From Epiperipatus broadwayi (Eukaryota > Animalia > Onychophora), in the NCBI GenBank assembly GCA_028023455.1, contig JAQFVV010000006.1, positions 15,252,001 through 15,316,000 of the forward strand: DNA of 64,000 nucleotides, given 5' to 3'. Shown here piece by piece: positions 1 to 64,000 of the stretch (position 1 is its first letter; every line of letters starts with the position of its first letter). Made by a program: the position numbers and the translations under genes. The notes under the pieces are model-generated. The model ran no database searches. It had not been told where the DNA came from and saw only the letters and a list, made by a program, of their open reading frames with translations.

Positions 1-614
1 ATTAGCGTTCATTAGGCTTTTGTTTGTATAACGTTTTCTAACTTAGTTTGACAATGTAATCAATATAACTCGAGTTTATTCAACTAGAAAATGTATTTAA
101 AATTATTTTTGAGAGTACTTTTTCGTAATATTAGCGATGTGAGACAATAAGTTCTAATACTTAAAAAATAAATTACCTGAAAGCAGCTTACGTCTATTCT
201 TAAACATCGAATATTACAACCCTGAAATGACCCTTTATATTCTAAGTTTTTCTTTTTTAAAAGTAGCTATACCAAAAACTTTAACAATTTCTGAAGTTTG
301 GAACTTTATTATTAAATAGGGAAATTTTTTATCTGGAATATATATTGCGTCTTATATATTCGGTTACATACATTACTTCAGGATTTTCTCGCTGCCGAAT
401 ATTTCAAACAAAAAATGTCTTATCTTTTTATTTCTATCCATAACATCCTCTTCTGATAAACCATTTCTCTCCATGAAGATCTTAAGGTTATCTTTTGATT
501 TTTTTTGTTAATGTACATACAATTCTGCACCTTAATGATACATCTGTGGTTTGTAGACATCTATGTCTACTTAAGCACTTACTCCAACTGTAAGGTTTTA
601 AAATCAATAAGACA

Positions 615-1270
615 CCATTTTCAACCATTATCGATCCACTGCAGGATCGAACGTCTTTTCAAGTTCACTTCATCTCCGATCTCTAGCCCCTCTTCTCTAC
701 ATCATCCCAGAACACTTCCTTATTTCATCCATCTCATTTGTGGTCACTTTGTAGATCTTTTACAATCTCTTGGAATCCAGTTTAAGAGTTCGACTGTTCA
801 TCTATTAACATCTTTTCTAGCCCAACCCCACTTCAGTCTCTAATGATGTCAGAAATATCTGCTTGTTCTCGCGCATGTATTTTGTTTTCTCTCTCTTCTT
901 GTTACTCCTAGCATCCATTTCCCCACACTTTGTTGAGTGGTCTGAAGTCTCTAATATTGCTCTTCTATTAAGTGTCCAAATCTCGGATCCATAAATAAGA
1001 ACTGGTAGAACACATTTATTAAAAACCTTTTCAAACACAGTTATATTTCATTTTAATATTAAGCTATTTCTACCAAAAGAGCTCCAACCAAATTTAATTC
1101 TATGCTTAATTTCATCCACTATGTAGTAATAATCTACCATGTATTTGTAGTTGTTAACTTCTTCTAACTCATCATTATCAATCTTTATTTTTTTTTTTTT
1201 TTTTTTAGAAAATCCATTGAACATTATTTTAGTCTTTTGAACATCACATGACCCTATTTGACACTCCAGA
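615..1270 (-). mobile_element. RTE-clade LINE, 5'-truncated 3' fragment (RT C-terminus and 3' UTR)
   Basis: ORFs 1048-1275 (KTKIMFNGFS..IKIDNDELEEVNNYKY..EIKHRIKFGWSSFGRN) and 817-1038 (KVFNKCVLPVLIYGSEIWTL) match the RTE RT tail. Same family as 43820-46185, with a similar 3' UTR. Confidence 0.85.
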
Positions 1271-1425
1271 AGCACTGCTCCTAGATTTAAAGCTCCTCAC
1301 TGATGAAAACTGTAAGCTAGAAACTAATCTGGGGATAGTGTGTGGACATCATTGCATAGTAATTTATTTAGCAGTTCCATCTGGTATTTATTGATTACTA
1401 AATCTTACACTAGGTGGCATAATAG
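1270..1425 (+). repeat. Degenerate dispersed fragment of retrozyme-like family A, with decayed hammerhead
   Basis: GCTCCTCACTGATGAAAACTGTAAGCTAGAAACTAATCTGGGGATA aligns with the unit in 4425-6833; downstream TTGATTACT..GGTGGCA also aligns. Confidence 0.6.
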
Positions 1426-1548
1426 CAGTAATAAAAAAAATATTTAAGATTTACTTAGTTCTGCTAAAACTTTGAGTCATGTTGCTTAGGAAGTGAAGAT
1501 GAATAATTGTAATTTGAAAAGAAAGTATTTTTTAAGTAATGGAAAAAC

Positions 1549-2924
1549 AGTTGTCGTCGATGAGCAGCCATATCCCACTGGATGGCGCTGTTTTCGCACT
1601 AAAACACATAAAAATGCTGCTTCCGCGGCCGACACGTTCGAACCCGCGTTTTCTATAATAAAACTATTTTTGTTGTACTACAGATTGCAGGTCGCGTTGC
1701 AGTACAGCATGTATGTTTTACGCAGCAAATACATTTACCCAATTCACACAGTTTATAAAATTGTTACGGCTTGGGGAGAGGGTGTGTTTTTTTGAATTGG
1801 ATGGAAATGTTATTTTCATTGGTTTTTTTTTTTACTTTAAAGTATTGAAATGTTCAGATTTTGTAAAGTACTAATTAACAGACTTTTTACATTGTAGTGT
1901 TTTGAAGTTTTAAGTAGTAAATGTTGACGAGATATATGTATAAAGTGAATTGGAATTAGGTAATGCGTCAAGTAACGTACTGTTCATAATATTTCCACGA
2001 GACATTTTAAGATTGTATCGTGTGTATATTTTTGAAATAAAAAAGAGCGTTAACACAAAAATATCCAGAAGGAAAAGTACAATTGTACACTGTTTTTTTT
2101 TAAATGTCATAAAAAGCATATATTATAAACATTTTATATATACATTTGTTGTTGTTTAAAAAAGTTTTAGTTTCTTTCTTTTCTCTGACTACCATTATAC
2201 TTTGTTGAATATAGTTTACGTTTATTGTTATCATTTATTTTATAGATGTTAGTAAAAAAAAATATTTACAAAAATACAATTTTGATATTTTTTATTTTAG
2301 CATTACAAACAACAGAACACTAACCGTAAACCTAACCCTAAAACTAACCCTAAACTAACCCTAAAACTAACCCTAAACCATTCGATTTAAAATAAAAAAT
2401 AGTGGTAAACAACAACAACAAAAAAAGCCGTAACCCCAGTAAAAAAATCTCCGATAGAAAATTGATTTTTCTAATGAAAAGCAAACTAAAAAAGACGAAT
2501 CAAATTGTAATTTGTTTCCTAAAACTAACCCTAAACCTACCATAACAACTTTTACTTTTAGTTGTCATTCAATTTGAAATAAAAAATAGCGGTAAACAAC
2601 AACAACAAAAAAAGCAGTAACCCCAGTAAAAAAATCTCTGATAGAAAATTGATTTTTCTAATGAAAAGCAAACTAAAAAAGACGAATCAAATTGTAATTT
2701 GTTTATTTTATTTTACATTTATTATTATCATTTAATTTGTATACGTTAATAAAAGAATAATATTTGAAATTAAATAAGATTTAAAAAAGACGATTTTCTT
2801 TTGTTTTAATTTTCACATTACAAAAAACACATCAAAATTAACGGCCCAGGAATGATCATATTTTATAGTTTAAGCGTGAAAAGTGTGCCATCGAGTGGGA
2901 TATAGTAGTTATTTGACGACAACT
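1549..2924. mobile_element. Non-autonomous TIR DNA transposon (superfamily unassigned), 8-bp TSD
   Basis: ~58 bp imperfect TIRs starting AGTTGTCGTC and ending GACGACAACT, with shared TATCCCACT(G/C)GATGGC. Exact direct repeat GGAAAAAC at 1541-1548 and 2925-2932. No transposase ORF. Confidence 0.85.
2321..2705 (+). repeat. Telomere-like (CCCTAA/CTAA) repeats and a 187-bp tandem duplication inside the TIR element
   Basis: cctaaccctaaaactaaccctaaactaaccctaaaactaaccctaaacc at ~2331-2379. The block gtaaacaacaacaac..aattgtaatttgttt recurs at 2405 and 2592. Confidence 0.85.
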
Positions 2925-3536
2925 GGAAAAACTCCAAAGAATATATATATATATAAGTGTGAAATACAAATGTAGACATGAGATGCGTATATTTTATATT
3001 TTAATAAAAATAATAATAATAATTACGAGTTTTTATATATAGGTAGAAAGGAATATATATATATATGCATATGTGTGTGAACACAATATTTGTATAAATA
3101 ATTGATATGTATGAATATGATATAACTAATATAATACAGTAATGAATTACAGTTCTGAAAAAGAATGTCAGACATTTAAAAGTAAGAAAATACCAGTAAA
3201 AGCATTGTTAATTTAAAAATGCATAACTACACACAAAAGCAATATATAAATGAGTGATTGTTTAATAGAACATCAAGCTTGTCTGAAGTCTTTCATCTCA
3301 AAAGTTTTGCCTAAGATCTGTGGATTGATTTCAATAGGTTATGTGGCCAGATCTCACTTGACAGTTTAGAAAAATACTACAGAGCACAGTTCCTCTGTCA
3401 CCTTAAGCGCATAACACCAAGTCCTCACCCAAACCTTTTATGGTGGACTTTATGGGGAAAATATTTTTAACACTTCTTTTCATACAATATATATATATAT
3501 GTTAATTCTAATATTTTCACGGATAAAAGATGTCAT

Positions 3537-3720
3537 ATTATTATTATTATTATTTGCTGGATATTCCGTGTAGTGAAATAGCTAAATGCTGACATTTCAG
3601 TACAATATCAAGTACCTTCTTCAGAGCATCCTCTTTCTCAAATAAGAATGCATGTGATATTTAAAAACGTTTTTATCGGTTTCTTTCTCCTCATATTTAA
3701 ATTCTATTGGTTGAGAAGTT
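3537..3720 (-). mobile_element. Penelope-like pseudo-LTR remnant
   Basis: The minus strand shows a CCAAT box, then a hammerhead motif, then an (ATA)n tail, the usual layout of a PLE 3' end. No ORF recognised. Confidence 0.5.
3586..3629 (-). ncRNA. Minimal type I hammerhead ribozyme motif (PLE-type), one helix III mutation
   Basis: ATGCT-CTGAAGA-A-GGTAC-ttgatatt-GTACT-GAAA-T-GTC-AGCAT: 5-bp helix I, 5-bp helix II, GUC site. GAAATGTC is probably CpG-decayed GAAACGTC. Confidence 0.65.
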
Positions 3721-4604
3721 TTAAATTAAAATTGGATAAAATTAGAAAAGAATGACACTAAACATAGAATTTAAAATTCCTCTGTTTAACACATTATATA
3801 AAATCATGATTTTTTTGCAAAACTTCTTAGAATAGATGTATACTTCTAAATTCTATTGCTGAAAGCAGATTATTTATTAACAAAGAAAAGAAAAATTGAA
3901 AGAATATAATAACGAAGTGTGTTATGAATACTTTCGAATTATTTTTTCAAAAGACAAAAAAAAAATGCTGAAACATCTGTTAACTACGTAAACACTCTAG
4001 AACAAGAATTTTCAAACTTTTTTCGGGCACAGATCTTTTTATCAAAAACTTTTAAAAACACTGAACCCCTAGTCATTTACTTTACTTACTCAAATTAAGA
4101 AATTTTTTTGCTGGTCTGGTTGAATTTTGGATTTGGGGTAATTTTAATTAAATATTTCATTAGATTTCAAACCTTTCATTTTAATCACTTTTAATTAATT
4201 ATTGAAAAAGATAAAACAACTACAGAATATGGCATTATTTTGTGCAACATTTAATATTTAACCTGCACTAATGAAAATTAAAGCAAAAAATATGAGTAGA
4301 GGTTTTTTTTTTTTTAATTTTTGACATTTATGAAATAAATATGTAAATTCAAAATAAGTACAGATATTGAAATCACTGTATTAAACATAAAAATAAAGTG
4401 AAAAAATCAACACATTCAGGCAGACAACAACAAGGTAAAAAACATTAAGCATCACATGATAACATTTCCTATACTAGCACATTAATTGTTGATAAACAGA
4501 GCAAAACTCTCCATACAGTATTGGCACCTGTGCTAAACAGAGTAATCAAAGGATGCCAGAAGGCTTGTGCATAAAATCCCTATCTAATGCCTACTCATCC
4601 AATA

Positions 4605-4646
4605 TCCCCAGACTAGTTTCTGACTTGTGGCCTTCGTCAGTGAGGA
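4605..4646 (-). ncRNA. Type I hammerhead ribozyme motif, family A
   Basis: TCCTCA-CTGACGA-A-GGC-cacaa-GTC-A-GAAA-CTAGTC-TGGGGA; core intact, G.U in helix II. Confidence 0.7.
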
Positions 4647-5335
4647 GCTTTGGATCTGAGAGCACTGCATCCAGATCTTAGGATCTAATGCAACCCTCTA
4701 GTAACCACCTTTTATCTCTACTTAACTACAAAACTATGAGAATGAAATTTGGAAATACAAAAAATATTTTCAATCTAAGCTCAATAGCTTATATAGTCAT
4801 ATGGGTCTGAACTCAGTTCAGCACCCATACATTTTGGTGTCTTTGGCTCTTTTACAACCATAGCCACCACTATCCTATTAGGCAGGATTGGTGTTAAACC
4901 ATTAAGCATCACATGATCACATTTTCTATACTAGCACATGAATTGTTGATAAACAGAGCAAAACTCTCCATACAGTATTGCCACATGCTAAACAGAGTAA
5001 TCAATGGATGCCAGAAGGCTTGTGCATAAAATCCCTATCTAATGCCTACTCACCCAATATCCCCAGATTAGTTTCTGTCTTGTGGCCTTTGTCAGTGAGG
5101 AGCTTTGGATCTGAGAGCATTGCATCTAGATCTTAGGATCTAATGCAACCCTCTAGCAAACACCTTTTATCTCTACTTAACTACAAAACTATGAGAATGA
5201 AATTGAAAACACATATAAATTTTTTGTGTTTTCAATTTCATTCTCATAGTTTTGTAGTTAAATAGAGATAGAAGGTGGTTGTAGAGGGTTGCATTAGATC
5301 CTAAGATCTAGATGCAGTGCTCTCAGATCCAAAGC

Positions 5336-5377
5336 TCCTCACTGACGAAGGCCACAAGCCAGAAACTAGTCTGGGGA
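5336..5377 (+). ncRNA. Type I hammerhead ribozyme motif, family A
   Basis: TCCTCA-CTGACGA-A-GGC-cacaa-GCC-A-GAAA-CTAGTC-TGGGGA: 6-bp helix I, palindromic helix III ACTAGT, predicted GUC cleavage after 5371. Confidence 0.75.
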
Positions 5378-5792
5378 TATTGGATGAGTAGGCATTAGAT
5401 AGGGATTTTATGCACAAGCCTTCTGGCATCCATTGATTACTCTGTTTAGCACAGGTGGCAATACTGTATGGAGAGTTTTGCTCTGTTTATCAACAATTAA
5501 TGTGCTAGTATAGGAAATGTGATCATGTGATACTTAATGGTTTAACACCAATCCTGCCCAATAGGATAGTGGTGGCTATGGTTGTAAAAGAGCCAAAGAC
5601 ACCAAAATGTATGGGTGCTGAACTGAGTTCAGACCCATATGACTATATAAGCTATTGAGCTTAGATTGAAAATATGATTTTTCGTTTTCAATTTCATCCT
5701 CATAGTTTTGTAGTTAAGTAGAGATAAAAGGTGGTTGCTAGAGGGTTGCATTAGATCCTAAGATCTAGATGCAGTGCTCTCAGATCCAAAGC

Positions 5793-5834
5793 TCCTCACT
5801 GATGAAGGCCACAAGCCAGAAACTAGTCTGGGGA
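5793..5834 (+). ncRNA. Type I hammerhead ribozyme motif, family A
   Basis: Same fold with CTGATGA core; predicted cleavage after 5828, 457 nt from the previous site. Confidence 0.75.
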
Positions 5835-6931
5835 TATTGGATGAGTAGGCATTAGATAGGGATTTTATGCACAAGCCTTCTGGCATCCATTGATTACTCT
5901 GTTTAGCACAGGTGGCAATACTGTATGGAGAGTTTTGCTCTGTTTATCAACAATTAATGTGCTAGTATAGGAAATGTGATCATGTGATGCTTAATGGTTT
6001 AACACCATTCCTGCCTAATAGGATAGTGGTGGCTATGGTTGTAAAAGAGCCAAAGAAACCAAAATGTATGGGTGCTGAACTGAGTTCAGACCCATATGAC
6101 TATATAATCTATTGAGCTTAGATTGAAAATATTTTTTTTCGTTTTCAATTTCATTCTCATAGTTTTGTAGTTAAGTAGAGATAAAAGGTGGTTGCTAGAG
6201 GGTTGCATTAGATCCTAAGATCTAGATGCAGTGCTTTCAGATCCAAAGTTCCTCACTGATGAAGGCCACAAAGCAAGAAACTAGTCTGGGGATATTGGAT
6301 GAGTAGGCATTAGATGGGGATTTTATGCACAAGCCTTCTGGAATCCATTGATTACTCTGTTTAGCACAGGTGGCAATACTGTATGAGAGTTTTGCTCTGT
6401 TTATCAACAAGGTAAAACTCTCCATACAGTAGTGGTACCCTTTGCCAACCTGAGTAATCAGTGGATGCCAGAAGGCTTGTGCATAAAATCCCTATCTAGT
6501 ACCTTCTCATCCAATATCCTCAAACTAGTTTATGGCTTGTGGCCTTTGTCAGTGAGAAGCCTTGGATTTAAGAGCATTGCACTTAGATCTTAGGATCTAA
6601 TGCAACTCTTCAGCAGCCACCTTTTATCTCTACATAACTGCAAAACTATGAGAATAAAATTGAAAACAAATATTTTCAATCTAAGCTCAATAGCTTGGGA
6701 ATATTGGATGAGTAGGCACTAGATAGGGATGTTATGCACAAGCCTTCTGGCATCCATTGATTAATCTGGTTGGCACAGGGTGACACTACTATATGGAGAG
6801 TTTTGCCTTGTTTAATAACAATTATGTGCTAGTATTCAGGCAGAATTAAACTTCAACAAAATTACAACAACTAAATATTTTAATTAGAATTATAAAAATA
6901 ATACAAAATAAATTAGCTTGGAAAACTGAAT

Positions 6932-8560
6932 TTAATGAAATGGGTGCACCTCGTGATCTGTCAACAATTTATCTATATCCTGTTTTAAATTAGTGAGTTG
7001 CATTCTCAAATCTCCATGTTTCACTGATATGCAATTTATATCTGTTCTGAAGCAGGTTTAAAACTACTGAAGCCTCTCTCTGCCAGATATGATGATGCAA
7101 ATGCCAGCAAATACATTTGTACAACAATTCATAGAGCCAGGTACAGAAGTGGAATATCTTGTTGCAGTCAAAACTTTTGATAACCCTGTTTGAATTGTAA
7201 CTTGACATCCTCATTCATGCTGATAGTTTTAAGCTCATTTTGCAAAATTATATTTGGTTCTGCACTAGTAGGGTATGGATTTATTATCCAGTCTTAAGAT
7301 TTCCAATGATAGAATATCTTTGAACCTAGTTTTGAAATCTAAGTGAAGAGACTCCAAGTGGTTGACTGACAGCAAAATATTTTCTACTTGGTTAGTTTGG
7401 GAACTGGGAAAGCTCAGATCTTGCAATATTTTACTTAAAAAAACATTAATCTGGCAACAAAAGCCAATATAACCAATTTTGCTTTGATGAGATTCAAATT
7501 GTCTCTCTTTTTTTTTTTAAAGTGTCATAGCATCAACCGGGATGCAAACCTGCAACACAGGCAACTGCCTGCAAGTGCAAGGCAGTCGCGCTGACCTCTT
7601 GACCACCAATGCTAGACAAAATTGTCTCCTTGCAGTTGTAAATTAACATCATTAAATTGTTCAAATAAATTGAATAAATAAGCAATATCTGTTTTACTCT
7701 TAAGTAAATTTTCTTTCAAATTGGAATCTTTGTCTCCCAAAACCTCTAAAACAGATTGAAAAAGTGCAAAAAATCTCACCAAACATAAACCTTTTGAAAG
7801 CCAGAAGACTTTGGTATGGAGAACCAATCGACAGAAATCTTTATCGCTTTTCTTCACATAATAGAGCGAATAGTTTAGTGTTCAAAGCATTACTTCGAAT
7901 TTTGTTCACAGCTGTTATAACAAACTGAAGTGATTGATGCAATGTGTCACTAAGGTTTTTGGGTACTAAATGTTGCCTATGGATTATGCAGTGAACTGCA
8001 AATATTTCAGGTACGTGTTGTTTTGGGTAACATATAAAACCACAATAATGATCAACTATAGCTGATGCTTCATCTGTTGCAATTGTTCAAAGTTCATATC
8101 ACATTTGTCACATCATACGAATCAATTTATAATGTTTTATGAAAGCATGTCCGTACAAGATTGACAGATTCTGTTAATATTGTATTATACCACCACAAGC
8201 AAGTGCGGACATGCAATGTTTTTTCATGTCCACACTTGTTTTGATACATTCGATAAGACACTGCACAGACATGTTTGTGCTAAATGTATTTTAATGCATT
8301 CTTACGTGATTTTTTTTAATGACACATTTTATCTTTTCATTTGCAAGTTTGGAATGTAATGTTTTTATCAATAAAGTATGTTTTTTTTTAATTAGTTTAT
8401 TTTTCAATTAGGTACCTATTGGAATCATAGATATTTTGAAGTAACAAACAAATAGCAGTAGTAAGGGTATCTATTTTTGCTGTCATCAACCCCCAAATTT
8501 TTTTATTGAAACTATCGACCCCTAGAAAGTTTAAATCGACCCCAGAGATACACATAGGGA
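6932..8560 (-). mobile_element. hAT (Buster/Charlie, SCAND3/ZBED-like) transposon relic with disrupted transposase
   Basis: Minus-strand translation gives ATDEAS..FAVHCIIHRQHLV, RLVLHTKVFWLSKGLCLVRF, VNLQLQGD-NLNLIKAK and a C-terminal dimerisation region (SSYLAERGFS..DKLLTDHEVHPFH*). A degenerate hAT-like end lies at ~8515-8557. Confidence 0.9.
7506..7618 (-). mobile_element. Short tRNA-derived SINE-like insertion with poly(A) tail
   Basis: Interrupts the hAT transposase. 10-bp TSD AAATTGTCTC (7496-7505, 7619-7628). Minus strand has A-box TGGTCAAGAGG, B-box GGTTTGCATCCC, an acceptor-like stem GCATTGG/TTGATGC and an A-tail. Confidence 0.65.
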
Positions 8561-9479
8561 ACTCTTGTTCTAGAAGAACATTTAATTTGAAAAAATTAAA
8601 AAAAAAACCTCTATATTTATATACGTTAACAAAAATTTAAAACTACTTACAAAATTAAGTTGTATTTTTCTCATGTTAATCGTTTTAAAGTTGTATCATC
8701 ACTGATTCCTTGAAATTAATTTTTTTTGTCTTTTTAAAATTGCGGGAAAACCAAAAGGATGATGCATTAACAAATGGCATAATTCTTTGCAGCTTGAGTT
8801 CCTTTTTAATATGGCATGTTAAAATTGGATAAAATTTCGATTTTTCATTAATATTTTTATTAATCAGTTCATTTAATTTTTTTTTCAGCTTACTTTACCA
8901 GAATGCAAGAAAACAAAGGCACAATACTGATAGCAGACGTACTTATTAATAAAATGGATTCAATATTCCTCGATGATTTATAATTTCAAGGCCTTCATCC
9001 TGAAAATAAACTTAAGTATTCAATTTTAATTATATTATTTGAATATTATTATTTAATTTTTTTTTTATTTGATAAATGTATAATTTATTAATGTGTTTAC
9101 ATTTGTATTAGTGTGTCTGTGTAGTATATAAATTATATTTGTATTCAAATATAATGAAAGTACTGATTTATGTACAATGTAATTTTGGTGCTTGGATCAA
9201 AGTTTGAGGCAACCTTATTTTATAGATATAGTGATTTTCAAATGGTTTAATAATTTATTAGTGTGTTTATATTTGTATTAGTGTGTTTGCACTTGCATGT
9301 CTGTGTTTGTATAACAAATAATTATATATATATATATATATATATATAATTAGTTTCCAACCAGTAACCATCTAAACATTCACAGTAAATATAGCAACCA
9401 ATATTTATAACTGATGTCAAGGCAACCTTCACACCTTTTAATAGCAAGAATGGAAATATATATATATATATAAAGGTAT

Positions 9480-10100
9480 TATAGAGCAGTGCAATGTAAA
9501 TTTTAAGACTGATTATCAGATGTATAGAAAGGTTGCAGTTGATAAAGCAATCACAAATTTTACTGGACATAGTACTATGTGAAAATATAAACTCTTAAAA
9601 CCAATAAAGAGAGATTTTAAGTGATATGTGTGATGATATCCACAATGGGTATGTATAGCACATGAAGTTGTATGCAGGCAAAAAATCAAATCCTGATTCT
9701 TGCCTATGCCTTGGTACTCATGCTGTGGAGTCAGTATTTTTTCCACATCTTGCATCACATTATTTTCAAGTCTATAACTAGCAAATGAAGTATATGCAAA
9801 TAAATTATATCTCGGGGACAATAGATATAACAAGATAGCATCACTGGTGTGCATAAAAATTATAAACATCACTGATAAGCACAAAAAGTATAAAATGAAA
9901 AGACGAAATTCATTTTATCATTGATACAGACAGTAGATTACAATTTCTAGTTTTAGATAGACAAGAAGCCAATTGCTATGGTGAAAAATGCATATCTACT
10001 TTCTGGAAATAATTTATTTTGTATTTTTTATTAGGATGAATCGTTTTCTTATAGATGCCTTGGGATTTTTTAGCTTTTGGAGTGTAAGATAAAAATGAAG
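9480..10100 (+). pseudogene. piggyBac (PGBD-like) transposase relic
   Basis: VDKAITNFTGHSTM*KYKLLKPIKRDFK matches the IDEAMxxFxGRSxxKQYxPxKPIKRGFK motif, followed by LGTHAVE and later FLIDA-like segments. Many stops and frameshifts. Confidence 0.8.
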
Positions 10101-11196
10101 AATTGTTATGTTATCAATTTTTGAAGTGTTTAAGCTATGTATTATCTCAGCTAAGAAGTATTATATATGGTTTGAATGAGAATTTTATGAAGAATGCAAA
10201 TAAATTATCAATGAAGATGTAATTTTTAGAAATTATAAACAATAAAGTAATCATTTTTTTTAGATGTTGAAATTTCTTTTTTCTTCTCACTTTTTTAATG
10301 GTAATCACTACTTGTCTTGCCTTATTGTTTTCCTTAGTTTTTCTATCAATATATAGCACTTTATTGTGAAAATAGTCTCGAGTCAGTTTTTTATAAATTT
10401 AATATAGCAGCAAATACCATAATATAATTAAATAAGTCTGCATTAACTATTTCATAAAATGCAAGTGTATTCTTTTCTCTAGTTTTTCTTTAATATATAT
10501 TCAACTCAGCCAAAGCAAATTTATTGTTAAGTAATTATTAATACTTTTTCAGAATACTGTATTTTTACTACAATTGCTCCATTTCTATAAGACTTTTTAA
10601 CAGTTTGTTCTTTTTTATAAGGATGGTCTAATTATATCCAGGATTTTTAGTGAACTGCATCATTTTTATCTCCATTTCACTTATGATTAAATATTAAAAT
10701 AGATGCTTTGCTATGTTTCAAAAATGTATAAAACCAAGAGTGGGTTTCAGTTAAAAAATTTATACTTCAAATTAATTTAGAAATTTTGTTAATTTAGTAT
10801 TATGTCAAACATGTGTTTTAAAAGTAGAATCACATGTATATAAGTGCACACACATGAATTGGTAAAATTTTATTTTTTACAAGTAACAATTTTTTTTTTT
10901 TTTTACAAAAAAAGTACATTTTGTAAAGAATTTCTTATCTTTTATACAAGATTTTTAAAAATTGTATAACAATGCTTAACCTCAAAATAAAATTATACTC
11001 TGTTGTAATAAAATCTAAGTAACAATTTTTTTTTTTTACAAAAAAAGTACATTTTGTAAAGAATTTCTTATCTTTTATACAAGATTTTTAAAAATTGTAT
11101 AACAATGCTTAACCTCAAAATAAAATTATACTCTGTTGTAATAAAATCTAAAAGTTAAGCATTGTTCACATAAGGCATAATGGAATTTATTAGTAT

Positions 11197-14148
11197 TGAA
11201 GCAGACGATCTGATGCTCAGATCCTGCTTCACAGCCCACGTCCAATCTACCATCTAATCATGTTTAAACCTATCCTTACGCATGTATGAATATTTATTAG
11301 TAGGTATATATCTTTTTTGCTTTATTATTTTAGCATAAATAATGTAGATATTTATATATCTTAACCTAAAACTATTTAAGAAATAAATAATTAATATTAT
11401 TTTCATGTGTATGCGTGCGTAATGGATAAAAATATATTTTCAGTGTAAAAGATTGCTTAGAAATCATAAAAATTATATATATTATGTATTTAAAGGTCAT
11501 ATATGAAACATTATTTTTTTTATATTTAATTTAGCAGTAAGAAATGATGCAATTCTTTTAAAAGTTTCTCGAAAACAATTACCCAGAAAAGCCCATTATT
11601 TAAAAGTAAAAGATTACAATTTTGTAATAGTAAAATAAATCCATTAGTGGAAATTTCATCCACGCCAACTTGTTTTAAAATCATAAGACTTATTTTAAAA
11701 CAATCGTTTGAGAAACTGATAACAGAATTGCATTGTTTCAAAAGGCTTACAAGACAAAGGAGATCCGGTCAGCCAATTTTAGCTTGGCTAAAGTGCAGAA
11801 ATTTCCTCAGATCCAGCAGTAGTTGCTATGCTACATCACAAAAAAGGAGTATAAATACTGCTGGATTTGAATCCAAAGAGAGAGGAGACAACCATAAATT
11901 TCATGATGCTAAACCAAATCCACGTCAGTCTGAAATTTTATCCAATGTGCCATGAGTAGGGAAAATTTCACCTTCCCCTTCATTCCAATATGCTTTTCCC
12001 GTAACAAAGTCCAGATCCTGTACTTATGAACTCTAAAATATCTGCCGATTAAATAAATAAATGCTACCCATCATTCTAGATCTAATGCATTAATGCTGAT
12101 GAACATTACTCGTATCAAGGACTGCTACTCCGTATATCAAAGTAAAGAACTCTAGCCACTCTTTATTATCAAACTCAGCCTTCTTTATAATAACTATCAT
12201 CCTGATGCTCTATTTTGATATTATGTTTAAATGTTTATATTATGTAACTTTCTGTAATATAACTTATTCTATCATTAAGCCTCTACTTAACATGTTTTCC
12301 TTTTTTTTTCCATGCGGCAAATAACTCTAGTTCATTATGTTTTATGTATTATGTTTTAAAATGCCAATAATATTTTCAAAATCGCTAACATATATTTTAT
12401 TTCTATTTTTCCTACCCATTATTTACGGGGTAATTAAGAACATAGGTTAATTAAAAATAAGTTTTATTCAACTTATGCAGGTGTTCATGATTTTGGAAAA
12501 ACAAAGTCATTAAGTGATAAAAATTGCTATAGAAAACAGATCAACATCTGTTTTCGTAAAATGCTCTTTTTCTTTCTAAATAATAATAATGCGCTGTTCT
12601 TAAGTTTTAATGTAATTTATGTATATATAAAAATCTATATGTTATCCCAACTATTACCACCACCCCAGTTATTTATGTATCAACTTATTTACTTTCATAA
12701 TATTAACCGAGATGGGTATTCATTAAACATGTGGGGAGTTAAAACTTAACGTAAACAGGAGGAAAAATCTTTATGTCTTAAAATTCTATATTTAGTTAAA
12801 TTTATCATGCATGCCTGTTTAGCGATTAGATCACACCATTATGCAGGGTATTCTATAATTTATGGGTTTTAAATATTTAAAATAGTCTTTAGAGCTATAC
12901 CTTTCGTTATCCTCGAATGTTGCGTGCATATAGGCAATTTTGTTTCTATATTATATATATATACATGCTTCTCTTTACAGAGGTCTCACAAAGTCGAGCC
13001 GCATCATCATTCTCAAGGTCCAAGAACCAGGCTTAAACCCCCCTGGGGACATATTTGGTTGTATATACGTGCTTATAAGGGCATCACTTTGGAGAAACCA
13101 GCCCAATAATGCATAGCCAACCGCTCTTCGTTTCAAAACAGATCCTTCCAATGTTTGCAGAATTATATCGGTAAATTTTCAAAATAAATTCCACGAAGCA
13201 CACGTTCGGATCCGTGACTGAATCACATCATAGATGCCGCCATGCACGTATCACCTGTGTTATATTTCTAGTAAACCCATGAACACCCATAAGCCGTAAT
13301 GTTGTGATTTTTCTAAACAGACATCTAATGCCCATTATTTAAGATGCGCGTCATTGCGACAAATTTATTAATATAAATATTCATTAGCCATCCCACATGT
13401 CTGCCACTTTATAAGTCAAATTAATAGTTATATTTTGTACAAATCTAATGTTTCCTTATTAAACAATTATTCTTTTTCAAATCGGTTAAATGCTATTTTT
13501 CGTTTTCTTTGGGAGTGAAATAGTATTTCAGCAGTACGTTTCTAAGAGCGCTAATTCTTTATGGTATCTATTATTGGCATTACCACAAATGTAAACCAAG
13601 GTATTGTAAAATCTGATTTTGATATATAAATCAAAGATCATCTTATTTCTTAAAATCAACCATTATATAATATTTTCGAGCCCAGTGTCTGACAAATAAT
13701 CGGATGAATTTATTTATGTCTATCAATATAATAAATCTCAAATATATATCATACATTTTCGAATCATTGTGCTTTCTTTTATTTAAGTCAATATTAATTC
13801 ATAAGTTATGCTCATGATGATTAGATGATCTCCGCTAAAATACGTACTTAGTATGCAAGGTCTTGAGCCGTCATTGATTCTAAATGAGAGTTCAGTTTAA
13901 GTTAGTATATCATTAAATTTAGCTTAGAGTCTTTTTGTATCTCTGATGAGCAATGCTGGTGGTGAGAAATAAAATTAGATCGATGTCATCGGGATTGTTG
14001 CTCATAAGTTGGTAGATCTGGAAAATAGGCAAGAAGGGCAGAATTCATGAATGTTCCTGACTTATGTATCTTGCGCAGGATTGGATTCGAGGTACTTTTG
14101 CCTAGATGCTAGATCTTGTTATGTGAACATACAAAACCAACCGGTACA
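11197..14148 (+). repeat. 5' LTR (2952 bp)
   Basis: Starts TGAAGCAG, ends CCGGTACA; colinear with 20040-22887. Confidence 0.9.
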
Positions 14149-14170
14149 GGTTTTGTTTCTTCCCCAGGTT

Positions 14171-14189
14171 TGGCACGTCAACATAGGGC
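14171..14189 (+). promoter_or_regulatory. Primer-binding site, degenerate tRNA-Lys type
   Basis: TGGCACGTCAACATAGGGC(TTCGAA) resembles TGGCGCCCAACGTGGGGC(TCGAA), differing mostly by transitions. It lies 22 nt after the LTR end. Confidence 0.6.
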
Positions 14190-14449
14190 TTCGAATATAA
14201 AAACTCACATACCTGAGTTATTTTTTCATAAATAATGATATTGAATATATATATATGTGTAAAAAAAGTTTCCTTGGTTATGCACCCTGTTTAGATTTTT
14301 TTTATATTAATATACACTCTCTGCAAGTCATTATTAGTATAAGTATAATTTTTTTTTCAGTATATATATATATATATAAGTATATTTCTCCAGTAAATAA
14401 TGTTATATATGCAATATTTTTCTCATAATAGTTTTGAAAAATATATATG

Positions 14450-15130
14450 GTTTTCGCAAATCTATAAAAGAAATAAAATAATGCCAGTTTTGTTTTTTTT
14501 CTTTCACGTTATAATAAAATAAAAGATAGATAAAGAAGTATATGCTCTAAATAATAGTAAGCAATGTTTTATATAGTGTTTTTGTTTTTTTCCCATAAAT
14601 GTTTTAATTACAGGCATAATTCTCATGAATAAAGTATGGCAGCTTTTAAGGGGCTCTCACTTTTGCAATAATATAAATAAAGAAGTGCGTTCTCCAAACA
14701 ATAAATAATGTTTTAGATATAAATAATGTTTTAGATATAATGTTTTTTTCGTAAATGTTTTAAAATACATGTAGGATTCTCACGAGTAAAGTGTGGCAGC
14801 TTTTAAGGGGCTTTCATGTTCATATTAAAAGATAAAGTGTGTATTCTAAATGATAATGTTTTATACATAATGTTTTTCTTTCATAAATGTTTTTAAATAC
14901 ATATATAATATTTTCAAAGTTGGCAAAAAAAAGAAATAAAATAGTGACAGCTTTTAAAATGCTTTCACTGGCAGAATAAAATATAAAGTAATAAGTATTA
15001 CAAATAATCGCAACTATGCAGATTTTTTTTTCAATAAATAATGTTTATATGCATATATAACTGCCTCAGGTTAATGAAAGAAATAAAGTAGTGACAGCTT
15101 TTAATACTTTCATTCCCTTATATATATAAA
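14450..15130 (+). repeat. Degenerate tandem repeats in the Gypsy 5' leader
   Basis: Recurrent (A)AATAAAGTRKGRCAGCTTTTAA..CTYTCA and AATGTTTT blocks at ~14455, 14630, 14790, 14938 and 15084. Confidence 0.65.
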
Positions 15131-15774
15131 TACTTGCTAAAGTAATAATGACTACTTTTTGTTTAACGTTATCACATTATAAAGCTGGGGGTGTATAACC
15201 GTTATAAATAAGTATATATTTTGGAAAAGTGTACAAGCCAGTAATAGTGGATCATCTGGTCCGATCATATAGCCTTACTTCTTTTGGCTGGCGTCCAGTA
15301 GCAATACCAATATAAATTTGCCAATAGGTGGTAGAGATATTGCATAAAAGAATAGTTTAAAACAATGATTCAGAACGCAAAAAGGTATATAGGGTTTTCT
15401 TCTTTAAATATAAAATATACATGTATCAATTTTAATAAATGTTCTTGCTAATAAATAATTTTGTTAAGATATTTCAAGTGCTGAAGAACAACCAAAACAA
15501 ACAACGAAGCAGGACAGAAAGAAGGCCAGATAGATAACATAATAATTATTATCTATATTTTTTTTGGAAGGCTGGATCTAGGAATTAATTAAAAGAAATA
15601 AAAGTCAGGCAGGATCGAGGCAGTCATAAGTAGATACAAATTAGGTACAGGAGTAAGAGATTAGAGTAAAGGGGAAGAGTGTTGAGAATGGGGGGAGGTG
15701 TGTCATTCCATAGGATAAAAAAATCATAGGACCAACTATCGTTTTTTTATTTTATTTTAGCTATTCAGAGTCAG

Positions 15775-18700
15775 ATGTGTATATATAAGAGAAAGGGTTA
15801 CCACAGTGCAAAAAACCTCGAAGTATCGAATCTTGCACAGTTAGTGCGGGTAAAAACTTTTCAGGGAGTAGTTGAAGAAAACCCAATGGAGCACATTAAC
15901 AGTTTGAAAGAACTTTTCTCTTTTTATCCATTTGACCATGACGGTCATATAGTGACAGCAAGCCAGCATCTAAAGCAGACCGCCAAGGATTGGTGGCATT
16001 CTCTAAAAAAAACCAAGTACTTTCCAGGAATATAAGATAGCCTTGTTAAGACATTATTGGAGCGAAGAGAGGCAGGAAAGAATACTTTGAAACTTAACTG
16101 GCGAAAAATATCTAGAAAATGGAAAGAACACATATATGCAATTTTTCCTATGCCAAGTGGCTCAAATGCAGACACTTACAGCACTCCCATACTCAGATGC
16201 ACACATTATCAGGATTATCCAATCTAATATGCCACCATGGCTGCAAAGCATGATGATAGCAGAATCACCGATGTTGAGGGAATGAGTCAATTCCTGACCT
16301 CCATAGACTATGGATACAGTCATCCAAAACCACTCAAAAAGGCAGGTAGAATCAACAATAAAACAGACCAAGTATATAATAAAAGCAATATGAAAAAAAT
16401 AAACACCTATCAGGCCAGCACCATGATCCCCTTACAATGATCATACATGAGGGAGAGGAATCAGTGGAAACAAGGGAAGCCAGCATATCTCCAACCCTTA
16501 AAATGGATGTGAAGGGTCATGTGACTTATGCCCTATTGGACACTGGGAGCCAGGTATCATTAGCATCAAAGTCATGGATCCAGAAGCTGCAGAAAGATAA
16601 AAGAGCATGCATGCAGGTACCAGTGCACCCTATTCATTTGGTCTTGGCAAATGGAAAGAGCACAATGAGTGAGAATTACCAAATCTGGCTAGAGATCATG
16701 TTACCAAATCTGGCTAGAGATCAGGTTTTCCAAGGAACTGTTTGGCCATACCTTTCTAGTGATACCGGGGTTACTATATGATGTAGTATTGTGGTCTGAT
16801 TATCTGACTCAGCACAGTGGGGTTATTGATTATCCGGGAAAGATATACCACTTAGGGAATGAACCCCTGAAATTTGAACAGCAAGATCACCAAATACCGA
16901 GATAATTAGTTGTTTCATCCAACCTGTAGATCCAGGGATTATCAGTACCAAGATTAGGGAGTCAGCGTTGATGGAGGCGAAAGATCAACTGACACTGAGA
17001 ACAATATTAGAAGATCACATCAAAGTCTTTTCCAACACCCTAGGGAAGATACGTGGATATACTCACTGAATACAATTAAAAGAAGAGTTGTATGCCCAGT
17101 CCAAGACCTATCCTATCCCATTCCAATATCAGGAGGAGGTAGAGCAACAAATTCCCCAGATGATGGAGTGGGACGTAATCGAAAGAAGCCCCTCACCATA
17201 TAACAATCTGCTGGTGGTAGTTAAAAAAATGGAACCCTACAACTGTGCCTTGATGCCCACTGGCTTAATAATATGACAATCCCTGAAGTGGGATGTCCCA
17301 CCTTCCATCCAAGACATTTTTGTCCAACTTGCAGGGAAAACCTTTTTCTCTGCATTGGACCTCATAATCAGTTACTGGCAGATGGTCTTGGATCCATGGG
17401 ACTAGAAATACACTGCATTCAGATACCAAGGGCAAACCCATGTCTAAAAAAGAGTTCCTTTTGGACTCGTCAATAGTGGAGGAGGGCTGATGCGGTGTCT
17501 AAAATGAATCCTCTCAGAAGATATGCAGAAGCACATGGTCTGTTATGTGAACAATATTGTCATTGTGTCCACAGATCTCACTGAACACATGACTTACCTG
17601 ACTAGATTTTTCCAAGAATGTACCAAGGAAAATATAACAATCAACCTCAAGAAAAGCCAATTTGCAGTTAGAGAAATCACCTTTCTAGGCCATGTTATAA
17701 ACGAGCATGATATTAAAGTGCATCCAGAGTAAATCAAAGCAATAAAGAAATTCCCAAAACCAACAACCAAAAAACAGGCCAGGTCCTTTATTGGCCTGTG
17801 TGATTTTTATCATACATTTTACCCTGGGTTTGCTACTGAAGCTGGGAACTTAGTGAACCTCCTTCACAAAGAAATGAGAATGTACTGACGCACATGATCA
17901 TGACATGGAAACCATAAAAACTAATTTCCTTCAAACTGTCATTGCTTATGTCCAAATGGACAGTAGCAAGAAGCACCCATTTTATGTCCAAATGGACAGT
18001 AGCAAGAAGGGTTTAGGGGCGGTCCTATTTCAGATGGGTCCAGAAGGACAACATCAAGTTTTATACTTTAGCAGCCAAACTTTAAAAGGTGCAGAGATCA
18101 ACTACACTATTACCGAGCAAGAAGCCCTCACAATCATCTGGGCATGTCAAAAGTTCAAACAGTTCCTTCTAGGATCCGAGGTCATCATTGTTACGGACCA
18201 TAGATGTTTAGAAATTTTTGAACAAAAGTTTCTTAACAAACGATCAAGTAATAAGGTGGAGCCTTTTTCTACAGAAATTCCAATATAAGGTGATATACTG
18301 CCTGGGTCAACATCCCATACCTATTGAGCCATGAAACCCAGCAGTAATAGATCAGACTGTAAAAATTATGACCATGACCAAAGAGACCATGATGGACTCA
18401 AAGTTGAAGATCCTGCGATACTGGCAAGATTTAAGTTCACAATTCACCGATTTGAATACGGACAGGTCCAATGATGGAGCCAAACACCCCAGCAGATGGC
18501 TCTCACAATACAGAATCATGGAAGGGATTTTGCAAATAAACACGGAGAGTAAGGATAATCCATGGAAAATATTAACTCTAGAAACCCGTTAATAATGCAT
18601 GTATATAAAGCCTTATGACACTATGGACTGAGAAAAATTGAAGAGGCATTACGGCACCAATTTTACTGGTCAGGGTATGCCCAAATATTAGTCACATTGA

Positions 18701-19590
18701 GAAGGTGTACTATTTGTGCCCAATGTAAATTCCCAAACCAATCCTATGCCAGGGCTAGCAAGCCAGTTATAGCTATGACTTCCAATGAGTTACTGGCTAT
18801 TGACCATTATGGTCCCCTGCTAAAGTTCTGAAGTTTTCAATACCTCTTAGTGACATATAATGTTTTCTCGAAATATGTACAAGCATACCCCATAAAACTG
18901 CTGATTCCAAGGGAGTCATTCATGTTCTCCAAGATATACAATTCTGAGATGTAGGGAAGCCCCGCACCATACTATCGGACCATGGATCTGCATTAACTTC
19001 AAACACATGGAAGACTTGGATCTCCAAGCAAAAGCTGACACACTGACTCACGTCCATAAGGAACCCGCAATCCAACCCGTGTGAACAAGTCATGTGGTAA
19101 ATCAATAGACTGTTTCATACACACCTTACAACTAACTACCAACCTTGGGTAGATAAAACTAAAGAAGTGGTTAGTTATATCAATCATACGATAAATGAGT
19201 CAACCGGCTTTACACCAAAATGGCTGCATTATGGGGAACCATGCCCAAAAATCTTCAAGGTACCCTTACCACATGATGATACAAATATCAACTCATTGCA
19301 GGATCAAGAGGATGACAGGCAATGTTTAGCACATATGGCCTGAGTGCGGGTGCAAAGAGGACTCCCCTCACACCACAAATTTCAGAAAGGGGATGATGTA
19401 TCGTTACGGAACCCAAACCCAGCAACCCTACAAAAAAGGAATTCAAAAAGTTCTTTCCTTTATATCAGGGGCCTTATCACTTTGAAAGGGAATGTGGGGA
19501 TAATGCATTCTTACTGAAAGAAGTCAATGGGATCAAAGGGACTTTTAATGCAAGACAGTTGAAGCCATACATACTGCCAGATCGAGGGAG
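15775..19590 (+). pseudogene. Gypsy gag-pol, frameshifted and with stops
   Basis: gag (TAKDWWHSL, LLRHYWSEERQ); protease ALLDTGSQVSL (~16530); RT YPIPFQYQEEVEQQI and YVNNIVIVS (dead YVDD); RNase H QMDSSKKGLGAVLFQ..EQEALTIIWA..TDH; integrase CTICAQCK, LAIDHYGPL, ILSDHG; GPY/F-like YQGPY. No env recognised. Confidence 0.9.
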
Positions 19591-20032
19591 AAATTAAATA
19601 AATCTAAAAATTGGACGGACGGTGAACATAGACAAAATGGACATACTCGACGATGAATGACCCCAGACCTTAGTTACAATGTTTTATATATTTGTAATTT
19701 GTAGTATAGTTTTTTTCTTGTTATTTGTATTTTAGGCTAATCATAAATCGGTAGTAATATTAAGATGGAACATGCAATTTTCGCATAAAGCTAAAGAAAA
19801 CCAATTGTTCCCTCAAAACTGTCATACCGTAGAGATATTTAGGTAGTCTTACAAGATAGGTAAAGAAAAGTTATTTTTTTTACCAAAATAAGTTCAAAAC
19901 AATATTCAGTTAGATATAAATGAATTTTTTAAACCATGGTACACATTACCAATGCACTAGTTGTTTTTTAGTCACCGAGACATCAAGTAAAAGAATTTTT
20001 TAAACATTTTTGTTTTTATTCATTATAAGTTT

Positions 20033-20039
20033 GGGAAAA
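20033..20039 (+). promoter_or_regulatory. Polypurine tract (short)
   Basis: TTTGGGAAAA immediately before the TG of the 3' LTR. Confidence 0.45.
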
Positions 20040-22887
20040 TGAAGCAGATGATCTGATGCTCAGATCCTGCTTCACAGCCCATGTCCAATCTCCTACCATC
20101 TAATCATGTTTAAACCTATCCTTACACACGTATAAATATGTATTAGTAAGTATATTTTTTTTGCTTTATTATTTTAACATAAATAACACAGATATTTATA
20201 TATCTTAACCTAAAACTACTTAAGAAATAATTAATATTATTTTCATGTGTATGCTTGCGTAATGGATAAAAATATATTTTCAGTGTAGGAGATTGCTTAG
20301 AAATCAAAAATATATTTAATTTAGCACTTAAAAATGATGCAATTTTTTTAAAAATTTTTTCGAAAACAATTACCAGGAAAAGCCCATTAGTTAAAAATAA
20401 AAGATTACAATTTTGTAATAGTAAAATGAATCCATTAGTGGAAATTTTGTCCACACCAACTTGTTTTAAAATCATAAGACTTATTTTAAAACAATCGTTT
20501 GAGAAACTGATAACAGAATTGCATTGTTTCAAAAGGCTTATAAGACAAAGGAGATCCGGTCAGCCAATTTTAGCTTGGCTAAAGTGCACAAATTGCCTCA
20601 GGTCCAGAAGTAGTTGCTATGCTACATGACAAAAAAAGGAGTATAAATACTGCTGGATTTGAATCCAAAGAAAGAGGAGACAATAAATTTCATGATGCTA
20701 AACCAAATCCATGTCAGTCTGAAATTTTATCCAATGTGCTGTGAGTAGAGCAAATTTCACCTTCCCCTCCACTCCAATATGCTTTTCCCGTAATAAAGCT
20801 CCAGATCCCATACTTATGAACTCTAAAATATCTGCCGATTAAAAAATAAATGCTACCCGTCATGTCGTATTCAAACCCTAGATCTAATGCATTAATGCTG
20901 ATGAACATTACTCGTATCAAGGACTGTTATTCCGTATATCAAAGAACTCTACCCACTCTTGATTATCAAACAGCCTTCTTTATAATAACTATCATCCTGA
21001 TGGTCTATTCTGATATTATGTTTAAATGTTTATATTATGTAACTTTCTGTAATATAACTCTATATAACTTATTCTATCATTAAGCCTCTACTTAACGTTT
21101 TCCTTTTCTTTCCATGCAGCAAATAACTCTAGTTCATTATGTTTTATGCATTATTTTAAAATGCCAATAATATTTTCAAAATCGCTAACATATATTTCAT
21201 TTCTATTTTTCCTACACATTATTTATGGGGTAATTAAGAATGTAGGTAACTTATGCAGGTGTTCATGATTTTAGAAAAACAGTCATTAAGTTATAAAAAT
21301 TGCTATAGAAAACAAATCAAAATCTGTTTTCATAAAATGCTCTTTTTCTTTCTAAATAATAATAATGCGCTTTTCTTAACTTTTAATGTAATTTATATAT
21401 AAAAAAAAATCTATATGTTATCCCAACTATTACCACCACCCCAGTTATTTATGTATCAATGTATTTACTTTCATAATAGCTTTTATTAACCGAGGTGGGT
21501 ATTCATTAAACATGTGGAGTTACGAATAACTTAAAGTAAATGCGAGGTGAAATCTTTGTCTTAAAATTCTATATTTAAATTTATCATCCATGCCTCTTTA
21601 GCGATTAGATCACACCATTACACAGGGTATTCTATAATTTATGGGTATTAAATATTTAAGATAGTCTTTAAAGCTACCCCTTTCTTTATCCCAGTGTTGC
21701 GTGCCCATAGGCAATTTTGTTCCTATATTATATATATATATCGGTTTCTCTTTATGAACCAAAAGCCCCCCCCCCCCCTTTCTCAAATTAAAAAACCCGG
21801 GTTAAACCCCCCAGGAAAATTTTTTGTTTTGTTTGGGTGTTTATAGGGGGGTCGCTCTGAAGAAGCCACCCCATTAATGCATAGCCGACCGCTTTTCATT
21901 TCAAAACCGATCCTGCCAATGTTTGCAGAATTATCAGTATATTTTCAAAATGAATTCCATGACACACAAGTTTTGGATCCATGACTGGATCATGTCATAG
22001 ATGCCGCCATGCACGCACCGTCTGTTATATTTCTAGTAACCCCATAAGCTGTAATGTTGTGATTTTGCTAAACAGACATCTATGCTCATTATTTAATATG
22101 CGCGTCATTGCAACAAATTTATTATTAATATAAATATTCATCAGCCATCCCACACATCTGCCACTTTATAAATCAAATTAAGTTATATTTTGTACAAATC
22201 TAATGTTTCCTTATTAAACAATTATTCTTTTTCAAATCGGTTAAATGCTATTTTTCTTTGGCAGTGAAATAGTATTTCAACAGTACGTTTCTAAGAGCGC
22301 TAATTCTTTATATCTATTATTGGCATCGCTGCAAATGTAAACCAAGATATTGTAAAATCTGATTTTGATGTATAAATCAAAGATCATATTATTTCTTAAA
22401 ATCAAGCATTATATAAAATTTACGAGGCCAGTGTCTGACAAATAATCAGACACATTTATTTATGTCTTATCAAATAATAAATCTCAAATATATATCATAC
22501 ATTTTCGAATCATTGTACTTTCTTTTATTTAAGTCAATATTAATTCATAAGTTATGATCATGATGATTAGATGATCTCCGCTAAAATACATACTTAGTAT
22601 GGAAGGTCTCGAGCCATCATTGATTCTAAATGAGAGTTCAGTTTAAGTTAGTATATCATTAAATTTAGCTTACGAGTCTTTTTGTATGTCCGATGAGCGA
22701 TGCCGGTGGTGAGAAATAAAATTAGATCGATATCATCAGGATTGTTGCTCATAAGTTGGTAGATCTGGAAAATAGGGCAGAATTCATGAATGTTCCTGAC
22801 TTATGTATCTTGCGCAGGATTGGATTCGGGGTACTTTTGCCTAGATGCTAGATCTTGTTATGTGAACACACAAAACTGACCGGTACA
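20040..22887 (+). repeat. 3' LTR (2848 bp)
   Basis: Colinear with the 5' LTR, with many substitutions and small indels; followed by the GTAT TSD. Confidence 0.9.
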
Positions 22888-24131
22888 GTATGGAGTATAA
22901 AAATATTCTATGTTAAATGATTAAAACCTAGCTTATTAATTAAAAACCTGCCTATTTTAAGATTTTAATCTAAAAAAATTGTATGAGAACAATAGACCAA
23001 ATTTGTATAAAAGCTCCCCAAAATCTGTTGTTCATTGATTTTAGTCATTATATTCCATTACATTCAATCATTGATTTCAGTCATTAGATTCCATTACATT
23101 CAATCGATTTATTCACCAGATTTTTCCAAATCTACCACTTAAGATCGTATTCCAAACACTGGAGCTCTTATTCTTTGCAACAAGCCACAATTATTGCCAC
23201 CAATTTCACCAAAATTATTGCTTGACAATAGATTGACAAGTGGCCTGCAGTAATAAAATGAGATAGTAGATTATTCCAAGTAATGTTCTTTGAAATATGC
23301 TTGGCTATGCATCTTACCAAGACAAACTCCATGCTCTATCCTGAACTTTCATTATCCAACATGTCAAAATTATAAATCCTTGGAAAACTGAGCTCCTAAA
23401 TACAAGCTAAGGGAAGAGTCAATTGACCATTTGAAAAATTACAACTATAAAATGAACAAAGGTAGCTACCTCTGCAATAAATAAACTTAGTGATAATATA
23501 AACTTTCATATACCATAAGCCAGATGTTGTTATAATAATTATTTTCTTAATGTATACACACATTTTAACAGTAATTATTGATTTAGAAATGTATGTATTA
23601 TAAAATCTTAGTAATTATGAACCAGATATTCATGCACTTAATTAATTTCTTCATGGATTTATTATTATGATAAATATTGATTTATGTAATTAATAGACCT
23701 TAATATATTTTTGAAATTTTAGTCAAAAGACAAATATTTTACATTTTAAAGTAGATCAGTTTTGTAATTAGTTGCTATTATTAACATTCACGATACATAT
23801 AGCAAATGAGATTTTCCTTGTATAAAAGAAATCAGAAATCGTTAAACTATTGTTTCCAAATAGATTTGATATTTTTTAAAATTGTGCTTTAGTTATATAT
23901 GTGAAAATGTATTGACATATAGGTCAGACTTAAGTGAGGTATTTTAGCCTGCATATAGATTAAATGTGTATGGCTATGAGTGTAATAGCATGGTCTGGTC
24001 TAAGTTCACAATCTATATTTTGCATGGCTGGGGTTCAATCACACTGCACCATGTCTTAGCATATTCATGCTGGTATGTCTGGATTATATTAATAAGAAAG
24101 GATAGTAATAGCTGAAAATACACACGCTTAT

Positions 24132-24631
24132 NNNNNNNNNNNNNNNNNNNNNNNNNNNNNNNNNNNNNNNNNNNNNNNNNNNNNNNNNNNNNNNNNNNNN
24201 NNNNNNNNNNNNNNNNNNNNNNNNNNNNNNNNNNNNNNNNNNNNNNNNNNNNNNNNNNNNNNNNNNNNNNNNNNNNNNNNNNNNNNNNNNNNNNNNNNNN
24301 NNNNNNNNNNNNNNNNNNNNNNNNNNNNNNNNNNNNNNNNNNNNNNNNNNNNNNNNNNNNNNNNNNNNNNNNNNNNNNNNNNNNNNNNNNNNNNNNNNNN
24401 NNNNNNNNNNNNNNNNNNNNNNNNNNNNNNNNNNNNNNNNNNNNNNNNNNNNNNNNNNNNNNNNNNNNNNNNNNNNNNNNNNNNNNNNNNNNNNNNNNNN
24501 NNNNNNNNNNNNNNNNNNNNNNNNNNNNNNNNNNNNNNNNNNNNNNNNNNNNNNNNNNNNNNNNNNNNNNNNNNNNNNNNNNNNNNNNNNNNNNNNNNNN
24601 NNNNNNNNNNNNNNNNNNNNNNNNNNNNNNN
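24132..24631. other. Assembly gap (500 N) inside the family B array
   Basis: Run of N; the same unit start lies on both sides. Confidence 0.99.
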
Positions 24632-24784
24632 AATAGCTGAAAATACACACGCTTTATATATAGCTGCGTCTATATATGTAATAGACAGGGTATGAGCACA
24701 GACTTTCACATGACCCACCACTCTCCACACTATCTCATAACACTGATACACCTGAACACACATATGTTGAAAAGATAAATAATC

Positions 24785-24828
24785 ACCAATATACGTATTT
24801 CATGCTAAACCAGCAATCATCAGTTGGT
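24785..24828 (-). ncRNA. Type I hammerhead ribozyme motif, family B
   Basis: ACCAA-CTGATGA-T-TGCT-ggttt-AGCA-T-GAAA-TACGTATA-TTGGT; palindromic helix III ATACGTAT, AUA site. Confidence 0.75.
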
Positions 24829-25257
24829 CCAGATTACCATCTCTACACATATATGCTACAAGTGCTCAGATATATATTAAGATAGCAAATTCTCCTACTT
24901 TAATGGACAGGCCTCAATCCACTCCACACTCCAACTCTTCAACCGTCCATCCAATTGAAAATCCGATGATGGAACGCTCAAAGGCCACCCTGAGGCCGAG
25001 ATTATTGTCACACCCATGTTGACCTAAAGTCAATCTGACCCCTCATGTACAGGACATAATCCATTAAATACATATACAAGGGATAGGCAGACATCTCTAA
25101 TATGTAATAGCTGAAAATACACACGCTTATATATAGCTGCGTCTATATATGTAATAGACAGGGTATGAGCACAGACTTTCACATGACCCACCACTCTCCA
25201 CACTATCTCATAACACTGATACACCTGAACACACATATGTTGAAAAGATAAATAATC

Positions 25258-25301
25258 ACCAATATACGTATTTCATGCTAAACCAGCAATCATCAGTTGG
25301 T
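25258..25301 (-). ncRNA. Type I hammerhead ribozyme motif, family B
   Basis: Identical motif 473 bp from the previous one. Confidence 0.75.
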
Positions 25302-25589
25302 CCAGATCACCATCTCTACACATATATGCTACAAGTGCTCAGATATGTATTTAATGGATTATGTCCTGTACATGAGGGGTCAGATTGACTTTAGGTCAAC
25401 ATGGGTGTGACAATAATCTCGGCCTCAGGGTGGCCTTTGAGCGTTCCATCATCGGATTTTCAATTGGATGGACGGTTGAAGAGTTGGAGTGTGGAGTGGA
25501 TTGAGGCCTGTCCATTAAAGTAGGAGAATTTGCTATCTTAATATATATCTGAGCACTTGTAGCATATATGTGTAGAGATGGTGATCTGG

Positions 25590-25633
25590 ACCAACTGATG
25601 ATTGCTGGATTAGCATGAAATACGTATATTGGT
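25590..25633 (+). ncRNA. Type I hammerhead ribozyme motif, family B (inverted copy)
   Basis: ACCAA-CTGATGA-T-TGCT-ggatt-AGCA-T-GAAA-TACGTATA-TTGGT; the only change is in loop II; predicted cleavage after 25628. Confidence 0.75.
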
Positions 25634-26984
25634 GATTATTTATCTTTTCAACATATGTGTGTTCAGGTGTATCAGTGTTATGAGATAGTGTGGAGAGTGG
25701 TGGGTCATGTGAAAGTCTGTGCTCATACCCTGTCTATTAAGAAAGGATAGTCTAAATGTGTAAGCAATATGACAAGCATTAAATAAAAATTTATCAAACT
25801 GGAAAAGTATTGTAGTTTTATAATTACAATATAAAACAATGATAATAGGTTTCTCCTAACATCAAACCATCCATGAAGATATACTACTTTGTTTAATTTT
25901 GCTTGGTGGTGTTTTCTTATTTAAACTTTTATTAGTAAACTTTGTATTATTTATTTAAATTTGGCTGTTTGTTTACCGTGTCTGTCTCTCAATCATTTAA
26001 TAAATATGTCTCATACGTTGAACTGAATTAGTGTCAAGGGCAAGTAATTTATTTTGTTAGGTCTGATCATCATTAGTGAATATTTGCTCACCCCAAATAA
26101 TTTCTTTAGGTTCATTATGTAGCCTAATGACACCCTCGAATGATGTGCTTAACTCATGTACGATATCCAGTACAATATATTGTACTGGGTCGACCCTTTT
26201 GCTATAGGGTATACAATATTCAGTTAATATGGGGTTTTAATGCAATTTACCATAATATGCATACATGCTACACATTCACATGTCTATATATTTTTTATTC
26301 TATTTATTGAATGTTACATACAGGTATAACTGATTAATGATTCTTTTCTATGACCAAATTGCATCGCCTTTGCAAATAAATCAATAGCAAAGTACCTGGA
26401 AAATACGATATTTCCTGGCCATCCAAACCTTGGACATTTTATATTCTATTTGTCTACAATAGCAAAAGTAGATCTAAAAAAATAATTTGAACAGTCAAAA
26501 AGTTAATTATTTCAGGATGATTTTTCTTTTTTTCTTATGAAATCCGTCCCTATGCTTATATAACTAAGTAATTAAGTGTAATAGCGTTCTTTAATTGAGG
26601 AAATTAAATAGCCGAATTTTATTTTTAAAATAGTATTTAATAAACAAGAAATAATCAAAATACAAATTATTCATTAATACATATCCCTACAAAACATTAC
26701 AATGTATACATTATTAAAAATAAATATGAACATTACAAGCAACCAAATTAATCTTTGACATTAATAGCTATAATAGTTATTGTTAATCATAATTATTAAA
26801 TAACCTAGTCAGTCCATTAAGAGTTTGTATATTTAAAAGTTAAATGAATATAGAGCTCTCATTCACCTTACCAATAATATTTATTTTAATGTAGGTTAGC
26901 ATATACAGACCATGGACATATATTTTAAGTTTTTATGCAATACTGCGATCCATGATTTTAGAGTGAAGAATTTTCTAATTGGCT

Positions 26985-27240
26985 TGTTGACTCACATCAA
27001 GGCATCATCTCAACAGGACTGGGAGAAGGCAACAACTGTATCTGGAGGCTTAGCAATGCATTTGGTTGGTGGCTTCTCCAAAGGTAAAGACAAACACAGT
27101 AAATCATTCTATACAATTATTTGGGTCTTATCTGATTTAAACAGGCAAAAACTCTCCATATAGTAGTGCCACCTTGTGCTAACCAGAGTAATCAATAGAT
27201 GCCAGAAGGCATGAGATGGTGATCATGTGATGTTTAGTGG
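26985..27240. repeat. Diverged dispersed relative of family A
   Basis: GGCAAAAACTCTCCATATAGTAGTGCCACCTTGTGCTAACCAGAGTAATCAATAGATGCCAGAAGGC and GTGATCATGTGATG align with the 457-bp unit. Confidence 0.6.
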
Positions 27241-28077
27241 TTTATCTGTATGATTTGCTGTCTGATGAAAAATGCAAGCACTAGTTACAAGAAAAATTGC
27301 TAATAATAATAATCTAACAAAAATTCTGTTATCTTTTATACCCTATTTTCCATGTATCTACCTTGTCACACCCTTTCTTCTTTTTTCAGAAAAGTAATTT
27401 GCCCCCAATTTTTTTTCATATAATTTATTTCAAAATTAATTATCAGTGAAATTCCTATTTTCTTATGTTTTAAATGTAGTACTCATTTCTGACAGCTAAA
27501 TGAGTCTTTTCAGCCAAATGAAATGAAATAACTGTTTAATACATACAATTTATTTATACCATATTTTTACTAATTATATTTCTAATTACATGCGTTTCTG
27601 ATTGAAATTTCGATCGGCCATTTTTAATTTGTGAGATAGATATAATACCTTCCCTCCTTCATTAATCATAGGTAATTATGTTGATTGCAATTTTTCCATA
27701 TCACTTTTGGATCTTCATGCACGTGTTTTTTTTTTTAATCTGGATGGTCAAACAAATAACTTATTAGAGAAGCATGATTTATTTTTCTGATTTTTCTAAG
27801 TTTCTTTCAGCAATCTCCCCCTCTCTTCTAAGAATGCTAAATACATGTACCAAATTAACAGCACGATATATATTAGAATTAAACAATGTTGTCTTTGAAA
27901 CTGGTTTTTTTATTGAAGAATACTATAATAAACCTCATATAAAACTTATTTTACTCTACAGACATGCAATATAATTATTTGGTTTAATTCAATTGTGACT
28001 GAGAAAGAATTTACTGTAATAGATATCTATAAATAAACAACATTGAAATTTTGGTATGCAGTATCTCAAGGAAATGT

Positions 28078-29857
28078 AATGTGGATGAATATAAACAAAA
28101 ACATATATAAGATAAGCTTAATGTCTGTGAAGTTTGCAGAGTTTGTTAAAGAAACCTTAATGGGTGATTATTAGTTTAAGTAGGCCATTTTTTTTAGAAA
28201 GGAGAACAAGTCTTTCTTGTTAATTGCATTCTTATCTCTGGCAATGTGACAGGCTTCTTTCAGTTTACATTTGGCATTGTTGCACTCAACACATACAATG
28301 GTGCCAGAAGTAGAATGACCATTAGTGGATTGGTCTTCATAAAAAATTGATTTGGTATCTGTTTGGATTTGAGAATGTGTATATGTACTCATATTATGCT
28401 AATTGTATAGATAAGTTGGCCTTCAATTCATCATAATATACAGAGTGGCAGTTGGTGTTTGGACATATATGATTTATGGTTTTTTGGGGAGAATATTTTT
28501 TGTGTTGTTAATAAGTCAGTTAAGACGGGAAGGAGTGCATAGAGCAATTTAGTAGATTGCAGGGCAAATTTTAGTAAGGCGATGAGTAATTCTAGGGATG
28601 TATAGTAATGAAGAGCAGTTTGTTATCAGCTACTGGCGGTGGGTGTCTAAGCTTCAAATAAGGCCTCACAAATGATTGGTGAGTGACTTAGTGATCAATT
28701 CAGCTTTGACCTAGTCACCCTTGTGTCTTCATTTGAATGCGTTTTTCAAATGTAAACTATACTACTCAATGAACAAAATTGCTTGGCATTGTTAGATATC
28801 ACCAAGCTATATGGCTCTATCCTATACAGCCTATCAATTCAAATCATTAAGAAAGCTCTCAATAGGGTCAATTATAATATGCATAAAATAGAATTTATTC
28901 TCGAATGTCTTTTTTTTAGCCTATAAACGTTCATGATGCCATATGCTGTGAATCCATTATTCCAAATCCCACAAGCTAACTGGTTTAAAAGCTTTTTTAT
29001 ACTGCAATCATCATTAGTGTTTGAGTCAGATAAGAAAAATAATACTCACCCTTATCATTCAGACTTGTGCAACATTGGTTACAGAAACAAAATCTTAGTC
29101 AGATAAGAAAAATAATACTCACCCTTATCATTCAGACTTGTGCAACATTGGTTACAGAAACAAAATCTTAACTCAAACTATTACAAATTTTTATTTTAAG
29201 CTTAGACACCTACCCCCCGTAGCTGCTAATAAATTCTGGTTTTCATTACCATACATTCCTAGAATTACTCATTACCTTACAAAAATTTGCTCTGCAACTC
29301 ACCAAATTGCTCTATGCAATCATCCCCTTCTGAACTGACTTATTAACACAAAAACATTCTACCATCAAAACAGAAATCACAAATTGTACACAAGACCACA
29401 TGCCCTCACACCAACTGCCATGCCATGTATTATGATGAATCAAAGGCCAACTTGTCTATCTGCTTAGCACATCAGTACATATACAACTGTGCTCAAACGG
29501 ATACCAAATCAATTTATTATGAACACCAATCCTCTTCCAGCCATCCCTTTAAGCTACATCTGCCACCATTGCATGCCTTGAGCACACCACCAAATGTAAA
29601 CTGAGAGGCCTGGCACATTATGAGATAACCCAATTCCCACTTTCCCTGTCTAAAAAATGGCCTACTTAAACTAATAAGTGTTCAATTATGCTAATCACCA
29701 TTCACATTTCCTTCATAAATCCTACAATCTTCCCCACTCTCGACGGTTGCCATGACTATGACTGATAGAGGTCAAAAGTGCACTAGGCAAAAATCGGTAA
29801 CTTTACAGATTTTAAGCTTATCTCGTATATGTTTTTACGTATATTTATCCACATTAT
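28078..29857 (+). mobile_element. Degenerate Penelope-like element with an inverted partial copy at its 5' side
   Basis: Plus strand: RT segment LALLDITKLYGSI..IIKKAL (~28780), WFSLPYIPRIT (~29240) and GIY-YIG-like CPHTNCHAMYYDES..YEHQ (~29400-29640). 28078-28675 is an inverted diverged copy of the 3' part (KCKLKEACHIARDKNAIN). Confidence 0.8.
29024..29169 (+). repeat. 73-bp tandem duplication
   Basis: AGTCAGATAAG..ACAAAATCTT occurs twice, at 29024 and 29097. Confidence 0.9.
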
Positions 29858-31796
29858 TGAAGCCTTTCTGAAAGTAAAGCTCATTGCAGCATCAGTCATA
29901 TCAAAAAAATCTGAGGATTAGTAAATAATAATGTGGACATAGTTGGGTTCCATGGATTGGTTTGTATAATCATAGAAAAACTCATCTTAATATTTTATTT
30001 TTTTTCTGAGTTTAGACCAATAATGCACAACCCATGGTTGCGAGTCCTCAGGGAATCATATAAAAATTGTTGGAAGTTGTGATATTTTTATGAAATTATC
30101 TTGTATAAATGACATTTTTTTAAAGAATTTAATTTTTAAAAATAAATAAAAAATCACATGAAAATATAATTGCTTTTGTATGTATCATAATTTTTTTTGT
30201 AAGTAATAAAGTCATGCATCATGTGACTTAAATTAATAAGCTTGTACTACAAATCTAATATACTGAGCATGTTAATAGCTCTAAACAAGCTTTTCCAATA
30301 AATGCCACAAAGGAAGCATTTAAAACCCCTTATCTAGAATTACTCCTACTCACAAACCAGTTTTGAGCTAATGTTTCAGACAGTTCATTTCAAATTGTGT
30401 TTAATAGTAAACAATATTAGGAAATATAAATTTGTATATTAATTAAAATTACTATTATTTTATTATTCAAATTCACATGCATTTATTCTTCTATATAATG
30501 AAGTTCTTTCTTTCTTTATAACCTAAAGCCGAGTGTAGTTTCGGTGAAATTCATCATAATCAACTTTAAAATTAATTATCCTTTATAATTTAGGTATAGT
30601 AAAAACAAATAATGGATCACATCAAATTTTCAGCTGAGGAAGGGGTCACAGTTGTAAAAAGATTGAGCATCACTAGTTTAGAATGTCCATACTTTTTATG
30701 AATCAAGTTGTGGACAACTTACAGCAATTAAACATTTCAGAATTGAATAATAACAGATGCAACTATGTGTGGGATCTCAAGTGTAACAAAATTTATAAGC
30801 AGTGTTCTTCACTCTACTACAGAGCCATGTGCTTTTATTTCAAATTACTTATTATAACAAAATTGTGATTTTTTATGCATATATCAAATTAAAGAAAAGC
30901 CTTATTTACAAAATATTACTTTTTTTATTTTATTACAGAACATTATTAAAAATAATAAAAAAATACAAAATAATAAACTAAGAATTTATTATCTAATTTT
31001 TTTTTTATTACAAAAAAATAAGTTTTAACACTTCTTAGTTCCAATATATATTAAAGAAATGTGTGTAATAAAGATATTTATATTTTTAAATTTAATGTGG
31101 TTCAGAGCAGAAATAGAAGTGGATTTCAGATGAAGTAAAAAAAAAAATCTCAGCTTGATCAATCAAAAGGAGTTTTTGCACTTATCCGATATTTTAAAAC
31201 TCCAAAGTTATTAAATCTCCCGAGAAATTAACTTCATTTATGTATTTTATTTAATGTAAATATGGAAAAAAATATTAAAAAGTAAAAAAAACTTTTATGT
31301 AATATTTGAATAAAACACATACAATAAAATCTATTCCTTATTTTTACTTTAATTCTGACAATATATTTATTCACTTTCCCACTGACATAGGAAAGCATAG
31401 CTATTTAATCATCAAATTTTAGATACACACAAGAGATGATATGATATCAGACCAAGATTTCAGCCAGAAATCTCTCTTTATTAATTAAAACTTGAGAATT
31501 ACAACATACAATTACTTTTTTCAAAAATTATTAAAACAGAATGCAGTTGTTTTTGGATTAATAGTTCCATCTCCCACATTAACACCTTTTATTATTAAAT
31601 TTACTTCAGTGACAATCACATCATTTTCTTGAAATATACTGTACATATTTTTTTGTTTTTCGATTAAACTATCTAGAATATTCACTTATTTAAGAATTTT
31701 CTCTCCTCTCATTCGTTTTCCCATTTAAGTCTTTTAAATTCTCACCCAATATTTTTTTAAATTTTCTTCTCTATTTTTGGACTTAAGTTTTTAAAA

Positions 31797-31976
31797 AATA
31801 GTTTCAAACCTCCCTAATAATGAGACTTTAATACAGTTCCCTATGTTGTGGTGACCCCCAACCTTAAAATTATTTTTGTATGTAATGGAGTTGGCACGAT
31901 AATGATATCACACTGGATACTCCAATGGTCTTAGGCGACCCCTGTGAAAGGGTTGTTCGACCGTCGAGACCCGCTG
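31797..31976. mobile_element. SPIN/URR1-like hAT MITE
   Basis: TTTAATACAGTTCCCTATGTTGTGGTGACCCCCAACCTTAAAATTATTTT and ATGGTCTTAGGCGACCCCTGTGAAAGGGTTGTTCGACC closely match the URR1/SPIN termini as I recall them. Ends CCGCTG, followed by ATCTAAAG (NTCTARAN-type target). Confidence 0.75.
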
Positions 31977-33400
31977 ATCTAAAGCAATGAAACCTCATTC
32001 AATTACATGATCCAGAGAGGCGTAAAATTCACTGTGGATCATTTAATGAAGTGATTGTCCAATTGTAATCTTCCAGATCAACAAAAGCAGGGCACAAAAT
32101 GTTTGCTGAAACAAATGACAAAATTGTTTCTCAAATATTCTATTAATTAAAGCAGATGATAGTTATTTCCTGAAATGGATATAGCTCAATATAAAAATAA
32201 GATATACCAGAAAATAAATTTAATACCCATCATCAAATATATATAATAATTTTTTCTTTACACTATTTCATACATATCTATCATTGATAAAAGTAGAGAT
32301 TAAAAAAGTGACTTTTTTTCTCAGTTTAAAAGTATTACAAAAAATTATAAAACACAATATTTCTAATTTTCTCTGATCTTTCGTTAAATTTCATTACTGA
32401 CACAAAAATCTTCTATTTATTTATTAGTCTTCCTTCTATTTTTATTAAAATTCACAAACATAACATCCCACACACATAACAGACAAAACAAAAAAACATG
32501 ACCTTTTGTTACCATCAAATGAAATGAGAACATCTGAGTGGGCATTGATTGACTGATCAAATATTTCTAATTATGATCCATTTAAATAAAAAGTGAATAT
32601 TACAAAATCAAAAAAGAAAAATCTGGATAAATAAATAAAATGTATCTTCCCAATATTCCAAATTGTAGATAATTACTTCAGTTCTCTTCAGCAATCATAT
32701 ATTAAAATATTAAGTGCATGATAACTGGAGATTTGAAAAATCTTTTAATTACATAAAGCAAAGTAGTTCTTTGATGGAGGTACATATTCAAAATATGAGT
32801 ATATATATTTTCAGTCACACCATTTAAAGTAGCTTACAAAGCATGATATAATAGTGATGGTGCCAATTATTTCCCTTCAAAAATAGAATGTGATAATAGG
32901 CTTAGTTAAATACTAGAGCCGACACATTTAATAACTACTGCAAGCATACCAAGAAATAATTAACACATGCAAGCAGTATTTATTTACAAAATATCAATTT
33001 TAAAAAAAAAAAAAAAGAATAATGTACTTATAACTATATAAATAACAACAAACATCGTATTTTCAGACTAACCACAAGCATCGTATTTTCAGACTAACAG
33101 AAGACAATGCCGAAAATAACAATGCAAAGCATTAATGCCAGTATAATAATTTGATCATCACATATAGATTTGTATTGTTCATACATTAATGCTGATATTT
33201 TAAAAACTACACAACACAAGCTCACATTTATAATTCTTTTTACAATTGTCAAAAATTATATTAGAATAAACAAATTATGCTGTTGAGTGTAAAGAAATAA
33301 AAATCCATTCAAGATATCTTTAAAATCAATTTTATTCTGAATTGCCGATAACCATCAAATCTTTTTACAAATTTCCAAAAAAACTATATATTCTTGATAA

Positions 33401-33429
33401 TTATCTTGTACCACTTCTTAATGAAGAAC
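33401..33429 (-). CDS. Probable last coding exon of the minus-strand host gene (GSSLRSGTR*)
   Basis: Strong acceptor T12-GTTAG; phase 1 matches the donor of exon 36529-36572; stop TAA at 33401-33403. Confidence 0.55.
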
Positions 33430-35439
33430 CTAACAAAAAAAAAAAAGTAATAATTGTGTATTCATGATTTTGCCAGTTACTCATGTATATGTGTGTGCTT
33501 ACATATGTTAAATAAATATTCTATAACTTTCTGACTGTCATATGTGAAATCTATGAATAATTGAATTATACAATATTATGTAATAACGCTTCTCTTAATA
33601 ATACAATACCCCCCCCCCCCCATGGCAGATGAAATATAGGACATTTTCTAAATATGATAAAATGAATATTTTTCCATCATTAAACAAAATTTTATTATAT
33701 GTTGATTGTTTTATGATTGAGTCGAGTATAATGACAATATGATAACAATCAAGCCCTATTAACATTATCAAAAAGTGCAATTTTAGGCAAGTTTATTCAA
33801 AATCTGGCCTTAGAATAAATAAGCAGCAAAAACATGCCAGAAATTTCTCAGATCGGCTTTCTTATTGTTTTCAATAAGGATTGAAAACTTTTTTTTACTT
33901 ATTCTTAATTCTAATGCTGGAAAATAAAAATCTCAATTTGATTAGAATAAAACTGTCACATAATTTCCAGGGCAACTGATCATATAATTATATATATGAA
34001 TAAAAGCACTTTCTATTAGCTGATAATTTAACTAAAACAAAATAAGCTTGAATTTTATTTATATAAAGCAGATTTCATATGTGGAAGTATAAAAAAATAC
34101 AATACCCATCATTAATAAATGTAATGAACTTTACAGATAACAAGCATGCAATATTCCAGATAGGTAACAAATTATACTCACACCGCCCCCCCCCCCCCTT
34201 TATTACCATTATTATATTTACATCAGTAAAGACAGTCTTATTTACTTTAAGAAATTCACAACTATTAATATATTGCCTTTTACACATTAATAAACATCTG
34301 AATATATAATTAAATAGTGATAATGTTTTTATCTCTCTCAATACTAATATGCTCATTTTTATATATTAATCTTTCATTGGAGTTAATGTTTATATCTGGG
34401 CTAGAAATACGATAATCTCTAGTCTAATAAGTGATTAATAAATAATCATTAATCTACGTATATAAAGTAGGTGGTGATAAAGATATGAATGAAGAAAATT
34501 TGCTATTTGTAAATCAAATATATATGCTTACAACAAGAATCTTAAAAAACAACCAAAAAGAAGCATCAACAAATGAAAAGATTTATGTATAAATTACATT
34601 CTAGAAATAAATAAGTTTTCTAATTAGGACTTTTTAGAGGATAATATCTAACAATAAGGTATTAAGTTTTGTGATTTATAACTTATCACCAATTATCATT
34701 TAGGGTCTATAAAATGAATTAAAGCAATGGAATAATCATTGTTTTCAAAATTGATTGTTATAATTTTAAATTTGGTTTTGCAATGTTTTTCTCTTTTTAT
34801 TTCTGTTTTATAAATATTATTTTAGAATTTAGGCATCAGTAAAAACAACAAATTAGGTTATTTTTTTTCTTGGATTGGATTTCAAGACATGCATAACATG
34901 CCATCCAGAGCATCCCCCAGATTGCAGCTAAGGGAATGGCCTTCAGATATGAAGGTTAGCTATGAATAAACGAAGTAAATAAGCAGTAACTGACAATAAG
35001 ATAACATTTATTATTAGAAAGTGGTGAAAGGGGACAGTGGCATATTTACTTATATAAAATGCCACAATTCCTATGATGGTAAAGGTGTAATGGCGAGTGT
35101 TGACCGCCATTAAATAAGGCAATACCCTGCTCGGTGCTGGACAAGCAACATCATTTTCTTCCAAATCGGGGAAGATCACTATAAGTGACAACAAACACAA
35201 CAGATTAAGGTTATAATAAAAGTTGCTCAGCAAAGGCTATGGGAAACCACTTTGCTTTATAATTCATTGTTGTTTTTTTTTTTTACAATAAGTATGTCTA
35301 CAAGATTCATTCAAACTGGTGTTGAGATCTTAGCTAAGGATGGCTTTGGTGTCATGCCTGGCAGGAATAGACATAAGCTTGAGTTGTAAACCTGTAAAAT
35401 TCTCATAAAGATTATTCACTGAGAGAAGAAATATTGAGA

Positions 35440-35765
35440 ATTGGCACATGGAGTGTAAGATTATTGAAAAGAACTGGAAAATTTGAAGAGAAATGATAAT
35501 AAAATAATATGGATGTTATAGGATTAAGCAGAGTGGTGTGGAAAGGATGTGGAGAAGTAAATAGTGGTAACGATTTTTTATTATGGGAGTGATTGAGCAG
35601 TAAAAGGAGATGGCCTTGCAGTTAGGGGAAAAAATTTGGAATAGCATGGCAAAGGTAGATCGTGTTGAGGATAGACTTATGGATATAAGGCCTAAGGATT
35701 TGATATTCATACAAATTTATATACTATCTACCAGTCATGATGACATTGAAAGTGAGGATCAACAA
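35440..35765 (+). mobile_element. RTE/BovB-type LINE AP-endonuclease fragment
   Basis: ELENLKR..DVIGLSRVVWKGCGEV..DRLMDIRPKDLIFIQIYILSTSHDDIE matches the CFDP2-like/RTE endonuclease pattern. Confidence 0.75.
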
Positions 35766-36528
35766 TTAATCATTATTTTAAAAAGCCATTAATATTATTA
35801 TTGGTCTTGATAACGATTCAAAAACCTTTCTTAAAAGTCAATTTTATATTCACCAATACCCGAGAATGCAAAACCACAATAAAAATGGAAATATAAGAAC
35901 ATAACATTGCAAGTCAGATTAAGTGCATTTCCAAAGTTTTTATAAGATTCGAGTTAATCATAATTAGCCATTAGAGATTAATCAAAGCAAGGCTAGAGGT
36001 GACTTCTTTAAAGCAACGCCGTTACAGAAGTTCCACACTGCAAGGTATTTTAGTCAGCAAAATCAATAAATATGGAAAAAAAATTTGCAAATAAAACAAA
36101 ATTTATAATAAGATCTTTCAGGGAGTTTCTTGAACTACAGTGAATTTCCGACCAAAATTATGAAATGCAAAAAAAATTATATAAAAATATAAATTCTTTT
36201 ATGATATTTCCTTTTAAATTATGTCAAAATGTGTGCATTTATATATATAAATTGTATAAGCATGCTTGTGGGAATGTTTATTGGAAAACTTTTTTAAAAA
36301 AAGTTTGAAATCACACTTCTTATTAATCCTCTTGCATAGTAAAGTTTTTTCTTTCATATCTTCGCAAAAGAGCTAATTAAGTTTTTTTTTACTGAATGTT
36401 TAATTACTACAGCTTATTCATAAAACATTATATCATCTTTGTCTGAAGTTACATAAGTGCATTCAAACACTATTTTTTTATCTTTACATATGAAGATATT
36501 TGTCAAAAGATTTTTCATTTTAACATAC

Positions 36529-36572
36529 CTGTCCTTAATGTCATCGAAGTAGTTGGTTTGCTAACACTTTTT
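36529..36572 (-). CDS. 44-bp internal exon of the host gene (RKSVSKPTTSMTLRT)
   Basis: Acceptor TTTTTAG, donor CAG/GTATGT; open in the phase (2) left by the large exon. Confidence 0.7.
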
Positions 36573-36802
36573 CTAAAAATAAAAAATATCATTCAAATTA
36601 TATTAAATGATTAAATAATAATATAAAAAGCAGTAACAAAGTTTGTTACGACTATCATTATAGAATTTATTGTCTAACTTTAGTAAGTGCTAATGTACCT
36701 ACCTCTTAATAATAACTAAATCCATTTTTACAATATTTCTATTTATTATTTAAAAACTACAAAATATTTAATAAATAAATGCAAGTTATCTAATTTATTT
36801 AC

Positions 36803-39078
36803 CTTGTAATGACTTTTTTAGCACTTGTAACTGGTTCCTCCTCCTCTTCTTCTTCAAGAATGGCAAAATTTTCTGATTCAGTTTTTTTTAAGCGTGAAAG
36901 CATTTTCCTACCAGTTTTAGCACTAGGACTTTCTAAAGAAAGCCTCTTTATACTTCTAGTTTGCTTTGGAGATGTATTTTCACTACTTTCAGATAATCGC
37001 CTTGTCCGCTTTGCAATTGGCGATGAATTTTCTTCGGCAATTACAAACAAACTTTTTACACTACTATCTTCAATAATTGCAAAATTTTCTGATTCAGTTT
37101 CCTTTATGCCTGAAAGCAATTTCTTACCAATTTTAACATTAGGACTCTCTAAAGGAAGTCTCTTTATATTTCTAATTTGCTTTGGAGATGTATTATCACT
37201 ACTTTCAGATAATTGCCTTGTCCGCTTTGCAATTGGTGGTGAATTTTCTTCGGCAACCACAAACGAACTTTTAATACTATTAGCGAGAGATCTTAAACAT
37301 GGCTTACTTATAGGAGCATCACTTTCTTTGTCAGAAGTGAATCGGTTACTTCTCTTAAATGACTTTCTAGGTGATTCTTTATTGCTTTCTTTGTCTGAAT
37401 CAAACGGATTATCTCTCTTAAGCAACTTTCTAGGTGATTCTCTTTGTTGCGGGCTTAAAGCTCGATCAACCTCTTGTGGTAATGATTTACGAGATTGAAG
37501 CTTAATCGCTGACTTGGTACTCTTGTCTGCCAAAGAATTTAGATTAGTTTTACTTTCAGAGCGCCGTCTACTTAAATTTTTTATTTTTAATCTGGTTAAC
37601 ATAGGAGATATTTCACTAGGACCTTCTGGAGTGTTTAAGTCTAATTTAACTTTTTTAGAAGAGTTGTTTAGTTCATTGATTACGTTTTTTGATGAAATTG
37701 ATTGAATTTCTTCAGAAATTGCTTTAGAACTTTTTTCTGAAATATTATCAAGGTTGAAAGAAGTTTTTAATCCGTCATTGGAAACATTAAATGAGATTTC
37801 TTCATCAATAATTATTTCCTTCTCATTATTAAGAGTTGATTTTTCAGCAGTAGTTGGCATGATTAAATTATCATCATTAAATGATAGATCTTTATTATTA
37901 TTGAAATCTTCATAAATTGAGTATTGTTCAGGTTGACGTTCTTGCATCATTAATTCATGACTTTTCTTTTTCTCAATAAAAAGATTATCTGCAATAGGAG
38001 TGCTTATTCTATTCATCCCAGAAGAACAGGATTGTTCCACACTAGTAATATTTTCTGCTTCAGAGACAAAATTTAAAGTTGTGTTGTTTAAACTGCTTGA
38101 ATTCTGAGAACTTCTTTGTTTAAAATTTATAAAGCTTTTATCACTATCCTTATCGTGTGACAAATTCAAATCTTCATTGTCAGCTATCAAAACATCATGA
38201 GAACCTATTTTAGGACTTTGGCTCATCAATGAATTCAATTTTTTTATAGATTTAGAAGGAGAACATAGAGATGTATTAGACCTTTCTTTAATATTTGCAG
38301 GAGATATACTTTTAGATATATTTAATCTTAATGAATTATTGCTCATTTCAGTTGATGAGTTCAACTTTTTTATAGATTTAGAAAGAGAGCTTAACGATGA
38401 GTTAGATCTTTCCTTAATATATCCAGGTGATATCCTATTTTTAGATACATTTACTTCTTTGTTATAAGTTACATCTTGTAATGAATTATTGCCTATTTCA
38501 GCTATATCTTCATTTGAAATATCTTTAGCAGTTGACACCACATTTGCCTCTTCAATAGTTGTAATTTCATCAACAATTTCTATATCATTGTTTGAATTTC
38601 CCTTTTTATTATTTTCTTCAGCCATACTTCTTTTATTAGGAACTTTAACATTTTTATTAATGCTTTTGCTATCCCTAGAATCAGCATTTTGAAATTGACA
38701 CGAATCTGATTTATTAATATTGGTATAAGAATCTTGAGAAATTTGTGGAAAGTTATGAGTGCCTTTCATTGTTAATTCGAAATTAACAATTGATGTTGGG
38801 CTTCTATTGGATTGATTTTCAGATGTTTGATCTCCGCTTGATTTACTTTTATAAGAAAGTGGAGAAAGAATTGGACTAATAGGCTCTTGAGTAAAAGGAA
38901 TATGTTCACCAAAAAAATCTGTAGCAGGCGAATGTTTTTTATTAGTTGATGTGTTTATAACTATAGGATAATTTTTCAACTTTGATGGACTCTCAGGATA
39001 GAACCAATTATCAATATGGTTGAGTTGTTCAGTACTCCCAATGGACATTGATTCTTGAATGGTTTGGACCTCTTGTTT
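36803..39078 (-). CDS. 2276-bp exon encoding a ~758-aa Ser/Asn/Lys/Glu-rich, probably disordered region of an unidentified nuclear protein
   Basis: Uninterrupted ORF in AT-rich DNA (track 36799-39048, extending to KQEVQTIQES). Acceptor TTTTAAG at 39079-39080, donor AAG/GTAAAT at 36802. Many SP sites and basic clusters; no catalytic domain recognised. Confidence 0.88.
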
Positions 39079-41839
39079 CTTAAAATAAATAAATAAAAAA
39101 AAATTAATTAAAATTCAAACAGAAACCTAAATTAATACAGAAAACAACAACAAAACTAGATAATAAAAAAAACAAAACAAAACAAAATATTTATTAACTT
39201 AATATAATATATATTATATTAGCCATGATCCAAATAAGTGGTAACAATTTGGCATTAGAATATTGTTTTCATTCAATATTGTATGTTACTAAAATATAAA
39301 TAAAGTAAAAGTCTAAAATGTACAGCTCACATGCACATGCAAATCACCCAAGGGCAATCTGCGCGGGATCTACACATTCAAACGTCACATGATCTTTGTT
39401 TCTTTTTTTTATAGCCTGTTAAATCAGCTAGATACAGGAGATTCTATTATAGTTTATTTAACCTTATCGATTGCAAATAATGATAAATGATAAAATAATG
39501 AGACATTACAGTTTTATGTATATACATCATTACAACATAAACAATAACCTAATTAACAGCAATTCACAGGCAACATCGATCTATTAGTTCTTTCACTCAG
39601 GATTAAATTTAGAATAACAACATATTTTATTTAATTGCCTTATCAATTTTGAGTACAAATGAATAGGGGTAAAGATTTATTGGTTCTATTATTATATTTT
39701 TATGCACAGATAATATACAGTACAATATATTTTAATTATCCCTGGACAGATATTAATTTGCTGCACAGCATCATTACTAATTACTAATACAATTAGTCAG
39801 AATACAGTTTTAAGGCTTATTTAATTGAAAATTTGAGAGTATGCTAAAATTATAAACTATGATCAATCACTTCAGGCAATAATGCTGATAAATAACTAAA
39901 TATGAAGCCATAGAGCTTTGAAAGCACTAAGCTTTAAATAAATTTAGTAATATATATAACTTCTTTAAGAGCGTTATAAGCGCATAATTATTGATATTAA
40001 ATAATAACTAATAAAATGTAAGAGGCAGGAAAACGGCATTTGCGTTTCACTCATTTGTGAACAAATATATACAAAAATCAGAACATCTGATAAACGGCAG
40101 AAATGAGCATCTACCGCATACTACTGCTCAAAGTAAGGATGCTAAGTGGAGTGATCGGCAAACAAACGATATCACACAAAGAAAATATATATAAACAAAG
40201 CATCTAATATATAGTCGGTATGTCTGTCTATTGCATACTACTGCTCAAAATAAGTTAATGAATACAAGTGACTGGCCAACACAATTACATTCATTTATAA
40301 ATACAAAAACATATATTAACGAACATTGTATATATACAAAACAGCCAGATATAAAAGTATATTGGCTCAAGTAAATTTAAGACAATTATAGTTTCCCATG
40401 TTTGCTTATTCTCAAACCTGGAGTATACTTAGCTTAAAACTATAAGCTTTTAGAATTATTAAAAAGTCACAAACAGTTGAACTTAATTTATTACATCGAA
40501 CTAGGCAGCCTGTTTTATACTACCCAGAGGTCATTCAATTGTATTACATCCAGTAATGTTTCAATTACTATTTTTATAATTTCTATAATTAAGATAGTGG
40601 AAATGATGATCGTTATTAAATCTGGTTTTAGCATATGGCTAGGGTTTGCAATAATATGCTAATATTTTTCATTTTAGATTTAGACCAACTGAATTGTGGA
40701 ATGACTAATAAACAATAGCAATCTCTTGCCATACTAATTTATAAAATAATTTTAGTATAAATTAAATGTCAGAGATTAAATATATATTCAATATTCATAC
40801 ATATTACCCATTCATTACAAAGAGTTCAAGTTCTGAATAAAAGTATTGATAGACTTTTAGCGGACTCTGTTTGTATAAACATAACTATGTCTGGTGGTCT
40901 TCTGCGAAGCTTATTTAATGGCAGCATCAGACGTTTTTCTTGTTAATGGCTGGTTTCTCCCCAAAGCAATAGACACTGTTGAAGTTGAGGTGGCATATAG
41001 TTTGCATATAAATTGGGCACAATGCTTCTTAAGATGTTTCTACATTATTTGACAGCTTCTACTTCATACTTCTCAATGGACTTTCAGTTTGCACTCTGCC
41101 AGGTGGCAAAAGTAGAGCAAATGATGGTTTATCTATTCTTCCATATTTAAACACAAAAACCAATCACAGTGCAATAATCAATCAAAACACAGTCAAAGAA
41201 AAATCAAAGCGTAATAAGAACAATGAAGTATAATCGCTATTTATGGTCCCTTGAATTGTCTTTTCAGCAAAATCAGTTTCCATCATCGGACATTTCAATC
41301 CATTTATTTATAACTCTTAAACTTCATTACACTTCATGGCTTATTTGTTCAATTACAGCATTTATACAATTTTAGCTTCGAAAGGGATTATCAAAATAAC
41401 AGACGTTTTGATTAAATTACATCAGATATTTATCTCCTTAATTAGTTTATCTGGTTATGAGAATCTAATTGCATTTTATACAATAATGTCATTTCCACCC
41501 ATCTGATTACAAAACATCTTTAAAAATGTTAATAAAAAAAATATTTAATTTTAAATTATTTTTAAAATAAACTTAAAATTAATAATGCCATATACATTTA
41601 TCTGTGCACATACTTATATATATATATAATTTTTAATTAAAATTATTAAAAACTTTTAATTTAAAAATTCCTTTGAATTTTTCAACTTATATACATGAAG
41701 CATATATAAATATTGCTTCAATTATATATATATCTTTAAATTATACTTAGTTATTCATTTTATTTTTAAAAAATACTTATCTAAACATTCTGCAACAAAC
41801 TATAATTGTCAATATATATATATTAATTGCACTAATAAA

Positions 41840-43620
41840 AAGAGAAAATAGAAGTTCATTATTGCAAATAGTATTAGTCTTGTAAACAGAAAGCAATAAC
41901 ATCCCAAATTCATCCACCTTGTTCTCTTCATTGCCCAGATCTTCAATTCCACATATCTCTTCCCATGTTTTATATTATTCTGCAAAGTCAATCTTTTTCG
42001 TCCTTTCTTTTTAATAAATGTCCAATCCAATTTCTCTTTCTATCTTTAATTTCCTCAATCAATCTTCTTTTTTCATTCACTCTTTTCAAAACGTCTTCGT
42101 TTGTCATATTATTTATCTATCTGATTTTCTCCATGTTCACATCTCAAAAACTTTCAATCTGTTGCTAATTTTTTTTACTCGTCCTAGTTTCATAACCATG
42201 CAACAGTACACTTCAACATGTTTTTTTTAATTCTCTCTCCAAAGATCCATAAAGTATTTTTTCACTCTTTGTAAATGCCTCATTTGCCAATGCTATTCTT
42301 TTAACTTCATCTCCTTCCATCCTCATTCAACCAATTATCCAAATTCATTTACCTGCTGAACAAATATTATCATGGATTTAATTTACAACCTTTTTGTATT
42401 TGTTCCTATCCATAAACATTTGATTTTCTCAACACAATTTTCATTTCATATTCCACAATATATTCTCCAATTTATTCAACATATTCTGAAGACTTTATCC
42501 TCAGCTCTAAGAGCTATATCATCTGCAAATCTTATACATTTTATTATTCTATTCCTAACATTTGCTTCTCCACAGTCTAAATATTTATTTAGCATATCTT
42601 CTAAATAAATATTAAAAAAGTACACCAGATGACATACTGCATCCATGCCTAACTCATTTTTATATATTTATTTCATTAGTATTATTATTCTACAGTCTAT
42701 TTCTCATTCTTTGCCCACTATATATATCCCAAATCAATCTTCTCTTTTTTCAAAATACTCCTTTATTTTTTAAGATGGTTGTAAATTTATTCCAAATTAT
42801 TCTGACAAATGCTTTTTCCAAATCCACAAAATATATATAAATTTTTTTTTTTTTTCAAATATACACCACCAATACTTTTTCCTGTCTGAAAACCAAACTT
42901 CTCTAATATAATATTCTGCCTTACCATGAGTTCTTTGAATTAAAATACTCAATAAAACTTTAGAAACATGAGATAACAAATTGATTAACATGTATTCTTC
43001 TCATTTAACAGCCTTCTTTTTTTAGCAATTGGAATCATTATAATCCTTAAAAAATTGTCAGGCTAAACTCTATTACTATTTTATAAATTGGAAGATATAA
43101 CAGTAATTTCTCCAATTTCTTAACAAAAATTCTATAGATATTGTATAAAATCCGACAGCTTTACTATTTTTTTTATTTATTCAAGTGACTTGATTATTTC
43201 ATCCATCAATATGCCCATTTCTTTATCATCTATTTCACCATCTTTATTTGCAAGTTCATAATTAATTGAATTGTTTAGTTTTTCTAAATAGATACTGAAT
43301 ATATTTTTTCCAGTTCATTATATCACGGCTCTCAGTTAATCTTTTTCCATTTTTATCAATCATTTTATTCATTAACCTCCTCCCCTCCCCCAAGTGACAT
43401 TTCTAAATCTATTAAATAATAGATCATATTTGTTTACTTGTTGAAGAGTTATTGTTTTTACATTCTTGTTCCAAACATTTTTTTTTTGCTAAATCTGTTT
43501 CTCTCCTTAGTTCATTATTAATTTTTGTAAATAATCTTTGTCTTTCACCAGTATTGACATTCTTCTATTTTCTCTGTACTTCCATCTTTTTCAATATACC
43601 TTCTGAATCCAAAATCGTTT
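41840..43620 (-). mobile_element. Degenerate RTE-BovB-type LINE (RT region and 3' end)
   Basis: INLLSHVSKVLLSILIQR (42797-42991) and GRKRLT..YVELKIWAMKRTRW (41809-42030). Confidence 0.75.
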
Positions 43621-43819
43621 AACTTTCTTGAATCAAATCATTTCTATTTCATTTTTTGTTATTTTTAATGATCCTTCCTTAATCCTACACCAATGCTTAT
43701 CAGAATTATTCATATATTCCTCATTTTTATCAATTCTTTTTACTATATTTTCACATATTAAATCAAATCCTCTTTTCTGCATTTACCTCAATCTCATTTA
43801 CATATATTTTCTTCTTTTT

Positions 43820-46185
43820 AAATGCAATCGCAATTTAGTCTTAACCAAATTATGATGAGAGTTTTATACAAAAATTTTACCAAGATAATTACAACTTGTC
43901 TACAGAGAACATTGGATTTCCATCAACCAAGAGAACAATCTGGATTTAAAAGTGGTTTTAGTACAGTAGATCATATCCAGGTATTGAGAGAAGTTATAGA
44001 AATGACAAATGAATATGAGTTGCCATTATGATTAGGATTTGTAGATTATGAAAAGGCATATGATTCTATAAACATTTCTTCAGTGATTAAAACATTGGAT
44101 CATCAAGGTATAGATCCAGGATATTGTCATATTTTCAAGAATGTTTATAAAAATGCAACAGCAACAATTGGATTACATAATGATACTAGGAAAAGTCAAC
44201 ATTGAGAAGGGTGTAAGACAGGATGACTCCATATCTCCAAAACTTTTTACAGCAGTGCTGCAAGAAGTATTTTGTGGATTAAAATGGGAAGCTAAAGGGG
44301 AGAAAGTAAATGGAGATTACTTAAGTCATTTAGATATTGCAGATCATGTAGTTGTTTTTGCAAATAATGCATCAGAGCTGCAGGAAATGTTGCAGGAGTT
44401 ATCAGATGAAAGTAGGAAAGTAGGACTAAAGCTAAATGTTAAAAAGACAAAAGTAATGTTTAATGGATTTTCTCAAAATATGAAAATAAAGATTGATTAC
44501 GATGAGTTAGAAGTTAACAGCTATAAATACCTTGGTCTGATTATTAATATAGATGGAAACATAATGGATGAAATTAATCATAGAATTAAACTTGGTTGGA
44601 GTGCTTTTGGTAGAAATAATTCATGGATATATGTCTATGTGCTTGAAAAGGAAGGTTTTTAATTAATTTTTTTTCTCCAGTTCTTACTTATGGATTTGAG
44701 ACCTAAACACTTAATAGAAAAGCAATACAGAGACTTCAGACAACTCAAAGATGCATGTTGGGAGTAACAAGAAGAAATGGAAAATGCAATAAACCTGGGT
44801 CTCTTTTTATGCAGACTTATTTAACATGATTTTGAAGTTACGCGATTCATGTTTCACCGGAAGTCGAACTCCGATAATGCGCTATTATTTTAAATAATAA
44901 ATTTCGTGCACTTACGTTATATTGAAAGTAATAGCACATTATTGGAATTCGACTTTCATCTTAGTAATTTCAATATTTTCAGTGCTTTATAATAGTAAGA
45001 TTTTATGCAATAATGAAATTAAAATCATGATTTCCACATTTTATGTATACACACATTAAATTTTACAAGATTATAATGTAAATTTGTTCAAACATTGTGC
45101 GTGTTGTGTTAATTTTGCATTTTAAATCACATTCTGTTTTTGCTTTTTAAAAAAGAACGTAATCAATTATTAATCATTTAGTGTCCACAAGTTTATTTTT
45201 AAAAGGTGAGTAATAGCAGTGGGCACAATTAAAAATTAAAATCTGATTTTTAATTGTAATTAACAATTTAAAAATTACTTACGGCGACTTGAAATTAATG
45301 GGATGTGAAATTTGATTTTTAAACGGAATTGAAAATTAAAAAATTAAAGACAAAAATAAAAATTTAATTTTTAGTTGTTACTTTCATAAACAATTAATAA
45401 AATCATCATCTCAAAGATTAATTACTAATTATGTTGTCACCAAAAAACCATTGACACAACATGAGTGTGAAGTTGGCGCTAGTTGTATTTCCTCTTGTGA
45501 AAAATATTTGATTTTTTACCAGTTTGCAAACGAACGTGTTTTTCGGCAAATAGCGATAATAATTGAAACATGTATAAAAAATTGTAAATTAATGTACTGT
45601 AAAATTATGCATAAAAATATATTATTTTGAATAAAATTAAATATTATAGTTAAAAAAAGTTTGTCTTGTATCAATTTTTTTCAAATTTGAAATTTTTTAT
45701 TAATCATATTTTATTTCCTTATTTTTTTTGCGTGCGAATTTTAAAGTAATTTTATGTTGGTGCTTTGCTTTTACACTAATTTTGAAAAACCACAGACCGC
45801 ATCCCCCCTTTTTCAATGTAAGTTACGTCTATTTCTGCGCGATTTCGTTTGCGCGTGTTTTCTGAGGAACCTATCTATCGCGTAAAATGAGACCCAGGTG
45901 TATATGGTTAAGAGAAAACAAATGTTACTGACCTTGGAAAAAATTAAAAGACTGAAGTGGAGTTGGCTGGACATATTGCTAGAAGAGATGATAATAGATG
46001 GACAGTTAAAATATTAAAGTGGATTCCAACAAGAGATTGTAAAAGACCCAGAAAGAGACCATATGTGAGATGGATGGATGAAATAAAAGTGAGCGGAGTG
46101 ATGTGGAGAAGTTAAAAATCGAAGATGGACTGAACTTGGAGAGACCATCATCCTACAGTGGATTGATAATGGTTGATGATGAATA
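43820..46185 (+). mobile_element. RTE-clade LINE RT fragment and 3' end, split by a MITE
   Basis: LDFHQPREQSGFKSGFSTVDHI, KGVRQDDSISPKLF and LDIADHVVVF; resumes at 45903 (KWSWLDI..WIPTRDCKRP) and ends in a CCATCATCCTACAGTGG..GATGATGA tail. Confidence 0.88.
44792..45900. mobile_element. Tc1/mariner-type non-autonomous element (TA TSD), copy 1
   Basis: TIRs (A)ACCTGGGTCTCTTTTTA / TAAAATGAGACCCAGGTG with TA on both sides; colinear with copy 2. Confidence 0.88.
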
Positions 46186-48477
46186 ATTATGATTGTGAAA
46201 AACACAGGAGTACCAGTAAGCAAGCATGACAGCTATTTTAAAATACTGTCACATGGTTAGAGACATAAAGCTTGCCTTCAGAGAAATCTCTATGCATCAC
46301 AATGTCTCTATGCAGTCGAGGAAGAAGCTCGTGTTGTAGCTAGCCAAGGAAGGCAAAAGTAATTTGTACAATTCCATATATGAAGAAACAGCGATGAACA
46401 AAGGATAGTGAGACCCCTTTCTTAATATCACCTTCAGACGGATCTAAACTAGGACTAAGCTATAAATGTCTCATAGTAACAGCGCTATATTGGAAAGGAT
46501 GGTCAATATGAACATTTATTTTAAAAGAACTATATGCTTTTAATATAATTGGAATTCATTTGTTTTTGGTCATACATATAACATTTTAGTGATGGACAAC
46601 TCACAGGGAGCTTGTGTTTCACTTTAACTAATTTGTATAATTATAAATTAATAATCCTGCTGTATGATATTTATCACTATTTTATTTTATGTTTTTAATG
46701 AGTTTGCGTGAAGACTTAATTAGATAAGTTAAGAGTTCAGGAATGCAAATTGATAATATAAAATTAGAGTGACTTGTTATCGATTTAAAATTTTTTAACA
46801 GAAAGAAAGGGGAACTTTGAGAAAACCCAAAGAATGATTTCTCAATTTGAATTATATGTTTTCCAGGCCATCTCCGAGGTAGGAATGAAGTGCTTGGTTG
46901 AGTAACGACAGCTAAAACAATGATCCTGTAGCTATCCATCATTGGGGCGAGGGTCTCAGGAAGTATCTTGTGCCTCCATTTTCAATGCTTAAAAGGATGT
47001 GTGCGTATACCCTCGGTTGACATAATGCTATATAGAGAATTAGTTTGACCATCAAGAAAGAATGAGTAATAAAGTGAGAGAAAGGGAAAAGGAGGGTTTG
47101 GCACATACATATTTGTCAGATTTTGCTTTAAGACTTAATAAACATTTAAGATATGAGTAATACCATGTATTGTACTTTTTTTTTTCTTATATGATTAAAT
47201 TTAAGATAGTTGGATAGTAATTTATCTATATTATGGTTATTTTATTTATATATATAAAATGAAAATAGAGTTGTATTGGGTTTGGTAAAATGTTGCTGGG
47301 TGTGATATTATAATGGTACAATTAAGACCAGGTTTCACCAGGATGCGGGTAGTAACTCTTGTGGATTAGATTCTAGGCTCCAACGTGCGGTTATTTGATC
47401 TCACTGGGCCTGTCAATTTGTACCACTACAGAACTTTATATATTCATTTTCTTGTTTTTTAATAATTTTCCCTTATCATAACTGAATAATTGTTTCTATA
47501 CTATTTTTTATTTTATTTCTTTACGAGAATAATTTTATACATTGTTGTATTAAATTGCTTGATTTATATATACATTATACTTGAATACCAATTTGCAATA
47601 CATCTTGTATTAAATTTTTTTCTGAATACTGATGTTTTATCATCATTTACGCTGGGAATGAGATATCTAAAAAATGAATTGTTTCGGTAGTTTCTATTAT
47701 AATTTTTTTCCCCCCATAAAATGGTTATTTCTATCATTTTTGTTTTTCATTTATATTGAAGACTAGTATATAATCATCATTTTTATATAAATATGGGTTA
47801 TTTTTATGATTTTTAATATTTTTTCCCAGATTATTACTGAAATATTGCTCAAAATTTCGATTAAATACTTCTCCCATTTGCGTAATTCTGTCAGTGCAAA
47901 TATTATTATTATTTTTATCTTCAATGAATATGTTCATTGCTATATATACAAGTATAATATGTCATGCTTGCTAATTGTGTTTTTAAGTCATTTTTAAAAT
48001 TCTTTATTATTTATTAGAAATGATTCCTTACTTTTCACGTACTATATAAATGTCCAACCCCATTACTAATTTTTCACTCATTCTCTCTATAGATCCAAAA
48101 TCTAAAGAATTTTTATTTATAAAGTTACCATACTTAAAATATATGAAGCTTATTAATAAACAGAATTAAGTGATTTAATAAATTTTATTTTTCCTCTCCT
48201 GGAAAAAGTTTTTGACTCGTACCACAAAATTGCAGAGGATAGGATTAAATGAAAAGTTAATCCTTCTTTGAATGGATATGTTTTTAAATATCTTAATCCT
48301 ATAGCAACCAAAAGAATAATCTCATCAATAAGTGATTAAATTAGAATCAAATAAAATATTAGAGCAATGGTAATGAACACAGAGTATGCATATACTCTGG
48401 ATTGAAGGGTTTTCTATTATTAAACGGAGCTTATTTTAAGTATTAATATACAATGGTTAAAAAAACCTATTCATAAA

Positions 48478-48728
48478 AACAAACAAGTCCAAATAAATTA
48501 CTAAGATAATTCACAAGTTAAATCCCTGAAGAATCACTTACACAATCTTTTATATAATGCCTATTCCTTTTGTTAGATCAATGCCAATCTCCTTTGTAAG
48601 ATGATCTTTAATATGCCCCAACAGACTGATTTAACAAAAGATGGGCAGTATTTACAAGCTCATTTAAATGATTTTTTTAAAAACCTAATTTGCAAATTAT
48701 CATACAAATTTATTTGGACTTGTTTGTT
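48478..48728. repeat. Inverted repeat pair, possible small MITE relic
   Basis: AACAAACAAGTCCAAATAAATT (48478-48499) is the exact reverse complement of 48707-48728; looser matching extends on both sides. Confidence 0.5.
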
Positions 48729-49633
48729 CGGTGAATAAGTTTATATTCTTAGCATAAATATAATTGATAAGTCGCAAAATTATTTACGAGCTTATTAAAA
48801 TCATTAGAAGTCTAATGGAAATAAATTTTATACTATTGCTTTGTTTGTGTACACAATATATGAAGACTTAAAATTATACAAAAATAACACGGAAGATAAA
48901 AGAATTAAAGATAAATTATTTTCCAAAATAAGTAACAAAAATGGCAGTAAAATAAACAATTTTATATTAGGTTAAATCAATTAAAACATATTTCAATTTT
49001 AACAGTTACTATCCAAGTCATAACATTAAGACTTAAATTCAGCCAGACAACCAATGATAATAAAATGTTTTTACTGAAGCTGAAAATGATATAACCACAA
49101 GCACGACATAGTCTTAACATGGGAGTTTGTATGACAAATTGCTTCTGTAACTAAGAGACAGAGACAATGAAAGTTTCCATAATTTTTGCACTGTTTTACG
49201 ATAAAAACTTATTACTATCATGCATGCCATTCAACATCCTGTTATTAAAATATATATAAATACTAGAAGTCTATACATTCTCATAATCATAGTGTTTTGA
49301 TTACAACCAAGCTACATCAGAGGCAGACATTAATAAATTAATCTACAAAAAAATAAATCCATGATCCAAAAATCATAAAATGTGTCAATTTCTTACAAAA
49401 TATCCATTCCAAATTTTGTTTATAAAAATCAAAATGAATAGCAATACTAGTGTCAATATCTTGAAATACATTCTAAGAAATGAAAGAAACTTTTATAACA
49501 CAAATGATGGACAAGCTTCATGGATTACACTTCTAATAAGGGAAAAAATTCTTTATTTTCATAACTACAAATAAAAATAATTCAGTCAAATCAAGATTTT
49601 AGCGGATGTATTTTCCTGACCTCTTTGAATGTA

Positions 49634-50700
49634 CACCTGGGTCTCTTTTTACGCGGACTTATTTAACACGATTTTGAAGTTACGCGATTTATGTTTCACC
49701 GGAAGTCGAACTCCGATAATGCACTATTACTTTAAATAATAAATTTCGCGCACTTACGTTATATTGAAAGTAATAGTACATTATTGGAATTCGACTTTCA
49801 TCTTAGTAATTTCAATATTTTCAGTGCTTTATAATAGTAAGATTTTATGCAATAATGAAATTAAAATCATGATTTCCACATTTTATGTATACACATTAAA
49901 TTTTACTAGATTATAATGTAAATTTGTTCAAACATTGTGCGTGTTAATTTTGCATTTTAAATCACATTCTGTTTTTGCTTTTTAAAAAAGAATGTAATCA
50001 ATTATTAATCATTTAGTGTCTGCAAGTTTATTTTTAAAAGATGAGTAATAGCAGTGAAACGAAATTTGATTTTTAAATGGAATTGAAAATTAAAGACAAA
50101 AATAAGAATTTAATTTTTAGTTGTTAGTTTTAATTAAATTTTTCCCAGCAGTGGTGAATAAATGTCTTTTTATTATCATAAGTCTAAGTTCATAAACAAT
50201 TAATAAAATCATCGTCTCAAAGATTAATTACTAATTACGTTGTCAACAGAAAACCATTAACACAACATGAGAGTGAACTTGGTGCTAGTTATATTTCCTC
50301 GTGAGAATGTGATTTTTTACCAGTTTGCAAACGAATGTGTATTTCGGCAAATAGTGATAATAATTAAAACGTGTATAAAAAAATGTAAATTACTGTACTG
50401 TAAATTATGCATAAAAATATATTATTTTGAATAAAATTAAATATTATAGTTAAAAAAAGTTTGTCTTGTATCAATTTTTTTCAAATTTGAAATTTTTTAT
50501 TAGTCATATTTTATTTCCTTATTTTTTTTTTTTGCGCAAATTTTAAGTAATTTTACGTTGGTGCTTTGCTTTATGCGAATTTTGAAAAATCACAGACCGC
50601 ATCCCCCCCTTTTCAATGTAAGTTATGTCTATTTTTGCGCGATTTAGTTTGCATATGTTTTCTGAGGAACCTATCTATCGCGTAAAACGAGACCCAGGTG
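49634..50700. mobile_element. Tc1/mariner-type non-autonomous element (TA TSD), copy 2
   Basis: TA-CACCTGGGTCTCTTTTTACGCG ... CGCGTAAAACGAGACCCAGGTG-TA. Confidence 0.9.
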
Positions 50701-52859
50701 TATTCATAAAAATATATTGAGATTGTAATTAAAAGACATGCCATATTTTCTTCTTTGATCACAATCCTTGTTGCATGGGTTTTACATTTATCTGCATATG
50801 TTATTGCAATAATAAAACCAAAGAAATAATGACTATACTATATCACCTGAAAGTTTCATATATTGGCAGATCCAAAAATTTGTATCATAATGGATATCTT
50901 TATTCATTAGTTACCATCCACAAAGACTTTCCTACTCAGATATCTACTAATTCTCAAACAGCAGTTTAACTATCATGTAATATTTTATTTATCAATGAAA
51001 TTCCATCTCTGAATTATCTCACTTTACTTTGTAAGAATCGTATAATCTCCACTCAGTTATAAATTGTATCATATAAAAGTATAGTCCAGTCATGAAGATA
51101 AGGGGAAAAAACTTAACAGATAGTAAGCAATCAGGAAATGACTTATCAAGAAGCTTGATCTATGATTAGGAATCTGATGAATTCATCTCACCCACTCAGA
51201 GTGAATATACTAGTTTGGCTATCCCAACTAACTTACAAATATTTTCCCTAAGACAATTAATCTCCATTTTTAAATATCTCAATCTACTTTAGAGACCATA
51301 ATATGATCGCCATTCAGTTATATATTGTCTATATTAATCTGGTAATAAATTATGAAAGCTGATAAATTCATTCCACTGAAGTGAGAATGTATATTATATG
51401 AGACATAGGTAGTATATGTAAACAAGAGCATTTGTCCCTATCTCTACACAAAACAACTAATGAAAGATATTTCAAAAAAATTAAGATTCCATTAAATGCC
51501 AATATAATAATTTACATCAATTTGTAAACAAACAATATAATAATTCTATCCAATATATTTTAAAAAAGATGTAACACTATAAGATAAATCATTATACCTT
51601 CTAAAACCTTAACTAGGGTTTATGAATTTATCAAAATCACTCGTGTTTATCTATAGATCTACTCAAATTCCTGTAACAGGATCCATTGCAAATAGCCAGG
51701 TAGATTGTGTAAAAAATTAAACATTTGAGACCTATCAAGGAGATGAGATACAGTTACCTGACAATACATGAAAATGCTTTAAATTTCATACCATATACAG
51801 CAAATACAAATAGTTAATCATATAACGCTACTGCACTCCATTATTACTATTATGCATTTTAAAACTTTTATGCAACCCAATCCTATTAAAAATTTACATC
51901 TGCCAAATTCTCCAATATCATTATATGCCATATTTGAATAAAAAAGCAATCTTTACTCATTTATTCAAGTCCATGACAGTCCTTCATTCCTACAAAAGAC
52001 CCGCAGTCAATTATAAATAAAAATATTACATAAAAATGTTTGGGAGATTCTTGCTTAATCTTTCTATTAAATCAAAAGGCTTATGTTAGCCCATATCTTG
52101 TTACTTCGTTAGACAATAAAATATGTAAAGAATAACTTAAAAAATCTTATAGCAGTTCAAGTCAAAACTAATTAGTATTTGATAATGTCAATATGCCACA
52201 GAGACTTGTCCTTTACATTCTACCTTCCACTGATCAATCAAATCTTCAAGTAGAATATCTAAATGCATAAGAAGCAGTTAGTATCACAAAAAAAAAAAAA
52301 AAAACTTAATTAGAATCTTTTGCTCTTTTATATATAAGACAGATTTTACTTTGCCAAATTGTAGTTCAGGCTCCTAATGATTTCATATCCATATTTGGCT
52401 GTAACATATAATCCCCTGGCACAATATTTTAATGATAGTTCCATCAACAAGAGAAAAACAATCATTCAACATATTTCATAGACAACTGGTTTCCATGTCT
52501 ATCTGTATAATTCATCCATTTGGCAAGTGAATATGATGCTATGAATTTTTCCAGAAATTGTGTCAAAATTCCTAGGACTTCCCTTGTAACTTCTCAAATC
52601 AAAAGGAATTCTGCAATGAATAAAATTATAAACGTTAAGGTTCTTGATCATTGGATATCATCCTAAATCCAATAGTGAAACCCATCTTAAGTTTTATTTG
52701 ACTTAAACAATAACATAATCAAAATCATTTCATCATGTATTTAGTAAATCTGAACTCTAATACTAATTCAAAGAATGCCAATTTTTTTTTTACTTAATTT
52801 AAATATAAAAGCATTCTAAAGAATTTTCTGTATCCAAATTTAAGCCACAATTATAAGAA

Positions 52860-53345
52860 TATTGTTTAAACATCATCAATCAATCAATAATATTTTGTCC
52901 CATGGATGGGTCCAGCAAGCAATCATACCACCAATAATCCATTTCTCCACTCTGTTCTCTTTATTGCCCAACTTCTCAATTCCACATAACTATTCCAATC
53001 TTTTATATCATCCAGGAATGTCTGTTTTTTTCGTCCTTTCTTCTTGTTTCCATTCATCATTCCCTTCAAAACATCTTTCATTAAACTATACTTTCTTCTT
53101 AATATATGTCTAATCGAGTTTCTTTCTCTATCTCTAATTTCCTCAATCAATCAATCGTTTTTTCATTTGTTCTTTTCAAAATATCATAAATTTGTTATTT
53201 TATTCATGCAACTGATTTTTTCCATTCTTCTCTATGCTTATATCTCAAAGGCTTCCAATCTGTTCCTAATTTTATAAGTCAGTATCCATGTTTCACAATC
53301 ATATAAAAGTTGACTTCACACATAGCATTTAATTAGTCTTTTCCT
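52860..53345 (-). mobile_element. RTE-BovB-type LINE 3' fragment
   Basis: ORF 52923-53150: LKGMMNGNKKKGRKKQTFLDDIKDWNSYVELRSWAIKRTEWR. Confidence 0.75.
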
Positions 53346-53479
53346 TAATTCTCTCTTCAAGGTCCACAAAATACCGAATAGAATGCAAATACAAAGTTGA
53401 TGCACTAAAGTCACAACTTAGATAATTTCATACAATTAATCCAATTAAAGTTTTACTTTTCTGAGTGCAAATGAATATT

Positions 53480-54120
53480 AATGAATGAGTTACTACTCTG
53501 CTTTGGATATGTAGATTATAAAAAGACCTTTGATTCTAGACATATTTCTATGGTGATTAAAACACTGGATCATAAAGATATAGACCTGAGGTATTATCAT
53601 ATTGTGAAATCACAACAGCAGTAATCGGATTACATAGTAATACTAAGAAGATTGACATTATCAAGAGTGCCCAACAGAGAGGTTCTATAGCTACAAAATT
53701 GTTTGCAGTAGTTTTATAAAAAGTATTTTGAAGATTAAAATGAAAAATTGAGGAAGTAAAAGTAACTGGAGATTATTTAAATTATCTAGATTACACAGAT
53801 AATGCAATTATTTTCACAAATAATACTCCAGAACGTTAGAAAATGTTGCAATAATTATCAGGTGAAAATAAAAAAGTAGGACTACAGATGTTAAAAAAAT
53901 AAAAATTGATAATCAGAATTAGAAGTTATAAACTCCAAATCCCTCAATCAGAATATTAATAAAAAATGGAACATAATGAATAAAACTAATCATAGAATTA
54001 AACTTGGATGGAAAAACTTTTGGTAGAAATAACTTATTAAAAAAAAAAAATGCCTATGTATTTGAAAGGGAAAATTTTTAGTAGATGTGTTTTACCAGTT
54101 TTTACTTATGGATCTAAGAC
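53480..54120 (+). mobile_element. Highly degenerate RTE LINE RT fragment
   Basis: Nucleotide-colinear with 44020-44700 (gtagattat..aagacctttgattc, catagaattaaacttggatgg, gttttaccagtttttacttatggatc). Confidence 0.7.
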
Positions 54121-54167
54121 TTAAGCACTTTATTTGGTTGTTTTGTCTTAGCATGATGAAACTGGTT

Positions 54168-55202
54168 GAGGGTGTAATTTCTATGTAAACAAACAGAATT
54201 ATAATGTTACCGGGTCGTTGTTCTTTTTTTTTTTTTCAAACTTTATAGTGCTTTTTTTGATTTACAATAAAATCATAAATAATGAAATTTATCCAAAAGA
54301 AATAAAAAATGAAATTTGTCATTTTAGCAAGAATAAAAACAATATCGTGGCGATGTAAATCAAATTTTAACATGAAAAAAAAAAAACTTTCTCCAAAACA
54401 AAAACATCGTGGCTACACAAATAAAATTGTTAATTTTAACAAGAATAAAAAGAAATAATTTCCTCAAAACAACATCGTGGCCACGCAAATATAATTTGTA
54501 ATTTTAATAAGAATAAAAAGAAAGAATTTATTCAAAACAACATCTTGGCCAAAAATAAAGCTGGTATTTTCGATTGGTCTCGCGATTTATCTCATGCAAA
54601 CTGAATTTTAGCGTGATTTCGTAAAAATCACGTTTACACCTCCTCTTTGACAATTGATTAAAGTGTCACCCTTGTCTAGAGAAGCAGGGAAAAGTTTCCA
54701 CAATTTTTATTACCTTATACTACATCATTGGATTTAGAAAATAATGACTTGGCCATGCGAATTTGAAGACTTTTGACAGTTTCAATTACAGACACCCTCA
54801 CAAAATATCGTAGTGAAATTTAAAATGGGATTGTTCGTAGAAACTGCGTAACAAAAAGTTCAATGTAAGCGGCAAAATAAACATCCTACTTCTGTACTGT
54901 AAATACCGGTATCCGTAAATGTTAATAATGGGATTGTTCGTATAAAACTGCAACAGAATAATATGTCCTTATTCTGTGCTGTAGCACAGAAATAGATACC
55001 GTAGATAAATTTAAAATGGGATTGTTCGTACAAATTGCGTAACACAAAGTTCATTGTTAAGTGGCGGCGTCCTCTGTGGCAGCAAAGAAATAGGCGCCAC
55101 AGAGAAATAAAACTGACCATTTCTATGCTTAATGGAACGTTATATAGCGGCGTGCCACTTAAATGGCACATTTCTGTGCATTTGCATAGAAATTGCGCCC
55201 TC
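54168..55202. mobile_element. ~1 kb non-coding TIR element with GAGGG termini and internal subrepeats
   Basis: GAGGGTGTAATTTCTATGTAAAC..CAGAA versus the reverse complement of TTCTGTGCATTTGCATAGAAATTGCGCCCTC. Internal ACATCGTGGC repeats (54340-54550) and three AATGGGATTGTTCGTA. No clear TSD. Confidence 0.6.
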
Positions 55203-58200
55203 AAGCTAATGCTAAGAGTAAACAACCCTTTATTTACCTATAGTTATATGTGTATTTAAATAATGGATAATTGAATATAGTTCCTTTTAGCCAAAGATAT
55301 ATAAAGTATTAGAATACTAGACACTACACACATTGTATATGCAAATTACATGCACAGGCAAATCATCATGTAACACTGTCTGAAAATTTGTGATGGCATT
55401 TTATTTGTGAGCTGACGTTGGATTATTTTAATCCTGTATTGAAATGTTAAATGCTTTTAGAAAAAAATCAAACATTTATATCTTTCCAAGTTTACTAAAT
55501 TATTAGTAATAATATGCAGGTTATACCTATATCATATATACATGTTTGAAACTGCAATTCAAATCCAGTCATGGTAAAATTTGGGACAATTTTTCAGGTT
55601 CTAAACACGTAGTAGGATTTTTCTTTTGGATAATTAATCCATAGATAAGTCATCTGCTTCCATTATGGGTTGGCAAATGAGCAATTAGTTATTTTTAGCT
55701 ATTTAAAGTTTCTAAAAATTATTATCATTTGGGAATTGAAAATTTGAATAGTAATGTTCCTCTTAGATGTTAGACTCCCTTGGAGAGAACTTTGCCTTGT
55801 AGTGAACTCAAATACTTTAAAAGCGGATTTTTATTTATCCATTTACATAATAAAAATTTATAGATGCATTTTTAAATATTTACTCATTCACTGTTCAATC
55901 ACTTTTTAATAAATATCTAAACCATTCATCATTAGATTTTTTTTATTTTATTGAAAAACAAAAAACTAATTATATTTCAAATAATTTTTGATTTAGATTT
56001 TAAATTTAATAAAATACGTAATTTTTTTTATCTTTCAAAAGAACTTTATTGAATATAACAAGAAAAAGGTTACATTTATAACTATTTTATCACATGCAGA
56101 TGAATTGAAGTTAGTATAAATAAGTTGAAAATTGTAATGGGGGAGGACGGCAACAAAGACAAAGGATATGCATGTGGTTGACAAATTTGAGTTTACTTTT
56201 TTTTTTTTTTAATATATACACATCCAATTAGTTATGTGCACTCATAAGGCTCTTAGTTCTCTTTTTTATTATTATTTTTTTTCATCTATAATTTTGAACG
56301 GTATTGTAATATAGACTAAGTGGCTGTGTACATCTTTTGGGATACAATTTTTTTGAAATAACAGTTATATTGCCTGCATATAAGTCTAAATTCAATAAAA
56401 TATCAAATCATTTCTTTGATATTATTCACCCAATCTTAGACATTGCCATGCATTTGAATGTAATGTGGGTATATCTAAGGATACAGCATTTATCATCAAG
56501 AAATGTTAATCAAATAGCTTTCTATTTCTGACAAACATCTAATTTTAATGATCCATTATTTATGATCAATTATTTAAAGTTTATTTTGTAAGAGCTTAAA
56601 TAATCAGAAAATTACCTACATTTATTCATTGCTAAATAAGAGTCTGAGAAATAATTGCAAGATTAAAGATTACTTGTTGATGAAATTATATAAAAAAAAA
56701 AAGGTGTACTTCAATTTAATTCATGAAAAGGTATAAAAAAAAGGTACTTATTGCAGACGTTATACATAACAGATTAAAATATTACATACTAGGTAGAGCA
56801 ACTAAAGCCATATTAAAGACGCTAATCAATAATTAATTTTCAAAACAAAGAAATTACCAAAAGTTAAAAAAGTATGAATATTTTTTATACAAACTAATGC
56901 AAACATGATGCGTAATTTTATTTTTTAAAAACCCACTACAAACTAATGCTAATACAATTATAAAATTTAATGCGTAGTTTTATAACAATACAAATAAAGT
57001 AAAAGAACTGTAATTTACTAAAAAAATAATGACATGTTGAAAAATATAAACTTGCATAATTTAACGAAAATTAATACACAATAATAAAGCTATAATTTGT
57101 TAACAATTTCTTAATGAAGAATACAAATTTGTATAATTCACTAAATAATAGAACAAATTAATAAAGATTTTTTTTAAAAAATAAATAAATCAACATATGT
57201 GGTAAAGTCATTAAGAAATTATTGCCAAATTACGCTTCATTATTTTGTATTATTCTGCAATGTGTTGTTTTTAGTAAATTATGCAAGATATAATTTGTAC
57301 TGCATCATTATAAAACTAAACATTAAAATTTACAATTAAGTTAGCTTCATGAGGTCTTATCCCTGATGAAGCAGTATCTAATTATTAAATTTTTCAAAAA
57401 TACAACTTCTATTTATCTAAATATTAATTGGTTTGGTATACAAATTATTAATTTCAATTCACATTACAAGTGCTTTGGTCTGAAAGCAAATTTTTTAAAA
57501 TTGCAAATAGGGAAAAATACTTGAATTTTTTATTATTAAATTAGCATCTTCAGTATAGCTTTAGTGGTTCTACCTAGTAGATAAAACTCAAATCTGTTAT
57601 GAAGAACATCTGTCTAAGCAATGAGTATCAAAAAAAGTATTATGAATATTTGAAAAGTAGAGTAAAATAGAAATTTACTTCCAAAATTTTCTGCTTTATG
57701 AAAAATAATTACTAATGACATGCTTAACAGCTTTGACAGTATTAAATAAAACAATTTACATTTGTTCTATTTTTATTTAAATTAATACTCTTTCTTTCTA
57801 AAAAAAACAAACAAACAAATTAATGTCTCAAGTTTTCGGGCTCATACAACATTGTAAATACACTATTTTTACTATTCACTAATACTATAATTAATTCTTT
57901 GTAGTATTTATTTTATATATCAATTTGAAAATAAGAATTCACTAAATTTGATTCCTACAATTTCTCTTTCAAAACAGTAAAATGATAAAAGTAACGATAC
58001 ATTCAGTACTTATTAGAAATAATACATTACTGATTATATTAAATAAGTTTGTTCACTGACTCTTATTTGGATAAATCTGGGAACTTTACCTCTAGTTTAA
58101 TACACACTGATCAAAGTGGTTCATCAGTTAACAACTTTAAAAAATCTTATATATTGCTTATATCACTCTATTCATATACACGTTAATGCAACAAATTTTC

Positions 58201-58204
58201 TTAA

Positions 58205-61200
58205 AAACTTCTTTATTTTCTTACAGTTTCGACTGTCCAGCAGTCTTCATCAGAGCTACAAGATTTGAATAATATAAATATACAATCATCATTTCACACA
58301 TATATATATATATAAATAAATACATGTATATAACCATCACTTTACACATATATAAAATACCCATATATATACATAAATATACACATATATCTTCTTCATA
58401 CACTTACATATGAATTTACAAGACATATATATAATAGATACCTACATCTATATATACATATATGTACATCCAATATATATACATAGCCCTTTTAACTATA
58501 CATATATACATATACCCCCAGACATACATACAATCTTCATATATCTTTATAAATACACATGCATATCTATACTCTACCTACATATACATATATAATACAA
58601 AAACACAACCAATTCACCTTTTTTTTAAATCTTTTACCTTTTGAAACTATTTTATTTTTACTTTTTACCTTTTAAAAAACCTTTTAAATATTATTAATTT
58701 ATAACATTACCTATATTGTTTTATAATTATCTAATATATAAAACATCTTTTATTTTACTATCTTTAATCTACCCTTATATATTTATTCTTTTATAATATT
58801 TCCAATATTATTTTATAATTATCTGATATATTACATCTTTTATTTTACTATCTTTAATTTTACTTTTTATAATTTTTATCTCTACATTACTAAATAATAT
58901 TTTTCTTTAACACCTATTACCTCTATCTTCTTCACTGCCTTAATTAAACTGACTGTTATTTTAAATGTTCTATCTTATTATTCATTTAAAACAGTTCCCT
59001 CTGTTATCAATTTTATAATACTTATTCTATTTTAAACTTCTAACTTCCAAATTATATTCATTAACCATATTCAAATATTACAAATACAACTACCTAACCT
59101 TCATTTTACATATAAACATACATATCAAATTCCATACATCCCCTACACATAGATACATATCGCTTCACATCACCTCTATACATATAAATAAAAATAATAT
59201 ATAAACAATATAAAAATACACCAAAAAATTAAAAACAAAAATTAAAAATTCTCTATGTATATCTATATACACATATATATGTACACCCATATTTATAACA
59301 CATATACATACATATACCAATCCTCATATACATTTATCTATGCCTCCCATATATACTCAACTTACTTATAAATTGCATTTATAAATATACTAAACACATC
59401 CAATACCCCATTTTTTATCTATTACCTTTAAAAACTATTTTATTTTTACCTTAGTTTTTCATTTCACTATCTATCTTGTTTCCTTATTATCTAACCCATA
59501 TTCCTTTTAACCCCCATACCTATAATACAAAACCTATCCAATACACCATTTTTTTATATTACCTTTAAAACTATTTCATTTTTACCTTTAGTTTTAAAAA
59601 ATTTAAACAAATTTCTTTTAAACAAATTTTTACTATTTTTAAATGCCTTACCCTTTTATTATTACCTTTATTTATATCATCACTATTCTTTAATTTTCCT
59701 TTCATCATTTTTTTATCTTGTCCAATTATTATCTAATATATATCTTTTTTACTTTAATAGCTCTACTTTTTTCTTTTAATAATATTATCTTTATTCTCTG
59801 CTGTTTTAAAATCACTATCTTTTATTCCTTTAAACCAGGGATGCCCAACTTTTAACTTGACACGAGCCAGTTGAGAATTTAAAAAAATTTGGGGAGCCAC
59901 AATTATATATTCTATTTTTCATATTACATTTATAAACATAATTCACAAACTAAAAAAAAACTGGTGTAATATGTTAAAAAGAAAAAAAAATGTAAATACA
60001 TTTTATTTATATTTATTTATTAATAATTTGGTAACATACATATAAATTACAATTACAGGAAAAGTATATTTTAATTATTTCATTTAATGTGAAACCTGAC
60101 ACTGCATATCGTTATCGTTTGTATTGTAAAAATGTTTATTTTTTAGTGTGTGTATGTGGCGTCAAGGAACATAAAATATTTTATCAATTTTTCTTGAAGA
60201 GTGCAATGTGAGCCACATTGAACAGTTGCGCGAGCCACATGTGACTCGCGAGCTACGGGTTGGGCATCCCTGCTTTAAACCAACTTCCTCTTTTATCAAT
60301 TTTATAAAACTTATAAGTCTATTTTTTAATCTATATTAATTAACAATCTTTACATGTCTTTTATCTATATTCACATATAACTTTAAATCTACTTTCTTTT
60401 ATTACTATTATTATAACCTTTATTATTAACAATCAATAAGAACAATAATCATGCCATAACCCCAATATAATTTCATATTTAAGGTTTCCTTACCCATATA
60501 CCTACTTGCATATACATTTATCTTTAATTACCAATAACCTTATAAATCCAATACTACAACCTACCAACACAAGGTTCTTAGTCCACCATCTCTATTTAAA
60601 CTAGGCCTTATTCTCTTAATTAACATTGCTTCCTTTATTTTTCTATCTCTTCTTTTATTAGTATATCCTATCATTTTTATACTTTCTTTGTCAAATACAT
60701 GCCGTTTCCATAGTATGCAAATAAATTGGTGAATTTTTGTCATACCTATGTCGATTTAGCCTCGTAAAAATAGAATTCTTTGTCTCACCTACATATTTAG
60801 TCCTTATCATATTCTGCTTACAATATCTACAATCTATTTGATATACGCCATTTATACATTTTCCTATATCTTTAATATATTTATTATCTAATATATTCAT
60901 TAAATTTTTTCTTTTTTTATTTACTACCTTATACTTAATTACATTATTATATCTATTATTAATTTTTTTAATAATTTTATTAACACTCTTAACTACATTA
61001 TTACTATATGTCTTAACCCCTATATACTTTTCCTTTATATTGTTCTTACTATATTCATCATTCTCTCCTTCCTTATTATTTTTCTTCTATTAATTTTATA
61101 TTCTTCACTATTACATTCTCTGGATATTCATTTTCCTTAAATTCCTTAACTATTAATTCTACTTTTTTATATTCCTTTTCACTTGAACAATAATTAATAG

Positions 61201-61620
61201 CCCTACATATTCGTGAACTTATACTACTTATTTTATATTTATTATCTGTATTAGAATTCCAATTCATTATATTACTATTCCCATTCGCTTTTTTATATAC
61301 TGATGTTTCTATTCTTCATCTATTTTTAACATATGTTTTTGTTAACAATATGTCCAAATATGCTAACTTATTATCTTTCTCTCTTTCCACTGTAAATTTA
61401 ATATTCTTATCTAATTTATTAATTTTATCTAAATATTTATCTATTTGTCTTTCACTTTTATTAAAAATCAATAGATAATCATCTACATATCTTTTTAACA
61501 TTATTGGTCCAATTTCCTCATCTATCATCTTTTTTTCTATTTCCTCCATATACATACAACTTAATATCCCACTCAATGCCCCTCCTATCAATAAACCTTT
61601 TTTCTGCTTAAAAAAATCCT
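58205..61620 (-). mobile_element. 5'-truncated Penelope-like element (RT, GIY-YIG, long 3' region)
   Basis: KQKKGLLIGGALSG..RYVDDYL..IKFTVEREKDNKLAYLDI (61316-61610); linker RAINYCSS..NEYPENVI; GVYQIDCRYC..KYVGETKNSIFTRLNRH..RKIKEAMLI..LNRDGG (60561-60900). Hammerhead remnant and AATAAA at ~58210-58258. Confidence 0.88.
59836..60272. mobile_element. hAT-Charlie-type MITE inserted in the PLE
   Basis: 14-bp TIR CAGGGATGCCCAAC / GTTGGGCATCCCTG; exact 8-bp TSD CTTTAAAC (59828-59835, 60273-60280). Confidence 0.93.
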
Positions 61621-62699
61621 AAACTCTTTTGTAACATGAAAACATTTGTATAATTTACTTGGCCTAGATTCAAATTCCAGATAAGGGGCATGGAACATAA
61701 ATATATTATTCAACAACCAGAGATTCTTTCAACATGAAGATAGTTAATTTTATTTACTTCCATGAAGTGCATGGTTTTGCTAATTTTATCTCTTTTAACT
61801 TTACTTTTTGTATGAATTTTATTTCAAAAATTATTTTGACCATTAAATGATTTAATATAATAAACAAAACAGTCAAATTGGAATTTTCTATTAATGTAAT
61901 CATTAAAAAAAGCATAGCTTTAATGATATAAAACAGAAATAGAAGTAATTATTTCCCAGACCTACATAATAAAGTAATAGTAAGTATCATAAAATTATTA
62001 AAAAGTATGTCAACTCATTCTTTTATATAAATATTAATTTATTGACATTGGATCCATCAAACACTGAAATCTGAATATTAGTTTGATTTATGTATAGCGT
62101 AAATGATCTGAGAACATTATTTAACTATTCAGAGAGTACTGGTCCTATTCCATTTTTAGCAAACTGAAATACTAATTGAAACATCAATTAATAAATGTAA
62201 TTGTAAATAATCATAGCTTTAAAGATTTCAGGTTTTCATAAGAATGTTAATGATTTAATGTTTACATACCATCAAAGCTAGAAGTATTGGTAGCCAATCC
62301 ATTCTTTGAATAATTTGTTGAAGTTTGACTGTTATTTTATTACATAGTTCTTTGGAAGTTAGTTACTTATTTCTGTTTCAGTTTAATTTCTATTAATTAA
62401 AAAAAAAAAAAAAAATTTGTAATGACATGAAAGTTGGCCATTGCTAACAAATACCACCACCTAGAAGATAAAAATAGTTTATAAGGTTGACAAAATAAAA
62501 ATTAATCTTAAATGTTCACATTATATCAATTAACCACATGAAAACTAATGCAAAATCTTAAATGCAATTATTTGATTTCTTCTATATTGTTGGCTGAATA
62601 CAGAATCCAGTCAAGAATTTAAATAAGAATACTGTAAGTAATATATTTTATTAACAAATTATTCATCATCAATAGCAATCTGATCCTATGGATGAGAGA

Positions 62700-63120
62700 G
62701 CAATCACACATTCAACTCGTCCATTTAACCATTGTTTTGTCCACTGCTCAGTTCTCACTTCTTATATCATCACCAGTAAGGTTAATTTTTTCTGTCCTTT
62801 CTTCTTGTTTCCATTCACTATTCCCTCCAAATAATCTTCATTCAACTATTTTTTCTTCTTAGTATATATATATATCCAATCCAGTTTCTCTTTCTATCTT
62901 TAATTTCCTCAATCAATCTTTTTTCTTCATTCATTCTTTCTAAAATATCCTTACTTATTTGTCATCTTTTGCATTCAATTAACACTATTCACGTTAACAT
63001 CTCAAAGGTCTCCAATTTGTTCCTAACTCTTTTACTCATTCTCCATGTTTCACATTCATACAATAATTCACATCACATGTAGCAATTCACTAATGTTTTC
63101 TTTAATTTTCTTTTCAAAAG
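62700..63120 (-). mobile_element. RTE-BovB-type LINE 3' fragment
   Basis: Colinear with 52860-53345 and 41840-42250 (ttctctttctatctttaatttcctcaatcaatc). Confidence 0.7.
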
Positions 63121-63156
63121 TCCCACAATATTAGAGCAAAATATTTAAAAACTTAC

Positions 63157-63258
63157 TTTTTCAGGTATTTTAGTAAAGGGAATTTCTTCTAAAAGTGCTT
63201 CAATGTTTTCAGCCACAGTTCCTTTATGTGAGACTTCATCCTTTTGCTTATCACTTTC
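63157..63258 (-). CDS. Probable upstream exon of the host gene (ESDKQKDEVSHKGTVAENIEALLEEIPFTKIPEK)
   Basis: 102 bp open frame with a strong AAA/GTAAGT donor. Phase 0 is compatible with the start of exon 36803-39078. The acceptor (TTGAAG) is uncertain. Confidence 0.55.
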
Positions 63259-64000
63259 CTTCAATATTATAAAATATATAAAAAGAATATAATTTTCATT
63301 AATTAAAGTACTTATAAAATTAGAATGATCATAAATCAACATACTAATTTTTTTTACTTTATAATATGAAACGAAGTTATAAAAAAAAAATATTTTTGTA
63401 TCCTACTGTGAGAGAGATTACTAATAAAATGGATCACTTATATAAAGTTAGGGCAGTTTGAGCACATTTTCTGGAAATTTATATAAGAAACTAAATTTTC
63501 TGGAAATTTATATAAGAAACTAAACTAGTAGCATTTTCTAAATATAAAATTTACATATTTTTTTTTTTATATAAAATATTTACGCATCATAAAATTTTAT
63601 ATACATTGAATAATGTGAATAATATATAACACAACTGTTTAATCAAATTGCATATAAAGGCTATCATCCACATCAATACATAAAAATGAACTTTTTTGAA
63701 AAATGTAATTATTTCAATTTATATTGATAATTAAGGTGGGACTAATATTTTCTAGGTTACTCGAGAACCTCCCAAGTGGATGAAGTACTGTATAATGACA
63801 AGATGGTAGTTAGTTTCTTTCTATGCACTGATATGGATTAATTATGTTATTTTCATGCTTATGTGCAGTTTGATTAACTGTTTTTATTGCATATACCTAA
63901 GTGTGTTTGATAATTAGATACAGAATGTATAAAAACTTATTTATTCTTGAAGGCTATACACTATGCAACAGAAGATATAAAAAAATATTTAAAAAAAATG

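Follow-up and report, generated by a model that had tools for sequence, protein, structure and literature searches.

This locus raises the question of how an array of 457-bp repeats carrying hammerhead ribozyme (HHR) motifs came to lie at 4425–6833 of the window, the whole 64-kb stretch of DNA that was analysed. In a preliminary description the array had been regarded as about five repeats of a non-coding unit, bounded by one 11-bp target-site duplication and inserted as one multimer in a single event. The repeat unit itself was confirmed, since Tandem Repeats Finder gave a period of 457 (2.6 copies, 96% matches at 5219–6410) and the unit of this family, here named family A, is non-coding with a GC content of 39%. 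BLAST comparison with the unit and an inverted-repeat search resolved the region into four blocks of alternating strand (minus 4439–5218, plus 5220–6410, minus 6398–6696 and plus 6696–6835), the first two being 95–100% and the last two 85–89% identical to the unit. The content of about five unit-equivalents was thus correct, but not the idea of a uniform array.

The 11-mer ATTCAGGCAGA was present on both sides of the region as described, but a second, internal duplication pair, CAACAAGGTAAAA, had been overlooked (Table 1). Two duplication pairs together with two age classes, as judged by identity to the unit, indicate two separate insertion events: the region consists of two insertions of one 457-nt-unit family, the younger nested in the older, each with its own duplication and each built of two inverted arms and not of a head-to-tail concatemer. 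The younger element (about 4441–6404) landed 16 bp inside the older one, adjoining the terminus of the latter, and the stub severed in this way matches the reverse complement of the older-subfamily terminus found in locus L009:1–23. The 13 bp of CAACAAGGTAAAA are the maximal length of this duplication, which is 7–13 bp depending on the assignment of terminal microhomology. With unit positions written as U numbers (U1 at the cleavage site), the left arm of the younger element has an outer "tailed" end at about U170–172 and its right arm a "short" end, which by end mapping reaches 6410 if a CAACAA microhomology is assigned to the element. At its inversion junction the arms of inverted repeat I16 (5157–5218 and 5220–5281) are 92% complementary and 1 nt apart, the BLAST-defined arms being about 11 nt apart. 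The older element keeps the same end rule, with ends at about U120 and U143. Rfam miRNA matches at 5133–5304 were rejected as a mere reflection of the palindromic arm junction.

Table 1. Features of the two nested family-A insertions and their HHR motifs (window coordinates).
Feature	Position	Strand	Remarks
Older insertion, target-site duplication, left copy, ATTCAGGCAGA	4414–4424		Same 11-mer at 6834–6844
Older element, left terminal stub (about U120 down to 105), severed by the younger insertion	4425–4440	−	Resumes at 6418 as ...CTCTCCATACAG
Younger insertion, target-site duplication, left copy, CAACAAGGTAAAA	4428–4440		Identical 13-mer at 6405–6417
Younger element, left arm, multimer: U172–1, full unit, U457–313	4441–5218	−	BLAST 95–97%; inverted repeats I1–I4
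Younger element, inversion junction, palindrome centre 5219	5205–5222		Inverted repeat I16
Younger element, right arm, multimer: U307–457, full units 5372–5828 and 5829–6286, U1 to about U119	5220–6404	+	TRF period 457; BLAST 95–100%
Younger insertion, target-site duplication, right copy, CAACAAGGTAAAA	6405–6417		Identical 13-mer at 4428–4440
Older element, left arm: about U105–1, then U456–278	6418–6695	−	BLAST, 85–86% to unit
Older element, right arm: U1 to about U140–145	6696–6833	+	BLAST, 89% to unit
Older insertion, target-site duplication, right copy, ATTCAGGCAGA	6834–6844		Same 11-mer at 4414–4424
Intact HHR; G·U preserves helix II pairing	4605–4646	−	
Decayed HHR: G8>A, helix II mismatch, helix III palindrome broken	5060–5101	−	
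Intact HHR, identical to family consensus; predicted cleavage 5371/5372	5336–5377	+	
Intact HHR, N7 = U	5793–5834	+	
Decayed HHR: 1-nt insertion and change in 3′ strand of helix II	6250–6292	+	
Decayed HHR of older element: G8>A, G12>U, C17>U (cleavage position), helix I changes	6517–6558	−	

In the 5.6-Gb genome the 31-mer GAAGGCCACAAGCCAGAAACTAGTCTGGGGA of the HHR occurred 33,788 times (16,720 on the plus and 17,068 on the minus strand), while its reversed control gave 0 occurrences. A complete element was found at 21 of the 29 sampled family-A loci, and all 21 showed a common plan, namely two arms, the first minus-sense and the second plus-sense, meeting at a variable junction with microhomology. 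Close strand switches among the places listed ran from minus to plus in 14 cases and from plus to minus in none (14/14). Duplications of 10–14 bp were present in 16 of the 21 complete elements (15 by maximal match and that of L013, 11 bp, by eye), and mismatched-flank controls never exceeded 9 bp. The dispersed, non-coding, retrozyme-like family expected in the preliminary description was therefore borne out by at least that number of copies and by these duplications, and does not behave as a plain satellite. Such a satellite, or a segmental duplication, spread by unequal crossing-over and without transposition would explain the 457-bp units in tandem; it is refuted by short arrays that are scattered in their thousands over different contigs, are each bounded by a duplication of their own and all end at the same defined termini, and retains practically no probability.

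The ends of the elements were found at U111–123 and U151–175 in 20 of the 21 complete elements (the right end of L013, U119, by eye), the exception being L028, whose right end runs into older copies. End positions scatter over 8–25 nt, one terminus is consistently about 35–60 nt longer than the other, and the duplication, 7 to 14 bp or more in length, overlaps the element ends by microhomology. Inverted arms of tandem units, unequal arm lengths and flanking duplications would also be found in a foldback-type DNA transposon, in which long terminal inverted repeats made of tandem repeats are moved by a transposase. The Drosophila FB and sea-urchin TU elements belong to this type. For family A such an origin is highly unlikely, since neither identical termini nor a duplication of fixed length was found, the ends scatter, the junctions are variable and use microhomology, and the distance from the HHR to the ends downstream of it is fixed in three unrelated families, all of these being published traits of Penelope-like elements (PLEs) (PMC11167929, PMC8557442).

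Arms contain up to 3.6 units, and 24 of 26 inversion junctions overlap by 1–15 nt. At the unit junction, which is the HHR cleavage site, C is followed by T without indels in 110 of 110 family-A copies. Among the within-element variants 604 of 666 (91%) were singletons and 36 were common to all units, so that the units must have been near-identical at insertion. Seamless joins, multi-unit arms, near-identical units and the 11-bp duplication around the window array are what would be expected if self-cleaved 457-nt monomers circularised and the complete 2.4-kb array arose in one insertion, from one rolling round of reverse transcription on the circle. The two duplication pairs and two age classes refute the single insertion, however, and two arms of opposite sense per event are impossible from one pass round a circle. 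Moreover, seamless junctions and the singleton spectrum suit uncleaved multimeric transcripts equally well, the spectrum of variants not separating a circle from a multimer as template, and the main substrate of a purified PLE was unprocessed RNA (PMC11167929). This origin of the array is consequently very improbable. Linear HHR-cleaved monomers as templates would put the termini at the cleavage site and are not supported by termini at about U111–123 and U151–175; the templates were probably uncleaved multimers or circles. Arms that seemed to start exactly at U1 were an artefact of the BLAST query boundary, as demonstrated by ungapped extension, which gave no enrichment of the inner ends of arms at the cleavage site. 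A U1 start was left only in the older window element, a frequency (about 1 of 52 arm ends) for which chance can account.

A structural descriptor of the hammerhead gave six matches in the 64-kb window, three in family A and three in a second family (family B), as compared with 0.015 expected per 64 kb of Markov-random sequence. All six HHR positions reported earlier for the array, and their division into three intact and three decayed motifs, were correct, and the assignment to the minimal type I hammerheads with a palindromic helix III holds, as the core, helix I and the palindrome are present in the consensus. In metazoan type I HHRs helix I is 6 bp long, and helix III is short and palindromic and acts in dimers (PMC4209133). 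The invariant core (C3 U4 G5 A6 N7 G8 A9 / G12 A13 A14 / A15.1-U16.1 / H17) is complete in the family-A consensus and in three of the six window copies, N7 being its sole polymorphic position. The motif at 5336–5377 consists of a 6-bp helix I, CUGACGA, A, GGC-CACAA-GCC, A, GAAA, the palindromic ACUAGU and C17. Helix I (UCCUCA/UGGGGA, 6 bp including one G·U) is formed in the MFE fold, and helix II is reduced to the 3 bp of GGC/GCC, with A·A at positions 10.1/11.1 instead of G10.1-C11.1; these positions are C·A or G·A in older family-A copies and canonical G-C in a sister family (family C). The scan with Rfam hammerhead models proposed in the preliminary description gave no match for family A, either at the gathering score, at E ≤ 10 on 4300–6950, or on 5325–5390 (66 nt) alone. 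Family C matched Hammerhead_HH9 with 23.5 bits (E = 3e-4), below the gathering score of 52.

All HHR features are intact in 80 of 104 young family-A copies. As to conservation and covariation, the lack of which had been named earlier as a refutation, compensatory changes were seen between families A and C and no extra conservation of the HHR among the young genomic copies of family A (divergence 2.25% against a mean of 1.9%, rank 314 of 416 sliding windows); the latter is expected for dead-on-arrival copies, and the test is therefore uninformative there. The similarity between families A and C is confined to the HHR and includes two compensatory double changes, which come from these two lineages only: G-C to A-U in helix II and U-A to C-G in helix III, the palindrome being kept by the double change as ACUAGU in family A and ACCGGU in family C. 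In this comparison 92% of the cells pair, against at most 46% with the partners slid. In contigs of four other species, depth was maximal over the HHR and its flanks, and within the motif the variants with the best support were confined to the free N7 position. The conserved module of the unit comprises U373–457 and U1–175. In the predicted fold of the monomer RNA, at −153.5 kcal/mol (z = −6.2), both helix I and helix II are formed. Cleavage by the family-A HHR is predicted to require the pairing of two copies and would yield 457-nt monomers that fold as a stable rod. The HHR is presumably active in family A, and its activity may be low or dependent on protein, given the A·A at 10.1/11.1 and the 3-bp helix II.

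The same A·A, the absence of an Rfam match for family A, arms that cross several uncleaved HHRs and inner ends that avoid the cleavage site would also agree with an element mobilised by PLEs in which the HHR is a relic left from a PLE pseudo-LTR, either inactive or dispensable, and monomer or circle processing is no part of the life cycle. HHR cleavage is dispensable for PLE insertion in vitro, HHR mutants being without effect, and RNA-seq gave no ends at the HHR cut site for PLE (PMC11167929); poor in vitro cleavage has been reported for the min-HHRs of PLEs (PMC4209133). We nevertheless regard a relic as unlikely, because the invariant core, helices I and II and the palindrome are all kept in the consensus of a 34,000-copy family and likewise in families B and C, the A/C changes are compensatory, and the HHR with its flanks is the best-conserved part across the four other species. 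In addition, dimers of an axolotl retrozyme HHR are able to cleave despite a basal U·U in helix II (PMC7229834).

Family B has a 473-nt unit and is represented by a single element at 24105–25739 of the window, with the duplication AGAAAGGATA, and the unit of family C has 410 nt. Both families are unrelated to family A, yet their two-armed plan is identical, and the rule of one short and one tailed end is obeyed by the family-B element (1/1) and by seven of eight family-C elements. Across the three unrelated families such a pair of ends was found in 28 of 29 elements (P about 6e-8 under independent choice of ends). The insertion signature of PLEs, comprising an inverted 5′-truncated copy, a tail at one end and a variable duplication, was present in 20 of the 21 complete family-A elements and in both window elements.

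It is thus likely that family A is a metazoan-type non-LTR retrozyme, a non-autonomous element of PLEs, inserted by PLE-type target-primed reverse transcription on both target strands, presumably by PLE enzymes. In the proposed reaction the GIY-YIG endonuclease would make staggered cuts about 10–14 bp apart, and each freed 3′ end would prime cDNA on plus-sense repeat RNA. Synthesis would begin internally at one of two sites, about 116–123 or about 151–175 nt downstream of the HHR cleavage site, and each cDNA would pass through one to several units. Joining of the two minus-sense cDNAs at a variable point, via a few bases of microhomology, would leave a minus-sense arm followed by a plus-sense arm, with the tail at one end only. 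With a purified PLE both strands are cut and extended, and reverse transcription begins at two internal sites, by which the tail is defined (PMC11167929), while PLE insertions contain an inverted 5′-truncated copy and a tail, often at a single end (PMC8557442). A PLE origin of non-LTR retrozymes has been proposed before (PMC7229834, 10.64898/2026.07.22.740005).

The genome contains 10,241 GIY-YIG candidates, and ORFs of 750–900 aa were found in tandem and inverted arrangements with RVT_1 (44.9 bits) followed by a C-terminal GIY-YIG domain (39.5 bits), both being detected with domain-sized pieces, whereas whole PLE ORFs gave no Pfam match even at E ≤ 10. A descriptor scan of 28 PLE loci, sampled from more than 10,000 candidates, and BLAST searches of these loci with the units of families A, B and C revealed no PLE sharing the HHR or the start-site region of the unit as an integral part, retrozyme fragments being adjacent only. 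A family-C-like segment 360–600 nt upstream of the PLE ORF in L055 was rejected as part of the PLE, as other copies match only from query position 628 onward. A 749-aa ORF at 36799–39048 of the window was also rejected as a PLE, with no similarity to the ORF of L051 and no Pfam family.

Family A is a kind of element already known from retrozymes and PLEs. The HHRs of newt satellite 2, Schistosoma Sm-alpha and Dolichopoda pDo500 have the canonical G10.1-C11.1 pair, unlike the A·A of family A. They resemble it in being type I HHRs of repeats that are either tandem or dispersed, and in having a palindromic helix III so weak that dimers are needed (PMC4209133, PMC7229834). With the metazoan non-LTR retrozymes family A shares non-coding tandem repeats (150–450 bp there) with one type I HHR per unit, low GC (39% here), duplications of more than 4 bp, thousands to 10^5 copies and a helix III too short to work alone, and the axolotl HHR_Amex2 is also mismatched at the helix II base (PMC7229834). 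Family A, known here from DNA sequence, differs in that its 457-nt unit stands at the top of the size range given for them and in that inverted arms are the rule, these being unmentioned for metazoan non-LTR retrozymes in the same source (PMC7229834). HHR pairs on opposite strands, 100–700 bp apart, are on record (PMC4209133).

The likeness to PLE insertions (Craig et al. 2021, PMC8557442; Frangieh et al. 2024, PMC11167929) comprises partial tandems, an inverted 5′-truncated copy on the 5′ side, a tail at only one end, AT-rich targets, cutting and extension of both strands, and two internal reverse-transcription start sites about 90–130 nt downstream of the HHR cut. In contrast to PLEs, family A has no ORF, and its tail is about 35–60 nt as compared with the published 30–40 bp (PMC8557442, PMC11167929). 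A further difference is that a sequence link of family A to a particular resident PLE was not found in the 28 sampled loci. In the twin priming of L1 that Ostertag and Kazazian reportedly described in 2001, the second target strand is said to prime on the RNA, so that the 5′ segment is inverted and meets the 3′ segment at a microhomology, both lying within one duplication. Twin priming is an occasional by-product in L1 and its second priming site is arbitrary, whereas in family A two-strand priming is the norm, with two preferred start sites, one for each strand.

The main arguments for connecting animal retrozymes with PLEs have so far been HHRs in common, co-occurrence and pseudo-LTR similarity. 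Here three unrelated retrozyme families carry the full PLE insertion signature down to the nucleotide, and with it the two internal start sites and the priming on both strands previously seen only in vitro. Arms that cross several HHRs without ending at the cleavage site are in keeping with in vitro work in which cleaved RNA did not serve as the main template. In annotation, arrays of this type are to be read as nested two-armed insertions rather than as satellites or single concatemers. Tentatively, the near-obligate pairing of a short with a tailed end might record a coordinated reaction of a PLE ribonucleoprotein acting as a dimer. Its two protomers would cut the two target strands, with about 12 bp between the cuts, and would begin reverse transcription at separate, neighbouring sites on an RNA processed by the hammerhead and possibly circular. 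If this were true, the roughly 34,000 insertions would constitute a natural record from which the integration mechanism of PLEs could be read.

Tandem Repeats Finder analysis of the family-A hammerhead repeat showed a period of 457 bp (2.6 copies, 96% matches) at 5219-6410, bearing out the unit length proposed in the preliminary description, and the six hammerhead-like stretches and the duplication flanking the array were present where that description had placed them (see the table). In addition, the array was found to be heterogeneous, being composed of four blocks of alternating strand, and a second duplication pair was detected, both of which had been missed. The four blocks, their two identity classes and the second duplication pair indicate that the window holds a young element nested in an older one, the young element having entered the older one 16 bp in from its left end. 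The observation of the array was thus real and well located; its interpretation as one multimer, copied around a circle and inserted once, is not supported, the array comprising two nested elements, each with its own duplication.

Features of the hammerhead repeat families A, B and C (window coordinates, except for sampled loci L063 and L009 from elsewhere in the genome)
Feature	Position	Sense	Details
Target-site duplication, older insertion	4414-4424 and 6834-6844		ATTCAGGCAGA
Second duplication pair, young insertion	4428-4440 and 6405-6417		CAACAAGGTAAAA
Family-A block 1	4439-5218	minus	95-100% identity to unit 5372-5828
Family-A block 2	5220-6410	plus	95-100% identity to unit 5372-5828
Family-A block 3	6398-6696	minus	85-89% identity to unit 5372-5828
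Family-A block 4	6696-6835	plus	85-89% identity to unit 5372-5828
Young element	about 4441-6404		own target-site duplication
Older element	4425-4440 plus 6418-6833		own target-site duplication
Hammerhead motif	4605-4646	minus	every feature kept
Hammerhead motif	5060-5101		G8>A, helix II mismatch, helix III palindrome broken
Hammerhead motif	5336-5377		every feature kept
Hammerhead motif	5793-5834		every feature kept
Hammerhead motif	6250-6292		insertion and change in helix II
Hammerhead motif	6517-6558		G8>A, G12>T, C17>T at cleavage position
Family B	24105-25739	minus-then-plus two-arm plan	473-nt unit, unrelated to family A
Family C	L063:777-2072; L009:535-660	minus-then-plus two-arm plan	

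The source assembly (5.6 Gb, 18,588 contigs, about 28% GC) contained at least 1,615 first-look candidates for the family-A unit. An exact 31-mer of its hammerhead, running from helix II through GAAA and helix III to the 3' strand of helix I, occurred 33,788 times (16,720 plus, 17,068 minus), and its reversed control 0 times in the same genome. Among the places listed on contig 1, close strand switches were minus-then-plus in 14/14 cases and plus-then-minus in none. Twenty-nine fetched family-A loci were mapped, 21 of which held a complete element within the fetched 3.4 kb, and in all 21 the left arm was minus-sense and the right arm plus-sense. The maximal flanking duplication measured 10-14 bp in 15 of the 21; an 11-bp duplication at locus L013 was found by inspection, and controls that paired left and right flanks taken from different elements gave at most 9 bp in 300 trials. 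The ends of the complete elements (n = 21) lay away from the hammerhead cleavage site. With U1 denoting the first nucleotide of the unit after the predicted cleavage site, 20 of the 21 had one end at U111-123 (...GCTCTGTTTAT) and the other at U151-175 (...GATCATGTGAT...), the right end of L013 being placed by eye at U119; no position could be assigned to the right end of the remaining element, L028, which merges with older copies. The ends of the older element in the window, at about 120 and about 143, conformed to this pattern. No two family-A elements had the inner junction of their arms at the same unit position, and the arms overlapped by 1-15 nt at 24/26 inner junctions.

The same two-arm plan was found in two other, unrelated hammerhead repeats of this genome. 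The ends of family C (410-nt unit, at least 1,394 candidate places) fall into two groups, about 102-109 and about 166-178, and 7/8 elements have one of each kind. The ends of family B lie at unit positions 159 and 111, with the duplication AGAAAGGATA, and a run of N (about 24132-24631) breaks its left arm. When families A, B and C were pooled, one short and one long end were present in 28/29 elements, for which the calculated P is about 6e-8 if each end were drawn independently and the two kinds were equally likely. In families A and C alike, a small hairpin and then a U-rich stretch stand immediately 5' of the short end (family A, unit positions 100-119, AGAG-UUUUG-CUCU-GUUUAU; family C, about 75-105, AGAGC-UAUUAGCAU-GCUCU-UUAUAU), the two families otherwise having only the hammerhead in common; this hairpin with its U-rich stretch could be a reverse-transcription start signal.

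Insertions of Penelope-like elements (PLEs) include partial tandems and an inverted 5'-truncated copy adjoining the 5' end, and carry a "tail" of 30-40 bp, often at one end only (Craig et al. 2021, PMC8557442). A purified PLE protein cleaved and extended both target strands, preferred AT-rich DNA and started reverse transcription at two adjacent internal sites, located downstream of the hammerhead cut at about 85-92 nt and beyond, the spacing between them giving the tail; insertion persisted with hammerhead mutants, and the main substrate was unprocessed RNA (Frangieh et al. 2024, PMC11167929). PLE pseudo-LTRs carry hammerheads, and pairs of the motif occur on opposite strands 100-700 bp apart (Cervera and de la Peña 2014, PMC4209133). 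The anatomy of families A, B and C matches these published hallmarks. Its geometry fits target-primed reverse transcription from the 3' ends of both target strands: the target flank on each DNA strand adjoins minus-sense sequence at the latter's 5' end, and the two cDNAs would then be linked through microhomology. The occasional "twin priming" of L1 has the same geometry.

The enzymes needed are present in the genome, with 10,241 GIY-YIG candidates and one PLE open frame scoring RVT_1 (44.9 bits) and GIY-YIG (39.5 bits). Whole AT-rich PLE ORFs (sampled loci L051:2801-5503 and L052:2089-4743) gave no Pfam match, even at E<=10, and domain-sized pieces of the same ORF gave RVT_1 and GIY-YIG well above cut-offs; whole-protein Pfam scans may under-report on this genome. 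The family-A unit was an integral part of a resident PLE at 0/28 sampled PLE loci, one promising partner locus having been disproved on closer comparison. The spacer between tandem PLE ORFs (L051:5795-5850; L036:2175-2225) has a conserved hammerhead-like layout, GCC/GGC-UUGAAAA-[6-bp stem-loop]-CGAAAC-GUU, which is not a canonical hammerhead because it lacks CUGANGA and G8, and which may represent a PLE motif in degenerate or variant form. A 749-aa open frame at 36799-39048 (minus strand) of the window matched no Pfam family and was dissimilar to the sampled PLE ORF.

The arms, which hold up to 3.6 units, pass through hammerheads, units meet seamlessly at the cleavage site in 110/110 copies, and arm inner ends showed no enrichment at the cleavage site among the mapped family-A loci, an apparent enrichment having proved an artefact of the query boundary. 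The templates were thus not linear cleaved monomers. Uncleaved multimers and religated circles both fit, and the spectrum of within-element variants (91% singletons) agrees with either.

The family-A consensus, UCCUCA-CUGACGA-A-GGC-CACAA-GCC-A-GAAA-CUAGUC|UGGGGA, contains all invariant core positions. A descriptor that demanded CUGANGA, GAAA and H17, a minimum of 3 bp in helix II and of 5 bp in helix I, and the closing 15.1-16.1 pair with one further pair yielded just six matches across the 64-kb window, of which three fall in family A and three in the 473-nt repeat at 24785-25633; since 0.015 matches are expected per window-sized Markov-random sequence, the motif is not due to chance. Helix I has 6 bp, and helix III forms intramolecularly only two pairs around a 2-nt loop, but its sequence ACUAGU is palindromic, as in the metazoan type I motifs described as acting in dimeric form (PMC4209133). 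An A·A mismatch at 10.1/11.1 leaves helix II with 3 bp. The minimal hammerhead of family B, ACCAA-CUGAUGA-U-UGCU...AGCA-U-GAAA-UACGUAUA, has U·U at this position and an 8-nt palindrome as helix III; that of family C, a sister of family A's, has a canonical helix II with G-C. The deviation in family A has a precedent in the axolotl, where a retrozyme hammerhead whose helix II starts with U·U at its base cleaved weakly alone and well as a dimer (PMC7229834), but the A·A may lower activity. Rfam scans returned no model for family A, nor for family B; family C scored 23.5 bits (E = 3e-4) on Hammerhead_HH9, below the gathering score. The 457-nt monomer was predicted to fold at -153.5 kcal/mol, versus -117.2 ± 5.9 for shuffles (z = -6.2), as a branched rod in which helices I and II are present.

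Families A and C could be aligned over the hammerhead only, where two compensatory double changes were seen, from G-C to A-U in helix II and from U-A to C-G in helix III with the palindrome preserved; across these two lineages, 92% of the cells were paired, and at most 46% once partners were slid. In contigs of four other coded species, from runs of RNA or DNA, the deepest pile-up lay on 5744-5903, a span comprising the hammerhead plus flanks of about 50 nt (upstream) and 70 nt (downstream), and within the 42-nt motif the free N7 was the sole position to vary among the best-supported differences. Young genomic family-A copies showed no extra conservation of the hammerhead relative to the rest of the unit, as expected of neutrally decaying copies, and 80/104 kept all its features. 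Together with the predicted fold of the monomer, these comparisons give evidence that the hammerhead is under selection in source copies.

An older family-A copy was present within about 1.5 kb at 7/29 loci (L001-L030). These neighbours are 77-91% identical and far commoner than copy density predicts. Together with the young window element lying 16 bp from the older element's terminus, they suggest, in a small sample, a preference for insertion within or next to existing copies of the family or its own end region; a preference of PLE endonucleases for their own end region has been reported (PMC11167929).

The retrozyme reading of the preliminary description is supported by dispersed copies with duplications and a type I hammerhead with palindromic helix III. 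Family A is a metazoan non-LTR retrozyme and probably a non-autonomous Penelope-like element, and its chief value is as a clean and extensive genomic record of two-strand insertion in the PLE style.
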